IMG/VR virus record: IMGVR_UViG_3300028591_000005
Location: 64,001 to 128,000 of that record
Reading direction: 5' to 3' (one strand)
Length of the DNA stretch: 64,000 nucleotides
DNA from: a virus
Lineage: Duplodnaviria > Caudoviricetes
The notes under the pieces are model-generated. The model saw nothing but the letters and a program-made list of their open reading frames with translations. It searched no databases and was not told the DNA's origin. The position numbers and the translations under genes were made by a program. Numbering within the stretch: position 1 is the first letter of the stretch; each line of letters opens with the position of its first letter. Below, piece after piece: positions 1-64,000 of this stretch.

Positions 1-678
1 AATTTCCATTTTTACACCAAAGACATTGGAAAGTTCTGCAATTTTCTTATTTACAATTATCTGTTCTTTGTTTGCGGCGGGTGCTACTTCAAAATAGAAG
101 TCATCGCCAAAAATATCTTTACACCAAAGAACAAAATCAACTATCTGCTGCTTATACTTTGCTTCTGATGCGGCGTCGCCGGTTCTGCGGGATGACTCTA
201 ATCCTAAGATGCATGAACCGAGCTCTCCGCCAATACAAGCGGTTGTTGCAATAAGGTGTCCTGGATTCTCTTTTACAATTCTCTTTAGATCTTCTTTAAG
301 AGTAGGTACTCTTTCAAGACCTCTATCATAATAAGAGTTAAGCCATGCAATAGAAGATAATCTTCTTAACTGACGATGACCTTCCGCATCTTTTGCAATC
401 AAAATAAAGTGATAGTATTTCTGATTAGAACTTCTATCATTTGTTAAATATATTTCATTTCCTAATGCAATTTTAAAATTGGGATGTTCTTCTTTAATTT
501 TCTGTGCATAAATGTTTATTTCAGGATGCGCTGACAATATTTCATGATCGGTAATACAAATACCTTTAAGACCTATTTCAATAGCTCTATCTATTAAATC
601 TTTTGGTTTGTTTATACTATCCAAAATACGAACGTTGCTATAATGAGTATGTGAGTGGATCTCCATTCGAGATTGCAT
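1..678 (-). CDS. dnaE: DNA polymerase III alpha subunit, N-terminal PHP domain (runs off the window)
   Basis: Manual translation from the ATG at 678: MQSRMEIHSHTHYSNVRILDSINKPKDLIDRAIEIGLKGICITDHE...GNEIY...HFILIAKDAEG...TACIGGE. These are PHP motifs (HxHxxYS, ITDH, H-x-ILIAK). The frame is open to position 1 and absent from the ORF track. Confidence 0.9.
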   Translation of the reverse strand, partial: MQSRMEIHSHTHYSNVRILDSINKPKDLIDRAIEIGLKGICITDHEILSAHPEINIYAQKIKEEHPNFKIALGNEIYLTNDRSSNQKYYHFILIAKDAEGHRQLRRLSSIAWLNSYYDRGLERVPTLKEDLKRIVKENPGHLIATTACIGGELGSCILGLESSRRTGDAASEAKYKQQIVDFVLWCKDIFGDDFYFEVAPAANKEQIIVNKKIAELSNVFGVKMEI

Positions 679-682
679 TTTA

Positions 683-1393
683 TTATACCTCAATTTCTTT
701 ATATGTTCTTTTATACCAAATATCATCAAAAGTACTTTTAGAAATTATTGAAGAATAATCTTGATAAACAATAAAAGCAGATTCTTTTTGCTGTCTTATT
801 CGTATATCTTTTATTTGTTCTTCAGTTAAAAGTCTTCTTCCTTTAGCACCATTTGCTTTACCTAATGATTCATTTCTCTTTTTATTTTCTTCTGTATATA
901 CTTCTGGCATAATATTTTGCCAAGTTCTTCCTAGCCAGACTCTGGCAAAACCACTTTCTGTAATTTTATCTTTAAATAATTCATAACATTCTTTTTTAGA
1001 AATTCCTTGATTATATAATTGTCTTATTTTTATTACATCTTCAGTTGTTAATTTTGCTCTTCCATTATTTTCACCAAGACAGTGTCCTTTTATGCTACCA
1101 CCATCTCCACCTAAACTTTCATTATAACCATTAATATAACTATCATAATATTGAATCCAATATTGCTCTCTTTCGCCCGATAGAGAATAATCTTTTAATT
1201 CTTCAATAACTTCGAAAGAAAAATTTTCTAATCCATATTTTCTCATAGCCCTATATAGAGTTTTATCATATTCTTTATGACCTTCTGTAAAAGCTAATCT
1301 TTGATGATCATGCCATCTTCGATCACTATCATTAGTTTTACCAATATAGCATTTTTGATTAATAAGATTAGTAATTTTATATATTCCTTGCAT
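683..1393 (-). CDS. Free-standing GIY-YIG homing endonuclease
   Basis: N-terminal GIYKITN..YIG, followed by C-terminal GENNGRAKLT-type DNA-binding repeats. Confidence 0.88.
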   Translation of the reverse strand: MQGIYKITNLINQKCYIGKTNDSDRRWHDHQRLAFTEGHKEYDKTLYRAMRKYGLENFSFEVIEELKDYSLSGEREQYWIQYYDSYINGYNESLGGDGGSIKGHCLGENNGRAKLTTEDVIKIRQLYNQGISKKECYELFKDKITESGFARVWLGRTWQNIMPEVYTEENKKRNESLGKANGAKGRRLLTEEQIKDIRIRQQKESAFIVYQDYSSIISKSTFDDIWYKRTYKEIEV

Positions 1394-1428
1394 TTAAAAC
1401 CTCCTTTAAGTATCTTTCTTTTCATATG

Positions 1429-1467
1429 ATTTGAAAAATACTCAAAGATAATTATAAAACTTTGACC
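1429..1467 (-). promoter_or_regulatory. Putative phage-specific promoter motif GGNCAA-N29-AWAT (representative copy)
   Basis: The same spacing recurs at 18027-18065, 25002-25040, 28100-28138, 34198-34236, 38278-38316, 53688-53726, 60037-60075 and 61308-61346. Confidence 0.55.
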
Positions 1468-1577
1468 TTTATTTTATATAAATATTATATCATATTTTTT
1501 AAAAAATGTCAAATTTAATAAGGGAGAGCCAAAACTCTCCCATTAAAGAGGTGAAAACTTATGAATTATTAAATAAT

Positions 1578-1829
1578 TTAAAGATCTTTTATTTCTTCAT
1601 CAATTTCTTTTATTCGTTTAGTAATTACCTGCTTAATAGCAGATTTTAATTCTTCTTGTGTCTTTTTATCAAAAGAGATAAAAGAGATTTCTCCAACGCT
1701 ATTATAAAAAAATGATAATTTTTTTAAACGGATATGGGGATATGGATAACCAAATATTCTATCTAAAAAACATAATTTATCTTTTGATTCTAACAAATCT
1801 GTTGCTTTTTTATAATTTTCAATTTTCAT
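1578..1829 (-). CDS. Hypothetical protein
   Basis: Tightly coupled minus-strand ORF in the operon. Confidence 0.65.
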   Translation of the reverse strand: MKIENYKKATDLLESKDKLCFLDRIFGYPYPHIRLKKLSFFYNSVGEISFISFDKKTQEELKSAIKQVITKRIKEIDEEIKDL

Positions 1830-2269
1830 TTATTCTCCTTAATTGGATATTCCAATTCTTTACAATTAAAAAATCTTTGTAAAACTCCTCTTTCGCTACA
1901 TAAATTTTTAGGTGTTTCATAAACTATCAAAACAATAGTATCAGCATTAAATTTATTACAGCAATACTCAAATGCTTTTAAAGTTTTTTCTTTGTCAACA
2001 AGAGTATTGAGTAAATGTTCATATTCAATCATTGTAGGACATGCGGGAGCCAGCTCTCGGTGTTCACAGGGACATCCACATGTTCCATGGAGCTGAACTA
2101 TAAGCGGTTCATAGCGGAGCCCGCATACGATTCCTCTTTTGTCAATATAATATTCTTGACCTTCGGGAGGACGATACCATATTGGGTCACTTATACAAGT
2201 AGACACAGGAATCATATTTTTTGTAAAATTTCTTATTTGATAGAAATAACTTGTTTTAATATTTATCAT
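1826..2269 (-). CDS. Hypothetical protein, DUF488-like
   Basis: N-terminal KTSYF and C-terminal LIVYETPKNLCSER resemble the DUF488 LLCYE..CHR motif. Confidence 0.45.
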   Translation of the reverse strand: MINIKTSYFYQIRNFTKNMIPVSTCISDPIWYRPPEGQEYYIDKRGIVCGLRYEPLIVQLHGTCGCPCEHRELAPACPTMIEYEHLLNTLVDKEKTLKAFEYCCNKFNADTIVLIVYETPKNLCSERGVLQRFFNCKELEYPIKENK

Positions 2270-2606
2270 TGTATTTTAAAAATATATCATAATTAAGCCA
2301 ATATTTTTCATCATGTTCTTTAATTTTATTTATATCTGTATACCAATCAGCTGCGGATATAAATAAAAAATCTCCAATTGTTTTAACACATCTATCATCA
2401 TATAAAAGAGCAATACAAGCAGCTCCTTTTAATTCTTTAATATCCTTTATTTTCAATATATTAAAAAGTTTATCAATATCTTCAGGATATACTGGAAAAA
2501 GACAACCTCCACTATTAAGTTTTAATTCAAGATCTAATTCAACAATATCATTTTCATTTTTGCGTAGCCACCAATTTTCTATTCTTGCATTAACTATATT
2601 TGTCAT
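2256..2606 (-). CDS. Hypothetical protein
   Basis: Overlapping start/stop in the operon. Confidence 0.6.
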   Translation of the reverse strand: MTNIVNARIENWWLRKNENDIVELDLELKLNSGGCLFPVYPEDIDKLFNILKIKDIKELKGAACIALLYDDRCVKTIGDFLFISAADWYTDINKIKEHDEKYWLNYDIFLKYNDKY

Positions 2607-2844
2607 CTTAACTGAACCTCTCCAAGATTTAAATCATCATCTCTAAATATTTTATATCCATTAAATAAGGCGATACATTTATTAGGTTCATTTTTAGAAA
2701 TTTGTTGAAAATTTTTACTTAAAGAATATATAGTATCATTACTCATAATAAGAATAGGTTCATGTAAATAATGATATTTAAATTCTTCACATTTAGATTC
2801 TAAATTATTAATATTTATTGTAATAGGTAATTTTACTGTAATCA

Positions 2845-3063
2845 TTATATGTTCCTTCCCTGGTTTATTCCAGTTATTATACATAATATAAGCCAAATAC
2901 CTGTAGAATATTTCCAAGAAAACTCCCAATTAAAGCATAGAGTTATAAGTTTTATAATACCACAAGTAGTTATCCAACTAAAAGCAAGAAATACAATCAT
3001 AGCAAGGATAAAAACAAGTCCATATATCCAAGCACTTTTTCCATTTTTTCTAATTTCACCCAT
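2845..3063 (-). CDS. Small two-TM membrane protein
   Basis: Two hydrophobic segments. Confidence 0.55.
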   Translation of the reverse strand: MGEIRKNGKSAWIYGLVFILAMIVFLAFSWITTCGIIKLITLCFNWEFSWKYSTGIWLILCIITGINQGRNI

Positions 3064-3068
3064 AATTT

Positions 3069-3308
3069 TTACCCTATAAAATCTTTTAACTCCTGCTCTC
3101 CAAAGTTATTATATTTAATCTTTTTAATAGCGACTCTAGATGCGCTTCCAATATTAATTTTCTTTTCAACAGAAGCATTAATATATTTGAAAAAGGCAAG
3201 AATAAAGAATTTATAATCATAATAAAATTCTCTGCCAAGTATTCCATTTACAACTACACTGTACTTAGGATTTTTACACATTCTCTCTATCGCCCATTCG
3301 TCTCTCAT
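3069..3308 (-). CDS. Hypothetical protein
   Basis: Operon context. Confidence 0.55.
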   Translation of the reverse strand: MRDEWAIERMCKNPKYSVVVNGILGREFYYDYKFFILAFFKYINASVEKKINIGSASRVAIKKIKYNNFGEQELKDFIG

Positions 3309-3894
3309 TTTTATTCACCCCTTCTTTTAAGCTATGTTCTGTTTGATAATCTATTGTTAATCTATGATAATTTTCTACTTTTGCTAACATTCCAGTTTCA
3401 ATTAATCTACCTAAATTTGCGGGGTAGTATTTTACAACATTTGCTGCAAAATTTATATGTGTCACTTTATTACATCTTTCAGTTAAATGAAAATTAGGTC
3501 CTCCATGTTGATGTCCATGAAGATTTATACAAAAATCTTCAAGTCCAAATATTGGTTCATGACTTAAAAGAATCCTATCTGCAATAAAAAGTGGACCATT
3601 ATATATTTCATCAAAATGAGATGCAACTTTACTTAATACATCATGATTACCAGTAATAAGTACTTTGTAGCATTTAAGCTCATCAAGATATTCTGCATTA
3701 CCCACGTCACCTAAATGAATAAGAGTATCTCCTTTATGAACGAAACTTTTAATAAGTTCCATATGCTCCTGTGGAGATATCCACTCAGGATCCATGAGTT
3801 TACAATCAGAATCGTCAAAATGAGTATCTGATACAATCCACACAGAACCTGTTGCAGACCATCTTTGAAATTGTGGGTAAAGTGTTCTTATCAT
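3274..3894 (-). CDS. Calcineurin-like metallophosphoesterase
   Basis: SDTHF, LGDVG, GNHD, SHEP and HGHQH motifs. Confidence 0.88.
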   Translation of the reverse strand: MIRTLYPQFQRWSATGSVWIVSDTHFDDSDCKLMDPEWISPQEHMELIKSFVHKGDTLIHLGDVGNAEYLDELKCYKVLITGNHDVLSKVASHFDEIYNGPLFIADRILLSHEPIFGLEDFCINLHGHQHGGPNFHLTERCNKVTHINFAANVVKYYPANLGRLIETGMLAKVENYHRLTIDYQTEHSLKEGVNKNERRMGDRENV

Positions 3895-3922
3895 TTTTTA
3901 ATTCCTTTTTTATTATATAAAT

Positions 3923-3951
3923 ATTATAATATATTTTTTAAAAATTGTCAA
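3923..3951 (-). promoter_or_regulatory. Sigma-A type promoter TTGACA-17-TATAAT (one of about 20 near-consensus copies)
   Basis: Near-consensus copies also lie near 5480-5506, 12440-12468, 14660-14690, 15105-15133, 17860-17888, 17950-17978, 18610-18640, 20840-20868, 21680-21709, 28708-28737, 37200-37230, 40025-40053, 44750-44780, 57926-57955, 58211-58241, 61260-61290, 61667-61696 and 63358-63387, usually with an extended TG. Confidence 0.8.
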
Positions 3952-3983
3952 ACTACCTCATTATGACAAGCTTCTCTGATGCA

Positions 3984-4232
3984 TTATATTAAATAAAATT
4001 CTGCTTTTCCTATATTAGCGCAAGACTTAAAACGTTCGGCAATTGCTTCTCGTCCCCAAGCACTTTTAGTAAATTCTGCATCACAATAAACTATGTTAAA
4101 TCTTTGACCTAAAAATATTGAAGTTGATTTAGGATTATATTTAGCTATTACAATTCTAAATCTATTATTGTTAATTTCTTTCCATTCATTCTCACCTTCT
4201 GTATATAATATATAAAGAATATTTTCTATCAT
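3984..4232 (-). CDS. Hypothetical protein
   Basis: GAGG Shine-Dalgarno upstream. Confidence 0.6.
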   Translation of the reverse strand: MIENILYILYTEGENEWKEINNNRFRIVIAKYNPKSTSIFLGQRFNIVYCDAEFTKSAWGREAIAERFKSCANIGKAEFYLI

Positions 4233-4258
4233 TATTTATTTCCTCTTTTTATAATAAA

Positions 4259-5443
4259 TTACCTCATTATAACAAGCTTCTCTGACGCACGAGTAGCAGC
4301 TGTATATAGCCAACGCTGGTGTTCATCTTTTACAAACGGAAATTGTTCTTCTACAACCAAAACCTTATCCCACTCACTGCCTTGAGATTTGTGGCACGTA
4401 ATCGCGTATCCATATGTAAAAGCTCTAGGTGTAATATCTCCAATACGCATCTTAAGTTTACCAAGAGCATAGGATTCACGCCAATCAAGAAAAGGTTCAC
4501 CTGTTAATATTAAAGTTTTATCCATATCTACTTGAGAGAACTGTTCTCCATCTTCAGATATAAAATCTCCCTTAATAAGTGGGATGCGATGATTTCGCAT
4601 CTTAACATATCGAGGAGCATCTCTAAAAGTTTCAAATGGATTACGAATTATTCCAGTCATACCATTTACCAAGGCAAGTTCTCCAGAATTAGATATATCC
4701 TCCCAATAATTGCGAAGACAAATCATTTTTTCCCCGTCATGTGGCAATGCTCCTTCAAAACCTAATAAACTCCGCATTTGATTATTTATGTTTATCCTTG
4801 TAGCATTGGTAGCGCAGATAATTTGGTCTGCCCATTGAAGATGTCCAGTTACAAGTTCCTGCTTGGGAATAACCATGACCTCTTTACCTTGCATATAAGG
4901 AAGTTCTTCACCATTACGAATCTTCATCGTAAGCTGAATAATCTCAGACTCAGCCGCTTGACGCATAATCTCGTCAAGAAATACATGAGGATGGTCAAGA
5001 AGATCATGGGACTCATTCTTGTCAATCATCGGCAACTGACCAGGATCTCCTAAGAAGATGATAAATACTTTATGACGTAGAAGCATATCTATCATAGACT
5101 TAGGTACCATAGATACCTCATCTACAACTATAATAGTATACTCTAGTACCTGTTTAGGAATACGATAAAATCCACCGCCCGCACGAGGTACACTATCATA
5201 AAGCAATTTATGTAAAGTCATAGCATTTTCATTTCCTTTACGACGAAGCACTTCTGCGGCTTTACCAGTAAATGAAGCATATGCTACTTTTCTTTTGTCA
5301 ACATCAAGGGCTTCAATGATAAATTTAACTAGGGTAGTTTTACCACTACCAGCATACCCGGAAATTACTACATACTTTTCATTATTCTTATGTCTATCTA
5401 ATGCAATTTTAAGACCTTCTTCTTGTTTAGTAGTTAATGTCAT
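4259..5443 (-). CDS. RecD/Dda-like SF1B DNA helicase
   Basis: GYAGSGKT, DEVSM, GDPGQL, YAITCHKSQGSEW and YTAATRA motifs. Confidence 0.92.
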   Translation of the reverse strand: MTLTTKQEEGLKIALDRHKNNEKYVVISGYAGSGKTTLVKFIIEALDVDKRKVAYASFTGKAAEVLRRKGNENAMTLHKLLYDSVPRAGGGFYRIPKQVLEYTIIVVDEVSMVPKSMIDMLLRHKVFIIFLGDPGQLPMIDKNESHDLLDHPHVFLDEIMRQAAESEIIQLTMKIRNGEELPYMQGKEVMVIPKQELVTGHLQWADQIICATNATRININNQMRSLLGFEGALPHDGEKMICLRNYWEDISNSGELALVNGMTGIIRNPFETFRDAPRYVKMRNHRIPLIKGDFISEDGEQFSQVDMDKTLILTGEPFLDWRESYALGKLKMRIGDITPRAFTYGYAITCHKSQGSEWDKVLVVEEQFPFVKDEHQRWLYTAATRASEKLVIMR

Positions 5444-5517
5444 TTTTAATATCCTCTTCCATTTTTCTTACATAAATATTATATCATAATTTTTATAAAA
5501 AGTCAAAAAGGGAGACC

Positions 5518-6318
5518 TTAGTCTCCCTTTAAAACTATATCTAACAATTCTTCTGACAAATATCTCTCAAGAATTTTTAAATTATCCTGTCCAGTTCCTT
5601 TAAAGAATTCTTCTGCCACACCTCCGCCAATAGCACCAAGTGTATCCATATCACAAGGAAGTGACATTACATTTCTCATAAAACCTTCCCAATTATTTGA
5701 CTCAAGGAAACATCTCATGGCGGGAGCTACTGAACCTTGACAAGTAACATCCCATTTATAGATATCTCTCATTTCACTCAAGTCTAATGAAATAGGATAT
5801 TTATATTTATCTATATTACTGTAAAATCTTTTTATATAATCAAAGATTTCTACTTTTGTTTTTCCATGCTTTGCCGCCCATACACAAACTGCGGTAACGC
5901 ATGCTCCTTTGATTCCTTCAGGGTGGTTATGCGTCACCATTGCAGAGCGTTTAGTTTGCTCAACAACATCATTTATATCATCATAATATTCGCCAATAAA
6001 AGAGCATCGCATAGCAGAACCATTGCCAAAGGATCCATAAGGTTGAGGTTTTGGAGACTGAAGCCATTCTTTAAATTTAGGACCGTAGCCTGAAGTGTAT
6101 TTATTTCCAAATTCGTAATAAGCATTAAAAAAATCTGGATTCTTTGGGTTCTTAAGTATTGCATCTTTTGTCGCAATACTTAAGATAGTATCATCAGTAA
6201 ATCTACATTTATCTGTAAAAAGAGGCACATTCTGCCAGTCTAAATCTATTGGACGCATACGAGAAAACTCATATTGAGAACCGCTTATATCACCGAGTAT
6301 CGCTCCTATTAATGCCAT
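5518..6318 (-). CDS. ADP-ribosylglycohydrolase (DraG/ARH family)
   Basis: GAILGD, FTDDT, SFGNGSAMR, THNHPEG and DMDTLGAI motifs. Confidence 0.92.
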   Translation of the reverse strand: MALIGAILGDISGSQYEFSRMRPIDLDWQNVPLFTDKCRFTDDTILSIATKDAILKNPKNPDFFNAYYEFGNKYTSGYGPKFKEWLQSPKPQPYGSFGNGSAMRCSFIGEYYDDINDVVEQTKRSAMVTHNHPEGIKGACVTAVCVWAAKHGKTKVEIFDYIKRFYSNIDKYKYPISLDLSEMRDIYKWDVTCQGSVAPAMRCFLESNNWEGFMRNVMSLPCDMDTLGAIGGGVAEEFFKGTGQDNLKILERYLSEELLDIVLKGD

Positions 6319-6514
6319 TTTGTTCCTCCCATATTTTAATTCCTTTTGCTATTTCTTCTGCTGAATTTACTTGAACACGAGACCAATCTGCATTAAGGAT
6401 AGCTTCATCCATGCACATTTCTATCATGTTCCATAATTCTTCTTCCCAATCTTCATCCTTAATCATCTCTGGTTTAGGATGTTCTTCGAAATAAGTACTA
6501 TCTAAATATACCAT
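6290..6514 (-). CDS. Hypothetical acidic protein
   Basis: Operon context. Confidence 0.55.
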   Translation of the reverse strand: MVYLDSTYFEEHPKPEMIKDEDWEEELWNMIEMCMDEAILNADWSRVQVNSAEEIAKGIKIWEEQNGINRSDTR

Positions 6515-6571
6515 ATTAAAATCCCCATTGACTTAATATATCTTAAGAGGAAGGTTTTTAATCTTCCTTTT

Positions 6572-7261
6572 TTAATCTTCTATATATTTCCAATGATATC
6601 CACCAGATGTTTGGTATATTCCTCTGCAAGCAGATGCAATATTTTGATGTTTAATTCCTAATTCTTGTTCTGCTTGTCTGGTTGATTCAAAAATTTTATT
6701 TAATTCTATACAAAAACATTTTTTACCTCTGCCATGTTTTTGATAATTAGGATTTTTATCTCCTTGCATATCTAAGCTATGTTGATGTTTCCATTCTTCT
6801 GTATGAATATGTCCTTTAAAAAGACTTTCTTGATTTTTCATTCTATCACTTAATTCTTCTTTAAATTTTTTACCATCTGCTGTTTTATACCATTCTTTTT
6901 TTATTTTACTTTGTTTAGTCTTCCATTCTTCAGAAGGAGTCCATCCGGACAAGCCATCTCCGCCTTCTGTATAATTATAATTATCCTTATCTTCGTAAGC
7001 ATTATAGTATTTTATCCAATATTTTTCTTTTTCATTAATAACTTTATCATAAATATTAAGAGGTACTTCTTCAATAATTTCAAAAGTAAAATTTTCTATT
7101 CCATATTGTCGAATACTATTATATAAATGTCTTTTATTTTCAATGTCATTTTTTGCAATACTTTTATGATGACTCCATCTATGCTCAATATTTTTTGCTT
7201 TGCCTATATATAAATTATGAGTAATTATATTTTCAATTTTATAAATACCAGCATGACTCAT
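6572..7261 (-). CDS. GIY-YIG homing endonuclease with NUMOD3/NUMOD1-like repeats
   Basis: GIYKIEN..YIG, HTEEWK, GDKNPNY and a C-terminal IASACRG..TSGGYHWKY. Confidence 0.88.
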   Translation of the reverse strand: MSHAGIYKIENIITHNLYIGKAKNIEHRWSHHKSIAKNDIENKRHLYNSIRQYGIENFTFEIIEEVPLNIYDKVINEKEKYWIKYYNAYEDKDNYNYTEGGDGLSGWTPSEEWKTKQSKIKKEWYKTADGKKFKEELSDRMKNQESLFKGHIHTEEWKHQHSLDMQGDKNPNYQKHGRGKKCFCIELNKIFESTRQAEQELGIKHQNIASACRGIYQTSGGYHWKYIED

Positions 7262-7265
7262 TTAA

Positions 7266-9074
7266 TTAGAACCCCCATAATGTAAGTATATTTTCATCAT
7301 CTTTAATAACTTCATAATCAACCATAATTAGTTGAGGAGTTTTTTGAAAATTATAATCATTTACTACACATTTACATACTGCATTAATTTTACAAGGTTT
7401 AGATTGGAACATTTCAATCTCTTCATCTGTTCCACCAAACTGAATAATATCTGCCTTAGGTCCACAATACTTTAAAGTATTTGATTTCATTACTTTAAAA
7501 GTGTCATTATTTACAGGAATATTCTTTATATAAACATATGAGCGACCTATATTTTGTCCCCAGTAATCATTCATATCTGCAATTTCAAGAATTTTATCTC
7601 CATCTATTGAATTATAGTCCCAAACATAATCTACATAATAACTAGGTTCAGAAGAAAGATTTTCAAATACTTCATCAGTATAATCAATAAATTGATATAT
7701 ATATTCTCCTGCAACTTCTTCGCAACCCGGCAAATCATATCCTAGACCGAGACCAAATGCACCTTGATGTCCTTCTGCGAAAATACAACCGGGGGCCATC
7801 GCGCATATATCTTTAAACATCATATCCGCACCATATCCACGAGCAGAACCTTGATAAGAGATTCTTCCCTCATTATCAACTACTTTTGTTAAGATAGCAA
7901 CAGGACGCTGATACTTAGACATAAATTTATTCGCAATAAGTCCGGCGATATTTTTATCTACCTCTCCAGGTTCAAGTAAAAATAAAAGTACTTTATGATC
8001 CATCATATTATTCTTTTTAATCAAACCCTCAAGATGCTCAAGACCGGCCTCTTCCGCGCGAGTTTGTCTATTTTTAACATTCGTACAAGTTCTAATAGCT
8101 TGATCTACTCTTCGCTCTTGTTCACCTAATTTATGTCCACGTTTATTTGAAGGTATCATTTCAAATGCTTTAAATTGAAGCATAGATTGGAAGATTAATT
8201 CTTTCTCTTCTATTGTTCCGCTTCTTACAATAGCATTAACAAAAGGAACAATAAAAAATGCAGCGCCCATAGGTGAGAACTGAAGTCCATTAATATCAGA
8301 TGGTTTATAGTCTGCTTTTGACAATGGAAAACTATTCTTTTGAGCCATTTCATATATAAAAGGATTTTTAATATTTTTTTCTTTAAATCCTTCAAAAATC
8401 AAAGTTTTTGTTTCTATAGATGTCATTGACATCATATCACCCATGTTACCGAGAGCAACAAGGTCAAGATAATTATTGGCATAATTATTTCCGCCAATTG
8501 AGTCAAGATACCTACAAAATTGCCATGTAACACCAACTCCAGAAAGTTCCTTATTAGGGTAAGTTGAAAGTTGATTATTAATAACAATAGCATCTGATGA
8601 GATATGATCAGCTTCATGGTGATCAAGAACTAGTATATCAATTCCTTTTTTGTTGAGGGAATGGTGTTCATCATAATCGTTACTTGATGAATCAGGAAGA
8701 ATGACCATTTTATATGCTTCTGCGGTAGTTATGCAGTCATGGAGTCCATGGGCCTTATCATCATGAAGAAACCAATGAATATGATTTTCTACAAAAGAAG
8801 GAAAACAATCATGAAGATAGTTAATAAGAAGTGCGGAACTAGTAAATCCATCGCAGTCTGCATCAACTACTATTAATATATCATCATTCGCGGCAACATG
8901 GTTTATAAGCATCCTAGCACCTAAATTAAGAAATCCAGAACCTAATGCTGTAGGATCATTTACATCTGCCATTGTTGACTCTAAATATTTCTTTATATCT
9001 TTAATACCCCTATTATGAAGAACTTGGACAAGGGCTGAATTATATGTTGGTTGTTCTATTAAATGTGCTTTCAT
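7266..9074 (-). CDS. recJ: ssDNA exonuclease RecJ (DHH family)
   Basis: DADCDGFTS, LDHH, GSARG and GHQGAFG motifs. Confidence 0.9.
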   Translation of the reverse strand: MKAHLIEQPTYNSALVQVLHNRGIKDIKKYLESTMADVNDPTALGSGFLNLGARMLINHVAANDDILIVVDADCDGFTSSALLINYLHDCFPSFVENHIHWFLHDDKAHGLHDCITTAEAYKMVILPDSSSNDYDEHHSLNKKGIDILVLDHHEADHISSDAIVINNQLSTYPNKELSGVGVTWQFCRYLDSIGGNNYANNYLDLVALGNMGDMMSMTSIETKTLIFEGFKEKNIKNPFIYEMAQKNSFPLSKADYKPSDINGLQFSPMGAAFFIVPFVNAIVRSGTIEEKELIFQSMLQFKAFEMIPSNKRGHKLGEQERRVDQAIRTCTNVKNRQTRAEEAGLEHLEGLIKKNNMMDHKVLLFLLEPGEVDKNIAGLIANKFMSKYQRPVAILTKVVDNEGRISYQGSARGYGADMMFKDICAMAPGCIFAEGHQGAFGLGLGYDLPGCEEVAGEYIYQFIDYTDEVFENLSSEPSYYVDYVWDYNSIDGDKILEIADMNDYWGQNIGRSYVYIKNIPVNNDTFKVMKSNTLKYCGPKADIIQFGGTDEEIEMFQSKPCKINAVCKCVVNDYNFQKTPQLIMVDYEVIKDDENILTLWGF

Positions 9075-10174
9075 TAATAAATACTCACTCTCTTTTTAAA
9101 TAATTCTAAAAATATATCTTTACCACAATCAGTTGGAGATGACTTGAATCCAGTCAATCCTTCTTTATCCCAGATAAAAGATATTGTTACATAGCTACCA
9201 TATTTCTTATATATATTTTTTAAATTCTTTATTTTCTTCGCAGCATCATCATCATTTACATCTCTGAAATCATGATCTAATCCTACGATAATTTCATCAA
9301 CACCTAAGTTTATAAGAAGCCAAGCTTGATAATTTATAAACGAGCTTCCGCAAATTGCAACTGCTATGTTATTCTCTTGTCCAAACATTGTTGCATATTG
9401 CATAACTGATTTCTCAGATTCAAGAACGATTGCTTTTTTGAATTGTTTTATATGTTCTTGATTTTGATATAATCCATATAAATTAAAAGAAAGAGGATGA
9501 TTATACATTTTCCTTCCTATTTTCATAGGAAGATATTTTCCATATAATTCTGCATTCTCTTGTATAAGAGTTCGTTCTCTTACTCCTACTAATCTACCAT
9601 GCATATCTCTATGTGGAATTACTATGCCTTGATTCTTTGGGTCAAAGCATATTTCATAGTAATCCATGACATCTTGAGATATGTTGTCTTCTATCCATGG
9701 CAAAATTAAAGGATGCGGAAGATTTTTTAAAAATCCATCTTCATATTCTTTTAATTCAACAATTTGAGTTTCTAATTCTATATCTTTAATTCTACCAAAA
9801 TTTTCAATATAAAGCAAGTCTTCATCTCTTGACTGGCTTTGATCAAAATTATTAACAGGATTAAAACCAAAATATTTTGCAACAAAATCTATTGCTTGCG
9901 GGAGCTGGTATTCGCTGCCTAACTCTCGTGCTTTGACTTTTCGAACTAGTTCAAAAATATCAAAGGATTCACCACATTCTGTAAAGCAGTGAAACAAATG
10001 AGAATTATCATAATAATATAACTTATGACTATCACCACCATGACAAATAGTTCTAGATATAAGAATATTATTCTGGATATATGGATCTCCGCCCAACTCC
10101 GCAACCAATTCTTTTACTTGCAGAATATCAAGATTATTTTTTATTTCATCCTTATTGTAATCATAAATTGGCAT
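9074..10174 (-). CDS. DNA primase (zinc finger + TOPRIM)
   Basis: TICHGG..HCFTEC zinc finger, LYG, LESEKS and GLDHD TOPRIM motifs; adjacent to the helicase. Confidence 0.85.
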   Translation of the reverse strand: MPIYDYNKDEIKNNLDILQVKELVAELGGDPYIQNNILISRTICHGGDSHKLYYYDNSHLFHCFTECGESFDIFELVRKVKARELGSEYQLPQAIDFVAKYFGFNPVNNFDQSQSRDEDLLYIENFGRIKDIELETQIVELKEYEDGFLKNLPHPLILPWIEDNISQDVMDYYEICFDPKNQGIVIPHRDMHGRLVGVRERTLIQENAELYGKYLPMKIGRKMYNHPLSFNLYGLYQNQEHIKQFKKAIVLESEKSVMQYATMFGQENNIAVAICGSSFINYQAWLLINLGVDEIIVGLDHDFRDVNDDDAAKKIKNLKNIYKKYGSYVTISFIWDKEGLTGFKSSPTDCGKDIFLELFKKRVSIY

Positions 10175-10213
10175 CTGTAAAGAACTCCTAGTTAACTGTA
10201 GCTAAATAAAAAG

Positions 10214-11755
10214 TTAAAAAGCGGATTCATCTTCGACTTTGATTTTTAACAAAGGCAAATCGATCACGTTATAAGCCCAATCTGTTACAAATATACCATC
10301 AAAAGTACAAGTACCTGTATTTGTTACCATCCAAATATAAATACCTTTTTGTTTATTTCCTCTATTTTTATAGACACTTTGTTTAACATTAGGAATAGGT
10401 AAACCATTCTTATTGCAAAATGGAGTTATCTTTTCCAAATCTTCTTTTCTAACTTCAAGAAGAATACTACCAAAGTCAATTCTATCTGCAATTGCTTTAG
10501 AACCTCTTAAGAGATTCTGGTCCGGAGTTTCTGACGTCTGATAATCTGCATTAAGCTGAGTGCTTGAAAGAATAAATACTCCTTGCTGTACAGTAATATC
10601 CTTTAATTTTGACGACATAAGGAAAAGGATATTATCTTCGCGGAGATTTTTTACTCCACTTTTTCCGCCAATTTCAGTTAATATTTTTGCAGATGAATGA
10701 ATATAATCAAAGAATACATATTGAACTTTATGTTCTCTAATATATTTCTTAATTATAGTTTCAATGTCTTCCATTGAGAAATCAGGTATACATATAAAGT
10801 ATATTTTACTTTGCTTTAATAATATTTTCGCTTTCTCAATACGTTCCCATTCTCCAGCATAGTAATCATGCATTAAGATATGGTCTTCTTCAACTCCTGC
10901 TATATTCGCAATAGCTGATACCTGGATTTCATCAAGGTCTTGCTCTGTTGCAATAAATAAAGTTGATTGAGGTGCGCCTAAAGTCTTCCATTTATTTTCT
11001 TTAATATCATATCTTTGTGAACAACCAATTGTGATTGCATCACTTATCATATTTCTTGTTTTTCCTACATTAGTTGCCGCAGATCTAAGATAAAACTTGC
11101 TTAATCTTGCACCACGTGTAACAGTTGTAAGATATATATCAGATAGAGGATAACCGACAGCAGGTACTTCGGCAAAGGAATCAATAAGCGAGTCAATTCC
11201 GTCACCTACCTGACATCCATCATCAGCAACATCCTCTACAAATTTCATTTTAATTTCATCAATCTTATCATTAATTTTATTATAAATATCTGATAAGGTT
11301 GCCGCATCAAGCCAATCTTCTTGCTCTTGCTTTCTTTTTACATTAAGAATTTCATTAGGATCATATATATCAGCAAGATCCATTCCTAAATTTTCATATG
11401 CACGAAGAAGTGTCATCTTCTTCATTCTTTTATAATAATAATTGAAAGTATTTGGATTGGCGATTTCCGCACTCTTAAGTAAAAATTGCTGACCATTTTG
11501 TGCTTTATATGTAGCAAGCATCTTTGGTCTTTGAGTTAAATAATCTTCAATTGCGGGAAGTGTTATTTCCTTAGCTCCGAGTTGCCAAAGATTATATATG
11601 CAACCAAATACTATTTTATGAAAATCATCATAAAAATCTTCGCTGTTAAATTTATACTCGTCATCTTTTTCAAATAATTTAGGATTTTTATATACGCATC
11701 CAATCACCTGGACAAGGTTTGATATTTCAGCATATTTACTACTCTTCATCTTCAA
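10214..11755 (-). CDS. dnaB: Replicative DnaB-like helicase
   Basis: AATNVGKT Walker A, ATEQ, FFDYI, STQLN, LRGSKAIADRID and KNR. Confidence 0.88.
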   Translation of the reverse strand: MKMKSSKYAEISNLVQVIGCVYKNPKLFEKDDEYKFNSEDFYDDFHKIVFGCIYNLWQLGAKEITLPAIEDYLTQRPKMLATYKAQNGQQFLLKSAEIANPNTFNYYYKRMKKMTLLRAYENLGMDLADIYDPNEILNVKRKQEQEDWLDAATLSDIYNKINDKIDEIKMKFVEDVADDGCQVGDGIDSLIDSFAEVPAVGYPLSDIYLTTVTRGARLSKFYLRSAATNVGKTRNMISDAITIGCSQRYDIKENKWKTLGAPQSTLFIATEQDLDEIQVSAIANIAGVEEDHILMHDYYAGEWERIEKAKILLKQSKIYFICIPDFSMEDIETIIKKYIREHKVQYVFFDYIHSSAKILTEIGGKSGVKNLREDNILFLMSSKLKDITVQQGVFILSSTQLNADYQTSETPDQNLLRGSKAIADRIDFGSILLEVRKEDLEKITPFCNKNGLPIPNVKQSVYKNRGNKQKGIYIWMVTNTGTCTFDGIFVTDWAYNVIDLPLLKIKVEDESAF

Positions 11756-12257
11756 ATTCTCCTAAATCAAATAATTTTCTTTTAGTTCCGCGTTTCTGCG
11801 GTGGTTTTATAATGATTTCTTTTATCTGCGTTAATAAACTTTTATCTTTATTTGCTTGTTGAGCCATAAATAAATTATAGTAATAATTATAAGCATCTTG
11901 ATAACAATATTCAATAATACCAATGCCACCATTGGTTTTGTCAATTGAATTATGCTTTACATCAAAGAAATATACAAGTGATTTTAACATACCACTATAA
12001 CTATACCCATTTGTTTCTTTGAATTTTTTTATTTGCTTATTTATTAATGCCCAATTTGCTTTATCACCAAATAATTGATTAATATAATCTTTTAATTTTT
12101 GCAATTCAGGATCAGCCTTTTCACCTAGTGGTACAAGTTCTCCGCTAGGCTCGCACTTATAATGAGCATATCTGCGGGCACCATGCTTTACCGCTTGTAT
12201 AACATTTGTGTCGAAAGTTTCTCCACATATCGCACACTTAACTAGATGTTTTGCCAT
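11739..12257 (-). CDS. Zn-finger protein coupled to DnaB (possible loader)
   Basis: CAIC...HYKC; overlaps the dnaB start. Confidence 0.5.
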   Translation of the reverse strand: MAKHLVKCAICGETFDTNVIQAVKHGARRYAHYKCEPSGELVPLGEKADPELQKLKDYINQLFGDKANWALINKQIKKFKETNGYSYSGMLKSLVYFFDVKHNSIDKTNGGIGIIEYCYQDAYNYYYNLFMAQQANKDKSLLTQIKEIIIKPPQKRGTKRKLFDLGEFEDEE

Positions 12258-12502
12258 CCTTATTTAGCTCCTCTCCGCACCAAGGACAATATTTTATTCC
12301 ATAAATTCTATAATCTGGATCATCACATTCAGTTTCTTTTATCTCAAAATACCATTCTCTAGTTAAGGGATACCACCAGCACTTAGGATGATTACATTTT
12401 TCTTTCATAAAATATTACCTCTTTTTATTATATATAAATATTATATCATATTTTTTTAAAAAAGTAAAGTGGGAAGCGTATTAATCGCTTCCCACATTTT
12501 TT

Positions 12503-13531
12503 TTATGCCTTAACTAAATCCTTTAATTCAGTAACAACAAGGTCAATTGCTTCAACCTGATCTCTTGTTGCATCTTTAATTTTCTTTCCTTTGCCGAGAT
12601 ACTTTTCAATGCACTGAGTAATTCTAGGCTGCCAATATTCTGCAAATTTCTTTCCTTCTTCTGTTTCACCAAGAGAATCTGAAGAACCGGGAATATTTGC
12701 AATAATACTAGTAAACTCTCCCATAAGCTGATCAAAATCAAGAGTAGAAGTAGTATCAATATGGACATTTTCTCTCTTGTCAGTAAAGAGTTCTGCTCCA
12801 TCTTCTTCCATCTGCTTATCAAGAGCATCACCAATTGCCTTTACAAGATTATCATAACTTAAATCTATATAATCGGGAGTATACTTAAAACGGGAACCAG
12901 CTTCATATCTTGAAGTTCCACGCATAAACATAACTACCTTTTCTTTTCCATCATCGCCAGGAACTGAACGAGTATAACCTATAATATCACACATTCTCGC
13001 AAGAACATTATTTGCTCTCTTATCAAGAGTAGGTACAATTTTATTAAACTCAGTTCCATTTTCATTCTTAAAAGTTTTATCTGTTTCATGAGAAATAATA
13101 ACAAGACCATATCCCATCTGAACAATTTGGCGAAGGCACTCGTCGAATTCTTTTTCAACTAAGCCATATCCCTTACCATAAGGAATATCTCCTACTGCAT
13201 CTACGTTATTATTATTACAGATATACTTTGTACAATAATCATATGCAATATCCGCTGTATCAACGATTATTGTTTCAAACATTTCTTTTGCTTTATCTTC
13301 CTTAAGCTGTCTAAGCACCTGTCTAAACTCACTCCATGAATTAATAGGCTGGGCCATTGCTCCTGGAATTGCTGAATAACCCTTTTCAAAAGCTAAAAGA
13401 AAATGCTTAGGGAACTTAACTGCGGTAGTTGTCTTACCGGTCTTCCATCCGCCATAAAGGAAGACACTATATCCGCGCATGTCTCGACTCACCTGATGAG
13501 GTTGTACACTAAAAATATCAATTGAACCCAT
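12503..13531 (-). CDS. AAA_24 / Sak4-like ATPase (ssDNA annealing)
   Basis: YGGWKTGKTT, FEKG, IVDTAD and ISHE motifs; next to the SSB-like gene. Confidence 0.8.
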   Translation of the reverse strand: MGSIDIFSVQPHQVSRDMRGYSVFLYGGWKTGKTTTAVKFPKHFLLAFEKGYSAIPGAMAQPINSWSEFRQVLRQLKEDKAKEMFETIIVDTADIAYDYCTKYICNNNNVDAVGDIPYGKGYGLVEKEFDECLRQIVQMGYGLVIISHETDKTFKNENGTEFNKIVPTLDKRANNVLARMCDIIGYTRSVPGDDGKEKVVMFMRGTSRYEAGSRFKYTPDYIDLSYDNLVKAIGDALDKQMEEDGAELFTDKRENVHIDTTSTLDFDQLMGEFTSIIANIPGSSDSLGETEEGKKFAEYWQPRITQCIEKYLGKGKKIKDATRDQVEAIDLVVTELKDLVKA

Positions 13532-13665
13532 AATCCAAAATTCCTTTCAAAAATTTCTAAACTCTATTTTTATTTTCATTTTTCGAGCGTCTGCGTTCCA
13601 AGCTCAATTATTTCTATATAAACTGAAAAGGAGGAGCAAAAGCTCCTCCCTCATTATTATTTATA

Positions 13666-14616
13666 TTAGAAATTAAAGCCGCCTGCTGCAGCGGTAGCAG
13701 TTGATGCTGAAGGAGTTGCAGCAGCTGCCTTAGATGCCTGATATTCATCCTGTCTCTTCTTAATATCAGCAAGATAAACCTCACGATCAGCCATAGCCTG
13801 CTTGATATCTTCCTCAGTAATTCCGTTCTCAGCATCACCAATCTCGTAAGTCTCCTTTGCAGTTCCAGTGATGACCCACTCTTTAAGAGTTCTTGTATAC
13901 TCCTTAACAGCAGCCTCACCAAATGCGGATTCCTCTTCTCTTCTTGTTACGATAGTCTGGCTCTCAATGTTTCCCCAAACCTTGGTAAATACAAGATTCT
14001 TAGGAGATGCATCAAAGCTCTCAAAATACTTAATTCCACCACTATTCTTAACAACAAGTTCAACAGGAAGAATTGCATTTCTAAAATTGAATACAGCTCC
14101 CTTAACTATAAGATAATCTGCATCAATATTCTTCTCAGGATCTGCCTCAATAAGACGAGTTCCATTAATAAGCATATCAAATTCAAACTTACTTCTTGCA
14201 GATTCTTCATCAAGCTTTGTAACTACAGTTACGAAACCACCATCATTTCTCTTTGCAGAAACAAGTGTTTCCTCACCATCACGATTGCTATAAAAATCAT
14301 TAAGACCAAGTGCAGTATCAACCTTAACCATGGTTGCATTATCGAAACCATCATTTACGACAGTCTTATACTTGCCCTCAACAATACCCTTGAGTACATT
14401 AAAAGTTGCATTTACAGTTCCCTTTGAAGTGGTAGCAGTTACATAAGTAAAATTAATAGTAACTACATTAAGTCCCTTATCATCTGTTGCAATATCAAGT
14501 GTTCCACCGATATACTCAGTTCCAGGATGCTTTGATCCTTCTCCGGTAACCTTAATTGCAAGATCATGATTATAAATTCTTCCACTTACTCTCTCTCTGT
14601 TAATAGCCTTCTTCAT
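13666..14616 (-). CDS. Putative ssDNA-binding protein
   Basis: Beta-rich with strong codon bias; low-complexity tail ending GGFNF; located in the replication module. Confidence 0.6.
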   Translation of the reverse strand: MKKAINRERVSGRIYNHDLAIKVTGEGSKHPGTEYIGGTLDIATDDKGLNVVTINFTYVTATTSKGTVNATFNVLKGIVEGKYKTVVNDGFDNATMVKVDTALGLNDFYSNRDGEETLVSAKRNDGGFVTVVTKLDEESARSKFEFDMLINGTRLIEADPEKNIDADYLIVKGAVFNFRNAILPVELVVKNSGGIKYFESFDASPKNLVFTKVWGNIESQTIVTRREEESAFGEAAVKEYTRTLKEWVITGTAKETYEIGDAENGITEEDIKQAMADREVYLADIKKRQDEYQASKAAAATPSASTATAAAGGFNF

Positions 14617-14686
14617 TTTAAACTCTCCTTAAAAAAATATTAATTTAATTTCTATAATAATATTATAACAAAAAATTTCAAAAATG

Positions 14687-15058
14687 TCAAGTTTCATCAG
14701 GATTTACGGTAACGCCCTTATCTGTAAGGCTATAAACTACAGGATTTTCACCCATCTTCTCCGCATAACCATCTGAAACTAACTTTCTTAAAGCACCAGA
14801 TGCGGTTCTTGAAGAAATTCCAAGTCCTTCACCAATATCTTTTGCTTTAAAAAGATTATTATATGTCTCCTTGTTATCCTGCATATACTTGAGTACTATA
14901 ATTCCATTAGGCGTAAATGCAGGCTTCTCCTTATCTCCAGTTGCGTTAAGTCCATTCCAATAATCAAGAGCATCAGAAGAAAACCATTCTTCTACTGAAT
15001 TTCCTGTTTTTTCAATAGCTCTTTTTACTTCATTAATAAAACATTCTTTCTTGCTCAT
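14687..15058 (-). CDS. Winged-helix DNA-binding protein
   Basis: AKDIGEGLGISSRTASGALRKLVSDGY HTH-wing pattern. Confidence 0.75.
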   Translation of the reverse strand: MSKKECFINEVKRAIEKTGNSVEEWFSSDALDYWNGLNATGDKEKPAFTPNGIIVLKYMQDNKETYNNLFKAKDIGEGLGISSRTASGALRKLVSDGYAEKMGENPVVYSLTDKGVTVNPDET

Positions 15059-15129
15059 TATAATCTCCTTGAAAAATAAAATATTATTTTTTTACTATAT
15101 AATAATTATATCATAATTTTTGTAAAATT

Positions 15130-15831
15130 TCAAGTTTGATTATAAAACAAGAATTCTTCCGCATATGGGAGAGTTTTGCACCAATCCACAAACTGATGCC
15201 ATTCTGTTAATTTATGAGAACTTCTCCAGTGAATTATATTGCGGAGAACAGCATAATCCGCAGTCCAAGTTCTTGTTTGAAGCCAAGATTCTGGAAGCCA
15301 ACGAATAAGCTCTTTCCAATATCTTCTATCTTTTGTTTCAAGATATTTTAAACGAAGTTCTTCACAATATTTTATAATATTCTCAAAGCCATAATTAAGT
15401 GGCTGTCCATTTAATTCCATCCATTCATTAAGATCATCTGTTTCAAAACAATCAAGAGTGATTGGTGTACTAGCTAACTTATGCATAGTTGAAGTAGAAT
15501 TAGCTGTAGTTCCAACTTTGTAAGTATCTAGCTCCTTCCAAAAATATAATGGAGCTGTTATATCTACACTTACAAAAATTTGACGAAGAAACTTATCATT
15601 AGGACTTCCCGCTTTAATCATTCTCTGCGCGAGGTTCATATCATTAGGACCAATACCTAAAAACGTACAATCTTTAGAATTTATATCTAAAGCCTGATGA
15701 AAGCATTTATTCTCATTTTCTTCAGTATCTTCATACCACATTGTATCGCCTTTAGCATAGCTTTCCATAGGATGTCGGAGGCCGTGCATCGCATTTTCCC
15801 AATTCCCTGTCCAACTTCTTTCAAATTTCAT
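15130..15831 (-). CDS. ThyX-like flavin-dependent thymidylate synthase-related protein
   Basis: KFLRQI.V.VDITAPLYFWKELDTYKVGT..NSTSTMH and R..HKL.EW; lacks the canonical RHR motif. Confidence 0.6.
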   Translation of the reverse strand: MKFERSWTGNWENAMHGLRHPMESYAKGDTMWYEDTEENENKCFHQALDINSKDCTFLGIGPNDMNLAQRMIKAGSPNDKFLRQIFVSVDITAPLYFWKELDTYKVGTTANSTSTMHKLASTPITLDCFETDDLNEWMELNGQPLNYGFENIIKYCEELRLKYLETKDRRYWKELIRWLPESWLQTRTWTADYAVLRNIIHWRSSHKLTEWHQFVDWCKTLPYAEEFLFYNQT

Positions 15832-16475
15832 TATATTACCTCTTTAGCAATTTCATCTACGAAACCTTTTTCTATTCCATCTTCCGCCGTATACCAAACA
15901 TCATCTTTCTTAATATCACTATACTCTTCTTCTGTTATTAAACTGTTCTCAATAACAATATCTTTAAGTTGTTTTAATTGACGCTTATAAAAGGCAGTAT
16001 AATTTTCAAATTGCGATGCAGTACCGCCATTTGATGTTGCTCCTTCATGGAATAAGAATGATGCATGAGGATATGCGATTCTCTTATGTCCACAAACAAA
16101 AGCAAAGAACCCACCTGAATAAGCACATCCAATACATATTGTCCAAATAGGTGTTTGAGACATCTTTATAGAATCAATAATAGTAAAAGTATCTGTAAGA
16201 TATCCGCCATTTGAATCAATATATATTTTGATGGGTTTTCTTTCTTCTATTGGAATATTATGTTTTTTATCATAATCATTCCAAAATTTAATATATCCGC
16301 TAATAGAAGAACCAACTCCATCATCTATATCATAAAGATATACTTCTCTATTAAGAGCACCATCAAGGTTAATTATATCTTCAAAATTTTTAGTATCTTC
16401 CTTTATATTTTGAGGAAGCTGTTTCATTAAATCTTCGAGGTCTATTTCAATATTATCAATGATACTATTTGACAT
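15831..16475 (-). CDS. clpP: ClpP-like protease subunit
   Basis: IYIDSNGG, CAYSGG (catalytic Ser), FLFHE (His) and D.WYTAED..EKGFVD. Confidence 0.85.
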   Translation of the reverse strand: MSNSIIDNIEIDLEDLMKQLPQNIKEDTKNFEDIINLDGALNREVYLYDIDDGVGSSISGYIKFWNDYDKKHNIPIEERKPIKIYIDSNGGYLTDTFTIIDSIKMSQTPIWTICIGCAYSGGFFAFVCGHKRIAYPHASFLFHEGATSNGGTASQFENYTAFYKRQLKQLKDIVIENSLITEEEYSDIKKDDVWYTAEDGIEKGFVDEIAKEVI

Positions 16476-16489
16476 AAGCCCCTCCTTTA

Positions 16490-17434
16490 TTATTTATTTC
16501 CACGATTTGAATTATATCCAAATTCATATGAATTATATAAATTTATATAATACTTTTCTTTTTCGTTTAATTGTTCTCTAGGGCATTCCTCAAGAACTTC
16601 AAAAGCAAAATTCCAAATACCATCTTCTTGCATTGCTTTATAAAGTTTATTACCTGCGGGAGTATCTATTCCAAGACCGCATTTCACATGATCAGTCCAG
16701 CGATCTTTGATGCTAACTGCTTGTCCAATATAGCACTCTTTTGTTTTAATATTAGTAATCTTATAAATACCTGTCTTATCACTAATACCCACGACATTAG
16801 CAGAAAGTGACTTTAATGGTTTTTGGAACCAGGTCTGCCAGATTAACATACTAAGTACTCGTGGTTTATTCAATGAAGGTTTAAGATTTTCTAACTTTGC
16901 TATATCAGATTTATCTGCATCAGATATTGGAACACAATAGAAAGAAATATTATTTTCAAGTTCTTTTTCTCTTCTTTGTGCTTCAATTGCGGCGGCCCGT
17001 GTTGAGCGGATTTTATCTAGATCTGCACGACACTCATCTGCTTCCCGCATTAATTTAAGTTGGAGATTAGAATATGCAGTATTAAGAGCATCTATCTCCA
17101 TATCATGCTCTTCTTCTGCTTCTTTATACTGATTCTCAAGTACACTTACATAATTTTCAAAAGCTTCTTGAGATAATCTTTTTTGATTTTCAAAAGAATT
17201 TGATAATTCTTTTTGTATTGTATTTAAATGTTCCTTTTTATTATCAATTTCTCTTTGCAAAGCATCAGAGTTTGATTTTTCAAGGGCAATATTTTTTTGT
17301 AATGTATTATATGTATTTTGTAATTCTTCATTCTGTATTTTTATTTCATTATCATATTGTAATTTATGAGTTATACAATAAACAGAAATAATAATACAAA
17401 GAATTACAATTATTATTAAAATAATATCAATCAT
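16490..17434 (-). CDS. Membrane-anchored coiled-coil protein with C-terminal GIY-YIG domain
   Basis: Hydrophobic N-terminus, long coiled coil, then TGIYKITN..YIGQ. Confidence 0.75.
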   Translation of the reverse strand: MIDIILIIIVILCIIISVYCITHKLQYDNEIKIQNEELQNTYNTLQKNIALEKSNSDALQREIDNKKEHLNTIQKELSNSFENQKRLSQEAFENYVSVLENQYKEAEEEHDMEIDALNTAYSNLQLKLMREADECRADLDKIRSTRAAAIEAQRREKELENNISFYCVPISDADKSDIAKLENLKPSLNKPRVLSMLIWQTWFQKPLKSLSANVVGISDKTGIYKITNIKTKECYIGQAVSIKDRWTDHVKCGLGIDTPAGNKLYKAMQEDGIWNFAFEVLEECPREQLNEKEKYYINLYNSYEFGYNSNRGNK

Positions 17435-17482
17435 AATAATAAAAAAATGGCTGAGTTCTTATAAAGAACTCAGCCTTTATTA

Positions 17483-17776
17483 TTACTCAGCCTGAGCTGC
17501 ATCTGCTGCCTTTGCTGCTGCATCATCATATGCAAGTCCTGCTTCGGTAGCCTTGATAAACTTAACAGTCTTGTGAGTACCATCCTCAAGTTCGATCTCA
17601 GCGGGAATTCTCTCTGCATATCCCTTTCTCTGAAGACCAGAGGTAACGATACCGTCAACTGACTTCTTCTCCATACCAAGTGCCTCAGCAATATCAGCTG
17701 CTGTCATGTTCTCATCCTTGTTATCCTTAAGATAATTAAGAACTACTAAACTCTTCTCACTTACTGCCTGTGCCAT
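17483..17776 (-). CDS. Small winged-helix protein
   Basis: MTAADIAEALGMEKKSVDGIVTSGLQRKGY; GGAG Shine-Dalgarno upstream. Confidence 0.75.
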   Translation of the reverse strand: MAQAVSEKSLVVLNYLKDNKDENMTAADIAEALGMEKKSVDGIVTSGLQRKGYAERIPAEIELEDGTHKTVKFIKATEAGLAYDDAAAKAADAAQAE

Positions 17777-18073
17777 AATAATTTTTCTCCTTTTTAAATA
17801 AAAAATTAATTAATTAAATAAATTCTATAAGTGATAGGTTTTATCACTTTTCATAAATAATTATACCAAAAATTTTGTATGTTGTCAAGTCATTTTCAAT
17901 TTTTGATATAAAATTTTTTCAAAGAATATTTTCTATCTCTTATAAAAATATTATACTAAAAATTTTTACAAAAGTCAAGTTTTTTGAAAAATTTTTAATT
18001 ATGAAAAATGAGGGAACTATCATATTATATGATTAAACCTCATTATCATTTTACTTCTTTTGCCCAAAGGCAA

Positions 18074-18182
18074 CAATACGGGTAAGGATTTGCACCTTAC
18101 ATGATTGGCTTTTATGTACATTTGCCCGAACCAACCTAATCGTTCCTCGGCTAACAGCGTCTACCTATTCCACCACCGCATT
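18074..18182 (-). ncRNA. tRNA-like RNA without a canonical anticodon arm
   Basis: AATGCGG/CCGTATT closing stem, Leu-type D region GTGGAATAGGTAGAC, and T-arm GTAAGG-TGCAAAT-CCTTAC; about 55 nt replace the anticodon/variable region. Confidence 0.6.
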
Positions 18183-18273
18183 TTTTTAATAGGCTGTCTC
18201 TTAAATTCCACTTAGCTACAGCGTTATACGAACTCGCCACTATCACATTGGCTTCCACAGTCTGTCGTAGCAC

Positions 18274-18585
18274 CTATTCTTTAATCTCTATCATATAATC
18301 CATACAGCTCCAACCACCATCAGCTTTTACTTTTGTAATTATTTTATCATAATATGAAATCAATTCATGATTTTCTTCGTCCATTTTTCCATGATGATAC
18401 CAAGCACATGCTTTTGGATTAAAATAATCTGTTCCGATAGAAATTCTGCCCCATTCAGTTTTATCAGATAATATAGCATTAACAAATTCTTCTACAGTAA
18501 TATTATTATAATGTAATATTACTTCATAAGGGGCAGTACAATCTCCTCTTGTTCGACCACATTGTTCTAATTCAAATATTTTCAT
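18274..18585 (-). CDS. Hypothetical protein
   Basis: Has its own sigma-A promoter and GGAG Shine-Dalgarno. Confidence 0.65.
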   Translation of the reverse strand: MKIFELEQCGRTRGDCTAPYEVILHYNNITVEEFVNAILSDKTEWGRISIGTDYFNPKACAWYHHGKMDEENHELISYYDKIITKVKADGGWSCMDYMIEIKE

Positions 18586-18650
18586 ATGCTCTCCAATTTA
18601 TTCTATAAATATTATAACAAAAATTTTCTAAAAAATCAACTTAAGATTTA

Positions 18651-20591
18651 TCAATATAGTCTATATAATTCTTCTTCTGAAATAACAGGAATACCGAGTC
18701 TTTTTGCATCAGCGCTCTTTCCAGTAGTGCTATTCTTGTCATTACATATAAGATATGTAGTCTTAGAAGAAACTGAACCGGTTACCTTGCCACCATGAGC
18801 TTCGATTTCCGCTTTAATATCATCACGCTTTTTACTGAGCTTGCCTGTAATAACAAAGACTTTATCTTTAACACCTTCAGACTGAGCAACCTCATTTGTC
18901 TCTACCGACTTAAAGTTAAGCATTTCCGCAATCTCGTCTGCCTCAGTATAATCAAAAGAGTTAATTGCTTTACTCATTTCAGGACCGAATCCATCAAAAG
19001 CCGTCCAATCTCCACCAACCGCATCTCTGAAATCTTTCCATGTTGGATAATACTTTACGATTTCTTTGGATATAGTTGATCCAACAAGTGGGATACCCAA
19101 TGCTGATATGAAAGCCTGTACTGATGTTCCAACTCTTGCGGCGTCAATAGCCGATAAGATTTTCCCGACAGAAGCTTCTCCAAAACCTGCTTTTGATACC
19201 CATTCAGCTTTATGTTCATTAAGTCTAAATATGTCTGCAAGTCCATTTATCCAGCCCCATTCAATTAACTTCTCTATTGTTTTAAGAGAAATACCTTTAA
19301 CGTCAAGACCTTTCTTACCAAAAAAATGGTCAATTCTATTTGCGAGTTTTCCTTCACATGCTGGATTACTACAAATAATAGTAAGAACTCCGCTATCTGA
19401 TTCAATAATATCTGTAGGTTTTCCGCATATAGGACATACATTACAAAATCCACTATTAAGAGTATGGTCATGAACTATATCATTTCTTTCTGCTCTTGAT
19501 ATTTGAGGAATTATCTGATTTTGTTTAACAACCCAAATTTTCTGATGTTTCTCAGGAAACATACCAAGAGTTTCTCTCATTATCGAAAGATTATGCATAG
19601 ACGCTCTTTCAATAATACTATCACCTGTATCAATAGGTTCAAATATTGCTACTGGTGTAAGAACTCCAGTTCTACCCATAGTCCATTCTATATCAAGTAA
19701 TTCAGTTTCATATTCTTCGTCATAAAATTTATAAGCAAGTCCACCGCGGAAATGATGTTCCGTATTTCCTAATGATTGATAATACTTACAATCATTATAT
19801 TTAATTACTAATCCATCAATAGGATAATGTAAATCTTTTGCAATTTCTTTTAAAGTATAAAAATCATCTTCAGTGGTGTAGAATTCATCTTTATCTTGAA
19901 ATAAAAACGGTACATTTTTAAACCCTAAATTGCATAAAGCATAAAGTTTATCAGAAAGAGTTTTTTCTGGCAATCCCTGGATACAATCCCATGCTATAAA
20001 AGATAAGCCACTATTACGATTTTCATTAGCATTAAGACGCCTGATAGCACCTGCCGCATAGTTTCTTGGATTGGCAAAATCATTTGAAAAATTCTTTTCA
20101 AAAGTTTCAGTATCACAAATAATTTCACCATCAACTATAAGAGTATCTTTAAATGGAATTTCTATAGGAACATTTTTTACAGTAATAATATTATGAGTAA
20201 TATCTTCACCTACTGCTCCATTTCCTCTTGTTTCTGCGGAAACAAGTTTTCCATCTTCATATTTTAAAGAAGCGGTAAGACCATCCATTTTAAGCATTGT
20301 AATAACTTCATTAGCTTTTTTAAATTCATTCACTTCTGATATTTCTTTTGTCTTAGCTAATGAAAGCATAGGATGATTATGTGCAACTTTATTTAATTTA
20401 GATACTTCTTCAAAATGAATTTTTTGAGTAGGGGAATCAGGATATATGATTCCTTCTTCCTCTTCCATTTTTACAAGTTTAAAATAAAGTTCATCCCACT
20501 CTTTATCAGAAATTGCGGGATGTCCTGCATCATATAACCTTGTATATTCATTAAGTTTATCTATAAGTTCTCTTATTGTATATTCAGGCAT
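18651..20591 (-). CDS. ligA: NAD-dependent DNA ligase
   Basis: HPMLSL, KMDG, NPRN, DGLVIK, GRTG, C4 zinc finger and BRCT domain; start is probably MPEY at 20591. Confidence 0.95.
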   Translation of the reverse strand: MPEYTIRELIDKLNEYTRLYDAGHPAISDKEWDELYFKLVKMEEEEGIIYPDSPTQKIHFEEVSKLNKVAHNHPMLSLAKTKEISEVNEFKKANEVITMLKMDGLTASLKYEDGKLVSAETRGNGAVGEDITHNIITVKNVPIEIPFKDTLIVDGEIICDTETFEKNFSNDFANPRNYAAGAIRRLNANENRNSGLSFIAWDCIQGLPEKTLSDKLYALCNLGFKNVPFLFQDKDEFYTTEDDFYTLKEIAKDLHYPIDGLVIKYNDCKYYQSLGNTEHHFRGGLAYKFYDEEYETELLDIEWTMGRTGVLTPVAIFEPIDTGDSIIERASMHNLSIMRETLGMFPEKHQKIWVVKQNQIIPQISRAERNDIVHDHTLNSGFCNVCPICGKPTDIIESDSGVLTIICSNPACEGKLANRIDHFFGKKGLDVKGISLKTIEKLIEWGWINGLADIFRLNEHKAEWVSKAGFGEASVGKILSAIDAARVGTSVQAFISALGIPLVGSTISKEIVKYYPTWKDFRDAVGGDWTAFDGFGPEMSKAINSFDYTEADEIAEMLNFKSVETNEVAQSEGVKDKVFVITGKLSKKRDDIKAEIEAHGGKVTGSVSSKTTYLICNDKNSTTGKSADAKRLGIPVISEEELYRLY

Positions 20592-20811
20592 CTCGTTCTT
20601 CCTTTGCTCTTTCTTTTTCAATTATTTGAAAATGTTTTGCATATTCTTCGGGATATTCTTCTTTGAATTCCTTATATAATTCTTCAAATTCTTCATTCAT
20701 TTTCTGATAATGAAAAATCATTCCAGCATGAATTTCAACATTTCTAATACACTCGTCAATTGTATGTAAACCACATTCTTTTCCAAACTCAATACAATTT
20801 TTTAATGTCAT
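20584..20811 (-). CDS. Hypothetical protein
   Basis: First gene after a sigma-A promoter. Confidence 0.6.
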   Translation of the reverse strand: MTLKNCIEFGKECGLHTIDECIRNVEIHAGMIFHYQKMNEEFEELYKEFKEEYPEEYAKHFQIIEKERAKEERDA

Positions 20812-20918
20812 ATTTTTCCCCTTTCATCTTATATAAATATTATATCAAAAATTTTATTAAAAATCAAAAAATGGGGATAGACCTAAGTCTATCCCCTAAT
20901 CGCCGCTTTTCAATTAAA

Positions 20919-21599
20919 TTATCTAGTTTCAAACCAATGATCTTCTATCTGAAGATGATTGTTTGCCCATTCAAATCTACCTCTCGCAAAATATACGTAA
21001 TCATGTGGATTGCATCCAATGCCTTGTTCTTCCATATATTTTTCAAAAGCAGACTCAGGTGTATCTCTAACTATATAAAGTATAATTTTCATATTGTCAA
21101 TTGATTCTTGAGATACAACATTTCTTGCTTCCCAGGTGGTAAACTGACCTTCTGCACTTAATACTCCATAAATTGTATTTGGATAATATTCACTTATCAA
21201 TCTATTAAGTATTACTTCAATAACTGCTCGTCTACCATCTTCACATTGATTTCCTGCTTCAAGAACTGCAATTCTACATATTAAATCAATATCTTCATCA
21301 GATAAAGAATTGATTATATCATAGTAATAAGTATTTAGTTCTTCTATAACTTTTTCTTCAACTATTTCAACAATTTCTACTTCTTCTATTTCTATAGAAT
21401 TTAAAATAGCTGAAGCGCCTCCGTGTGGAAGCTTAATTGGCTCATCAATTACAGACTCTACTTCTGCAATTTCAGATTGGCTAGTTTCATTTTGCGGTTG
21501 CCAGTCTATACGTTCTATTACTCTAGATACTCCGAATCCAAAAGCAAAGGAAGCTAAACAACAGCAAATGATGAAAAGCCGGGTCTTGACTTGCATCAT
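20919..21599 (-). CDS. Cell wall hydrolase, SleB/Hydrolase_2 family, with N-terminal anchor
   Basis: LEAGNQ..GRRAVIEVILNR..YPNTIYGV...GQF and I.DHWF motifs. Confidence 0.85.
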   Translation of the reverse strand: MMQVKTRLFIICCCLASFAFGFGVSRVIERIDWQPQNETSQSEIAEVESVIDEPIKLPHGGASAILNSIEIEEVEIVEIVEEKVIEELNTYYYDIINSLSDEDIDLICRIAVLEAGNQCEDGRRAVIEVILNRLISEYYPNTIYGVLSAEGQFTTWEARNVVSQESIDNMKIILYIVRDTPESAFEKYMEEQGIGCNPHDYVYFARGRFEWANNHLQIEDHWFETR

Positions 21600-21732
21600 T
21601 ATTTTCCTCCTATATTGAGCGGCTAAATATATATGATTTTCAAATAAATAAAATTATAAAAATCATACCATATATTATATATTATAACATAAATTTTTAT
21701 AAAAGTAAAGAGGTGGCATCGCCACCTCTTGA

Positions 21733-24087
21733 TTAAATCTTTGTTATAGATATTACTTTATTATCTTTTATTAACATATTTCCAATGCCCGCCTTGGTCA
21801 AGAGAGGAATATCTTGTGCAGAAATGCATATGCTAGTTTTATTTCCGCATATAAGCACATTATCTTCATCAGATACCATTGTTGCACCTATAAGAATACC
21901 ATTTGCAGTAGAAGTCTTATAAATAATAGTACCTTTTCCGCCACGAGTTTGAGTTAAAAATTCTTTTAAAGCAACTTTCTTACCGATGCCAGTGCTTGTG
22001 AAGATTGCAACTTGATCAGTATCTTTATGAACAGACATCGCTGACACCACATAGTCGCCTTCCGCAAGTTTAATTGCTTTAACACCTGTAGCTACTCTAC
22101 CGATAGGAGTAATTGCCGTAGTACCAAATCTGATATTCATTCCATCTTTTGTTACAAGAATAATATCTTCATCATCTTGGAAGAGAATCTTAACTACGCT
22201 ATCTTCTTCTGCGACCTTAAGAGCTGCGATTCCAGCATTTTTATTTGTTTTAGTATATTCTTCAAGATAAGACTTTTTAATAATACCATTCTTCGTTAAG
22301 AAGAAAATGTATTTAGGAAGAGTCTTTCTGTGAAGAGAAGTGATTGCAATAATCTTTTCATCATTCTCCAATTTAACAAGAGATGCAATAGGAACACCTT
22401 TCGAGGTATTAGTTCCATCGGGGATATTATCTACAATAGTACGATACATCTTACCCTTATTAGAGAAGAACATGATATAATCAACTGTATTCGTTTTGAC
22501 TACATCAAAAATTACATCATCTACAGATTTTACGCCCTTTCCGCCTTTCTTTTGTACCTTAAATGCGGAAACCGGTACTTTCTTAATAAGACCAGATTCT
22601 GTAGTGATTACAACAACATCTACGGGAACTACTTCTGCAATCTCTTTTTCTTCTTTTGGAACTTCAATCTGAGCCAACTGAGTACGTCTTGCATCACCAT
22701 ACTTCTTAACAATTGCTTCAAGACGCTCTCTTATCATTTTTAATTGCTCTTCTTTTGACTCAAGAAGTAAAATATAATAATCAATCTGTTCACTTAAAGC
22801 CTGAGCTTCTTTTGTCAACTCAAGTTTATCAAGCTTTGTTAACGAACTTAATCTCATGGCTAAGATTGCTTTAGCCTGTCTTTCAGAGAAACCTAACTGA
22901 ATTAATTTCTCTTTAGCTTCAGCACTATCCTGACTACCTTTGATCAATACAATAACGTCGTCTATATTCGCAAGAGCCTTAAGTAAACCAGAAACAACCT
23001 CAGCTCTATCCTTAGCTTTCTCAAGTCTTGTATTTGTTTCTTTAATAAGACAGTCTATATTATGATTAATATAAACTTCAATAGCCTGTTCAAGATTTAA
23101 TTCAGTTGGTGTCTTATTGATAAGAGCAACCTGATTATAAGATATTGAAGTTTGAAGGTTTGTTTTAGAGAAAAGCTTTGCAGCAATAGCTTCAGGGTTA
23201 ACGCCTTTTTTACATTCGATAACGATTCTTAAACCATTCTTATTACTTTCATCACGAACTTCATCTATACCTTCTATTTCTTTTGCATCACAGACTTCGC
23301 CAATCTGAGCTAAAATTCCTTCAACAGTTTCGCCATATGGAATCTCATAAAATACAAGGTTATTCTTCTCAATTTTGTAACATCCTCTTACTTTTACAGA
23401 ACCATGTCCTGTTCTCATAATAGCGGGAATGTCATTTTTATTTATAATAAGTCCACCTGTTGGAAAGTCAGGTCCAGGTAAAGTAACTGCTTTTCCATCC
23501 ATGCTGTCATAAATAGCCTGAGCAACCTCTTTTAAATTATGAGGAAGCCAATTACAAGCCATTGCAACACCAATACCTGTGTTTGGATTACATAAAAGAT
23601 TAGGGAAGATTGAAGGAAGCGTTTCAGGCTCTTCCATTGTTTCATCATAATTAGGAATAAAATCTACATTTCTTTCTTTTAATCCAACAAGAAGACCATC
23701 TTCCGCAATCTTACTAAGCCTTGCTTCAGTATAACGACCTGCAGCAGGACCATCACCCATCTGGTTTCCATTTGAACCATGCCAATCAATAAGAGGATAT
23801 CTCAAAACCCAAGGTTGAGATAATCTTACCATTGCACCGTATATTGCTGCATCTCCATGAGGATGATATTTACCCATAACATCTCCATAGATTCTTGCAC
23901 ATTTTACATGGGGTTTATTAGAAGTTCTTCCTTCTTCAAACATAGACCAAAGAATTCTTTTTGCAACAGGCTTAAGACCAGATCTTGCATCAGGTATCGC
24001 CCTGTCAGTATTACAAGCTACCGCGTATTCAATAAAATTTGTACCTAGTTCATTTTTTACATCATTTGTATCAAAAATTTCACTCAA
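21733..24087 (-). CDS. gyrA: Type IIA topoisomerase subunit A (GyrA/ParC)
   Basis: RAIPD..GLKP, YHPHGD, RYTEAR and C-terminal pinwheel repeats. Confidence 0.93.
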   Translation of the reverse strand: MSEIFDTNDVKNELGTNFIEYAVACNTDRAIPDARSGLKPVAKRILWSMFEEGRTSNKPHVKCARIYGDVMGKYHPHGDAAIYGAMVRLSQPWVLRYPLIDWHGSNGNQMGDGPAAGRYTEARLSKIAEDGLLVGLKERNVDFIPNYDETMEEPETLPSIFPNLLCNPNTGIGVAMACNWLPHNLKEVAQAIYDSMDGKAVTLPGPDFPTGGLIINKNDIPAIMRTGHGSVKVRGCYKIEKNNLVFYEIPYGETVEGILAQIGEVCDAKEIEGIDEVRDESNKNGLRIVIECKKGVNPEAIAAKLFSKTNLQTSISYNQVALINKTPTELNLEQAIEVYINHNIDCLIKETNTRLEKAKDRAEVVSGLLKALANIDDVIVLIKGSQDSAEAKEKLIQLGFSERQAKAILAMRLSSLTKLDKLELTKEAQALSEQIDYYILLLESKEEQLKMIRERLEAIVKKYGDARRTQLAQIEVPKEEKEIAEVVPVDVVVITTESGLIKKVPVSAFKVQKKGGKGVKSVDDVIFDVVKTNTVDYIMFFSNKGKMYRTIVDNIPDGTNTSKGVPIASLVKLENDEKIIAITSLHRKTLPKYIFFLTKNGIIKKSYLEEYTKTNKNAGIAALKVAEEDSVVKILFQDDEDIILVTKDGMNIRFGTTAITPIGRVATGVKAIKLAEGDYVVSAMSVHKDTDQVAIFTSTGIGKKVALKEFLTQTRGGKGTIIYKTSTANGILIGATMVSDEDNVLICGNKTSICISAQDIPLLTKAGIGNMLIKDNKVISITKI

Positions 24088-24967
24088 TTAAATACTCCTC
24101 TCCTAACAACATTTCCAATGTCATGTTATCTCTTTCCCAATAAGGAATTCTGACTAAAGGAATATTATTATCTTTTGCATATTTATTTTTTATTATATCA
24201 TTATTTTTTGTTTCTGTCAAATTATGTGTAAAATATTCTTGTTCTTCAAAATGTTGAATTCCATCAAATTCAATCAATCTAATTAAATTATCATTTTGAT
24301 ATATTCCAAAATCATATCTAAGTGGTTTTATATTTTTTAAATCATTAAAGGTAATTTGTTCTTGATACTGAATATTATTTTCTTCAAGTATCTTTTTAAT
24401 GTTCATTTCACCTATTGATGTTTTTATACAACCACAAGATTGAATTCCACCTCTTTTTAATTGATAACCAGCAACTTCTTTTTGATTACCACAATCGCAT
24501 TGACAAACCCAATACATATGAGATCCATCTTTCATTGAAGTTGGATACATAGCAATTAGTTTACCAAATCTTTGTCCTTTTAAATTTTCATACGTTTTAT
24601 GATAAGGACAATTTTGTTTACCGCAGCTATTAACTTGTCCACCATTTAAATTATTAGAAGTAACTTCATGTTCATTTCCACAATCACATTTGCATTTCCA
24701 AACGATACTTCGATGAAATCTTTTCCCAGTATCTTCTATTACTGTTAAATGACCAAATCTTTGTCCTACTAATCTGGTACTTAATGTAATTTCTTTTTCA
24801 GGTATTAAACTTTTATCTTCAATTACTTGATAATCTCCATCACACCAAGTACCAATTCTAGTAAGAATATAGCCTTTATTTTTCATTGACTCAACAGTTC
24901 GATTAAAAGATCTGTGTACTGTATTAGGTGAATAATTATATTTTTCACAAAACTCTTTTAATGTCAT
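24080..24967 (-). CDS. Putative homing endonuclease (Cys-rich repeats + Vsr/EDxHD-like nuclease domain)
   Basis: Repeated GQRFG.L..WxCxCDCG..SCG units and C-terminal YDF..IEFDGIQH..KN.YA..LVRIPY; inserted between gyrB and gyrA. Confidence 0.75.
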   Translation of the reverse strand: MTLKEFCEKYNYSPNTVHRSFNRTVESMKNKGYILTRIGTWCDGDYQVIEDKSLIPEKEITLSTRLVGQRFGHLTVIEDTGKRFHRSIVWKCKCDCGNEHEVTSNNLNGGQVNSCGKQNCPYHKTYENLKGQRFGKLIAMYPTSMKDGSHMYWVCQCDCGNQKEVAGYQLKRGGIQSCGCIKTSIGEMNIKKILEENNIQYQEQITFNDLKNIKPLRYDFGIYQNDNLIRLIEFDGIQHFEEQEYFTHNLTETKNNDIIKNKYAKDNNIPLVRIPYWERDNMTLEMLLGEEYLIE

Positions 24968-25056
24968 AATATATTTTCCTCCTTATTTTCTCTGTTACAA
25001 TAATTGAAAATATATTATGCAAAATTAATCACTGTTGACAAAAATTGCATAAAATT

Positions 25057-25353
25057 TTACTTATATTCATCTTTATGAAGTAAAAGATAGTTATAAAGTT
25101 TCTCAGTATATTCATCTAATGTATCGTTATTTAAATCATAGAAAGAAAAATTTAATTTTTCTTCTAAATAATTTAAAATATCTTTACTTTTAATTTTATC
25201 AATATCAAATACTTCGCATATTTTATCATGTAGCTCTAATCTATGCTGTTCAAGTCCATACAATGCAAAGATACCACCTTCGTTAAGTTGAACCATAGTA
25301 GCCGCTAAATGAATATATTCTTTAATTAATTCTTTTGGACTTCTTTCTATCAT
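25057..25353 (-). CDS. Hypothetical protein
   Basis: Operon context. Confidence 0.55.
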   Translation of the reverse strand: MIERSPKELIKEYIHLAATMVQLNEGGIFALYGLEQHRLELHDKICEVFDIDKIKSKDILNYLEEKLNFSFYDLNNDTLDEYTEKLYNYLLLHKDEYK

Positions 25354-25359
25354 ATCTTA

Positions 25360-27270
25360 TTACTCCTGATTGTATACAGCCTCCTTTGAATGTTCTTTTA
25401 TATAAGACTTACGTGCGGTGACGCCAGTTCCCATTAACTGTTCAAAAAGAACACTTGTTGACTGAGGATCCTCAACCGTAATCTGCTTAATAATTCTATT
25501 ATTCGGATCGGTCAAAGTTTCTTCAGTCTCTTCTACGTCCATTTCACCTAAGCCCTTCATACGCTTTAACTCGTATTTCTTTCCACCTTTATAGTTAGCT
25601 CTCCATTCATCAAGTTCTTTATCATTCTTAATATACTTACTTTCTCCATTAGAGAAAATAATTCTATAAAGAGGTGGAACACCTGCATATATATAACCGT
25701 CTTTAATTAACTCAGGACAGAAATTCCAAATAAATGTATAGAAAAGATTCTTAATGTGAGCACCATCAACATCCGCATCAGACATAATGATAATCTTTCC
25801 ATAACGAAGATCTTCCTTATCGTAAGTAATCTTCATTGTCTTTGGATCAATTTTTAAACCAAAAGCATCAATCATTGTCATAATTTCTGCATTCTTTTGA
25901 ATCTGTGCAAGAGTTGCTTTCTGAGTATTAAGAATCTTACCTCTTACGGGCATAACAGCCTGGAACTCATTATTTCTTGCCATCTTAAGGTTTCCGGAAG
26001 CCGAATCACCCTCTGTGATGTAGATTTCACATTTCATTCTATCTTTAGAGTAACAGTCAGCAAGTTTTGTATCGAACTTGATTACTTTCTCTTTCTTTTT
26101 CTTTTCTGTTTCACGAGCCGCGTCTCTTGCTTTCTTAGCAGCTTCCCGCGCCTTTCTTGCACTGATTGCTTTATCAAAAATAACCTTTATATCTTTTTCA
26201 TTTATTAAGAGCCAATTAGTTAATGAATCAGTTATAAAACTAATTTCAGGCTTTGTCTCAATCTTTGTGACACGTGACTTTACTTGCGCATCATACGACA
26301 CAGATGGAGCAGTATAGTTAAATACAATGTAGATACCTTCCTGGATATCATCGCCCGTAAGGTTTTCATCCTTCTCTTTAAGCCAACCACGCTCTCTGAA
26401 AAACTTGTTCATTTCTCTTGTAAGAGTAGTCTTAAGCTGAGTGATATGAGCACCCGTGTCTGTTAAACCTGTATTTACATATGGAACAATAGTAGATGAA
26501 TAATTTGCGGTATAGGTTAATACAAGATCAAGCTTGTACTTATCTTCCTGACCATTAACTACAAGTCTATTGTTGATAATTTCTTTATCCTTAACCGCAT
26601 CATCAACTAAATCATTAAGACCATTTTTTGATGTAAATGTTTCTTTTGTACCATTATAATCAAGATTAATAATAAGTCCAGGACATAAACAACTAATAGT
26701 CTTAAATAATGTGCGAATTTTATTTATTTCAACTTCAGTATGAGTGAAAAATTCTTCTGAAGGCTGCCATTGAACAAAAGTGCCAGAAGATGTTTTATCA
26801 GCCATTGCTTTTTCAACTCGACCTTCAAATACACCCTCTTTAAAGCTAATGGCTTCCATTTTCCCATCTCGCCATGTTCTAACTCTTAACCAGTGGCTAA
26901 GGAATGTAGTAATTTTACTGCCAATACCAAAAGAACCAAGAGAAGTTCCTTCATAACTACCATCTTCACGATACTTTCCAGAAGTATTAAGTACACTAAA
27001 AGCAGCTTCAAGAATTGTTTTACCGTCTTCACGAATACTATTAGGAATAAAACCTTGTCCATAATCTTGTACAGTTACAATATCTTTATCAATGGTAACA
27101 TCTATCTGATTACCATGACCTGCATTGAATTCATCCACAGCGTTAGAAAAAATTTCGACAAGCAACTGTGTTGAATAGGTAGTATCACCTGCATAAACTC
27201 CTGGACGTAATCTAGTAAATTGCAATGGATCTAGTGATTCAATTGAATTTTCATCATATAATTTACCCAT
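25360..27270 (-). CDS. gyrB: Type IIA topoisomerase subunit B (GyrB/ParE)
   Basis: RPGVYAG, EIFSNAVDE, EGDSA, PVRGKILN, DADVDG and KGLGEM motifs. Confidence 0.93.
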   Translation of the reverse strand: MGKLYDENSIESLDPLQFTRLRPGVYAGDTTYSTQLLVEIFSNAVDEFNAGHGNQIDVTIDKDIVTVQDYGQGFIPNSIREDGKTILEAAFSVLNTSGKYREDGSYEGTSLGSFGIGSKITTFLSHWLRVRTWRDGKMEAISFKEGVFEGRVEKAMADKTSSGTFVQWQPSEEFFTHTEVEINKIRTLFKTISCLCPGLIINLDYNGTKETFTSKNGLNDLVDDAVKDKEIINNRLVVNGQEDKYKLDLVLTYTANYSSTIVPYVNTGLTDTGAHITQLKTTLTREMNKFFRERGWLKEKDENLTGDDIQEGIYIVFNYTAPSVSYDAQVKSRVTKIETKPEISFITDSLTNWLLINEKDIKVIFDKAISARKAREAAKKARDAARETEKKKKEKVIKFDTKLADCYSKDRMKCEIYITEGDSASGNLKMARNNEFQAVMPVRGKILNTQKATLAQIQKNAEIMTMIDAFGLKIDPKTMKITYDKEDLRYGKIIIMSDADVDGAHIKNLFYTFIWNFCPELIKDGYIYAGVPPLYRIIFSNGESKYIKNDKELDEWRANYKGGKKYELKRMKGLGEMDVEETEETLTDPNNRIIKQITVEDPQSTSVLFEQLMGTGVTARKSYIKEHSKEAVYNQE

Positions 27271-27322
27271 AAATATTTATTTTTCTCCTATTTTTATTTA
27301 TAAATATATTATAACATAATTT

Positions 27323-28078
27323 TTATTTATTTTCAACATCAATAACAAATTCCCAATATAATTTTTCACCTGTTATTGGATGTTTACCAGCACTTTTATG
27401 TTCATTTGATGAATTACATACTCGTCCAATAGAACAAGCAGTTGCAAGACCACACCATCTTGCAGCATCCATCATTGTTTCAAAAATTTCTCCTGTATTA
27501 ATACATTTAACCTTTTTACCACCTTTACTTTTTCTATTTTCAGACATTTTTTCTAATGATTCTTTTGTATGATGTTTACCATAAAAAGGATGCTCTTCAC
27601 CAGCTCTTTTTCCTTTTCTATGTTCGGAAATTAACTGTTTTGATTCTTCAGTATGATGTTTGCCATAAAAAGGATTATTTTCTCCTGAAAATAATTCAGA
27701 CATAAGTTCTCGTTGTTTTTGAGACCAATGTTTACCCCTTTGAGAAATAGAATTAGATTCACCAATTTTCTTTTTTGTTTCTTCGGAATGTCGGAAATTT
27801 TTCCCTCCATCCGTAATATTATATCCAAAATTTTCATCTGTAGAATTATAAAATTTAATTAATTCTTGTTCTTTTTTATTAGCTTCTTCTACAGTTAAAT
27901 TAGTGTATAAAATAATATGTTCAAAATTATCCCAACCATATTTTAAAATTGCATTATAAAATCTTGGTGAAGTTTCATATCCTCTACCATTATCCCATCT
28001 TTTTTCAGGTTTTTGACAAGTTTGTCCTATATAAACTTTTCCATTTATTTTATTTTTATGAATATAAATTGTATACAT
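27323..28078 (-). CDS. GIY-YIG homing endonuclease with NUMOD3 repeats
   Basis: IYIHKNKINGKVYIGQT and repeated NPFYGKHHTEE. Confidence 0.88.
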   Translation of the reverse strand: MYTIYIHKNKINGKVYIGQTCQKPEKRWDNGRGYETSPRFYNAILKYGWDNFEHIILYTNLTVEEANKKEQELIKFYNSTDENFGYNITDGGKNFRHSEETKKKIGESNSISQRGKHWSQKQRELMSELFSGENNPFYGKHHTEESKQLISEHRKGKRAGEEHPFYGKHHTKESLEKMSENRKSKGGKKVKCINTGEIFETMMDAARWCGLATACSIGRVCNSSNEHKSAGKHPITGEKLYWEFVIDVENK

Positions 28079-28173
28079 AATTATTCCTCCTTATATATTA
28101 TATATTAAAGGAAGATTTTCTATTGAAACACTTTGACCATTGATGTTATTTATATAATAAATTTTAATAAAAA

Positions 28174-28665
28174 TCAAGTAATAATATTATATGTTTTAAT
28201 CAAACGTTTATATTTTAAATTATTGTCACTTGCAAGAGCATCTACTATTTCATTTCCAAGAACTCCCGCATGACCGCTACATTTTTTAATAATATACTTA
28301 ATATTGATAAAATTAAGTAAATTATATAATTCTTTAACTAAATCAAGATTTTCAATAGGTTTATTCTTTGTTCTAACCCATCCTGCGGCAGCCCATTTCC
28401 AAATCCAATCATTACACATATTAACTACATATGCAGAATCGGAATATATTTCAAATTCATCATCATTTTCTGTCGTTTTTAATATGTAATTAATAGCATT
28501 AATCATTGCTCTTAATTCCATCCTATTATTAGTTGTATTTGGATGTAAAGCTTTTTCATAATATTTAATACAAGGTAATCCATCTTTTGTTTTTAATTCA
28601 AGTACAGCATAACCGCCTGGTCCAGGATTACCTGAACATGCACCGTCTGTATAGATTGTTCGCAT
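28174..28665 (-). CDS. rnhA: Ribonuclease HI
   Basis: YTDGACSGNPGPGG, TNNRMEL, SDSAY and GH...NE.VD motifs. Confidence 0.92.
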   Translation of the reverse strand: MRTIYTDGACSGNPGPGGYAVLELKTKDGLPCIKYYEKALHPNTTNNRMELRAMINAINYILKTTENDDEFEIYSDSAYVVNMCNDWIWKWAAAGWVRTKNKPIENLDLVKELYNLLNFINIKYIIKKCSGHAGVLGNEIVDALASDNNLKYKRLIKTYNIIT

Positions 28666-28827
28666 TAGTTTCTCCTTCTGTAAGAAGCTTCTCATTTATT
28701 CTACTATTATTATAACAAAATTTTTATAAAATGTCAAGTTGTTTGAACGTAGACTTCTCTAAAATTGAAAAGAAGATTTTGACAATAAAAAAATGCTGCA
28801 CAGATTTAACTCTGTGCAGCATATTAA

Positions 28828-29067
28828 TTATTCTTCGTCGCCTCTAACCGCATCGAATGTTTTTTCAATCATATCATTATATTTCTTTTTAGATACAGAA
28901 ACAAATGAAGTAAGAAGAGTTTCAATTGCAGCTAAGGTTGCAATTAATTGCTCACCATATGGAATATTCCAAATATTAATAATTGCTGTAATAAAAATTA
29001 CAATAGGCCCAATGTAACGAGCAATAAACTTAAGTACATCATACACTTTACTATTTTCAAATATCAT
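28828..29067 (-). CDS. Holin (Dp-1-like)
   Basis: SKVYDVLKFIA plus two TM segments; coupled to the endolysin. Confidence 0.75.
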   Translation of the reverse strand: MIFENSKVYDVLKFIARYIGPIVIFITAIINIWNIPYGEQLIATLAAIETLLTSFVSVSKKKYNDMIEKTFDAVRGDEE

Positions 29068-30416
29068 TAGGGTGCTCCTTTCCGGCCTTCAGCCTTTCCA
29101 AACATTATATAATGTGCATAATACATTTCTCTATTATCACCAAAAGCAGCTACAATATCAGGATATGCATTGGAATAATAAACAGGATCAAATTCAGCAG
29201 AACCTTGCCTAAATTCTTTCATTCCATTATTTTGAAAATGTAACCAAAGTGCATTAATATCATTTCCAAAAGCAGCTTTTAAATCTGCATAATGATCTGA
29301 ATAAAATGCAGGATCAAAAACCGGACTATAATCATATCCATTAATAATGAAACCAGTAGGAGTTTCAAGCTGCTGATTGACTGCAAGTGCAATATTAGGC
29401 ATACACATCATCAGGAAGTTGCCAGGACATGCTTTAGATGCAAACCATCTATGAACAGCCATATTTTGAAGTGAAGCATTTCCTACAAGTTTTGGATTAT
29501 TAGACCATAAAAGTTTAGGTATTCCGTTTCTCTTACAGATATCCGCACAAAGATTAATAATAGAAGTCATTGCTTGAGAGGATACATACCAGTCAGGTCC
29601 GAGAGTTGTATTACTTACTTCTATTGTTATTGAGCGATGGTCATAATCTGAACCTGTCCAACCATTGCATGTTTTATCTCCACCTGTTGTCCATGCTCTA
29701 TATTTCTCAGGAACATACTGCCAAATTTCTCCATTAGAAGAAATTCCATAATGTGAAGATGCTCCGCGCTTAGGATTAGCAAAAAGTTGACCGCATCTTT
29801 TTGCATCATAAGTACCTGCCATACAATGAATAATAATTGTATCAATTTTGTATTTACGTTGTGCAGTGTAGTTAGGTGACCACATAACACCAGTTACTAA
29901 TTTACTATCAGCTACCATTGTGCCTCCTTGATCATATTTTGTTAAATTCCATTTATCTATTACAGCCATTAAATTATCTACATAATTAATAGAAGTTGCA
30001 TAACCGCTATTTTTTAATGCTTGTAAGTATTCTCTCGGAGTTGTTGCAGTTTTTGCTGCATTATATTTACCACTATCAATAAATTGATAATATCCTTGAA
30101 CTCCAGTGTGCATATCTAAAAATTGGAACCATTTTGTAGTTATTGTATAATAACTTCCATCAGGTCTTTGTTCTGCGGAAGTTTCTGTGAAAAAGCCTGA
30201 ATTACAAGTTACTCTATTTTCTTTATATTTAAGTCCAAAATAATTATTTCTGTCATTATGAAGACCTTTATCAGAAGTAACTTTATTAGATGTGCCATAC
30301 CCAGATTCAAGACAAGCTTGAGCAATAATTGCAGAAGCTACACCCCAACCTAAATAATCTCTCCACGCAACCACATGAGGAGCTATTGAGTTAATAAAAT
30401 CTTCTTGTTTACTCAT
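29067..30416 (-). CDS. Endolysin: GH73 glucosaminidase + Amidase_2 + C-terminal wall-binding repeats
   Basis: AQACLESGYG..NYFGLK..GYATS; IIIHC..SSHYG..IEV..HRWF..KACPG; FDPxFY...Y.D..AAFG repeated twice. Confidence 0.88.
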   Translation of the reverse strand: MSKQEDFINSIAPHVVAWRDYLGWGVASAIIAQACLESGYGTSNKVTSDKGLHNDRNNYFGLKYKENRVTCNSGFFTETSAEQRPDGSYYTITTKWFQFLDMHTGVQGYYQFIDSGKYNAAKTATTPREYLQALKNSGYATSINYVDNLMAVIDKWNLTKYDQGGTMVADSKLVTGVMWSPNYTAQRKYKIDTIIIHCMAGTYDAKRCGQLFANPKRGASSHYGISSNGEIWQYVPEKYRAWTTGGDKTCNGWTGSDYDHRSITIEVSNTTLGPDWYVSSQAMTSIINLCADICKRNGIPKLLWSNNPKLVGNASLQNMAVHRWFASKACPGNFLMMCMPNIALAVNQQLETPTGFIINGYDYSPVFDPAFYSDHYADLKAAFGNDINALWLHFQNNGMKEFRQGSAEFDPVYYSNAYPDIVAAFGDNREMYYAHYIMFGKAEGRKGAP

Positions 30417-30486
30417 TTTACCTCCTGTTCCACGACAAATAGCCTTGCTTTCGCAAGGCTATAAGTCAGTTTATTATTAAATTTAT

Positions 30487-32892
30487 TTATTTCTTAATAT
30501 AAATATAACCAGATGATAAACCATTAAGTTCTGTTAAATTATACCAACTATGTCTTACTGTACTACCGACAGTACCACAATGTGAACCAACTTCTCCTTC
30601 ATTTGTTACTTGAAGCTGATCAAAATATGTTTTAAAACAGATTCTATATAATTTACCACTTTCAAATCTACTACTTCCATGAAGAACAATTTTCTCAACT
30701 CTTACTCCTGGGTCAGGATAATTATTTTCATTATAGTTAGCAATAGTATAGGTTTTACCATCAGATAACCTAACTTGAGAGACTTCAGGATGCCAATCTC
30801 CAGTTACGCTAAATGCACTTTCTTCAAAAGCATCATATTGAACATCAAATTTAGTAGAGGCAGTCTCATTGGTATATGATTCCCATGTATATCCACCATG
30901 ACCATTAGGTGTTCCTATTTCATATGTAAGTCCAATTTTAACAGATTTTGGATCGAATCCTTCAAAATATGTATAAAATACCATTTCAGAGCCATTAAAA
31001 ATATAAGGACTTCCCATACTATAAGCACTATTTTCAAATATGTATGTATTTGAATTAATTCTTTCTTGTCTAAGATTAAGAATAGCGCCAGTTACTTCGG
31101 GAATATAGCCAGTTGAGCAAGTATTAATGCCTACATCAACGATTGCATTTAAATTTGAATCCCATACATCTAATTGAAGTTTTATATCATAGAACTTATC
31201 TAAGTCAAAAATGGAGGCTTCATCTTTAACCATTTTGACCATTTCATAATCACCAATATTACCAAAGTTAGGGCAAGTACCAACAACATATGAATGCCAT
31301 GTACTTTCTCCTCTAGCTCTATAATAAAGAGTAGTCCAATATGATAACATAGGTTCTTGGTCTGCAGAATCTACATGATAACCTTTATTTTCAAGAGCCG
31401 TTTTAAGTGCGGCGATGAACTCAGGAGTCATTTTACCAAGCCTAAATGCTTCAGTACCTCTACGAAAACCGCCACCGTCGATAATGAATGGAGGAGGTGA
31501 TGGAGGTGCAGCAGTAATTTTTATAACATCCCAATTAATATCTTGTCCTTGATAATCATAATATGACCAATTTTCAATTTCATAGGGATGATTTCTAAGT
31601 CTATTATTACCAACAGTAGGACAATGATAAGAAAGATTGTTATCTGATAAATCACCTTGGTGAGTACTTACCGTAATAACATATAAATCTTGTGTAATAT
31701 CTTGTGCTAAGGTTACTTGAACACTAGGTATACCAGTAGTTATTTCAAAAGCATTAACATATGCGGATGCATCTGTTCCATCTGCAAATCTATAGTAATA
31801 TTTTACAGTAGAAGCATCTACAAAAAATGTATCATATGCTGCTCCTAATACTCTAGGATATGTATGATCTCCAAGGCTAACAAGAACAGATTGATATGCG
31901 GTTCCCGCACGACCTTGAGCACCACCATTTGAAATAAAACTAGAATCAAGTGTTGAAATACCAATACCTGATAATGTAGTAAATTTACATTCTAAAGCAC
32001 GTCTAACATTAATAGTTAAAGTTTTTGTATCAACTAAATATGAAACAATACCAGTAGCAGGATCTGTTACAGATTTAACAGCTTTAAATGTATATGTTTG
32101 ATTAACTTTTGCCTTATCAAATGCTTCACAAGTAATAGGGAAGATATTTGTACCATTATCTATATATGTGCATTTTACGTCTCCACCAGCAGGACCAGTC
32201 ATTGAGAAGGTTGTATTAGATGGATCAAAGTTATAAACCGTAGCATTGAATGTAAATGAAGCTCCATTTGCATTATTTTGACCTGGCTCAAGAAATACCT
32301 CATAATTAGTACTTCCTCTTGTTGGAGGTATATCAAATACTATAATAGGTGCAGCACTATTAACACCTACAGCATCTGCTATAAAATTACGATTTCTTGA
32401 AGTAGCTGCGGTAACTGCATGATAAGTTCTTTCATTTACATCGAAATCAATAGATATGTCTACAGTTCGATTATTTTTAAAATTTGAATAAAATTTTACA
32501 CCTGTAACATTAGATGCTAAAATTCCATTTCCTATTGTATCTCCCGTATTTGATTTTGCAAGATACATAAGGTTTCCATCAAGTTTATACACATTTACAG
32601 TAATAATTCTACCATCTTCATAATGTGTAATCTCTAGAGTTTCAGATTCACCCTCATCAGGAGTTACTGCTTCTGCATCTATTAACCAATCGCATATAAG
32701 GTTAGATGCAAGTTGTGCTTCCTCTTGTACATTTACTTCAGCGCTATTTCGAGTATAGCTTCTTGAAGTGACATACATTGCACCGCTTATTGCTATTCCA
32801 ACCGTAGCAAAAATAGCCATAGATACAATTAATTCAATAAGTGACATTCCTCTAATATTATGAATTAATCCTTTTATCTTTTTCATGTTCAA
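30487..32892 (-). CDS. Large prepilin-type N-terminal cleavage/methylation protein (PilW/PulJ-like)
   Basis: Basic leader, then G|MSLIELIVSMAIF (Glu at +5), then a hydrophobic helix. Confidence 0.8.
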   Translation of the reverse strand: MNMKKIKGLIHNIRGMSLIELIVSMAIFATVGIAISGAMYVTSRSYTRNSAEVNVQEEAQLASNLICDWLIDAEAVTPDEGESETLEITHYEDGRIITVNVYKLDGNLMYLAKSNTGDTIGNGILASNVTGVKFYSNFKNNRTVDISIDFDVNERTYHAVTAATSRNRNFIADAVGVNSAAPIIVFDIPPTRGSTNYEVFLEPGQNNANGASFTFNATVYNFDPSNTTFSMTGPAGGDVKCTYIDNGTNIFPITCEAFDKAKVNQTYTFKAVKSVTDPATGIVSYLVDTKTLTINVRRALECKFTTLSGIGISTLDSSFISNGGAQGRAGTAYQSVLVSLGDHTYPRVLGAAYDTFFVDASTVKYYYRFADGTDASAYVNAFEITTGIPSVQVTLAQDITQDLYVITVSTHQGDLSDNNLSYHCPTVGNNRLRNHPYEIENWSYYDYQGQDINWDVIKITAAPPSPPPFIIDGGGFRRGTEAFRLGKMTPEFIAALKTALENKGYHVDSADQEPMLSYWTTLYYRARGESTWHSYVVGTCPNFGNIGDYEMVKMVKDEASIFDLDKFYDIKLQLDVWDSNLNAIVDVGINTCSTGYIPEVTGAILNLRQERINSNTYIFENSAYSMGSPYIFNGSEMVFYTYFEGFDPKSVKIGLTYEIGTPNGHGGYTWESYTNETASTKFDVQYDAFEESAFSVTGDWHPEVSQVRLSDGKTYTIANYNENNYPDPGVRVEKIVLHGSSRFESGKLYRICFKTYFDQLQVTNEGEVGSHCGTVGSTVRHSWYNLTELNGLSSGYIYIKK

Positions 32893-32905
32893 CTCCTTTA
32901 TTTAA

Positions 32906-34168
32906 TTATAATTTTTGTGCTAACTTTGCAATCTCCGATCTATAAATATTTTCAAGTCTTACTTCTCCATAGAAAGGAGCGCCTTTAAATATTTCACTAA
33001 CTCGTTTCATACCATTATGAGAACCAGCATATAAAGCCATATCAACTTGTGCATCATCATCACCATCAATGATACATATACTGTCTTCTCCAATACGTTG
33101 AAGAGCTAATCTCATAAGTTCAACATCAAGATTTTGAGCTTCTGAGATATAAATTGCGGCATTCATTCCAGTAGTATCATAACCACGGATATCGCTCATT
33201 GGAAGAAGAATTAACTTTCCATCAGCAATTAATCTTTCTACTTCAACTCTATCACCAAGTTTACTTTCAAGAAGATTTCCAATTTGAGAATCAAGAAGTT
33301 TCTCGGTGCGGGAGCCAGGATAGAAACCTAATTTAGCTGAACCTCTGGTAGCAACAGTATTACAGAAAATAATTATTTTGTCAATTTCACCATGTTCTAG
33401 AAGTGAGAACATATGGCCGAAAGCCAAGTAACTTTTACCGGTTCCCGCATGACCTTTAAGCATAGTAATCTGATTACTATTTAAACTATCTAAAGCAAGT
33501 TGCTGATAAGGATCGCCATTCTTTGGTACTATTTTACCAAACATTTTTGATTCAGCCTTTTGGAAAGTTATAGGTTGATATACTCCATTTTTCCATTTAT
33601 ATTTATCTACTACTTTACCATCAGGAGTTTTTATAATAATATATTGATTTTCTAATAATTCAAATTTATTTTCATTATCAGCATAAGAAATATAAAAATC
33701 CGCTAAATCTTCTTCAGATAAAATTAATTCTTTAACTCCAGTGTACTCTTCTTTTGTTGAGGCCTGCGATGGACTAGTTTGAAGACCTAATGTTTTAGCA
33801 ATTAGCCTACAAACAATATCATCACTAACAAAAAGAATTTCCATATTTAATGTTTTTTGGCAATTAAAAGCAGATAGTATGATTCTTGAATCATTATTTT
33901 TAATTAAATTATATTTATTTAAATCTTCTTCAATTTCATTATTATAAAGATAAATTTTAAATTTATCTTTATTTTCTTCAGCATTTAATAATTGACTAAG
34001 TTTTCTTGCCTTTACTTTAATTTCTTCATCTTTTGTATATGAATTTTTAATTTCTTCAAGTTCATTAATTGATATACTTGAAATAACAAATTCATTTTCA
34101 AAAATAGCCTGTTGCAATTCCAACAGGCTACAGGTATCATAAAACTTTATCATATAAAAGTTATCCAC
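32906..34168 (-). CDS. phoH: PhoH family protein with N-terminal PIN domain
   Basis: YDTCSLL, EELE-like, NDSRI and VSDD PIN motifs; GHAGTGKS, LGFYPG, IRG, EAQN and DGD..Q.D. Confidence 0.88.
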   Translation of the reverse strand: MDNFYMIKFYDTCSLLELQQAIFENEFVISSISINELEEIKNSYTKDEEIKVKARKLSQLLNAEENKDKFKIYLYNNEIEEDLNKYNLIKNNDSRIILSAFNCQKTLNMEILFVSDDIVCRLIAKTLGLQTSPSQASTKEEYTGVKELILSEEDLADFYISYADNENKFELLENQYIIIKTPDGKVVDKYKWKNGVYQPITFQKAESKMFGKIVPKNGDPYQQLALDSLNSNQITMLKGHAGTGKSYLAFGHMFSLLEHGEIDKIIIFCNTVATRGSAKLGFYPGSRTEKLLDSQIGNLLESKLGDRVEVERLIADGKLILLPMSDIRGYDTTGMNAAIYISEAQNLDVELMRLALQRIGEDSICIIDGDDDAQVDMALYAGSHNGMKRVSEIFKGAPFYGEVRLENIYRSEIAKLAQKL

Positions 34169-34220
34169 CTTTCATAGAAATATTTTAATTCAAGAATATT
34201 TCATTTTTATTTAGAATATA

Positions 34221-34634
34221 TTAACTTTTCTTGTCTTTTAAAATCTGATTTGTCTTCTCAAGAGCCTTGAGTCTTGCTTTAATAGTTTTCTTAACTATAT
34301 TTATATCTTCTTCGATAGCTTTAAGATTCTTAAGCCTGCGATTAAGTTGACGATACATAGCCTTAGCAGTTCCATCTTCTTTATTGAAATTTTTATACTG
34401 TTCAACTATAGCAATAAACTTCTGTATTTCTTCAATTTTTCTTTTCTCTATTTTATATTCATATTTAAGAGCTTTAAGAGTTGCTCTCAGCTCTGCAAAC
34501 TTACAACCGATATAATCAGACCAAGTATCATCAGAATGACAAACAGCAAATCCTGCAAATTCTTTTCCTTTATGCTCAATTATAACCTCAGACATTCGTA
34601 TTTCTTTATATACACGACTATCAATAAATTTCAT
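34221..34634 (-). CDS. Hypothetical protein
   Basis: G.AVCHSDD..S.YIG..AE.RA motif followed by a coiled coil. Confidence 0.65.
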   Translation of the reverse strand: MKFIDSRVYKEIRMSEVIIEHKGKEFAGFAVCHSDDTWSDYIGCKFAELRATLKALKYEYKIEKRKIEEIQKFIAIVEQYKNFNKEDGTAKAMYRQLNRRLKNLKAIEEDINIVKKTIKARLKALEKTNQILKDKKS

Positions 34635-34646
34635 ATTATTTCCTTT

Positions 34647-35534
34647 CTATATATCTTCTATTTTAGAAAAAATATATTCTTCATTTATCTGTTCTTTTTC
34701 TAAATAAGAAAATCTTATTAAATGAATATTATTATTTTTACAATATTCATTTTTTATTTTATCTTTATTTTGACGATTTTTTAAACCTATTTCTCCTCCC
34801 CAATAAGGTATCTCTTTAAAATGTTGTTCTCCATCATATTCAATGCAAATATTATAATCAGGAAGATAAAAATCAAATCGTAAATTTTTATTATCTTTAC
34901 AATCATTAAATATTTTTTCTTTAATATAAGAAATATTTAAATTTTGTAAAATTTTTTCAATTTTACTATTCATAATTGAATTTAAACATCCACATGATTG
35001 AACTCTATTATGAGTTAAAGCATAACTAGAAACAATTTTTGTTCCTCCACATTCACATTCACACAACCATAAAGTTCCTTCATGATTAGATTCGTTTAAT
35101 TGTTTCAATACAGTTAATTTTCCAAATTTTTGATTTACTAAATTTTGTTTTGGTATAAATCTACTTTCTCTTTGTAAACATCCACAAGATTTAGTATGTC
35201 CAGTTCTTAAATCATGAGATGATTTATAACAAATATTACCACAATCACACAAACATTTCCAAATAATTGAAGAACCAGATCTTTTTAATGTGGGTTCTAA
35301 AACAATAAGTCGTTCAAAACGTTGATTAGTTAAATCTATCATATTATTTTGTCTTCTACTACAAGATAAACATTTAGTAATTGTTCCATTTCTTAGTTCT
35401 TTTCCTTGAACAATTCTAAAATTACCACATGTACATTGACATTTCCACATGGCATGACCATCTTTTGAATTTTCTACTCTTTCTAATACTGTTAAAGAAC
35501 CAAAAGTTTGACCTGTTATATCTATAACTTTCAT
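34647..35534 (-). CDS. Putative homing endonuclease (Cys-rich repeats + Vsr/EDxHD-like domain)
   Basis: Three WxCxCxCG..SCG repeats and FDFY..IEYDGEQH; same family as 24080 and 63410. Confidence 0.75.
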   Translation of the reverse strand: MKVIDITGQTFGSLTVLERVENSKDGHAMWKCQCTCGNFRIVQGKELRNGTITKCLSCSRRQNNMIDLTNQRFERLIVLEPTLKRSGSSIIWKCLCDCGNICYKSSHDLRTGHTKSCGCLQRESRFIPKQNLVNQKFGKLTVLKQLNESNHEGTLWLCECECGGTKIVSSYALTHNRVQSCGCLNSIMNSKIEKILQNLNISYIKEKIFNDCKDNKNLRFDFYLPDYNICIEYDGEQHFKEIPYWGGEIGLKNRQNKDKIKNEYCKNNNIHLIRFSYLEKEQINEEYIFSKIEDI

Positions 35535-35600
35535 ATTAAATCTCCTTTAAAATATATTTTTCTATTAAATATTAATTTTAGAAGAGATAAATTAATGATG

Positions 35601-36161
35601 CTAAACCGGTTGACTATTATAATATTTTTTAATTTCATTAATAATATCATCTATTAACCAAAGATGCATATTATTTGTATCTAATTCGACATGAAATATT
35701 ATTCCTTTATCCATATCACAAAATTTATTTTTATCATGTCGATGTCCACATAAATTAATTATTTTTGCTTTTAGAGGTTTATCGTCATCATAATTACTTG
35801 TTAAACAAGGATAATGAGATAAATAAAAATGATATTGATTATATTGAAAAAATTGACCTTCAGTTATTTCAACTATATTATAACAAGTATTATATAAATT
35901 CATACGGACGTCGCTATCATGATTTCCTCTAACTACATGAATATTTCCTTTAAGCTGTTTAATAAGACGAATACCTTCTTCATTATTGTTAAGCATTAAA
36001 TCTCCAAGACAATAAACATGGTCATCAGGTTCAACAACAGAATTCCAATTATAGAGAATTGCATTATTCATTTCATAAACAGAATTAAATCCACGAGGTT
36101 CATATATAAATGGTTTATTATGGAATAAATGGAGGTCGCTCGTAATCCATATATCAGACAT
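35601..36161 (-). CDS. Metallophosphoesterase
   Basis: SDLHLFH, LGDL, GNHD, SHYP and GHRH motifs. Confidence 0.88.
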   Translation of the reverse strand: MSDIWITSDLHLFHNKPFIYEPRGFNSVYEMNNAILYNWNSVVEPDDHVYCLGDLMLNNNEEGIRLIKQLKGNIHVVRGNHDSDVRMNLYNTCYNIVEITEGQFFQYNQYHFYLSHYPCLTSNYDDDKPLKAKIINLCGHRHDKNKFCDMDKGIIFHVELDTNNMHLWLIDDIINEIKKYYNSQPV

Positions 36162-36678
36162 TATTATTCTCCTTAATTACAATTTCACCATTTGAATATA
36201 TTACAATAATTTTATCAAAACCCTCATCAAAACTGGGATTTCTAAAATGTTCATACATATTTTCAATTACATCACGAGGAACGTATGAACGAGTATTTTT
36301 TCTTTTTTCATTCTGACGAATACAGGTATCTACTCCATTGCGGAGAACAACAGCAATAACTTCACAATCTTTCAAACTATCCCCTAATTTGCGGAGAAGC
36401 TTGGTACGAGATCCTGAATTGATATGCGTAGCATCAGCAATGGTGGCTTCCGCATTTTTTAATCCATCTTTTATTTCATCAATAAATTTATTAAATACTT
36501 CAGTTTCATGCGAGAAGTATTCTTCATCTTCTTTTACTATTGAGAAACGAATATCATCTCTAGATACATATTTCACATCGTCGCCGAACATAGTAAGATG
36601 ATTCTTGCAGAACGTGCTTTTGCCTGTTCCTGGCACTCCACAAATAACGTACAGTTTATTCTTCATAGATATCAACAC
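36154..36678 (-). CDS. AAA_33 polynucleotide-kinase-like P-loop protein
   Basis: CGVPGTGKST, SRDDIR, DATH and RQNEKR..VP. Confidence 0.8.
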   Translation of the reverse strand: MLISMKNKLYVICGVPGTGKSTFCKNHLTMFGDDVKYVSRDDIRFSIVKEDEEYFSHETEVFNKFIDEIKDGLKNAEATIADATHINSGSRTKLLRKLGDSLKDCEVIAVVLRNGVDTCIRQNEKRKNTRSYVPRDVIENMYEHFRNPSFDEGFDKIIVIYSNGEIVIKENNNV

Positions 36679-36955
36679 CTTCTCTCATAAGCTTATCTCT
36701 AAGTTGACCATAGGTCATTTTTCTTTGCTGATTTTCGTCAAAATTTCCATATTTAAATTCAATTTGGAAATCTTCTTTTGTATATTTTGAACCAACTATA
36801 CATTCAGCATGATTAGTTTCCGCATTACATTTAAGACACCAAAGTTTTTTCAAGTGTCCTGCTCCACGTTCTTTACCTGTCTGACGAACAACAGGAATAC
36901 CTTTGCATCCACATTTACAGCAATAAAATTCCTCACCTACAATCAATTTTCCCAT
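36656..36955 (-). CDS. Zn-ribbon hypothetical protein
   Basis: CCKCG..GHLKKLWCLKC. Confidence 0.65.
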   Translation of the reverse strand: MGKLIVGEEFYCCKCGCKGIPVVRQTGKERGAGHLKKLWCLKCNAETNHAECIVGSKYTKEDFQIEFKYGNFDENQQRKMTYGQLRDKLMREGVDIYEE

Positions 36956-37276
36956 TAATAAATATCTCCTAATTTATTATAAATAGTTGCTCTTAAAGAA
37001 TTAATATCATTAGAATTTATTCCAAGTGTTTCAGCAGCTTCATCAAGAATTGTTAATGCAAAAGCGAGTCTCATAACAGGATTAAAACTCATTATTTTAG
37101 TATACATCGCTTCAAAATCATTGAAATATTTTTCTTCAAATTCTTCATAAGTCATAATAATATACTCCTTTTTAAATAAAATCTTTTTTACTATATATAC
37201 ATTATATAATATTTTTTAAAAAAAGTCAAAAAAGAGCGGCGGTCCAGTCCAAAGAGTCTTGAACCGAGGCCGCCGC

Positions 37277-37504
37277 TTACATATATTGCTGTATAAATTC
37301 TTTAAATTTAATAGCATCTTCGGGATATTCAACTGATATTCCTTGAGATACATCAATTGACATATTACCCATTAATGATTTACCATCTACTTTATAAGCT
37401 CCTCTTGATACAATTACATCACCATCTACAAAAGAAGCCTGTTGAGTAAATTTGATAATATCATTAATTCCTTGTAACGTAATAAAACTTTTAATCATTC
37501 CCAT
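37277..37504 (-). CDS. HPr-like protein lacking His15
   Basis: VDGKSLMG (Ser46 signature); no His in the sequence. Confidence 0.75.
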   Translation of the reverse strand: MGMIKSFITLQGINDIIKFTQQASFVDGDVIVSRGAYKVDGKSLMGNMSIDVSQGISVEYPEDAIKFKEFIQQYM

Positions 37505-37529
37505 ATTCTCTTTCCTTTCTTTTGTTTAC

Positions 37530-38216
37530 TTATTCTAACAGCAAACCTCCCCATTGCTCGGCTATAGCTTTAGCAATACCAGGAAAAGTTTTACTTCTTA
37601 ATTTACTTCTTTCTTCTTTTGATAATTTCCATGCATCAGCATACCATGCCGGCATAGTTTTACCTGAAGCAAACTCTTTTCTTGCAGGAGGTTCTACTTG
37701 ATTGGTAGGAGTTAATTTGGGTAAATTCTTCATCCATAAGCAAGTTTTCTTTTCAAAAGGATCACCGAACATATAAGGCTGAATAATCTGATCAGGTTTG
37801 CGGTAATGAGAATTCATATAACCAATAGGATTCTCAATTGCAATTTTATCACAATCCGCATTAACAAAAGCCATAAAGAATTCTGCTGCTTCTTCTCTAT
37901 CTTTAATTCTTTTAAGTGCTTTTTCACCATATTTTTCTACATTAAACCAGCGATTACCAGTTACTGTAAGATAGGTACATGGCGGATGTGCTATAATTAA
38001 ATCCCATTTTCCTTCAATTGAATGTTCAGTACCATCAGCAGTAGTAAAGGTACAGTCACCATTTAATAGCGGCAATACATCAGACTTAATATGCCATTCA
38101 GGATGACCGCCTGAACAATCTATAATATCGCAACTGTATGCTTCCAAACCCAATGCCCGCATTTCAGTTGCTACTGCTTGTGATTCTTCACATGCTATTA
38201 ATACATTTTTACCCAT
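37530..38216 (-). CDS. DNA cytosine methyltransferase-like protein
   Basis: VLIACEESQ, AHPPCTYL (PC motif), IENP and RSKTFPG. Confidence 0.7.
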   Translation of the reverse strand: MGKNVLIACEESQAVATEMRALGLEAYSCDIIDCSGGHPEWHIKSDVLPLLNGDCTFTTADGTEHSIEGKWDLIIAHPPCTYLTVTGNRWFNVEKYGEKALKRIKDREEAAEFFMAFVNADCDKIAIENPIGYMNSHYRKPDQIIQPYMFGDPFEKKTCLWMKNLPKLTPTNQVEPPARKEFASGKTMPAWYADAWKLSKEERSKLRSKTFPGIAKAIAEQWGGLLLE

Positions 38217-38319
38217 ATAATCTCCTTTTGTTTCATATCACTAATAGGGATAGAAAATAATCTATCCCTATTAGAATATTTAAGTTTTATTTTGGAACAT
38301 TTTATATCATTTGACCTTA

Positions 38320-39567
38320 TCATCCATGATACTTGATAAGGAATTCATTAGACACAGCCTTGAAGCTCTGAACTCCGTCTACAGATCTGAATACAAGACC
38401 TTCTCTCATACCACCATCTATAGCAGACTTATCAGTTGCTATCTCAAGAAGCTCTTCAACAGTATCGGGAAGTATGAAATGCTCATCTACTATTGGTACG
38501 CAAGGAACATCATATTGCACCATAAGGTCAGTCATCTCTCTAGGATTCAGTCTCTTTCTTCTACCATCCTTGTATCCAACAATTACATTGAATACAGCGA
38601 GGTCATGCTCCTTAAGAGAATAATCTCTCTTCTGAACACCTTCACCATAAGTCTCGCCCTGAACAGTAACAAAATCAATATTTCCTTCGGTATTCTCGAA
38701 GTACTCCATAAGCATTGAAAGTACATCTTCCATATGATATTTTTCTGCCATTTCAACATATACATTAGTATCATAATAGCACTGCTTGTCAGGTCTATCA
38801 AATACAACATTTCTTGAGCAAACGAAGAACTGTCTCTTTCTTCCCCAACCTCTCATAGTGAAAGTAGTTGAAGTTCCATCTATCTTTTCAGTTGCAAACC
38901 ACTCGGATTTGTCCTTGAGGATTTGAGGCATATTCTGGACTCTTTCCTCGTCAGTCTTTACAACCCATGAAGGCCAGGTTTTAACATCTTTCTTCTTGCC
39001 AAACAGAAGAAGGAATATCTTTCTTGCCCACTTATGTTTCTTTATAAATCTACCAAACTTTCTTGCTATCCAGGGATGTCTAGTAAATGCAGCATTTATT
39101 CTAGCATCAGGATTGGGCTTACCCTTTCTCTTCTGATCTTCAGGCTCATAATAAGTTACACTAAGTTGCTGAGTAAGGAAAGCAGATTCAGTTCCAGGGC
39201 GATATTGATGACCTTCCTTATCATATATGTAATTAAACTCATCAGTATAAGCAACAAACCAACCAAAATCTGCGGCAGGCATAAGAAGCCCCTGAGACCA
39301 GAACTGTCCGTCAGGAGTCTTAAACTTCTGAGTCTTGATATGTCCCTTATATTTCTTACAAAATTCAAATATAGGGTTATCAAGCGGAACCTGGCTATCT
39401 ATTTCAAAATATATTCCAGGGTCGCCTGCCTTAAATGCGCCCTTTGGAACCATACAAGTCCATCCACCAACCCTTGCACATTCAACTCTATCCTTACCTG
39501 CTATAGGCTCTACTGAATCAACAGTAACGACATAAGCAAGTTCTCTTATTCCATCCTTATTAAGCAT
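38320..39567 (-). CDS. ATP-dependent RNA ligase (DRB0094/Rnl family) with N-terminal OB-fold
   Basis: EKIDGTS (motif I), CSRN, QGETYG, REGLV and SFKAVS; N-terminus RELAYVV..IAGKDRVE..V.GW..V.KG.F..G...YFEIDS. Confidence 0.85.
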   Translation of the reverse strand: MLNKDGIRELAYVVTVDSVEPIAGKDRVECARVGGWTCMVPKGAFKAGDPGIYFEIDSQVPLDNPIFEFCKKYKGHIKTQKFKTPDGQFWSQGLLMPAADFGWFVAYTDEFNYIYDKEGHQYRPGTESAFLTQQLSVTYYEPEDQKRKGKPNPDARINAAFTRHPWIARKFGRFIKKHKWARKIFLLLFGKKKDVKTWPSWVVKTDEERVQNMPQILKDKSEWFATEKIDGTSTTFTMRGWGRKRQFFVCSRNVVFDRPDKQCYYDTNVYVEMAEKYHMEDVLSMLMEYFENTEGNIDFVTVQGETYGEGVQKRDYSLKEHDLAVFNVIVGYKDGRRKRLNPREMTDLMVQYDVPCVPIVDEHFILPDTVEELLEIATDKSAIDGGMREGLVFRSVDGVQSFKAVSNEFLIKYHG

Positions 39568-42500
39568 TATCTATATCCTCCTCAATATAACATTCATTTT
39601 CAAGGTCAACTTTTCTGATAGTGGTTTCACCATAGGCTTCACCGCCTGCTCCATCTTCCATAAGGTTATACAAATATTCTCGTCTATCCTTATCAGTAAT
39701 GGGTTCAGAATATCCTGCTTCTATCATCTCTTCATCATCAAATTCAATAGTTCTATAAATAACGTGTTCGATTTCATAAGTATTAAACATATTATACACC
39801 CCTTCCAGTCATATCATTCATTACTTTACAAACTCTATCAACAAGTTCTGTTACTTGTTCTTCTGGCAATTTCTTCCATTTATTGCACCAGTCAATCTTA
39901 TCACAAATCCAATAAATATCATGTTCATGCCAGGGTTTGCCTTCTTCATACGATTTAAGACTTCTATTTATTTCAGCATAAAAATCTTTCATAAAAATAA
40001 CACCCCTTTCATTTTTCTATAATTATTATATAATAATTTTTTAAAAAAGTCAAAAAAGATGCGGGAGACAGGCTCTCGCATCTTTAATCTAAATTATTCA
40101 TCTTCTTTGCTAGCCTTATCTATTAACCAAAATAAAAAAAGCCAATAAGGAATTTCTATAAATATTATAAAAATACTTGCTTTTATATCATAATTAAAAA
40201 AATTTTTAATTGAATCACACATTGGTATATACAATCCAATAGCTAAAGCAAGAAAAACTTTCCCAATATATCTAAGTATTTTATTCATAAAGTACCTCCT
40301 TAAATTATATGCTCAAAAATAAAAATTAAAATAATAGTAGTAATTATCCAAATACCTAAAGCAAGGAAAAATGCTTGAGAAATCCAATGCCATTTTTCAA
40401 ATTTCCTATCTTCTATAGCGTTTATTAGATTTATTGAAGAATAAATACCCCATATTACTAATAAAGAAGTCATAAAATATTCCATATAATACCTCGCAGG
40501 AATTAGTTTGAAGATTCTTCAGGCTGGTCCGCCGCAATCCATTTATTATAACATTCAATGAAAGCTTCTTTACTTATTACCAATTCATCTTTTATTCCAA
40601 TACATCCTTCATCCGTCCATTTTTGTGTTGTAAGATAAAGGTTATCATCTTCAAATGTAAAATAATATTTACAGTATCTCATAATTTATCACTCTCCTTT
40701 TGTGTAAAGAGAGCAGAGCCAACTTCATTTTTATTTATATCTATTGGTTGTTGCATATTAATTACACATTTAAACCAATTAAGCCATTTTAACGATAATT
40801 CATCTCCATTGGCTTCACAGGCATATTCAATATTTTCTATCAATTTATCTGCATCAATTGCTCTCATTCTGTTTCCTCACTTTCTGTCATGTAACATTCT
40901 ATGAAATTTGCAAGTTTTTTATAACAGTTAGGGCATAAATCAAAACATTCATCACGTTTGCATGAATATTGCCATTTTTTTCTGATTTCAAGTATGTAAT
41001 CATATGTGTGGTCTTTAATGGGATTAAGATTTTTGTCATAACTCTCGTATAGTTTTCCACACCTATCACATTTATATGCACTTGCCATTTATTTATCCTC
41101 ATTTTTTTAATCTGCTTCAATTATAGTTGGACACTCTTCGTCAATCATTTTGTAAACATCACTTGAAGTAAAAGTTTCTTCGATTGTTTGCATATCTGTA
41201 TACAGACCACGCATTAAATTTGTTACATCTTTTAGTACACCATGTCCTTTTGGAAGTGGTGTGCCGTTTATTACTGCATGTTTTACATACGAATCACAGA
41301 TAGATTGCTGATCTGGGGATAACTGAATATTATTTATTAGTGCAAGTCGAATTTCCTCCGGTATCCTAATTACTAACTCTATATTTGTCATTTACTTTTC
41401 CTCACTTTTTGCCTTGTATAGCATCCTGAATTTTCAATTCGTCAGCACAACTCTTGCAGAAAACTCCCTCTTTACCCTCAACCTTGTAAAGAAAACACAT
41501 CCACTGAACATTCCACTTGCCACGTTTCTTACATAAAGTACACTGTCCCTGTCCGTTTCCTCGCGCTTGTGTTATTTTCATGCTTCCTCACTTTCTGCCT
41601 TGTATGGTGAATTTTACTTACTTCATCTGCTCTAATTACAAAGATTTATTATTCCGTCAAGTGCTTCTTTCTTATTTGGATTATTGTTTGTGATTTTATT
41701 TATCGCTCTTATTGTAGATTTGCACCTTGTCAATTTAACGATATTCTGTTGACGATCAAGTATCATCCACTCCGATAAAGCCTTGTATATTTCAATCTCG
41801 ACATTCTCATTATGAATTTCATTTAAAATATCTGATACTGTCATTCCTTATCCTCACTTTCTGCGATAATATAATATCCTTCTGTGGAAGTTTCCACTTC
41901 AAGCACTAATACAAATCCTGCCTTTTCAAGTGCTTTTATTATCTTGCCATAATAGTCTGCTGATTTATCTATAGTTAAATTTGCTAACTTCTTATTCATT
42001 TTCTTCTTCACCTTTTTTATTGTCATTTCTAAAACTTATACAAGCAGGAATAAGCAAAAACCACAAACACCTCATATCATGTGTGTAATATATTGCTATT
42101 CCTATTGCTATTGCCGTTGAACTCCATATAGCTAATATTGATTTCCACATGTTCATTCCTCACCTTTTAGTATACCAATGGCACAACCTATCGTAAAACC
42201 AATTAGAAATGATACAAATATCCCAACAACAAGTAGGTCTGTTATATTCATTTCTTATTCTCCATTTCTGTCTTACTTGTATTATTGTCAAGAATATCCA
42301 AGACCTCGTTCAATGAAAAATGGCGATATGCTCCGCCTAATTCTGGTCCACCTATATAATTTCTAGGGTATGAATTTACAAACTCTGCTTTTATATTATC
42401 AAGTGGAATGCCATTTGCTACTGCAGATAAGATATGTTCTGCATCTAACCAATTAACTCCTGTAGTATTTAATAACTCAAATGTTTCTATAGGAATATTG

Positions 42501-43963
42501 ATAATCAGTTTCATTTTTCTTCACCTCTCATATCTGCTCCACAATTAGGACAAAAACTCCAACCTCTCGCATTTCTTGAAAAAGTCATACCGCAATTAGA
42601 ACATATCGGAACATCAAAAAATGTTTCACCTTCCCAATGCTCCCATGTTCCGTGTATATTCTCTCTCACGTCTGCGGGCGGAATAAACTTTAATTGATTA
42701 TATATATCTATACTGGCATCTTCTGCTCCCTGGTCACAGCAACTTCTTCCATATATTCCTTTTGCACATATTAATGCATCTTCTCTGCTTATATAGTCAC
42801 TCATGCTCTATTGCTCCATTTTCACCATGATAGGGTTCATTTTTTAATCTCTTATTCATCATATATCTTTGAACACCACTCAAATATAATCTGAATTTCT
42901 CACAATAATATTGTTCATACCCTTCATTGAATCCGTCATCTTCTTTGGTATTCATTTTGCTTATATAATCACTCATTCACTCACCAGCTTTCATCCTTGC
43001 TCCGCAATTAGGACAATAGTTAAATCTATATTTTCCTCTTCCAAAAGTGCTGCCAAACTCGCATTTATTACACCTGTAATCTATAATTTCATCACCTTGA
43101 TATATAGGTCTCCACTCTCCCTTTGATATATCAAGTGCTTCAAAATGCTGTTCATTATCATCAATCACATCAGTAAGTGCTTCAGTAAATTCTTTGTTCC
43201 ACGGTGTATATATTACCCCGTTATTTAAGTCTGCTCTTAATCGACACAGCCAATCAATTTGTTCTTCTCTTGTCATTCTTCACTGTCACCACCTTTCTGA
43301 TAAGGTGCATTCCACCAATCGGAAGTAAATTCCGTATAACCGTCAATGGTTGTGATAAACCAACCATCACTGTCAATTCTTACTGTACATTTTGGGAATA
43401 ATGTTTGCATTACTTCTCCATTAGTGGGCTCTTCACCGATTTCTATTTTATCAACAATTAATTCAGCAATTGCTTTTACTAGTTCTGCTCTATTCATTTA
43501 CCTCTCTCCTTACATTTTATAGAAACAGCCATATCCATTTTCTATTTCATTTGTTTCTAAATTTACCCAAGTCCAGAAATTAGATACTCCTCCAAATGTT
43601 CCATAGAACTTACCATCAAGTATTTTTACTGGAGTATATTCTTCTTTATTTTTTCTGATATATACGGTACTTCCAATTTCTGGTGATATTATTCTATTTT
43701 TAAATTCGTGTTCAAATATAACGCTTTCTATTATTGCTTTATTCATTTTCTTTTTCTTCAAATTCGCACACGCCGCAATTATCACAACAAGCGTACCATT
43801 TACCATTTTCTTGCCATTCTACATTATGAATACATTTAGGACAATGTTTTTCATACCATCTATCTGAATGCGGTTCAGGTGGATCTGAAGCAAGTATTTT
43901 AGGATTCCAATTTCTCATATTATTTTTCCTCCGCATCAAAATAAATAGTTTCAAAAGTATCAA
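39560..43963 (-). other. Array of about 20 small hypothetical genes
   Basis: 60-100 aa ORFs with overlapping start/stops; recurrent motifs IDADKL, LVIRIP and CPNCGAxM. Confidence 0.7.
41402..41581 (-). CDS. 59-aa Cys-rich mini-protein flanked by 22-bp direct repeats
   Basis: MKITQARGNGQGQCTLCKKRGKWNVQWMCFLYKVEGKEGVFCKSCADELKIQDAIQGKK; below the ORF-track cutoff. Confidence 0.6.
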   Translation of the reverse strand: MKITQARGNGQGQCTLCKKRGKWNVQWMCFLYKVEGKEGVFCKSCADELKIQDAIQGKK

Positions 43964-44726
43964 GATCTAATAATGCAATTCTATCACTTGAAATAGTACA
44001 CATATCAATGTCAAATTTATGTCCTTCACAATATCTAATTACTTCAGGCTTTGGACAATATTCTGCTACATCACAGTCTTGGAAAAATGCTCTTTTTGCT
44101 TTTATAAAAGCTTCATCTATTGTGATATTCTTTCCATTGTAATTATAGTCATATGTTAAATATTGAACAGGAGTATGACCATGTACAAGATAAGTAATAT
44201 TAGGGTCTAAATCAAGATAAGTTCTTTCACCAAACCATTTATCATCAAAATGCTCTCTATCCCAGAGGGGATTACGTTCATGAGTTTGAACATTAAAAGG
44301 TGAAAATCCAGCATGTTCAAGTATTATATCATGACCTTTAGGTGAATGATAAATAATTTCAGTAGGCATATCATTTATTTTATTAACATACCACATTTTA
44401 CTTTCATCAGACATATGTATCATAGAATCCCAGGTATGAGTTCCGCCATTTCCAAACCATTGTACTTCAAAAAAAGTAGAATATGAGTGATCTACTAAAT
44501 CAACAATAGCGTTAGCCATCATTTCATCATGATTACCTTTAATATAAACTATGCGGGGATCAAGTAATAATTTATTCATTAATTTGATTCCGTAATCACC
44601 ACGATCTTGAGCATCTCCAAGAAAATATAAAGTATCATCAGGTTGTAAATAATCTAATACTTTAAATCCTAATTCAGAACCATGCCAATCAGACGAACAT
44701 AATGTTCTTCCCATAATTAATAACAC
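43920..44726 (-). CDS. Ser/Thr protein phosphatase-like metallophosphoesterase
   Basis: SDWHG, GDAQDRG, GNHD, HAG, LWDR and HGHTP motifs. Confidence 0.85.
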   Translation of the reverse strand: MLLIMGRTLCSSDWHGSELGFKVLDYLQPDDTLYFLGDAQDRGDYGIKLMNKLLLDPRIVYIKGNHDEMMANAIVDLVDHSYSTFFEVQWFGNGGTHTWDSMIHMSDESKMWYVNKINDMPTEIIYHSPKGHDIILEHAGFSPFNVQTHERNPLWDREHFDDKWFGERTYLDLDPNITYLVHGHTPVQYLTYDYNYNGKNITIDEAFIKAKRAFFQDCDVAEYCPKPEVIRYCEGHKFDIDMCTISSDRIALLDLDTFETIYFDAEEK

Positions 44727-44816
44727 TTCCTTTCCTATTATTCTATAATTATTATATAATATTTTTTAAAAAAAGTCAAAAAAAAATAAGCGTACCTATT
44801 TTAGGTACGCTTATAA

Positions 44817-45278
44817 TTAATATTCAGTCACATATTCAAGTGTAAATTTTATATCTGCGGGAACTCTTACTTCAGTAACTATTACATCTGAAGTTTTTAT
44901 AGTTGAATTTTCTTCATTTATATTTTTCCATTCTTCTGGTTGAAATTCATACATACATTCTTTCCCAAGTTTAATTTGTTCATATTGATTATTAATTTTT
45001 AAAATTATTGGATATATAATCCCATTAGGAGAACAACAGTAACCAAGTTTAATAATATTCATTCCAGATATTGCAATTTTATATGGAACTATTTCATCTA
45101 CAAAATGTATATCATATGGCGGATTTGGATTTCGTTCTGGAACTGAAATTGTATAATTTTCTATAATTGGTTTCTCTTGTATATCATAATTAGTAACTTG
45201 TCTTACATTATAATTTTTAGAAGCCATATTATTTACCTCCATATAGCTAAAAAGATGCGGTTTCCGCATCTTCTTCAT
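44817..45278 (-). CDS. Hypothetical protein
   Basis: GGAGG Shine-Dalgarno before the internal MASKN start. Confidence 0.6.
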   Translation of the reverse strand: MKKMRKPHLFSYMEVNNMASKNYNVRQVTNYDIQEKPIIENYTISVPERNPNPPYDIHFVDEIVPYKIAISGMNIIKLGYCCSPNGIIYPIILKINNQYEQIKLGKECMYEFQPEEWKNINEENSTIKTSDVIVTEVRVPADIKFTLEYVTEY

Positions 45279-45450
45279 ACTCTTTTAATTTATCTTTTAT
45301 TTTATTTTCTTCTCTTGTTTTTGAAATTAAGCGATTTGCTTTACACCAATCACAGGTACCATGATTTCTACATGAGCAATCAATAGCTTTACTTCCATAA
45401 TAAGGTTTTCTATGTTCTTTATTATGTTCAATAGCTTTTTCTAATCCCAT
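45247..45450 (-). CDS. Small Cys/His protein
   Basis: True start is probably MGLEKAI at 45450 (GGAGG SD); KEHRKPY..CRNHG.C.WC. Confidence 0.65.
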   Translation of the reverse strand: MGLEKAIEHNKEHRKPYYGSKAIDCSCRNHGTCDWCKANRLISKTREENKIKDKLKEYEEDAETASF

Positions 45451-45466
45451 AGTATACCTCCTTAAA

Positions 45467-45540
45467 AGCAGATTGGAGGATTCGAACCTCCTCATGTCGG
45501 GGTTTCCGCATTTTACCACGTCCGCGCGCAAGACATCCGC
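45467..45540 (-). pseudogene. tRNA-like remnant (T-arm + acceptor-like stem)
   Basis: GGAGG-TTCGAAT-CCTCC T-arm and GCGGAT/ATCTGC stem; no recognisable anticodon arm. Confidence 0.45.
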
Positions 45541-45543
45541 AAG

Positions 45544-45626
45544 AGACTTTGGTGGGATTTGAACCCACGCCCTTTCGGGGAAACGATGTTGCAGACCGCC
45601 GGTTTAAACCACTTACCTACAAAGTC
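45544..45626 (-). tRNA. tRNA-Cys(GCA) with long variable arm
   Basis: GACTTTG/CAAAGTC acceptor, U73, anticodon arm GCGGT-CTGCAAC-ATCGT, 14-nt variable hairpin. Confidence 0.88.
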
Positions 45627-45629
45627 TAA

Positions 45630-45714
45630 GGTGACCGACGGGACTTGAACCCGCATTGAGAATTTCTTCTCGCGGAACCACAATCCGCTGCATAACCAAT
45701 TCTGCCACAGCCAC
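45630..45714 (-). tRNA. tRNA-His(GUG) with long variable arm and no encoded G-1
   Basis: GTGGCTG/CGGTCAC acceptor, C73, anticodon arm GCGGA-TTGTGGT-TCCGC, variable hairpin GAGAA-GAAA-TTCTC. Confidence 0.88.
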
Positions 45715-45716
45715 AG

Positions 45717-45788
45717 TACAGGTACTAGGAATCGAACCTAGATCAAAGCATTAGAAGTGCCCTATTCTCTCCATTAGACTATACCTGC
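45717..45788 (-). tRNA. tRNA-Arg(UCU)
   Basis: Anticodon arm GGGCA-CTTCTAA-TGCTT; canonical T-arm. Confidence 0.9.
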
Positions 45789-45793
45789 ATAAG

Positions 45794-45865
45794 TACTTCC
45801 TAAGGGATTCGAACCCCTATCTTCTGGTTCGTAGCCAGATATTCTCTCCACTAAACTAAGGAAGT
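45794..45865 (-). tRNA. tRNA-Arg(ACG)
   Basis: Anticodon arm TCTGG-CTACGAA-CCAGA. Confidence 0.9.
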
Positions 45866-45956
45866 ATACATGATAGGACTTAAACCCATTTCCGCTTTTG
45901 GCGTCATGTTCGCCTCAACAACTGTTTCATGGGATACAAAGTTGTCAACCCAAAGA

Positions 45957-46028
45957 CACGCTCTCTAGGATTCGAACCCAGACCTCTGATTTTGGAGATC
46001 AGCATGCTACCATTAACACTAAGAACAT
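45957..46028 (-). tRNA. tRNA-Trp(CCA)
   Basis: Anticodon arm CTGAT-CTCCAAA-ATCAG; G73. Confidence 0.9.
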
Positions 46029-46132
46029 ATGCTGCCACCTCAGCCATTCCTGAGACAGCCTGGGGCTTCTGTTTATATACCGCCCAACACCCGGGATCAA
46101 TCGGGATAAAATGGCGCCCGCTCGGCGGTGAA

Positions 46133-46206
46133 CAGGGGTGGCAGGATTCGAACCTGCGTATGACAGCTTCAAAGGCTGCTAGCTTAAGCCACTTGCTGAC
46201 ACCCCT
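46133..46206 (-). tRNA. tRNA-Gln(UUG)
   Basis: Anticodon arm GCAGC-CTTTGAA-GCTGT. Confidence 0.9.
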
Positions 46207-46215
46207 ATAAATAAA

Positions 46216-46288
46216 AGCCGTCGAAGGGAGTTGAACCCATAACCCTCTCATTACAAGTGAGATGCGCTGCCAATTGCGCCACGACGGC
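46216..46288 (-). tRNA. tRNA-Thr(UGU)
   Basis: Anticodon arm TCTCA-CTTGTAA-TGAGA. Confidence 0.9.
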
Positions 46289-46432
46289 AGATATAGGCTT
46301 GGTGTGCTGCTACTACTCGCCAGCTCTTCTGTCATGCTAGCCTCACATGACCTCACAGGACTTTTCGTCTCGTTTCCTGCCATCACCACATTTAATATAG
46401 TCTACTAAATCCATAATAACTATAACCTATAG

Positions 46433-46506
46433 TTGGGGTACAGGGATTCGAACCCTGGACCTCTTGGACCCAAACCAAGCACTCTACCAAACTGAGCCAC
46501 ACCCCA
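46433..46506 (-). tRNA. tRNA-Pro(UGG)
   Basis: Anticodon arm CTTGG-TTTGGGT-CCAAG. Confidence 0.9.
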
Positions 46507-46730
46507 AGATGCACTCCCCATCAAAAGTTTATTAAAGCGACTTATTTTTTAGCCTGATACCGCAGACCATAAACTCTAATAGGAAGTGGCAGATATATTT
46601 TCTCGCTATCCTAAACATTACTGTGGAAAAAAGAATTAACTCGGTATCATTTAATTCTCCTCTAAAGAAAGGCATTAATTATACTTTTGTATTTTAAGAG
46701 CGTTAATGCCTTTCTTTATCTTACATAAAT

Positions 46731-46759
46731 ATTATAACAAAAAATTTTAAAAAAGTCAA
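46731..46759 (-). promoter_or_regulatory. Sigma-A promoter driving tRNA cluster 1
   Basis: TTGACT-17-TATAAT with extended TG. Confidence 0.85.
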
Positions 46760-46770
46760 TTAAGAATTAT

Positions 46771-49700
46771 TTAATTAACTATTTCAACTCTAAAACTAGT
46801 TGCTTCAGTTAAAGCTTCAAATGAAAGAATAACTTTTCCTGAAGATACTGCAATATTAGTAATACTGATCACATTACCGCTACTATTTGAAGAAAATGGA
46901 GTAATAATTGAACTTGTAGTAATAGCTGAATCAGATATTGTACAAGTTGTAGCACCAATAGCACAGCTAACTCCAGAAGTATATTTCTTTGAAACACCAT
47001 TAACTTTAGTAACTGTAAGATTACCTGTAGAAGGATTAAACTTAAGATTACTATTCTTTCTAGCACCTTCTGTTCTAGTTGTATTGTCAGCAGTTACTGA
47101 AAATAAAACTTCATAATCGGCAGATGTAGATGTAGCAGTTTGAGTTACTGCATTATTAGTATTAGTATCAGGTGGTGTCGTGAAAATATATGAACTTCCA
47201 CCCGCAGTAATCTTATACTTAGTATTAGCAGCCATTGTAAGTTGGTTAGTACCACTGTCAGTTGTTATACTAATTCCATGAGTATGATTACCTGCTGCTG
47301 CGGTTGTACTTGTAGTACCAATAGTAAGATTACTCTTATTATTCCAAGTGTATTTTTCTCCAGTAGTAACTAAGGATACATCAGTACCGCCAGATGCTGC
47401 AGCTTTGGAAGAATATGTAGTATCTGTGAACTTAGCATCACTAGGCACTGACTTAGCTATTGTATAGCTACAATTTTGTGTGTGACCATTAGCATCAATA
47501 TAAATAGGAGTGGTTGTTCCTCCTTGTCCTGTTTGAGGAGTTACCACTAAATGTTCCCATGGAGCTGCCCAAGCAGTACCATTAGTAATAGCACTTCCAC
47601 CTCTTGAACGAACCCACCATTGATTTGTGCCTGCTTTATTGCATATCTGAGTAACCCAAGAATTTGAACCATTTGGATCATCACTATAACTAGTATCCCA
47701 ATAATAATGCCAACTGGTTGATTTAGTTGTTCCACTCATTGGATTATCATAATTATTTCCTGGGTCTGTTAAATTCGTCATTCCAGAAGAAGGCCACAAT
47801 CTACCAATATCGTTCATATTACTTTTTCCAGCATTGCCTCTATGAGCGACTATTAAATCACCAGCAGTGGCGGTACCGGCATTTAAATATACATTCTGTC
47901 TAGATGAACCTACATTAGAAGAACCAAGTTTATTAGCAGCGCCTGCATTGCTCACATAACCTATGTCTACACTTGTAGCTGTAGCTGTTGGTGCTGTGCT
48001 TTCTTTTGTAGTACTATTATTTAATGTATAACTTGCCTGTTTGCCACTTGTTGAACTTTCCTCAATAACAGTCCAAGTGTCTCTATAAAATTGAGTTCTT
48101 ATAATATTCTGATAAATTGCCCAGTTATTACCATTAGTATTTACAATAAAATCCCCAAGTGAATAACCTTGTCTAATAAGCCAATTAAACTTCTTAACAG
48201 TTAATGATGTACCATTATCACATCTTAAATCAAATACTAAAATACCAGATTCATAACCTGAAGTATTATGTATTGCAAACATAAGCGATACATTAGAATA
48301 TCCTGTTAATGTGCCACTTACAACTTTATACCAACCAGCACTTGATGCTGCATCTGAACCAACTTGAGATACTTGAGAAGTTATCCTTGAAGTTGTAGCA
48401 TATGGTATTGTTAAATCCGTATTAGTACCATTGAGATTTTTTCGTAAATAATTACCATTTATTGTAATATCACGAATACCAGAATTATAAAATGTTGTAC
48501 CATTTAAACCAACACCATTATTTGCAGAGTATGTGGTATTTGTTGCGGCAATAGTAACAGTACCGCTACTATTACTTAAAGTGATATTAGAACCCGCTTT
48601 AAGATTAAGAGCAGTTGTGTTATTACCTAATACTTCAGTTCCATTAACCTGAATTGGTCTATGTGTATTGGTATCTGCGGTAGGCGGTGTGTATCCAAGA
48701 GCTCCTGTAACATTAGCCTTGGTTAAACTAAATGTCGTTCCAGTTAAAGTGATATTAGAACCGGCACTATAAGTTGTGTTATTATCAGTAAGCTTATCTT
48801 CTGTCCAACTGTCCCATGTACCATTACTACAGTATCGTCTATATGATTTTGATGTGGCAGGATTATATAATATCTGAGTGTAATATGATCCTCCTGCATC
48901 ATGAATAACTTCCATTCCAAAGTTGTCAACTCCAGAAGGTTTATTCGTTACTGTATTTCCGCCTCCGGAAGAATAGAATCCAACCGCGGTAACATTATTA
49001 AGGTTCTGATTTGTAAGGACATTATCTACAGCTTGTCTAGCATTAGAAAGCCTTGAATCGTTTCCCTGGCAAGCTGTTCCAGAAGCTGTTCCATACTTTA
49101 CACTAAGAGTTCCTGAAGTAGTAATGTCACCACCGTCAAGTCCAGTACCTCCAGTTATTTTAGTGACAGTACCAGTATTAGTAGTATACCCTTTATCATT
49201 AGTTAATTCACTAACTTTAGTTGGAACTGTAATATTTGCTGTAGCATTAGTGCTTTGGTTAGCTGTGAATGTTTGTACATTCGTTCCATTCTTCTGAATT
49301 GTTAAAGTAGCATTATTTACAGTAGGAATAGTAGGTTTATTAGTAAGATCATTATAAGAACCACTAAAATTACTAGTTCCTGCACCAATGTTTGCCCTAG
49401 CATTGCTTTTCTCAGTATCACTTAATCCCTGAGAAGCAACTGTAGATACTGCTTTAAAGTTTCCTACATTTCCTAATCCAACATCAGATTTTGTAGTTCC
49501 ATGAGGATTAGTGCCAGATCCTGGATGTGTATATACTGTAGTTTCTGTACCATTAATTTTAATATTACCATTAGTACTACTTGCCGCTACAGCAGTGGCA
49601 TCAGTTCTAGCATGTGCAGATTGCGAATGATCATATGCAATTTTTCCACGGTCTCCACGATATGCGGTAGAGCTTGTCTCGCCAAGCGCAAGGCTAGAAG

Positions 49701-57737: not shown

Positions 57738-57951
57738 ATAAGGAGAAAGGAAGAGTTGTAGATGACTGTCTACCTCTTTCTGTAAGGATTTACGGCTCTT
57801 AACCGACCTAACTTTCCCCGCGGTTTGCTTTATTGTAGTACGTGTAATCAAACCCGTAATGGAAACACGGTTCTTTTTAGGTGGTTGTCTCCACCAAATT
57901 TATTTCTTTCTTAACTTTCTATAAATATTATAACAAATATTTTTTAAAAAA

Positions 57952-58185
57952 TCAAGTAAGATTTTTTACCTGCTTATACATTGTTTCTAATATACTTAAT
58001 GATTTATTAATTTCAATACAGGCTTCTTCATCATCGAAACCTTTTTTCTTTTGCCAATCTGACCATTTTTTAGGTATCTCAAGACCAAAAATAAAATGTC
58101 CTTGAACATCATTTAAAGCAACGATACCTTTATTTAAGGCATTAAGAACATCATCTTTATTATTATCATTGATTTCAATAATCAT
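57952..58185 (-). CDS. Hypothetical protein
   Basis: Own sigma-A promoter and AAGGAG SD. Confidence 0.65.
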   Translation of the reverse strand: MIIEINDNNKDDVLNALNKGIVALNDVQGHFIFGLEIPKKWSDWQKKKGFDDEEACIEINKSLSILETMYKQVKNLT

Positions 58186-58250
58186 TTTATTCTCCTTAAC
58201 TTTTCTATAAATATTATAACAAAAATTTATAAAAAAATCAAAAAAGAATT

Positions 58251-58709
58251 TTAAATCCCGCCTTGTACATTATAATCTTTAGTACATTCAATTGTGTATG
58301 AAATTGCTGTTATAGTCTCTGGATTATCGCAAACAATTTCAAGTAATGTGTCATACTGATCAAAACTTGTATAAGCATTAGCATGAGATTGTCTTGTAAG
58401 TACTACTGTAGCGCCCATGACATTAACATCAAATCCTTCAAATTTTGCACTCCGCACTATATCATTAAACATAATAGTAACAGTAGATGCTGTTGAAATA
58501 TGAACAGCATTAGGATGAGTTGCATGAACTCTAAACTTAGCAATATTCTCATGTGCTATAACTTGTTCTTTTGTTATATTAATAGTCCAACATTCATCCT
58601 GTTTTTCTGTGTGATTATCAATAATATCACCACTTGCAGCATAAATACCTTCTGCTATATCCTCTAATTCAAGAACTAGAGGTTTAATGTATTCTCCCAT
58701 AAAAATCAT
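58251..58709 (-). CDS. Hypothetical protein with YxKP..AEGIYAASG leader-like N-terminus
   Basis: AAGGAGG SD; beta-rich body. Confidence 0.65.
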   Translation of the reverse strand: MIFMGEYIKPLVLELEDIAEGIYAASGDIIDNHTEKQDECWTINITKEQVIAHENIAKFRVHATHPNAVHISTASTVTIMFNDIVRSAKFEGFDVNVMGATVVLTRQSHANAYTSFDQYDTLLEIVCDNPETITAISYTIECTKDYNVQGGI

Positions 58710-58731
58710 ACCTCCTTATAAAAAATAAAAA

Positions 58732-58804
58732 TGCTAATGAATGGACTTGAACCACTGACTTCCACCTTATCAGAGTGGCGTTCTTCCTACTGAACTACAT
58801 TAGC
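58732..58804 (-). tRNA. tRNA-Ile(GAU)
   Basis: Anticodon arm CCACT-CTGATAA-GGTGG. Confidence 0.9.
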
Positions 58805-58903
58805 ATATGCCTGAGCTTTGTCGCCAGGGCATCAGGCACCCCCGAATTACGGTAATAGCTTATCAACCGTACATGTAGGCTTCGCCTAAGCCCTCATGCG
58901 GAG

Positions 58904-58975
58904 TGGAGCTTGGCGGTTATGCTCCGCCTACTCATCCTTGCAAGGGATGTGTGTTCCTGACTATACCAAAGCCCC
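58904..58975 (-). tRNA. tRNA-Ala(UGC), variant T-loop
   Basis: G3:U70, A73, anticodon arm CATCC-CTTGCAA-GGATG; T-loop AGCATAA. Confidence 0.85.
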
Positions 58976-59254
58976 ATATTGGTTTTTATCCACATATGCC
59001 TGGAACCATAACCAAACATATATGAGGTTAAAGACTTTACCAAGCTTTATTCACTCTCATTCGTATATTTTAGCGACGTCTTTAATTCAGGTTCTCGTCC
59101 ATAGCAGTGAGGAGCTATAATACTCAACAATCTCTGCCTTACGCCCTTCTTCGTCATAGGGTGACCTATGGGATTCTCGTTCTCATAGCAACGCCTGCTC
59201 CAAAGAGCAGGAAAACGACTACTGCGGGGATCGAACCCGCGACCTCGGCAGTGA

Positions 59255-60102
59255 ATGCTCGAAACAAGTTACGACCTTATATTTTAGACCATTCTTCTTC
59301 AGAATATTTATTAATTTCTGTTTTTTTACGAGGTAATCCGAATTTATCACACCATTTTCGGATAGCATTATCAGAAACTCCATATTTAGTTCCAATTGTT
59401 GTAAATGGAACAGTTCTGATAAGATTTTTTAATTCTTCTCTTGTAATAGGCATTTTATCTTCAGGAATAATTCTATTTTTAGCAGAACATTCTGCACATC
59501 TTGTTGATGTTCTAAAAATTTCTTTTCCACAATCTATACAATAAAATTTTTTTGCAAAAATTTTTCTTTGTGGATTCCTACTACCTGTTGTTTCTAATTG
59601 TTGATTACAATTAGGACATACCCATCTTAAATTTTCTAATCTGTCATCATTATTAATACCATTGATATGGTCAAGTATAAGAGTCAATTCTTTACCTTGC
59701 CATATTGGCTCTTGTCCACAGATAGAACATTTATATTCAGAGCAAGAATTTTTTATATATAATTTTCGTAAAGTATGTTGACTTGCTGTAGAATCTTGTA
59801 TAAAAGTATTCTCCGGAGTCCTAATTACTCCTGTTCTAATACTCTTTTGAAAATGAGAAGTATCATAATTACTTAATTTTTCTTCTAACATTTTAAGAGT
59901 ATCTCCAGATGGAGAATTACTATATCCAATTTTTCTAGCAAAATCTTTAAAAGAAACAGAAATTTTTACAATATTTTCTATTTCTGAAGATGAATAATTT
60001 TCAAAATATCCCATAAAGACTCCTTTCTTATAAGATATATGAAAATAAGTTCAACTTCTTGAACTCGACTCGTCCAAAGTTTTACATTTAAACTATTCGA
60101 AC
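59255..60102 (-). mobile_element. tRNA-shaped intron carrying an HNH endonuclease gene
   Basis: GTTCGAA/TTCGAGC stem, D-arm TA-GTTT-AAATGTA-AAAC, TTTGGAC/GTCTAAA stem enclosing the ORF, T-arm ATAAG-GTCGTAA-CTTGT. Confidence 0.8.
59277..60014 (-). CDS. HNH homing endonuclease (intron-encoded)
   Basis: CSICG..LILDHINGINNDDRLENLRWVCPNC, second zinc finger CIDC..CAEC, C-terminal HTH (YGVSDNAIRKW). Confidence 0.9.
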   Translation of the reverse strand: MGYFENYSSSEIENIVKISVSFKDFARKIGYSNSPSGDTLKMLEEKLSNYDTSHFQKSIRTGVIRTPENTFIQDSTASQHTLRKLYIKNSCSEYKCSICGQEPIWQGKELTLILDHINGINNDDRLENLRWVCPNCNQQLETTGSRNPQRKIFAKKFYCIDCGKEIFRTSTRCAECSAKNRIIPEDKMPITREELKNLIRTVPFTTIGTKYGVSDNAIRKWCDKFGLPRKKTEINKYSEEEWSKI

Positions 60103-60247
60103 CAGTGCCGTATTCTAACCAAACTGAACTAAGTAGCCAAAACAATAGCAATACCGAGTAAGATGTCAAATCTCCTTTTTATAGTGATTGGATCCACTTG
60201 TGTTCTTACTATATCGGCTTTATTCTCTTCTAAATTGCTATTGTAAA

Positions 60248-60319
60248 ATGGAATGACAGGACTCGAACCTATGCATAGCGATTTTTCCATCGCCGCTCTA
60301 CCAACTGAGCTACATTCCG
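60248..60319 (-). ncRNA. tRNA-like gene with aberrant 6-nt anticodon loop (GGAAAA) and C1:A72
   Basis: Canonical D-arm AGCTCAGTTGGTAGAGC and T-arm; anticodon arm GCGAT-GGAAAA-ATCGC. Confidence 0.65.
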
Positions 60320-60810
60320 TAATCGGTTTAACGCTCTGTACGATTCCCCTATTTAACTTCGGGACAGCTCCACATCTGTTATTTAAACTCTCTAGTGGGG
60401 AGAGTATAGTTCATGAACCGGTTGAACTTGGGTCGCACGAGGTGTCAACCAAACCCCGCCGTTTGCAAACTAGTGATTATTTTTTTAGTTCATCACCACC
60501 GAACACTTCTCACATAGCGAAGTAAATGGATAAGGATTTCATCGCCTTATACAGATATTGGTATGTTCTTTCTCGTAAAACTCCAACATCAAAACCGACC
60601 TGTTTTTTTTAAAATCTTATTGGATAACAGGTAACCTCACCGATACAGTCGTCGCTCACGAGACCTCGTTATACATAGCATCGGAGCAAGGGTTCTCACC
60701 TGCATTTTCTGCCAAGACAGAGGTTTGTATCTTAACCTATCCGGTGCCTAACGAGCGCGGAGCCTCATCTCCGCCTGTCATATCCTGTCAATTCAGGCAT
60801 TACTTCGGTT
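60320..60810 (-). ncRNA. Candidate large structured ncRNA with an embedded tRNA-like domain (60677-60748)
   Basis: About 490 nt, GC-enriched, no minus-strand ORF of 60 aa or more, many stems; flanked by tRNA genes. Confidence 0.5.
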
Positions 60811-60814
60811 GAAA

Positions 60815-60945
60815 CGGGAATCCGAGGACTCGAACCTCGATACTACGCTTAATGGATAAATGAGTACTGCCCTCAAATCCTTGACAGTGTTTTCTTTAAA
60901 CTATTATCCCACAGGCGTATGTCCTAACCTTTGGACGAGAAACCC
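60815..60945 (-). tRNA. tRNA-Asn(GUU) split by a 59-nt tRNA-shaped intron (60852-60910)
   Basis: TACGC-CTGT[insert]TAA-GCGTA; G73; the acceptor stem has two U:U mismatches. Confidence 0.8.
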
Positions 60946-61094
60946 AAATCACGGGAGCCCATCCCCGCATTCTCACACAGAGCATTCTCTGGTCGGGCAT
61001 ATTGAAAGGGAGGTGTGATTTATATACAAAAGAAAGGGAAAACCTTAAAGGATAATGTAGGAACATTTCATATCCCTTTCTTTATTGTAAATAT

Positions 61095-61123
61095 ATTATA
61101 ACAAAAATTTTTTTAAAAGTCAA
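61095..61123 (-). promoter_or_regulatory. Sigma-A promoter driving the Asn/Asp tRNA-ncRNA operon
   Basis: TTGACT-17-TATAAT with extended TG. Confidence 0.85.
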
Positions 61124-61350
61124 ATGGTTATTTTTTATTGTACAAAAAACAACCAAAAAACTAAACCCCGATGACGCTCACAGGTGGTAGCCGCAACTAC
61201 TATGAATAGAAGAAAATGAAAATAAGATTTTTCTTTTTGTACTTTTCACTTTCTATAAATATTATAACAAAAATTTTGTTATAAATCAAATGATGATTTT
61301 GTATTTTATATAAAAAATACTTTTATTAGAATTTTATCGCTTGCCCAAGA

Positions 61351-61635
61351 TTATATATTTAATCTCGCCATCATTGCTTCGATAGTTTCCTTTTCTGCGG
61401 CAGTCACCTCAGTGGGCGCTGCGGCGACAGGTGTTTCCGCCTTAACCGAGGTCTCCGCATTTTCACCATGCTCTATATTTTCCTTAGCACAGGTCAATGC
61501 AACTTTAATCTGGACCTCCGCACCATCCTCAATCATAGGAATTCTCAATTCCTTGCCATCTACAAAAAAGGCATTAGGATAAATTTCCTGTATCTTGCTT
61601 ATAATTGCTTCCTTCGAGCTACTACCTTTTGCCAT
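61351..61635 (-). CDS. Hypothetical protein
   Basis: Own promoter and SD; biased codons. Confidence 0.7.
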   Translation of the reverse strand: MAKGSSSKEAIISKIQEIYPNAFFVDGKELRIPMIEDGAEVQIKVALTCAKENIEHGENAETSVKAETPVAAAPTEVTAAEKETIEAMMARLNI

Positions 61636-61696
61636 ATCTTTATTTCCTTTCTTAACTTTCTATAAATATTATAACAAAAATTTTTTAAAAAATCAA

Positions 61697-62530
61697 TTAA
61701 GTATAATATTCATTAAAACATTTCTTACAGATTGTAATTCCATCTACTGTTGTAATCTTATTTTTTGTAGTTAATTTTCCATTACATATTGCACATTTAT
61801 TGGTCATAAGAGGGAAAAAATCAAATCCAGCAGGATCTTTGATATATTTAAAAGCTTTATAACTATCAATATCTTCTAATATCTTACATACTTTTCCTAT
61901 TGTTACTTCAAGCCAATCTGTATGCAGATGTTCTCCCAGGGAATGTTCATTTAAATAACCAACAGAAAGATTAACCGCAGCGATCTTAAAGCTAGGAGCA
62001 ATTACCGATATGTCTGAAAAGCTACCTATATCAGTTACAAATCCATATCTATTGATAAACTTTTCAAACTTTTCATTTGCACAATTATAATAAACAGAGT
62101 CATTCTCACCTTGTCTATCCAATTCAATAATTGCCTTTAATTTATTAAAAGGGCTTTTCCCTTTTAAATCCTGGACTAATTTTATAGCACCTTTACACCC
62201 AATTTCTTCATCGCAAGTGAAAATAATGTGTGGTCTATATCCTCTTTGAATAATATCAATAATCGCATATACACCGGCACGATCATCCGCACCAAGTAAC
62301 TGCGGAGACCACATTACTTTTTCCTCTTGATCATAGTATATATCTGTTGGCGGGAACTGAGCTACTGTGTCAAGGTGTGCGACTAATGCAACCGGAATCT
62401 GGCCCTCCGCAATTACATAACTTTTAGTTGTTATAACTTTATTATATCTTTCACGTAAAAATTCAGTTAATACTTTTAATAATTGTGGTTGTGTTAATTC
62501 ACATATTTTTTTAAATAATTCTAAATTCAT
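61697..62530 (-). CDS. M28-family zinc peptidase-like protein with C-terminal zinc finger
   Basis: AHLDTV, GADDRAG, DEEIG, ELDR and EH motifs; CAIC..CKKC. Confidence 0.8.
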   Translation of the reverse strand: MNLELFKKICELTQPQLLKVLTEFLRERYNKVITTKSYVIAEGQIPVALVAHLDTVAQFPPTDIYYDQEEKVMWSPQLLGADDRAGVYAIIDIIQRGYRPHIIFTCDEEIGCKGAIKLVQDLKGKSPFNKLKAIIELDRQGENDSVYYNCANEKFEKFINRYGFVTDIGSFSDISVIAPSFKIAAVNLSVGYLNEHSLGEHLHTDWLEVTIGKVCKILEDIDSYKAFKYIKDPAGFDFFPLMTNKCAICNGKLTTKNKITTVDGITICKKCFNEYYT

Positions 62531-62532
62531 AC

Positions 62533-63315
62533 TTATTCCTTTTCAAAATGGATATCTTTTTTATTAAGTTCCCTAGCAATAGATTCCATATACTTACATA
62601 CATCACATTTATTAAAGCAACAACGTTTCTTACAGTTTAATCTTATTTCACCAAATATTGGTATAATAGAATTATTGGGTATATCTTCATTAAAATTATA
62701 AATGATTTGACATAAATCCCCATCCCATCTACCATCTTTATAAATTTCATATAAAGTTGGTTGAATTTCTAATCTATCAGTTAAAAATTCAATTACATCA
62801 ATATAATCTTCATATAAGTATAAATCATCAGGTCTAATAAAAAATTTTGTAAAATCACTACTAATTGTATCTGAACTAGATTGAGCCACATTAGGAATAA
62901 CTCTAACATTGATATGTTTATCTTTACATATTCTTGATATATCTGGCAAATAGAAGCCTAATTCATTAGTAATATAAACATCAGATACTTTCATTCTAAT
63001 CTGTCCAATTAATTCATCAAGAGTTCCACATTTTTCTATAAAGAAATAAGATAAACATTCTTCTTCTAACAAATGAAAGTCCTGCTCTTTTGAACATAAG
63101 AAGGCAATATTATGTAATTTTGCGATAGTCGTAAATAATTCAAGATTTTTTTCAATATCTTCTAATTCAGTTATATTTAAGATAATTCTTTGTTCAGGCT
63201 TCCATTTTTGAACAAATTTAAGAATTTCTCTATCTTTTTTATCATATTTTATAATTATTTCATCAGCGATATCAAGCATAGAACATCCCTGATAAAACTT
63301 ACAAGCATATTTCAA
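62533..63315 (-). CDS. Hypothetical protein with C-terminal Cys cluster
   Basis: FFIRPDDL; RLNCKKRCCFNKCDVC. Confidence 0.65.
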   Translation of the reverse strand: MKYACKFYQGCSMLDIADEIIIKYDKKDREILKFVQKWKPEQRIILNITELEDIEKNLELFTTIAKLHNIAFLCSKEQDFHLLEEECLSYFFIEKCGTLDELIGQIRMKVSDVYITNELGFYLPDISRICKDKHINVRVIPNVAQSSSDTISSDFTKFFIRPDDLYLYEDYIDVIEFLTDRLEIQPTLYEIYKDGRWDGDLCQIIYNFNEDIPNNSIIPIFGEIRLNCKKRCCFNKCDVCKYMESIARELNKKDIHFEKE

Positions 63316-63409
63316 AATTAAACCTCCTTCAAATTTATAATTTTTCTATTATATTTATATTATAACAAAAAAAATAAGAGTTGTCAAGTGACAACTCTTA
63401 TCTCTGAAG

Positions 63410-64000
63410 TTAAATTTTAAAAGAACTAGTTTTAGGTAACAAATCTTCTATACATAATGTATCATATTTTGTATAAGGTATTCTTATTAAAATAATATCA
63501 TTATCTTTACACCATTGATTCTTTATTTGGTCATGTTCTTGTGTAATTGCAAATTTTTTATCATTATCATAATATCCATTACCTTTTTTAAAATGTTGAA
63601 TACCATCATATTCAATAACAGTATTTAAAGAGGGGATATAAAAATCAAATCTTCCTTTAAAAGGTAACGTATTTGGAGTATATTCTTTAATATAATTTAT
63701 ATTAGCTTGTTCTAATAAGTTTTTAATTTTTTCTTCTCCTTTAGAAAAGTTTTTACAACCGCAAGATGACACATGTTCAAACATTAATGAGGATGTTTTT
63801 ACATATACAATATTTCCACATTGACATTGACATTTTCTATAATATCCATCACCAGAAGAGTATCCTCCTTCTATTACTGTTAAAAATCCAAAAGTTTGTC
63901 CTACTAGATTTTGTAAACGACTAGTTTCAGAGGTTCTTTCTTTCTGATAACATCCGCATGATTTTGTAATACCTCGAATTAAAAGAGTAGCTGCAACATC
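63410..64000 (-). CDS. Putative homing endonuclease (Cys-rich repeats + Vsr/EDxHD-like domain), 5'-truncated
   Basis: The frame is open to the window end (..KSCGC..GQTFGFLTV..CQCQCG); FDFY..IEYDGIQH. Confidence 0.75.
   Translation of the reverse strand, partial: DVAATLLIRGITKSCGCYQKERTSETSRLQNLVGQTFGFLTVIEGGYSSGDGYYRKCQCQCGNIVYVKTSSLMFEHVSSCGCKNFSKGEEKIKNLLEQANINYIKEYTPNTLPFKGRFDFYIPSLNTVIEYDGIQHFKKGNGYYDNDKKFAITQEHDQIKNQWCKDNDIILIRIPYTKYDTLCIEDLLPKTSSFKI

Follow-up and report, generated by a model that had tools for sequence, protein, structure and literature searches.

An uncultured phage with a 146-kb genome carries three genes, for a metallophosphoesterase, an overlapping Pnkp-like 5′-kinase and an Rnl5 RNA ligase, that very probably form an RNA heal-and-seal kit whose likeliest main substrate is tRNA, or another RNA of translation, cut by host anticodon nucleases. 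All three ORFs are intact on the minus strand, and an ORF check placed them exactly where a first-pass annotation had put them in the window, the 64 000-nt stretch analyzed here (positions 64 001–128 000 of IMG/VR record IMGVR_UViG_3300028591_000005), to which coordinates refer (Table 1). Kits of this kind have been predicted in silico before and are an ordinary tool of phage counter-defence.

In the pathway suggested by the gene families, host anticodon nucleases would cut the substrate during infection, the P-loop kinase would phosphorylate 5′-OH RNA ends, and the metallophosphoesterase, presumably translationally coupled to the kinase, would open or remove 2′,3′-cyclic or 3′-phosphates, the pair acting like a split bacterial Pnkp. 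The ligase would then use ATP to form a lysyl-AMP intermediate at K228 and join the 3′-OH and 5′-phosphate ends, so that the kit would be a functional counterpart of T4 Pnkp and Rnl1. Such repair is compatible with a rival idea, that the same ligase also completes the splicing of tRNAs.

Table 1. Features of the kit, its neighbourhood and the interrupted tRNA genes (window coordinates)
Feature	Coordinates	Strand	Description	Matches
PIN + PhoH	32906..34168	-	PhoH2-like RNA helicase/nuclease	PF13638 + PF02562; NF053827 E 2e-32
HNH homing endonuclease	34647..35534	-	Free-standing, between phosphoesterase and PhoH genes	phrog_374/559
Metallophosphoesterase	35601..36161	-	Calcineurin-like, 186 aa	PF12850/PF00149, phrog_547
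Kinase	36154..36678	-	Polynucleotide 5′-kinase-like P-loop kinase, 174 aa; putative 5′-end healing	PF13671/KTI12, phrog_505
Cys-rich protein	36656..36955	-	Small, CxxC...CxxC, 99 aa; end overlaps kinase start	phrog_1257 zinc-finger E 1e-7
RNA ligase	38320..39567	-	Rnl5-type (DraRnl/NgrRnl-type), ATP-dependent, 415 aa	PF21189 + PF09414, phrog_968
Ro60/TROVE-like protein	54481..55947	-	DUF2828 + DUF7788 + VWA	Pfam
tRNA-Pro(GGG)-like	56133..56249	-	46-nt hairpin + ACAGCAA arm in anticodon stem (28/29)	
tRNA-Leu(UAA)	56545..56673	-	Split strictly 36/37 by 45-nt hairpin	
tRNA-Asp(GUC)	59215..60139	-	Split 34/35 by 848-nt tRNA-shaped insert; HNH ORF 59277-60014	
tRNA-Asn(GUU)	60815..60945	-	Split 34/35 or 35/36 by 59-nt ORF-less tRNA-like insert	

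PROBABLE HEALING AND SEALING GENES

The first-pass annotation had called a metallophosphoesterase coupled to a PNK-like P-loop kinase, and a ligase with an N-terminal OB-fold belonging to the DRB0094 family; the domain and phrog matches of Table 1, together with the evidence below, bear these calls out. The phosphoesterase, the presumed healing enzyme for 2′,3′-cyclic and 3′-phosphate ends, has five motifs (DxH, GD, GNHD, H and GHxH) that are all invariant among eight homologues, and the first 8 nt of its gene overlap the end of the kinase gene; a single operon for the kit found no backing in a promoter scan. Its closest solved relative is Aquifex aq_1665, an uncharacterized protein. We count it against the kit reading that the phosphoesterase family is commoner than the ligase family (>1100 versus 333 cultured phage records) and occurs in Enterococcus phage iF6, which lacks all three of the RNA ligase families searched for.

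The kinase belongs to the polynucleotide-kinase/PSTK clade. It matches the Pnkp N-terminus model TIGR04075 (E 8e-14), PDB entries that include PSTK, the kinase domain of CthPnkp (4GP7) and T4 Pnk, and the N-terminal kinase part of phrog_8238, a 737-position phage ‘RNA ligase’ profile of a fused kinase–ligase family; residues G14, G19, K20, T22, D41, R44, D82, R91 and R126 are invariant. The Cys-rich protein may be an accessory subunit that binds nucleic acid. In relative G002 the kinase gene is preceded by a homologous ORF, and the N-terminal extension of the G001 kinase is similar to the protein only marginally (E 0.04).

The ligase gene is the only RNA ligase gene of the genome and, in a domain search, its sole PF09414 match. 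A PHA02142 OB-fold (PF21189) is followed by the RNA_ligase/adenylyltransferase domain (PF09414), with no C-terminal domain after it. The best match in both sequence (E 3e-35 across both domains) and fold (E 4e-24) is NgrRnl, and the features shared with Rnl5 enzymes are the order from OB module to adenylyltransferase, an end soon after motif V, and conservation of motifs III, IV and V and of the lysine in motif I; eight homologues show no variation at K228 of motif I or at E389/G390 of motif IV. The enzyme differs from NgrRnl in its identity of ∼29% and in a basic helical insertion or linker of ∼70 residues between its two domains, and its score against the TIGR02306 equivalog model is under threshold (104 versus a cut-off of 151 bits). 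Phage members of the Rnl5 family, e.g. that of Aeromonas phage 44RR2.8t, were noted already (PMC1807946), and the physiological role of Rnl5 ligases has been termed ‘uncharted’ (PMC5397189).

CONSERVATION IN RELATIVES

Kinase and phosphoesterase genes are directly adjacent in seven of the nine genomes having both, and one ORF apart in G008. Where the phosphoesterase is absent, in G024, the kinase carries a fused HD phosphohydrolase domain, so that a different phosphoesterase fills the same place. Every relative has a ligase within ∼7 kb of the healing genes, of varying family (canonical Rnl5, divergent OB-ligase, Rnl1, or an intein-bearing ligase plus Rnl1), which suggests selection for the sealing activity and not for one particular gene. 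The cultured Sinorhizobium phage phiM12, unrelated to this metagenomic set, has the same ligase family as our phage, 2 kb from a metallophosphoesterase.

The PIN–PhoH gene is a conserved neighbour of the kit, lying 0.8–3.2 kb from the phosphoesterase gene in G002, G003, G004, G009 and G020 and adjoining the kinase gene in G001. The free-standing HNH endonuclease, which has several paralogues in the genome, is a mobile passenger outside the pathway. Further away, the Ro60/TROVE-like gene is kept beside tRNA clusters in nine relatives and in iF6; its product is possibly a partner serving as an RNA-repair platform, and TROVE proteins are counted among phage RNA-repair components in the part of one survey considered here (PMC7824862).

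COMPARISON WITH KNOWN REPAIR SYSTEMS

T4 Pnkp and Rnl1, which act against damage by the PrrC anticodon nuclease, follow the same logic of a 5′-kinase, a 3′-end phosphoesterase and an ATP-dependent ligase in a tRNA-rich lytic phage, and G008 pairs an Rnl1-type ligase with the phosphoesterase and kinase found here. Unlike in T4, kinase and phosphoesterase are separate proteins, the latter is a binuclear metallophosphoesterase rather than a DxDxT (HAD) enzyme, and the ligase is Rnl5 instead of Rnl1. The Pnkp–Hen1 system of Clostridium thermocellum, whose kinase domain the phage kinase resembles, also couples the kinase to a calcineurin-type phosphoesterase, and the kinase–HD fusion of G024 has the form of HD-Pnk of Runella slithyformis. 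Unlike Pnkp–Hen1, the phage kit is split into separate genes, its ligase comes from a different family, no Hen1 methyltransferase was found with it, and its phosphoesterase is not detectably related to the Pnkp/lambda phosphatase clade.

In the part considered here, the in silico survey of jumbo-phage RNA repair systems by Iyer et al. 2021 (PMC7824862) reads such kits purely as repair, by which phages counter the cleavage of tRNAs. In its systems, ATP-dependent RNA ligases occur together with phosphoesterases (in a few phages of the calcineurin-like type), polynucleotide kinases, arrays of tRNAs, and TROVE proteins that have tRNA-like partners, components that are all present in our phage; that part of the survey draws no link between the kits and interrupted tRNA genes.

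INTERRUPTED tRNA GENES

The first-pass annotation had noted that tRNA-Asp, tRNA-Asn and tRNA-Leu(UAA) exist only as interrupted genes within the window, and this extends to the whole genome. Its count of three interrupted genes missed a fourth, tRNA-Pro(GGG), recovered with ARAGORN and Rfam, and a further correction concerns the Asp insert, which is not short but spans 848 nt and carries an HNH endonuclease ORF. The Asp insert gives no group I match; an orthologous insert occupies the same site in G001 with a compensatory change in the 7-bp closing stem, and the gene is uninterrupted in G002. An acceptor-plus-D-arm mimic is common to the Asp and Asn inserts. Inserts like that of tRNA-Asn occur in G004, G020 and phiM12, and tRNA-Asn genes are uninterrupted in G001 and G002. 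For tRNA-Leu(UAA), the uninterrupted G002 orthologue fixes the mature anticodon loop as CTTAAAA. These three tRNAs are candidate ligase substrates.

The Pro(GGG) insert is more likely a retained protein-docking arm than an intron, which makes this tRNA an improbable ligase substrate. After the gene come two free ACAGCAA modules (∼56119 and ∼56041), immediately upstream of the Ro-like gene, and among inserts near Ro-like genes in other phages the strict motif CAGCA[AT] occurs in 72 of 98 distinct sequences, most others carrying near-variants by inspection.

A POSSIBLE ROLE IN tRNA SPLICING

Comparison with relatives suggests that the ligase may also re-join phage tRNAs split by non-self-splicing inserts. 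That it is the sealing step of a protein-only splicing pathway is a tentative proposal, possible on the sequence evidence but in some doubt. The Asp and Asn inserts are tRNA-shaped, combining an acceptor-like stem with a D-arm mimic and a T-arm-like hairpin, and the Leu insert is a plain hairpin; host RNase P (5′ side) and RNase Z or a similar enzyme (3′ side) may cut them out, leaving a 3′-OH on exon 1 and a 5′-phosphate on exon 2 that would be held by the tRNA body and joined by the ligase.

The exons are intact throughout, uninterrupted orthologues exist in G002, and the three tRNAs with no other gene copy would read ∼17% of all phage codons. No group I signal was found in the inserts by a test that picks up the true group I intron in G023, and the G008 insert is nearly all ORF. 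In five ORF-bearing inserts (G000–G004) the 7-bp closing stem is preserved by numerous compensatory changes, and the D-arm mimic is present in each; the same kind of covariation is seen in the Asn mini-inserts of G020 and G004. T4 Pnkp and Rnl1 can, moreover, substitute for the yeast tRNA splicing ligase. The co-occurrence check proposed in the first pass was run: an RNA ligase was present wherever a record had ribozyme-less inserts in an anticodon loop, in a small and phylogenetically clustered sample comprising nine of nine insert-bearing metagenomic records of related phages and the unrelated cultured phiM12/M7/M19 lineage, with ligases of four types (Rnl5, divergent OB-ligase, Rnl1 and intein-bearing). 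Intact interrupted tRNAs are absent from three lineages that lack a ligase (a 45%-GC clade, G012 and iF6); the same HNH family has replaced 26 nt of tRNA-Pro in iF6. Two apparent counter-examples were rejected, G008 as ligase-less (an Rnl1-type ligase is present instead) and iF6 as a ligase-less phage with an interrupted tRNA (the tRNA is destroyed rather than interrupted).

Several points weigh against this role. Characterized Rnl5 enzymes seal duplex nicks and not loop breaks, DraRnl does not join free single-strand ends, and it is Rnl1-type ligases that suit anticodon loops and single-strand substrates (PMC1807946). Phages without such inserts commonly carry this ligase family (JG004; 333 cultured records), and the introns of G006 and G023, which have a ligase, are all self-splicing. 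The co-occurrence statistics are weak because the records form perhaps five independent lineages. Inserts were detected with ARAGORN, and some ligase-less records were scanned in part only. The 3′ boundary lies 1–4 nt past the closing stem, not uniformly fitting RNase Z cutting, and the sealing could be done by a host ligase, for instance RtcB. The first-pass view of this enzyme as the best candidate to join the exons stands only insofar as it is the only RNA ligase of the genome, in which no splicing endonuclease, RtcB or RNase III was found; its link to splicing is one that we infer, given a family widespread without inserts, a small and clustered sample and the Rnl5 preference for duplex nicks.

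Splicing by EndA/TSEN with RtcB or Trl1 likewise concerns short ribozyme-less anticodon-loop inserts requiring a cut-and-seal route, and Trl1 likewise unites ligase, kinase and phosphoesterase. The phage differs in that EndA was not found in its genome, nor a bulge–helix–bulge motif on inspection of the inserts; these lie at 34/35 or 36/37, versus the canonical 37/38 of archaeal and eukaryal introns, and would be excised by tRNA-end-trimming enzymes. ‘Enigmatic’ tRNA introns, one itself tRNA-looking, are known from Lak megaphages (PMC6784885).

OTHER READINGS

The interrupted tRNAs may never be matured, being either dead genes hit by homing endonucleases or RNAs that decoy or dock host nucleases or the Ro-like protein, leaving the ligase with nothing to splice; we think this unlikely. 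The HNH family does insert destructively in iF6, phage tRNAs are usually dispensable, the G024 cluster has sub-threshold Y-RNA-like (YrlA) matches, and retained arms, as the Pro(GGG) insert most likely is, dominate near Ro-like genes. Yet exons are intact, their helices are kept by compensatory change relative to uninterrupted orthologues, insert closing stems covary, and the affected tRNAs are the sole genes for heavily used codons. The inserts moreover lie within the anticodon itself, pointless for a docking arm, and site 34/35 coincides with a cut site of known anticodon nucleases.

It is very unlikely that ligase and end-healing enzymes act on DNA-linked substrates instead of tRNA, for example by sealing nicks with a 3′ ribonucleotide (from RNA primers or embedded ribonucleotides) in replication or repair, which would make the neighbouring tRNA features coincidental. 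Rnl5 enzymes seal nicked duplexes, including RNA–DNA hybrids, if the 3′-OH strand ends in ribonucleotides, and loss of DraRnl sensitizes Deinococcus to ionizing radiation (PMC1807946, PMC5397189), a possible sign that RNA-containing DNA nicks are the repair target and a point against tRNA repair; the phosphoesterase also weakly matches PdeM, a ligase-associated DNA-damage phosphoesterase (E 0.004). However, in G008 and G024 Rnl5 is replaced by Rnl1-type ligases, enzymes of single strands and tRNA loops (PMC1807946), the nearest families of the kinase are the tRNA/RNA kinases PSTK, KTI12 and Pnkp, and the conserved neighbours are RNA-related (PIN–PhoH2, Ro-like protein and tRNA cluster).

If tRNA-end-trimming enzymes excise the inserts, kinase and phosphoesterase would be unnecessary for splicing, which indicates repair of nuclease damage as the main job of the kit. 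Were the ligase to complete splicing as well, such inserts could be maintained only where the phage encodes an RNA ligase.

A predicted RNA repair gene set

The window covers bases 64001–128000 of an IMG/VR virus record. This parent record is a single contig of 145,977 bp (32.8% GC, 127-bp terminal overlap, rated 100% complete), and a megablast search of the locus turned up no close DNA relative among cultured phages. The three genes that the first-pass annotation proposed as an RNA healing and sealing set are all present where it placed them, on the minus strand, and family matches together with conserved motifs bear out each product: a metallophosphoesterase, a P-loop kinase resembling polynucleotide kinase, and an ATP-dependent RNA ligase with an N-terminal OB fold. 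A promoter and terminator scan of the set gave a single-operon signal no better than that of shuffled controls.

DraRnl and NgrRnl, the enzymes that typify the Rnl5 ligases, seal 3′-OH/5′-phosphate nicks in duplexes with an RNA 3′-OH strand (PMC1807946, PMC4408790). In the phage ligase the OB-fold module spans residues 10–97 (Pfam, E 1e-15), with residues 6–101 aligning to NgrRnl 3–102, and the NgrRnl sequence match (E 3e-35) covers both domains and aligns the motif I lysine and motifs III, IV and V. The adenylyltransferase domain expected of an Rnl5 ligase, with its nucleophilic lysine in motif I and with motifs III, IIIa, IV and V, is present; the stretches KIDGTS, QGETYGE, REGLVFR and FKAVS align with the NgrRnl motifs, and K228, E389, G390 and R394 are invariant among eight homologues. 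Proteins of this type also end ∼20–30 residues past motif IV without an appended C-terminal domain, and here motif IV lies at residues 388–394 of 415 with no such domain. Structural comparison of an AlphaFold model (mean pLDDT 76.5) ranked NgrRnl first over the full ligase length (E 4e-24), with T4 Rnl2 lower; the model shows three helices in a basic linker of ∼70 residues, at about residues 105–195, that is absent from NgrRnl. The ligase misses the TIGR02306 equivalog threshold (104 bits, threshold 151), probably due to this linker insertion and to sequence divergence; judged from its OB fold, motifs and missing C-terminal domain, its predicted membership of the wider Rnl5 clade stands. PF09414 matches once genome-wide, and neither the Rnl1 family of T4-type tRNA repair (PF09511, found in relatives G008 and G024) nor RtcB (PF01139) was found, leaving this protein as the sole RNA ligase of the genome. 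EndA/TSEN (PF01974) was likewise not found in the genome; control genomes were positive for both RtcB and EndA/TSEN.

The putative kinase has the marks of the T4 Pnk/Pnkp kinase clade, namely a P-loop (GVPGTGKST), a catalytic Asp with a nearby Arg for binding the 5′-OH nucleoside (SRDDIR) and lid arginines (including R126). G14, G19, K20, T22, D41, R44, R91 and R126 are invariant in the homologue alignment, and the Asp/Arg pair presumably corresponds to Asp35/Arg38 of T4 Pnk. Its matches include the CthPnkp kinase domain (E 2e-6), Pnkp1 (2e-4) and T4 Pnk (5e-3) among PDB entries, and TIGR04075, the Pnkp N-terminus (residues 9–161, E 8e-14), and phrog_505 (E 6e-20) among profiles. PSTK scores slightly above the polynucleotide kinases, so polynucleotide 5′ ends are a putative substrate. 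In the phosphoesterase the motifs DxH, GD, GNHD, H and GHxH are invariant among eight homologues (D9, H11, G53, D54, G79, N80, H81, D82, H116, G139, H140, H142). The structure search detected no relationship to either the CthPnkp or the lambda phosphatase domain, for which reason we do not place it in that clade, and the sole solved relative found was Aquifex aq_1665 (E 2.5e-7). A complex prediction for kinase and phosphoesterase gave a score of 0.00 and no verdict.

Twelve related viral records were fetched complete and one in part, and 28 related records were searched for ligase families (G000 denotes the phage under study). Phosphoesterase and kinase are immediate neighbours in seven of the nine genomes having both; the distance between them is one ORF in G008 and 19 kb in G003. 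No phosphoesterase occurs in G024, where the kinase carries a fused HD phosphohydrolase domain; an end-healing role for the phosphoesterase would rest on this replacement and on linkage to the kinase. A ligase lies within ∼7 kb of the healing genes in every relative, and its type varies: canonical Rnl5 in G000–G003 and G020, a divergent OB-plus-ligase protein of 442–460 aa in G004, G009 and G023, Rnl1 in G008, and in G024 an Rnl1-like protein together with an intein-bearing ligase.

Also conserved beside the set among relatives is a PIN-PhoH2-like gene; in G001 it matches in two separated pieces, which suggests an intein or mobile insertion. The phrog_757 protein was considered as a Hen1-like RNA methylase and rejected, since Pfam, NCBIfam and PDB gave no match and the relatives examined have no homologue. 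A zinc-finger ORF compared with the N-terminal extension of the G001 kinase, as a possible fusion, showed marginal similarity (E 0.04).

Features of the repair and tRNA loci. Bare positions are those of the window; L-numbers denote fetched locus sequences
Feature	Position	Strand	Remarks
Calcineurin-like metallophosphoesterase	35601–36161	−	PF12850/PF00149; phrog_547, E 2e-39
P-loop kinase	36154–36678	−	Polynucleotide-kinase/tRNA-kinase families; overlaps phosphoesterase by 8 nt
228-aa protein	37530–38216	−	Between ligase and kinase; PHROGs label 'DNA methyltransferase' (phrog_757)
Rnl5-type RNA ligase	38320–39567	−	PF21189 + PF09414; NgrRnl match
tRNA-Asp(GUC)		−	Split at 34/35 by 848 nt containing an HNH ORF
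tRNA-Asn(GUU)		−	Split at 34/35 or 35/36 by 59 nt
tRNA-Leu(UAA)		−	45-nt hairpin insert strictly between 36 and 37
tRNA-Pro(GGG)-like gene		−	46-nt hairpin+ACAGCAA arm in anticodon stem (28/29)
Ro60-like gene locus	54481–56249	−	DUF2828+DUF7788+VWA; two free hairpin+ACAGCAA modules directly upstream
Spacer between two tRNA genes	56350–56467	−	118 nt, structured-looking; nested inverted repeats, CTGATGA motif
tRNA with abnormal anticodon loop	60247–60320	−	ARAGORN: 4-base anticodon GAAA
Same, G002	111033–111105		ARAGORN: 4-base anticodon GGAA
Orphan T-arm/acceptor-like elements	∼45420–45491; ∼18000–18110	−	Called by neither ARAGORN nor Rfam
PIN-PhoH gene, G001	98438–100955 (L057/L058)		Two matching pieces ∼1.2 kb apart
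RNA ligase gene, G024	72844–74706 (L039:349–2211)		Intein with HNH endonuclease (PF14890 + PF01844 inside PF09414); Rnl1-like gene 1.6 kb upstream
YrlA (Y-RNA-like) matches, G024	L105:15491–15607; L105:14663–14776		Sub-threshold; in tRNA cluster
Group I intron in tRNA-Leu(UAA), G023	L131:4544–4735		At U34/A35
Group I intron in tRNA-Leu(UAA), G006	78974–79937		At U34/A35
tRNA-Asn(GUU) with insert, phiM12	NC_027204.1 94960–95077 (L150:161–278)		Hairpin+CAGCAA-like modules just upstream
HNH gene in tRNA-Pro, iF6	MT909815.1 ∼35500–36400 (L146:2413–3250)		Unannotated; same HNH family as in the tRNA inserts

Interrupted tRNA genes

ARAGORN with introns allowed, Rfam and direct reading identified four interrupted tRNA genes. 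The position of the Leu(UAA) insert is fixed by the uninterrupted orthologue in G002, the closest relative. We read the Pro(GGG) insert as a retained docking arm and not an intron, so the earlier list of Asp, Asn and Leu is correct; as it also held, these three exist only in interrupted form, no uninterrupted copy being present anywhere in the genome. Together they would read ∼17% of phage codons (Asn 6.8%, Asp 6.7%, with UUA making up 47% of Leu).

In nine relatives, and in the cultured Enterococcus phage iF6, the Ro-like gene likewise adjoins the tRNA cluster. Among inserts beside such genes in 80 other phage loci the ACAGCAA-type arm predominates; these loci come from fragmentary contigs and are uninformative on ligase. 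The tRNA with the abnormal loop may be of Phe type with its loop remodelled, and could thereby evade nucleases; the two orphan elements may be further tRNA-like or interrupted genes. The 118-nt spacer had no Rfam match at E ≤ 0.1.

Nature of the inserts

A group I intron should have an RF00028 match, a terminal G and room for the catalytic core, and the inserts do not qualify as such. RF00028 had no match at E ≤ 0.1 across 53500–61000, nor in the insert regions of G008, G020 and G024, whereas the positive control, the Leu(UAA) group I intron of G023, scored 45 bits (E 1e-10). The inserts are either 45–59 nt long or almost wholly ORF, with little room for a catalytic core. The Leu(UAA) inserts of G006 and G023 were rejected as ligase-dependent candidates, being group I introns, and thus self-splicing and ribozyme-less tRNA inserts coexist within one phage group.

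The ORF-bearing inserts of G000–G004 share one architecture. A 7-nt strand starting exactly at the exon boundary is followed by TA or TTA and a GTTT-loop-AAAC hairpin mimicking the tRNA D arm. After the ORF comes a small hairpin resembling a T arm, and then the partner of the 7-nt strand with 1–4 extra nucleotides behind it. The closing stems have five different sequences, all of which pair (for example GTTCGAA/TTCGAGC in G000 and GTTTGAA/TTCAAGC in G001). The ORF-less Asn inserts of G000, G004, G020 and the cultured Sinorhizobium phage phiM12 are miniatures of this architecture, with canonical T arms in G020 and phiM12 and an acceptor-like stem that covaries between G004 and G020.

Two other routes of excision were rejected. 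Bulge-helix-bulge splicing would need a helix flanked by two 3-nt bulges, which the folds inspected do not contain, and EndA, which the genome lacks. The 2-nt 3′ overhang geometry of an RNase III-like cut suits the Leu hairpin but does not match the Asn insert; RNase III itself is absent from the genome.

Co-occurrence of inserts and RNA ligase

The first-pass annotation had called for a test of whether these inserts co-occur with its ligase family, and in our comparison the presence of an insert implies a ligase with no exception found. Intact ribozyme-less anticodon-loop inserts occur in G000, G001, G002, G003, G004, G008, G009, G020 and G024 and in the fragments G018 and G026, and each of these records has an RNA ligase. 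Independent carriers are the cultured Sinorhizobium phages phiM12, phiM7 and phiM19, whose tRNA-Asn has a 46-nt tRNA-like insert; all three encode an Rnl5 ligase, gp279 in phiM12, where a metallophosphoesterase, gp283, lies nearby and the tRNA-Asn gene measures 118 nt. Their tRNA-Asn(GUU) genes are labelled 'tRNA-OTHER' or 'tRNA-Thr' in the records, and Ochrobactrum phage ORM_20 carries an uninterrupted allele. Ligase-less lineages (the 45%-GC clade G013/G016/G017/G028, G012 and iF6) have no intact interrupted tRNA. Three phages have a ligase but no ribozyme-less inserts: G006 and G023, whose only introns are of group I, and Pseudomonas phage JG004. The comparison spans perhaps five independent insert-bearing lineages, with ARAGORN-based detection and some ligase-less records scanned in part.

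G008, at one point a candidate counter-example with an insert and no PF09414 ligase, encodes an Rnl1-type ligase. The ligase-less iF6 was another, and was rejected as gene destruction rather than an intron: its HNH gene replaced 26 nt of tRNA-Pro, including the anticodon arm, and 28 sister Schiekvirus genomes retain tRNA-Pro intact.

Probable repair and possible splicing

Phage sets of this kind have already been described (PMC7824862). That the three genes would form one heal-and-seal pathway is most strongly indicated here by relatives in which analogous enzymes take the place of each part. That the set mends nuclease-cut RNA is well supported, and we consider this ordinary role probable.

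Compatible with repair is a further role in which the phage ligase joins the exons of the interrupted tRNAs, a possibility we hold tentatively and rate somewhat below even. It has gained real but indirect support. Of the first-pass proposal that this ligase is the best exon joiner, its position as sole RNA ligase of the genome stands, and the splicing itself we infer; against it, characterised Rnl5 enzymes are sealers of duplex nicks that, unlike Rnl1, do not join free ends (PMC1807946), their physiological role has been described as uncharted (PMC5397189), and a host ligase is also possible as the sealer.

In the mechanism we propose for such splicing, the ordinary tRNA-end-trimming enzymes of the host would cut the mobile, tRNA-shaped, ribozyme-less inserts, whether or not they carry a homing-endonuclease gene, from the anticodon loop, leaving 3′-OH and 5′-phosphate ends that an ATP-dependent ligase should be able to join without a healing step. 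A phage-encoded ATP-dependent ligase would then seal the exons, of the Rnl5 type here and in phiM12 and of Rnl1 or other types in relatives. With trimming enzymes doing the cutting, the kinase and phosphoesterase would be irrelevant to splicing, and the set would therefore primarily defend against nucleases leaving cyclic-phosphate ends. The Asp, Asn and Glu inserts sit at 34/35, a cut site of several known anticodon nucleases, and this coincidence fits the earlier proposal of inserts taking advantage of a repair pathway already in place. The full scheme, protein-only tRNA splicing in bacterial viruses by inserts that survive only where a repair ligase is already owned and so parasitise the set, seems to us rather unlikely.

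Taken alone, the gene set is one more phage RNA repair set, of a class predicted in silico and tested only in T4. The link added here is that every phage in which we found ribozyme-less interrupted tRNAs also has some RNA ligase, the family of which is interchangeable. phiM12, phiM7 and phiM19 provide a cultured, genetically tractable system for testing the splicing idea. If true, enzymatic tRNA splicing would be known from the bacterial world for the first time, and the Rnl5 family would gain its first physiological substrate, and hence a function.

Follow-up and report, generated by a model that had tools for sequence, protein, structure and literature searches.

A 59-nt tRNA-shaped insert in the tRNA-Asn(GUU) gene of a 146-kb phage: a probable stripped-down member of a mobile intron family

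The closest described counterparts of the element reported here are the introns in tRNA genes of Lak megaphages, which Devoto et al. (2019, PMC6784885) called "enigmatic", noting that one of them "itself may encode a tRNA". A 2026 survey of jumbo phages makes the same remark on tRNA introns (PMC13037316). Neither publication (PMC6784885, PMC13037316) provides an architecture, a junction rule, a mechanism or a link to a homing endonuclease, and our literature search found no paper giving an architecture, a junction rule or a mechanism for such introns. The insert considered here resembles the Lak introns in belonging to a family that shows presence/absence polymorphism between related phages and in being unclassified by Rfam. 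The Lak-type introns differ in that they reside in phages of more than 200 kb, mostly with recoded stop codons, whereas this insert is 59 nt long, lacks an anticodon arm and CCA, and is found in a 146-kb phage.

To our knowledge, no tRNA introns other than self-splicing ones are known from bacteria and their viruses. The mobile group I introns that carry HNH or GIY-YIG genes share with the present family the site in the anticodon loop, the endonuclease ORF in the larger relatives, a patchy distribution and the existence of ORF-less derivatives. Unlike a group I intron, the insert has no recognizable core and no Rfam match even to E 10, ends in U rather than G, and has ends that pair as an acceptor stem; its 59 nt are far below the length of any self-splicing group I intron that we know of, and this class was rejected. 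The group II class was also rejected, since there is no Rfam match, the length is again 59 nt, and the ORF of the relatives specifies an HNH endonuclease and not a reverse transcriptase. No small ribozyme in Rfam matches the insert.

The protein-spliced tRNA introns of archaea and eukaryotes (EndA/Sen for cutting; RtcB or Trl1 for sealing) are likewise short and placed in the anticodon loop, and they are removed by the kind of cut-and-ligate process that is proposed below. Unlike these, the phage insert has its junctions at the ends of a 7-bp helix, and no tRNA_int_endo (PF01974) match or RtcB is encoded in the genome; a bulge-helix-bulge was rejected because inspection shows nothing ahead of the 3′ junction with which the exon bases preceding the 5′ junction could pair. 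In MALAT1 mascRNA, in mitochondrial tRNA punctuation and in YrlA-type Y RNAs a tRNA-shaped module recruits the tRNA end-processing enzymes. The flanks in those systems are not known to be rejoined, whereas here they are tRNA halves, useful only if ligated. The T4 Pnkp/Rnl1 repair system offers a precedent for an ATP-dependent phage ligase sealing a nick in the anticodon loop, as is proposed here, and a kinase and a phosphoesterase are also encoded by the present phage. In T4 the nick represents damage by a host anticodon nuclease, whereas here it would be a step of programmed processing. The ligase of this phage has an N-terminal OB-fold domain and need not be of the Rnl1 type.

The window, that is, the whole stretch of 64,000 nt that was analyzed, corresponds to bases 64001-128000 of a complete phage genome of 145,977 bp, which possesses direct terminal repeats and a G+C content of approximately 32%. 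Protein matches point to large Firmicute phages of the Enterococcus Schiekvirus type as its probable kin, and the host of the phage appears to be bacterial. The minus strand carries a tRNA array between 45.5 and 61 kb. Within it the tRNA-Asn(GUU) gene at 60815-60945 (-) is the only tRNA-Asn called in the genome by ARAGORN with introns allowed; default ARAGORN and Rfam overlook it. Three more tRNA genes of the window are interrupted, namely tRNA-Asp (848 nt), tRNA-Leu(UAA) (45 nt) and a tRNA-like gene (45 nt). The candidate promoter upstream of tRNA-Asn matches the consensus hexamers at 11 of 12 positions, with a 17-nt spacer and a TG extension. Between this promoter and the gene, and abutting the first base of the latter, a hairpin rich in G+C precedes an interrupted run of U (60950-60969, -); it represents either a leader structure or a site resembling a terminator. 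The coordinates of the principal features are collected in Table 1.

Table 1. Features of the interrupted tRNA-Asn gene, its sister insert and the candidate processing enzymes (positions in the window)
Feature	Position	Strand	Basis or remark
Candidate sigma-70-type promoter, near-consensus	61095..61123	-	About 150 nt upstream of tRNA-Asn; consensus match only
tRNA-Asn 5′ exon, positions 1-35, ending C32 U33 G34 U35	60911..60945	-	ARAGORN -i; comparison with L115
Whole tRNA-shaped insert (intron), 59 nt	60852..60910	-	ARAGORN -i; base-by-base segmentation
Acceptor-like helix, 5′ strand; first base = 5′ junction	60904..60910	-	6/7 pairs with 60853-60859; G1 opposite A72
U8-A9 and D-like arm (4-bp stem, 5-nt loop)	60889..60903	-	4/4 pairs from position 10
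Linker, 12 nt, in place of anticodon arm and variable loop	60877..60888	-	Without conserved stem
T-like arm, 5-position stem (4 pairs + U.U), 7-nt loop	60860..60876	-	Abuts helix 3′ strand
Helix 3′ strand (60853-60859) and single discriminator U (60852)	60852..60859	-	3′ junction after U
tRNA-Asn 3′ exon, U36 A37 A38 to discriminator G73	60815..60851	-	ARAGORN -i; allele comparison
Sister insert, 848-nt tRNA-shaped intron in tRNA-Asp(GUC)	59255..60102	-	HNH endonuclease gene 59277-60014 inside
ATP-dependent RNA ligase, candidate exon sealer	38320..39567	-	Pfam RNA_ligase E 2.5e-20; PHA02142 OB-fold domain
Metallophosphoesterase (35601-36161)	35601..36678 (with kinase)	-	Pfam Metallophos_2
P-loop kinase (36154-36678)	35601..36678 (with phosphoesterase)	-	Pfam AAA_33, KTI12

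The tRNA-Asn(GUU) gene with its 59-nt insert had been recognized in a sequence-only reading, all of whose coordinates and segments are present in the sequence; ARAGORN with introns permitted makes the same call, and the joined exons read CUGU|UAA. An uninterrupted tRNA-Asn on a metagenome contig (L115) is letter-identical to the exons of the window gene in the D arm, the anticodon arm and the variable loop, and a second intronless homologue is found at L013. The sequence-only reading placed the insertion between positions 35 and 36. The DNA alone fits 34/35 equally well, because a U flanks both junctions and makes the two sites inseparable by sequence; the choice of 35/36 is the one picked by the family rule described below, according to which the 5′ junction is helix +1.

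The insert can be read base by base as an acceptor stem, a D arm, a T arm and a discriminator, as had been proposed; the stub anticodon arm that formed part of the same proposal is instead an unpaired linker of 12 nt. It carries G53:C61, C56 and A57, together with U8. Upon shuffling of the insert 300,000 times, three stems in the tRNA registers arose at a frequency of 4e-4, and none of the 300,000 shuffles gave the three stems plus U8, G53:C61, C56 and a purine at 57. In the thermodynamic ensemble the acceptor-like helix has a pairing probability of approximately 0.8. The minimum-energy fold replaces the T arm by a competing hairpin between the linker and the T loop (pair probability 0.65 versus 0.22; -10.2 versus -7.8 kcal/mol), a hairpin that is absent from the relatives. 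The Rfam tRNA model does not call the insert alone; all that it yields is a weak, chimeric hit of 21.4 bits spanning 60815-60910. A covariance model (R1), for which four inserts from other lineages served as the basis, matches the insert over its full length from 60910 with 18.8 bits, a modest cross-check given that the match has an E value of 0.19 over the whole window and ranks behind two real tRNAs. A functional tRNA gene nested in the host gene was considered and rejected, as the insert has the linker where an anticodon stem-loop would be and is not called by the Rfam tRNA model on its own.

The larger sister insert in tRNA-Asp(GUC) provides the link to a family. Its HNH gene translates with the standard code, and more than 5,000 homologues of the protein were found, on phage contigs from gut metagenomes that reach approximately 190 kb. 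Ninety-seven loci around HNH homologue genes were fetched; wherever the context in these loci could be resolved by ARAGORN or the descriptor, the HNH gene lies inside a tRNA gene, and many short ORF-less inserts occur in the same tRNA arrays as the HNH-bearing ones. The resulting set comprised 28 inserts, 23 of them non-redundant, whose layout was counted from the insert ends. A helix of seven positions begins with the first base of the insert and is followed by two bases and a 4-bp stem from position 10; on the 3′ side a 5-bp stem with a 7-nt loop abuts the 3′ strand of the helix, after which comes a tail of 1, 2 or 4 bases. Some relatives have only a 7-nt linker or a stub hairpin in the middle, others an HNH gene of approximately 750 nt. 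The tRNA-Asp insert has a 7/7 helix, the same D arm as the Asn insert, a 5-bp T arm and a 2-nt tail, and the helix is also 7/7 in the members of the family other than the ORF-less Asn inserts.

Because of the unequal lengths of the middles a MAFFT alignment misplaced the 5′ ends, and covariation was therefore scored at set positions measured from either end of the insert. Canonical pairs account for 352 of 368 (95.7%) in the fixed registers of the 23 inserts, compared with 62% (sd 1.8%, maximum 68%) when the partners are permuted, and each of the acceptor positions 2-7 displays four to six pair types. The helix formed part of the selection criterion; the D and T arms did not, and hence represent a fair test. 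The D pairs are formed at register in 89 of 92 cases among the 23 relatives, and the T pairs in 106 of 115 at register 0, a number that falls to 34-66 upon shifting. All 23 inserts have G53:C61, C56 and a purine at 57, which are universal features of real tRNAs, and 22/23 have U8. Even from the poor MAFFT alignment RNAalifold independently recovered the T arm.

Inserts at the same site of tRNA-Asn genes are found in four of these loci. Those of L060, L002 and L021 are ORF-less and have the same G1.A72 and the same single-U tail, while L089 has a 735-nt ORF-bearing insert with a 7/7 helix and the tail UCCA; in all four the letters of the helix are entirely different from those of the window insert and the pairing is kept. 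The arms of the window insert are closest to those of an HNH-bearing tRNA-Gly insert (L094), and it is the smallest insert found that retains a D arm. The Asn and Asp inserts have in common the register, U8-A9, a D arm and a T arm that adjoins the helix, which bears out the proposal that the former represents the family of the latter in minimal form, without an ORF; its status as a minimal ORF-less member of the HNH intron family is well supported by these comparisons. The family itself consists of widespread, mobile and barely described phage inserts.

The sequence at the ends of the inserts follows a simple rule. In 28/28 the 5′ junction is helix +1, which is where RNase P would be expected to cut a tRNA. 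Removal from helix +1 through the tail yields the anticodon of the nearest intronless tRNA body in six cases in which the ARAGORN parse disagreed, and in four other intron-plus/minus allele pairs the extra stretch has precisely these limits. The base preceding the 5′ junction is U in 18/24 and +1 is G in 19/24. The length of the tail varies with the style of the phage's own tRNA genes. At ten loci, where 70-100% of these genes encode CCA, the tail of the insert is 4 nt and mostly NCCA; at nine, where 0-5% do so, it is 1-2 nt. There is no exception among the 19 loci (Fisher 1e-5), a value that overstates independence as the loci represent approximately two phage clades. A single Asp/HNH intron lineage bears either type of tail, according to the phage. 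A U follows the 3′ junction in 11/11 of the CCA-less group. The window insert conforms, with its single-U tail and with 0/18 scored tRNA genes of the window encoding CCA.

That the tail tracks CCA style lends indirect support to a reading based on RNase P and an RNase Z-type enzyme; the pattern is the one expected if the 3′ junction were made by the host's tRNA 3′-end trimming, and it favours such an origin. The sequence-only reading had proposed cuts at +1 of the tRNA mimic and after N73. This suits the Asn insert; the "after N73" part does not suit the relatives with 2-nt tails, including the Asp insert, in which the 3′ cut would have to fall behind N74. Endonucleolytic cleavage right after an encoded CCA has been described for Thermotoga maritima RNase Z (PMC1540738) and E. 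coli RNase E (PMC5291269).

The explanation towards which we lean, by a little more than an even division of belief, is that this is a real intron of a mobile tRNA-shaped family in stripped-down form, removed by RNase P, an RNase Z-type cut and ligation. In the precursor the insert would fold by itself into an acceptor/T minihelix with a D-arm elbow. Host RNase P would then cut at insert +1, the 5′ splice site, leaving exon 1 with a 3′-OH, and a host RNase Z-type 3′ endonuclease would cut after the discriminator U, the 3′ splice site, leaving exon 2 with a 5′-phosphate. The exon halves would be kept together by the arms of the host tRNA, as a tRNA nicked between U35 and U36, and the nick would be sealed by an ATP-dependent RNA ligase, most likely the phage's own (Table 1). 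RNase P and RNase Z leave 3′-OH and 5′-phosphate ends, which such a ligase can join directly, and a tRNA nicked in the anticodon loop is a classic substrate of phage RNA repair. We infer the excision, the cutting enzymes, the chemistry of the ends and the ligation from the sequence, and the part assigned to this ligase in splicing is likewise putative. The adjoining metallophosphoesterase and P-loop kinase are possible RNA end-healing enzymes, a role suggested by their domains. No RtcB, splicing endonuclease or RNase Z-like protein is encoded in the phage genome, so the cuts would fall to host enzymes. An RNA_ligase match is present in four of five intron-bearing phage records, two of them above the curated cut-off, in a count that has no intron-free control set; no such match was obtained for the complete intron-bearing phage from which L089 comes, and for two others the match is only weak. 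Further features counting against the RNase P/RNase Z/ligase model are G1 opposite A72, the U.U in the T stem, the two adjacent U.U mismatches in the host acceptor stem, the competing hairpin and the terminator-like hairpin upstream.

The insert may also be a truly spliced intron in which one or both cuts are made by a dedicated phage or host nuclease or by an RNA-catalyzed step, the tRNA shape serving for folding, stability, recognition by the homing machinery or, in the larger forms, release of the HNH message. The tail of 1, 2 or 4 nt at constant helix length is in accord with this, as a strict ruler enzyme would not produce it, and a kinase and a phosphoesterase together with a ligase make up a kit for 2′,3′-cyclic-phosphate/5′-OH ends and not for those left by RNase P and RNase Z; moreover, the tRNA genes of the same phages contain inserts that are not tRNA-shaped, for which some further route must exist. 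Such an account nevertheless leaves unexplained both the constancy of the 5′ junction at helix +1 and the match between tail and CCA style. It must also contend with the lack of any ribozyme or group I or II intron match in Rfam, with the lack of a splicing endonuclease or RtcB in the genome, and with the scant room that 59 nt offer for a catalytic core, and we consider it rather unlikely.

One critical question is whether the gene is functional at all. The sequence-only reading had pointed out two U:U mismatches in the host acceptor stem, and these are real, U4.U69 and U5.U68 being adjacent. An acceptor score of 5/7 or less (best-register count) occurs in only approximately 2% of the 864 intronless tRNAs in the data set, and the remaining 21 tRNAs called in the window score 7/7 (19) or 6/7 (two). 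Together with the G1.A72 and U.U defects in the insert's own stems, with a T loop that has drifted so that the competing hairpin is favoured, and with the inability of an ORF-less insert to move by itself, this might indicate that the insert stays in and that tRNA-Asn is a decaying pseudogene, killed by a degenerate, immobile remnant of the mobile element. It would also agree with the failure to find a close relative having the same insert: searches of phage records and IMG/VR for it returned chance or unrelated matches only, and no IMG/VR relatives were found by synteny via the neighbouring peptidase gene. Against decay stands the identity of the exons, over the D arm, anticodon arm and variable loop, with the intact L115 homologue, which is itself mismatched at 4:69, so that this tRNA lineage tolerates one such mismatch. 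This is, moreover, the genome's sole called tRNA-Asn, preceded by a strong predicted promoter; ORF-less inserts with G.A persist at the same site in three diverged phages with intact exons; and every stem and universal tRNA base of the insert is still present. A dead gene is on these grounds distinctly unlikely.

Another reading makes the excised tRNA-like RNA the selected product, a decoy or regulator directed at tRNA-targeting host defences or at tRNA enzymes, with the anticodon loop merely the site of delivery and repair of the host tRNA secondary. Relatives do end in a full NCCA, like a mature tRNA, and the universal tRNA bases are kept beyond the apparent need of a cleavage signal. The insertion sites across the family range from 34/35 to 36/37 of Asp, Asn, Glu, Gln and Lys tRNAs and so coincide with the sites at which known anticodon nucleases cut. 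Helix letters that vary freely and a middle that may be as short as 7 nt or as long as an HNH gene speak against a specific trans-acting RNA, and a selfish mobile element is in keeping with both the HNH gene and the polymorphism in presence and absence; we regard this reading as very improbable.

Returning to splicing by RNase P, an RNase Z-type enzyme and a ligase, our opinion is evenly balanced on whether the family constitutes a third kind of tRNA intron beside group I and bulge-helix-bulge introns, that is, a mobile element disguised as a tRNA, cut at RNase P and RNase Z-type sites and rejoined by a ligase. If true, bacteria would have a protein- and RNase P-dependent cut-and-ligate splicing assembled from housekeeping enzymes and a phage tRNA-repair ligase, and the "enigmatic" phage tRNA introns noted since 2019 would be explained. 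The 59-nt Asn insert would in that case show how little is needed, namely an acceptor/T minihelix, a D elbow and a discriminator. Since the suppressor tRNAs of stop-codon-recoded relatives (L007) carry such inserts, splicing that depends on a ligase might in addition set the time at which late genes are decoded, and the model would bear on how recoded phages control these tRNAs. A practical consequence would be the correction of tRNA annotation, as ARAGORN assigned the wrong anticodon to six such genes.

The suppressor gene in question (L007 15963-16107; also in L008 and L009) is a Gln-like tRNA with a 72-nt tRNA-shaped insert, the rule-based removal of which gives a CUA amber suppressor. ARAGORN reports it as Leu(CAA); the HNH gene of these phages needs TAG to be read as Gln, and no other CUA tRNA is found within the fetched 20-kb loci.

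Several tRNA genes contain inserts of other kinds. In the window, tRNA-Leu(UAA) (56544-56673, -) has a 45-nt insert that a hairpin of 5-7 bp closes and that lacks the tRNA shape, and the copy at L013 is uninterrupted. With it the phage has two different kinds of short insert. The tRNA-like gene at 56133-56249 (-), which adjoins a DUF2828/DUF7788/vWA gene (54481-55947), has a 45-nt insert with an ACAGCAA-type motif, and inserts sharing this motif also occur in tRNA-like genes at L001 8784-8909, L002 2436-2557 and L021 458-579. A weak Rfam match to YrlA (Y RNA-like) lies near the window element, which may be a Y-RNA/Ro-type module rather than an intron. Genes for PD-(D/E)XK proteins (PF11645) are borne by inserts of approximately 480-500 nt in tRNA genes at L002 1598-2175 and L015 9889-10446 and 11053-11610; their non-coding ends are too short for group I introns, and they show no clear fit to the tRNA-shaped rule.

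Homologues of the HNH gene are also found in Enterococcus phage PEf771 (MN241318.1; L114 2886-3720), within a 759-nt insert of tRNA-Lys(CUU) that is not tRNA-shaped, and, unannotated, in phage iF6 (MT909815.1; L113 ~2900-3760), inside a tRNA-like gene near a DUF2828 gene. Both are cultured Schiekvirus phages and could serve as laboratory systems for inserts in tRNA genes.

Two minor features of the array deserve mention. A weak Rfam tmRNA match at 59223-59270 (-) is only the 3′ exon of the interrupted tRNA-Asp, comprising the T arm and the acceptor strand. The tRNA at 60247-60320 (-) is Phe-like with an abnormal anticodon loop, for which ARAGORN gives a four-base anticodon, gaaa; it is without U33, and a C.A mismatch tops its acceptor stem.
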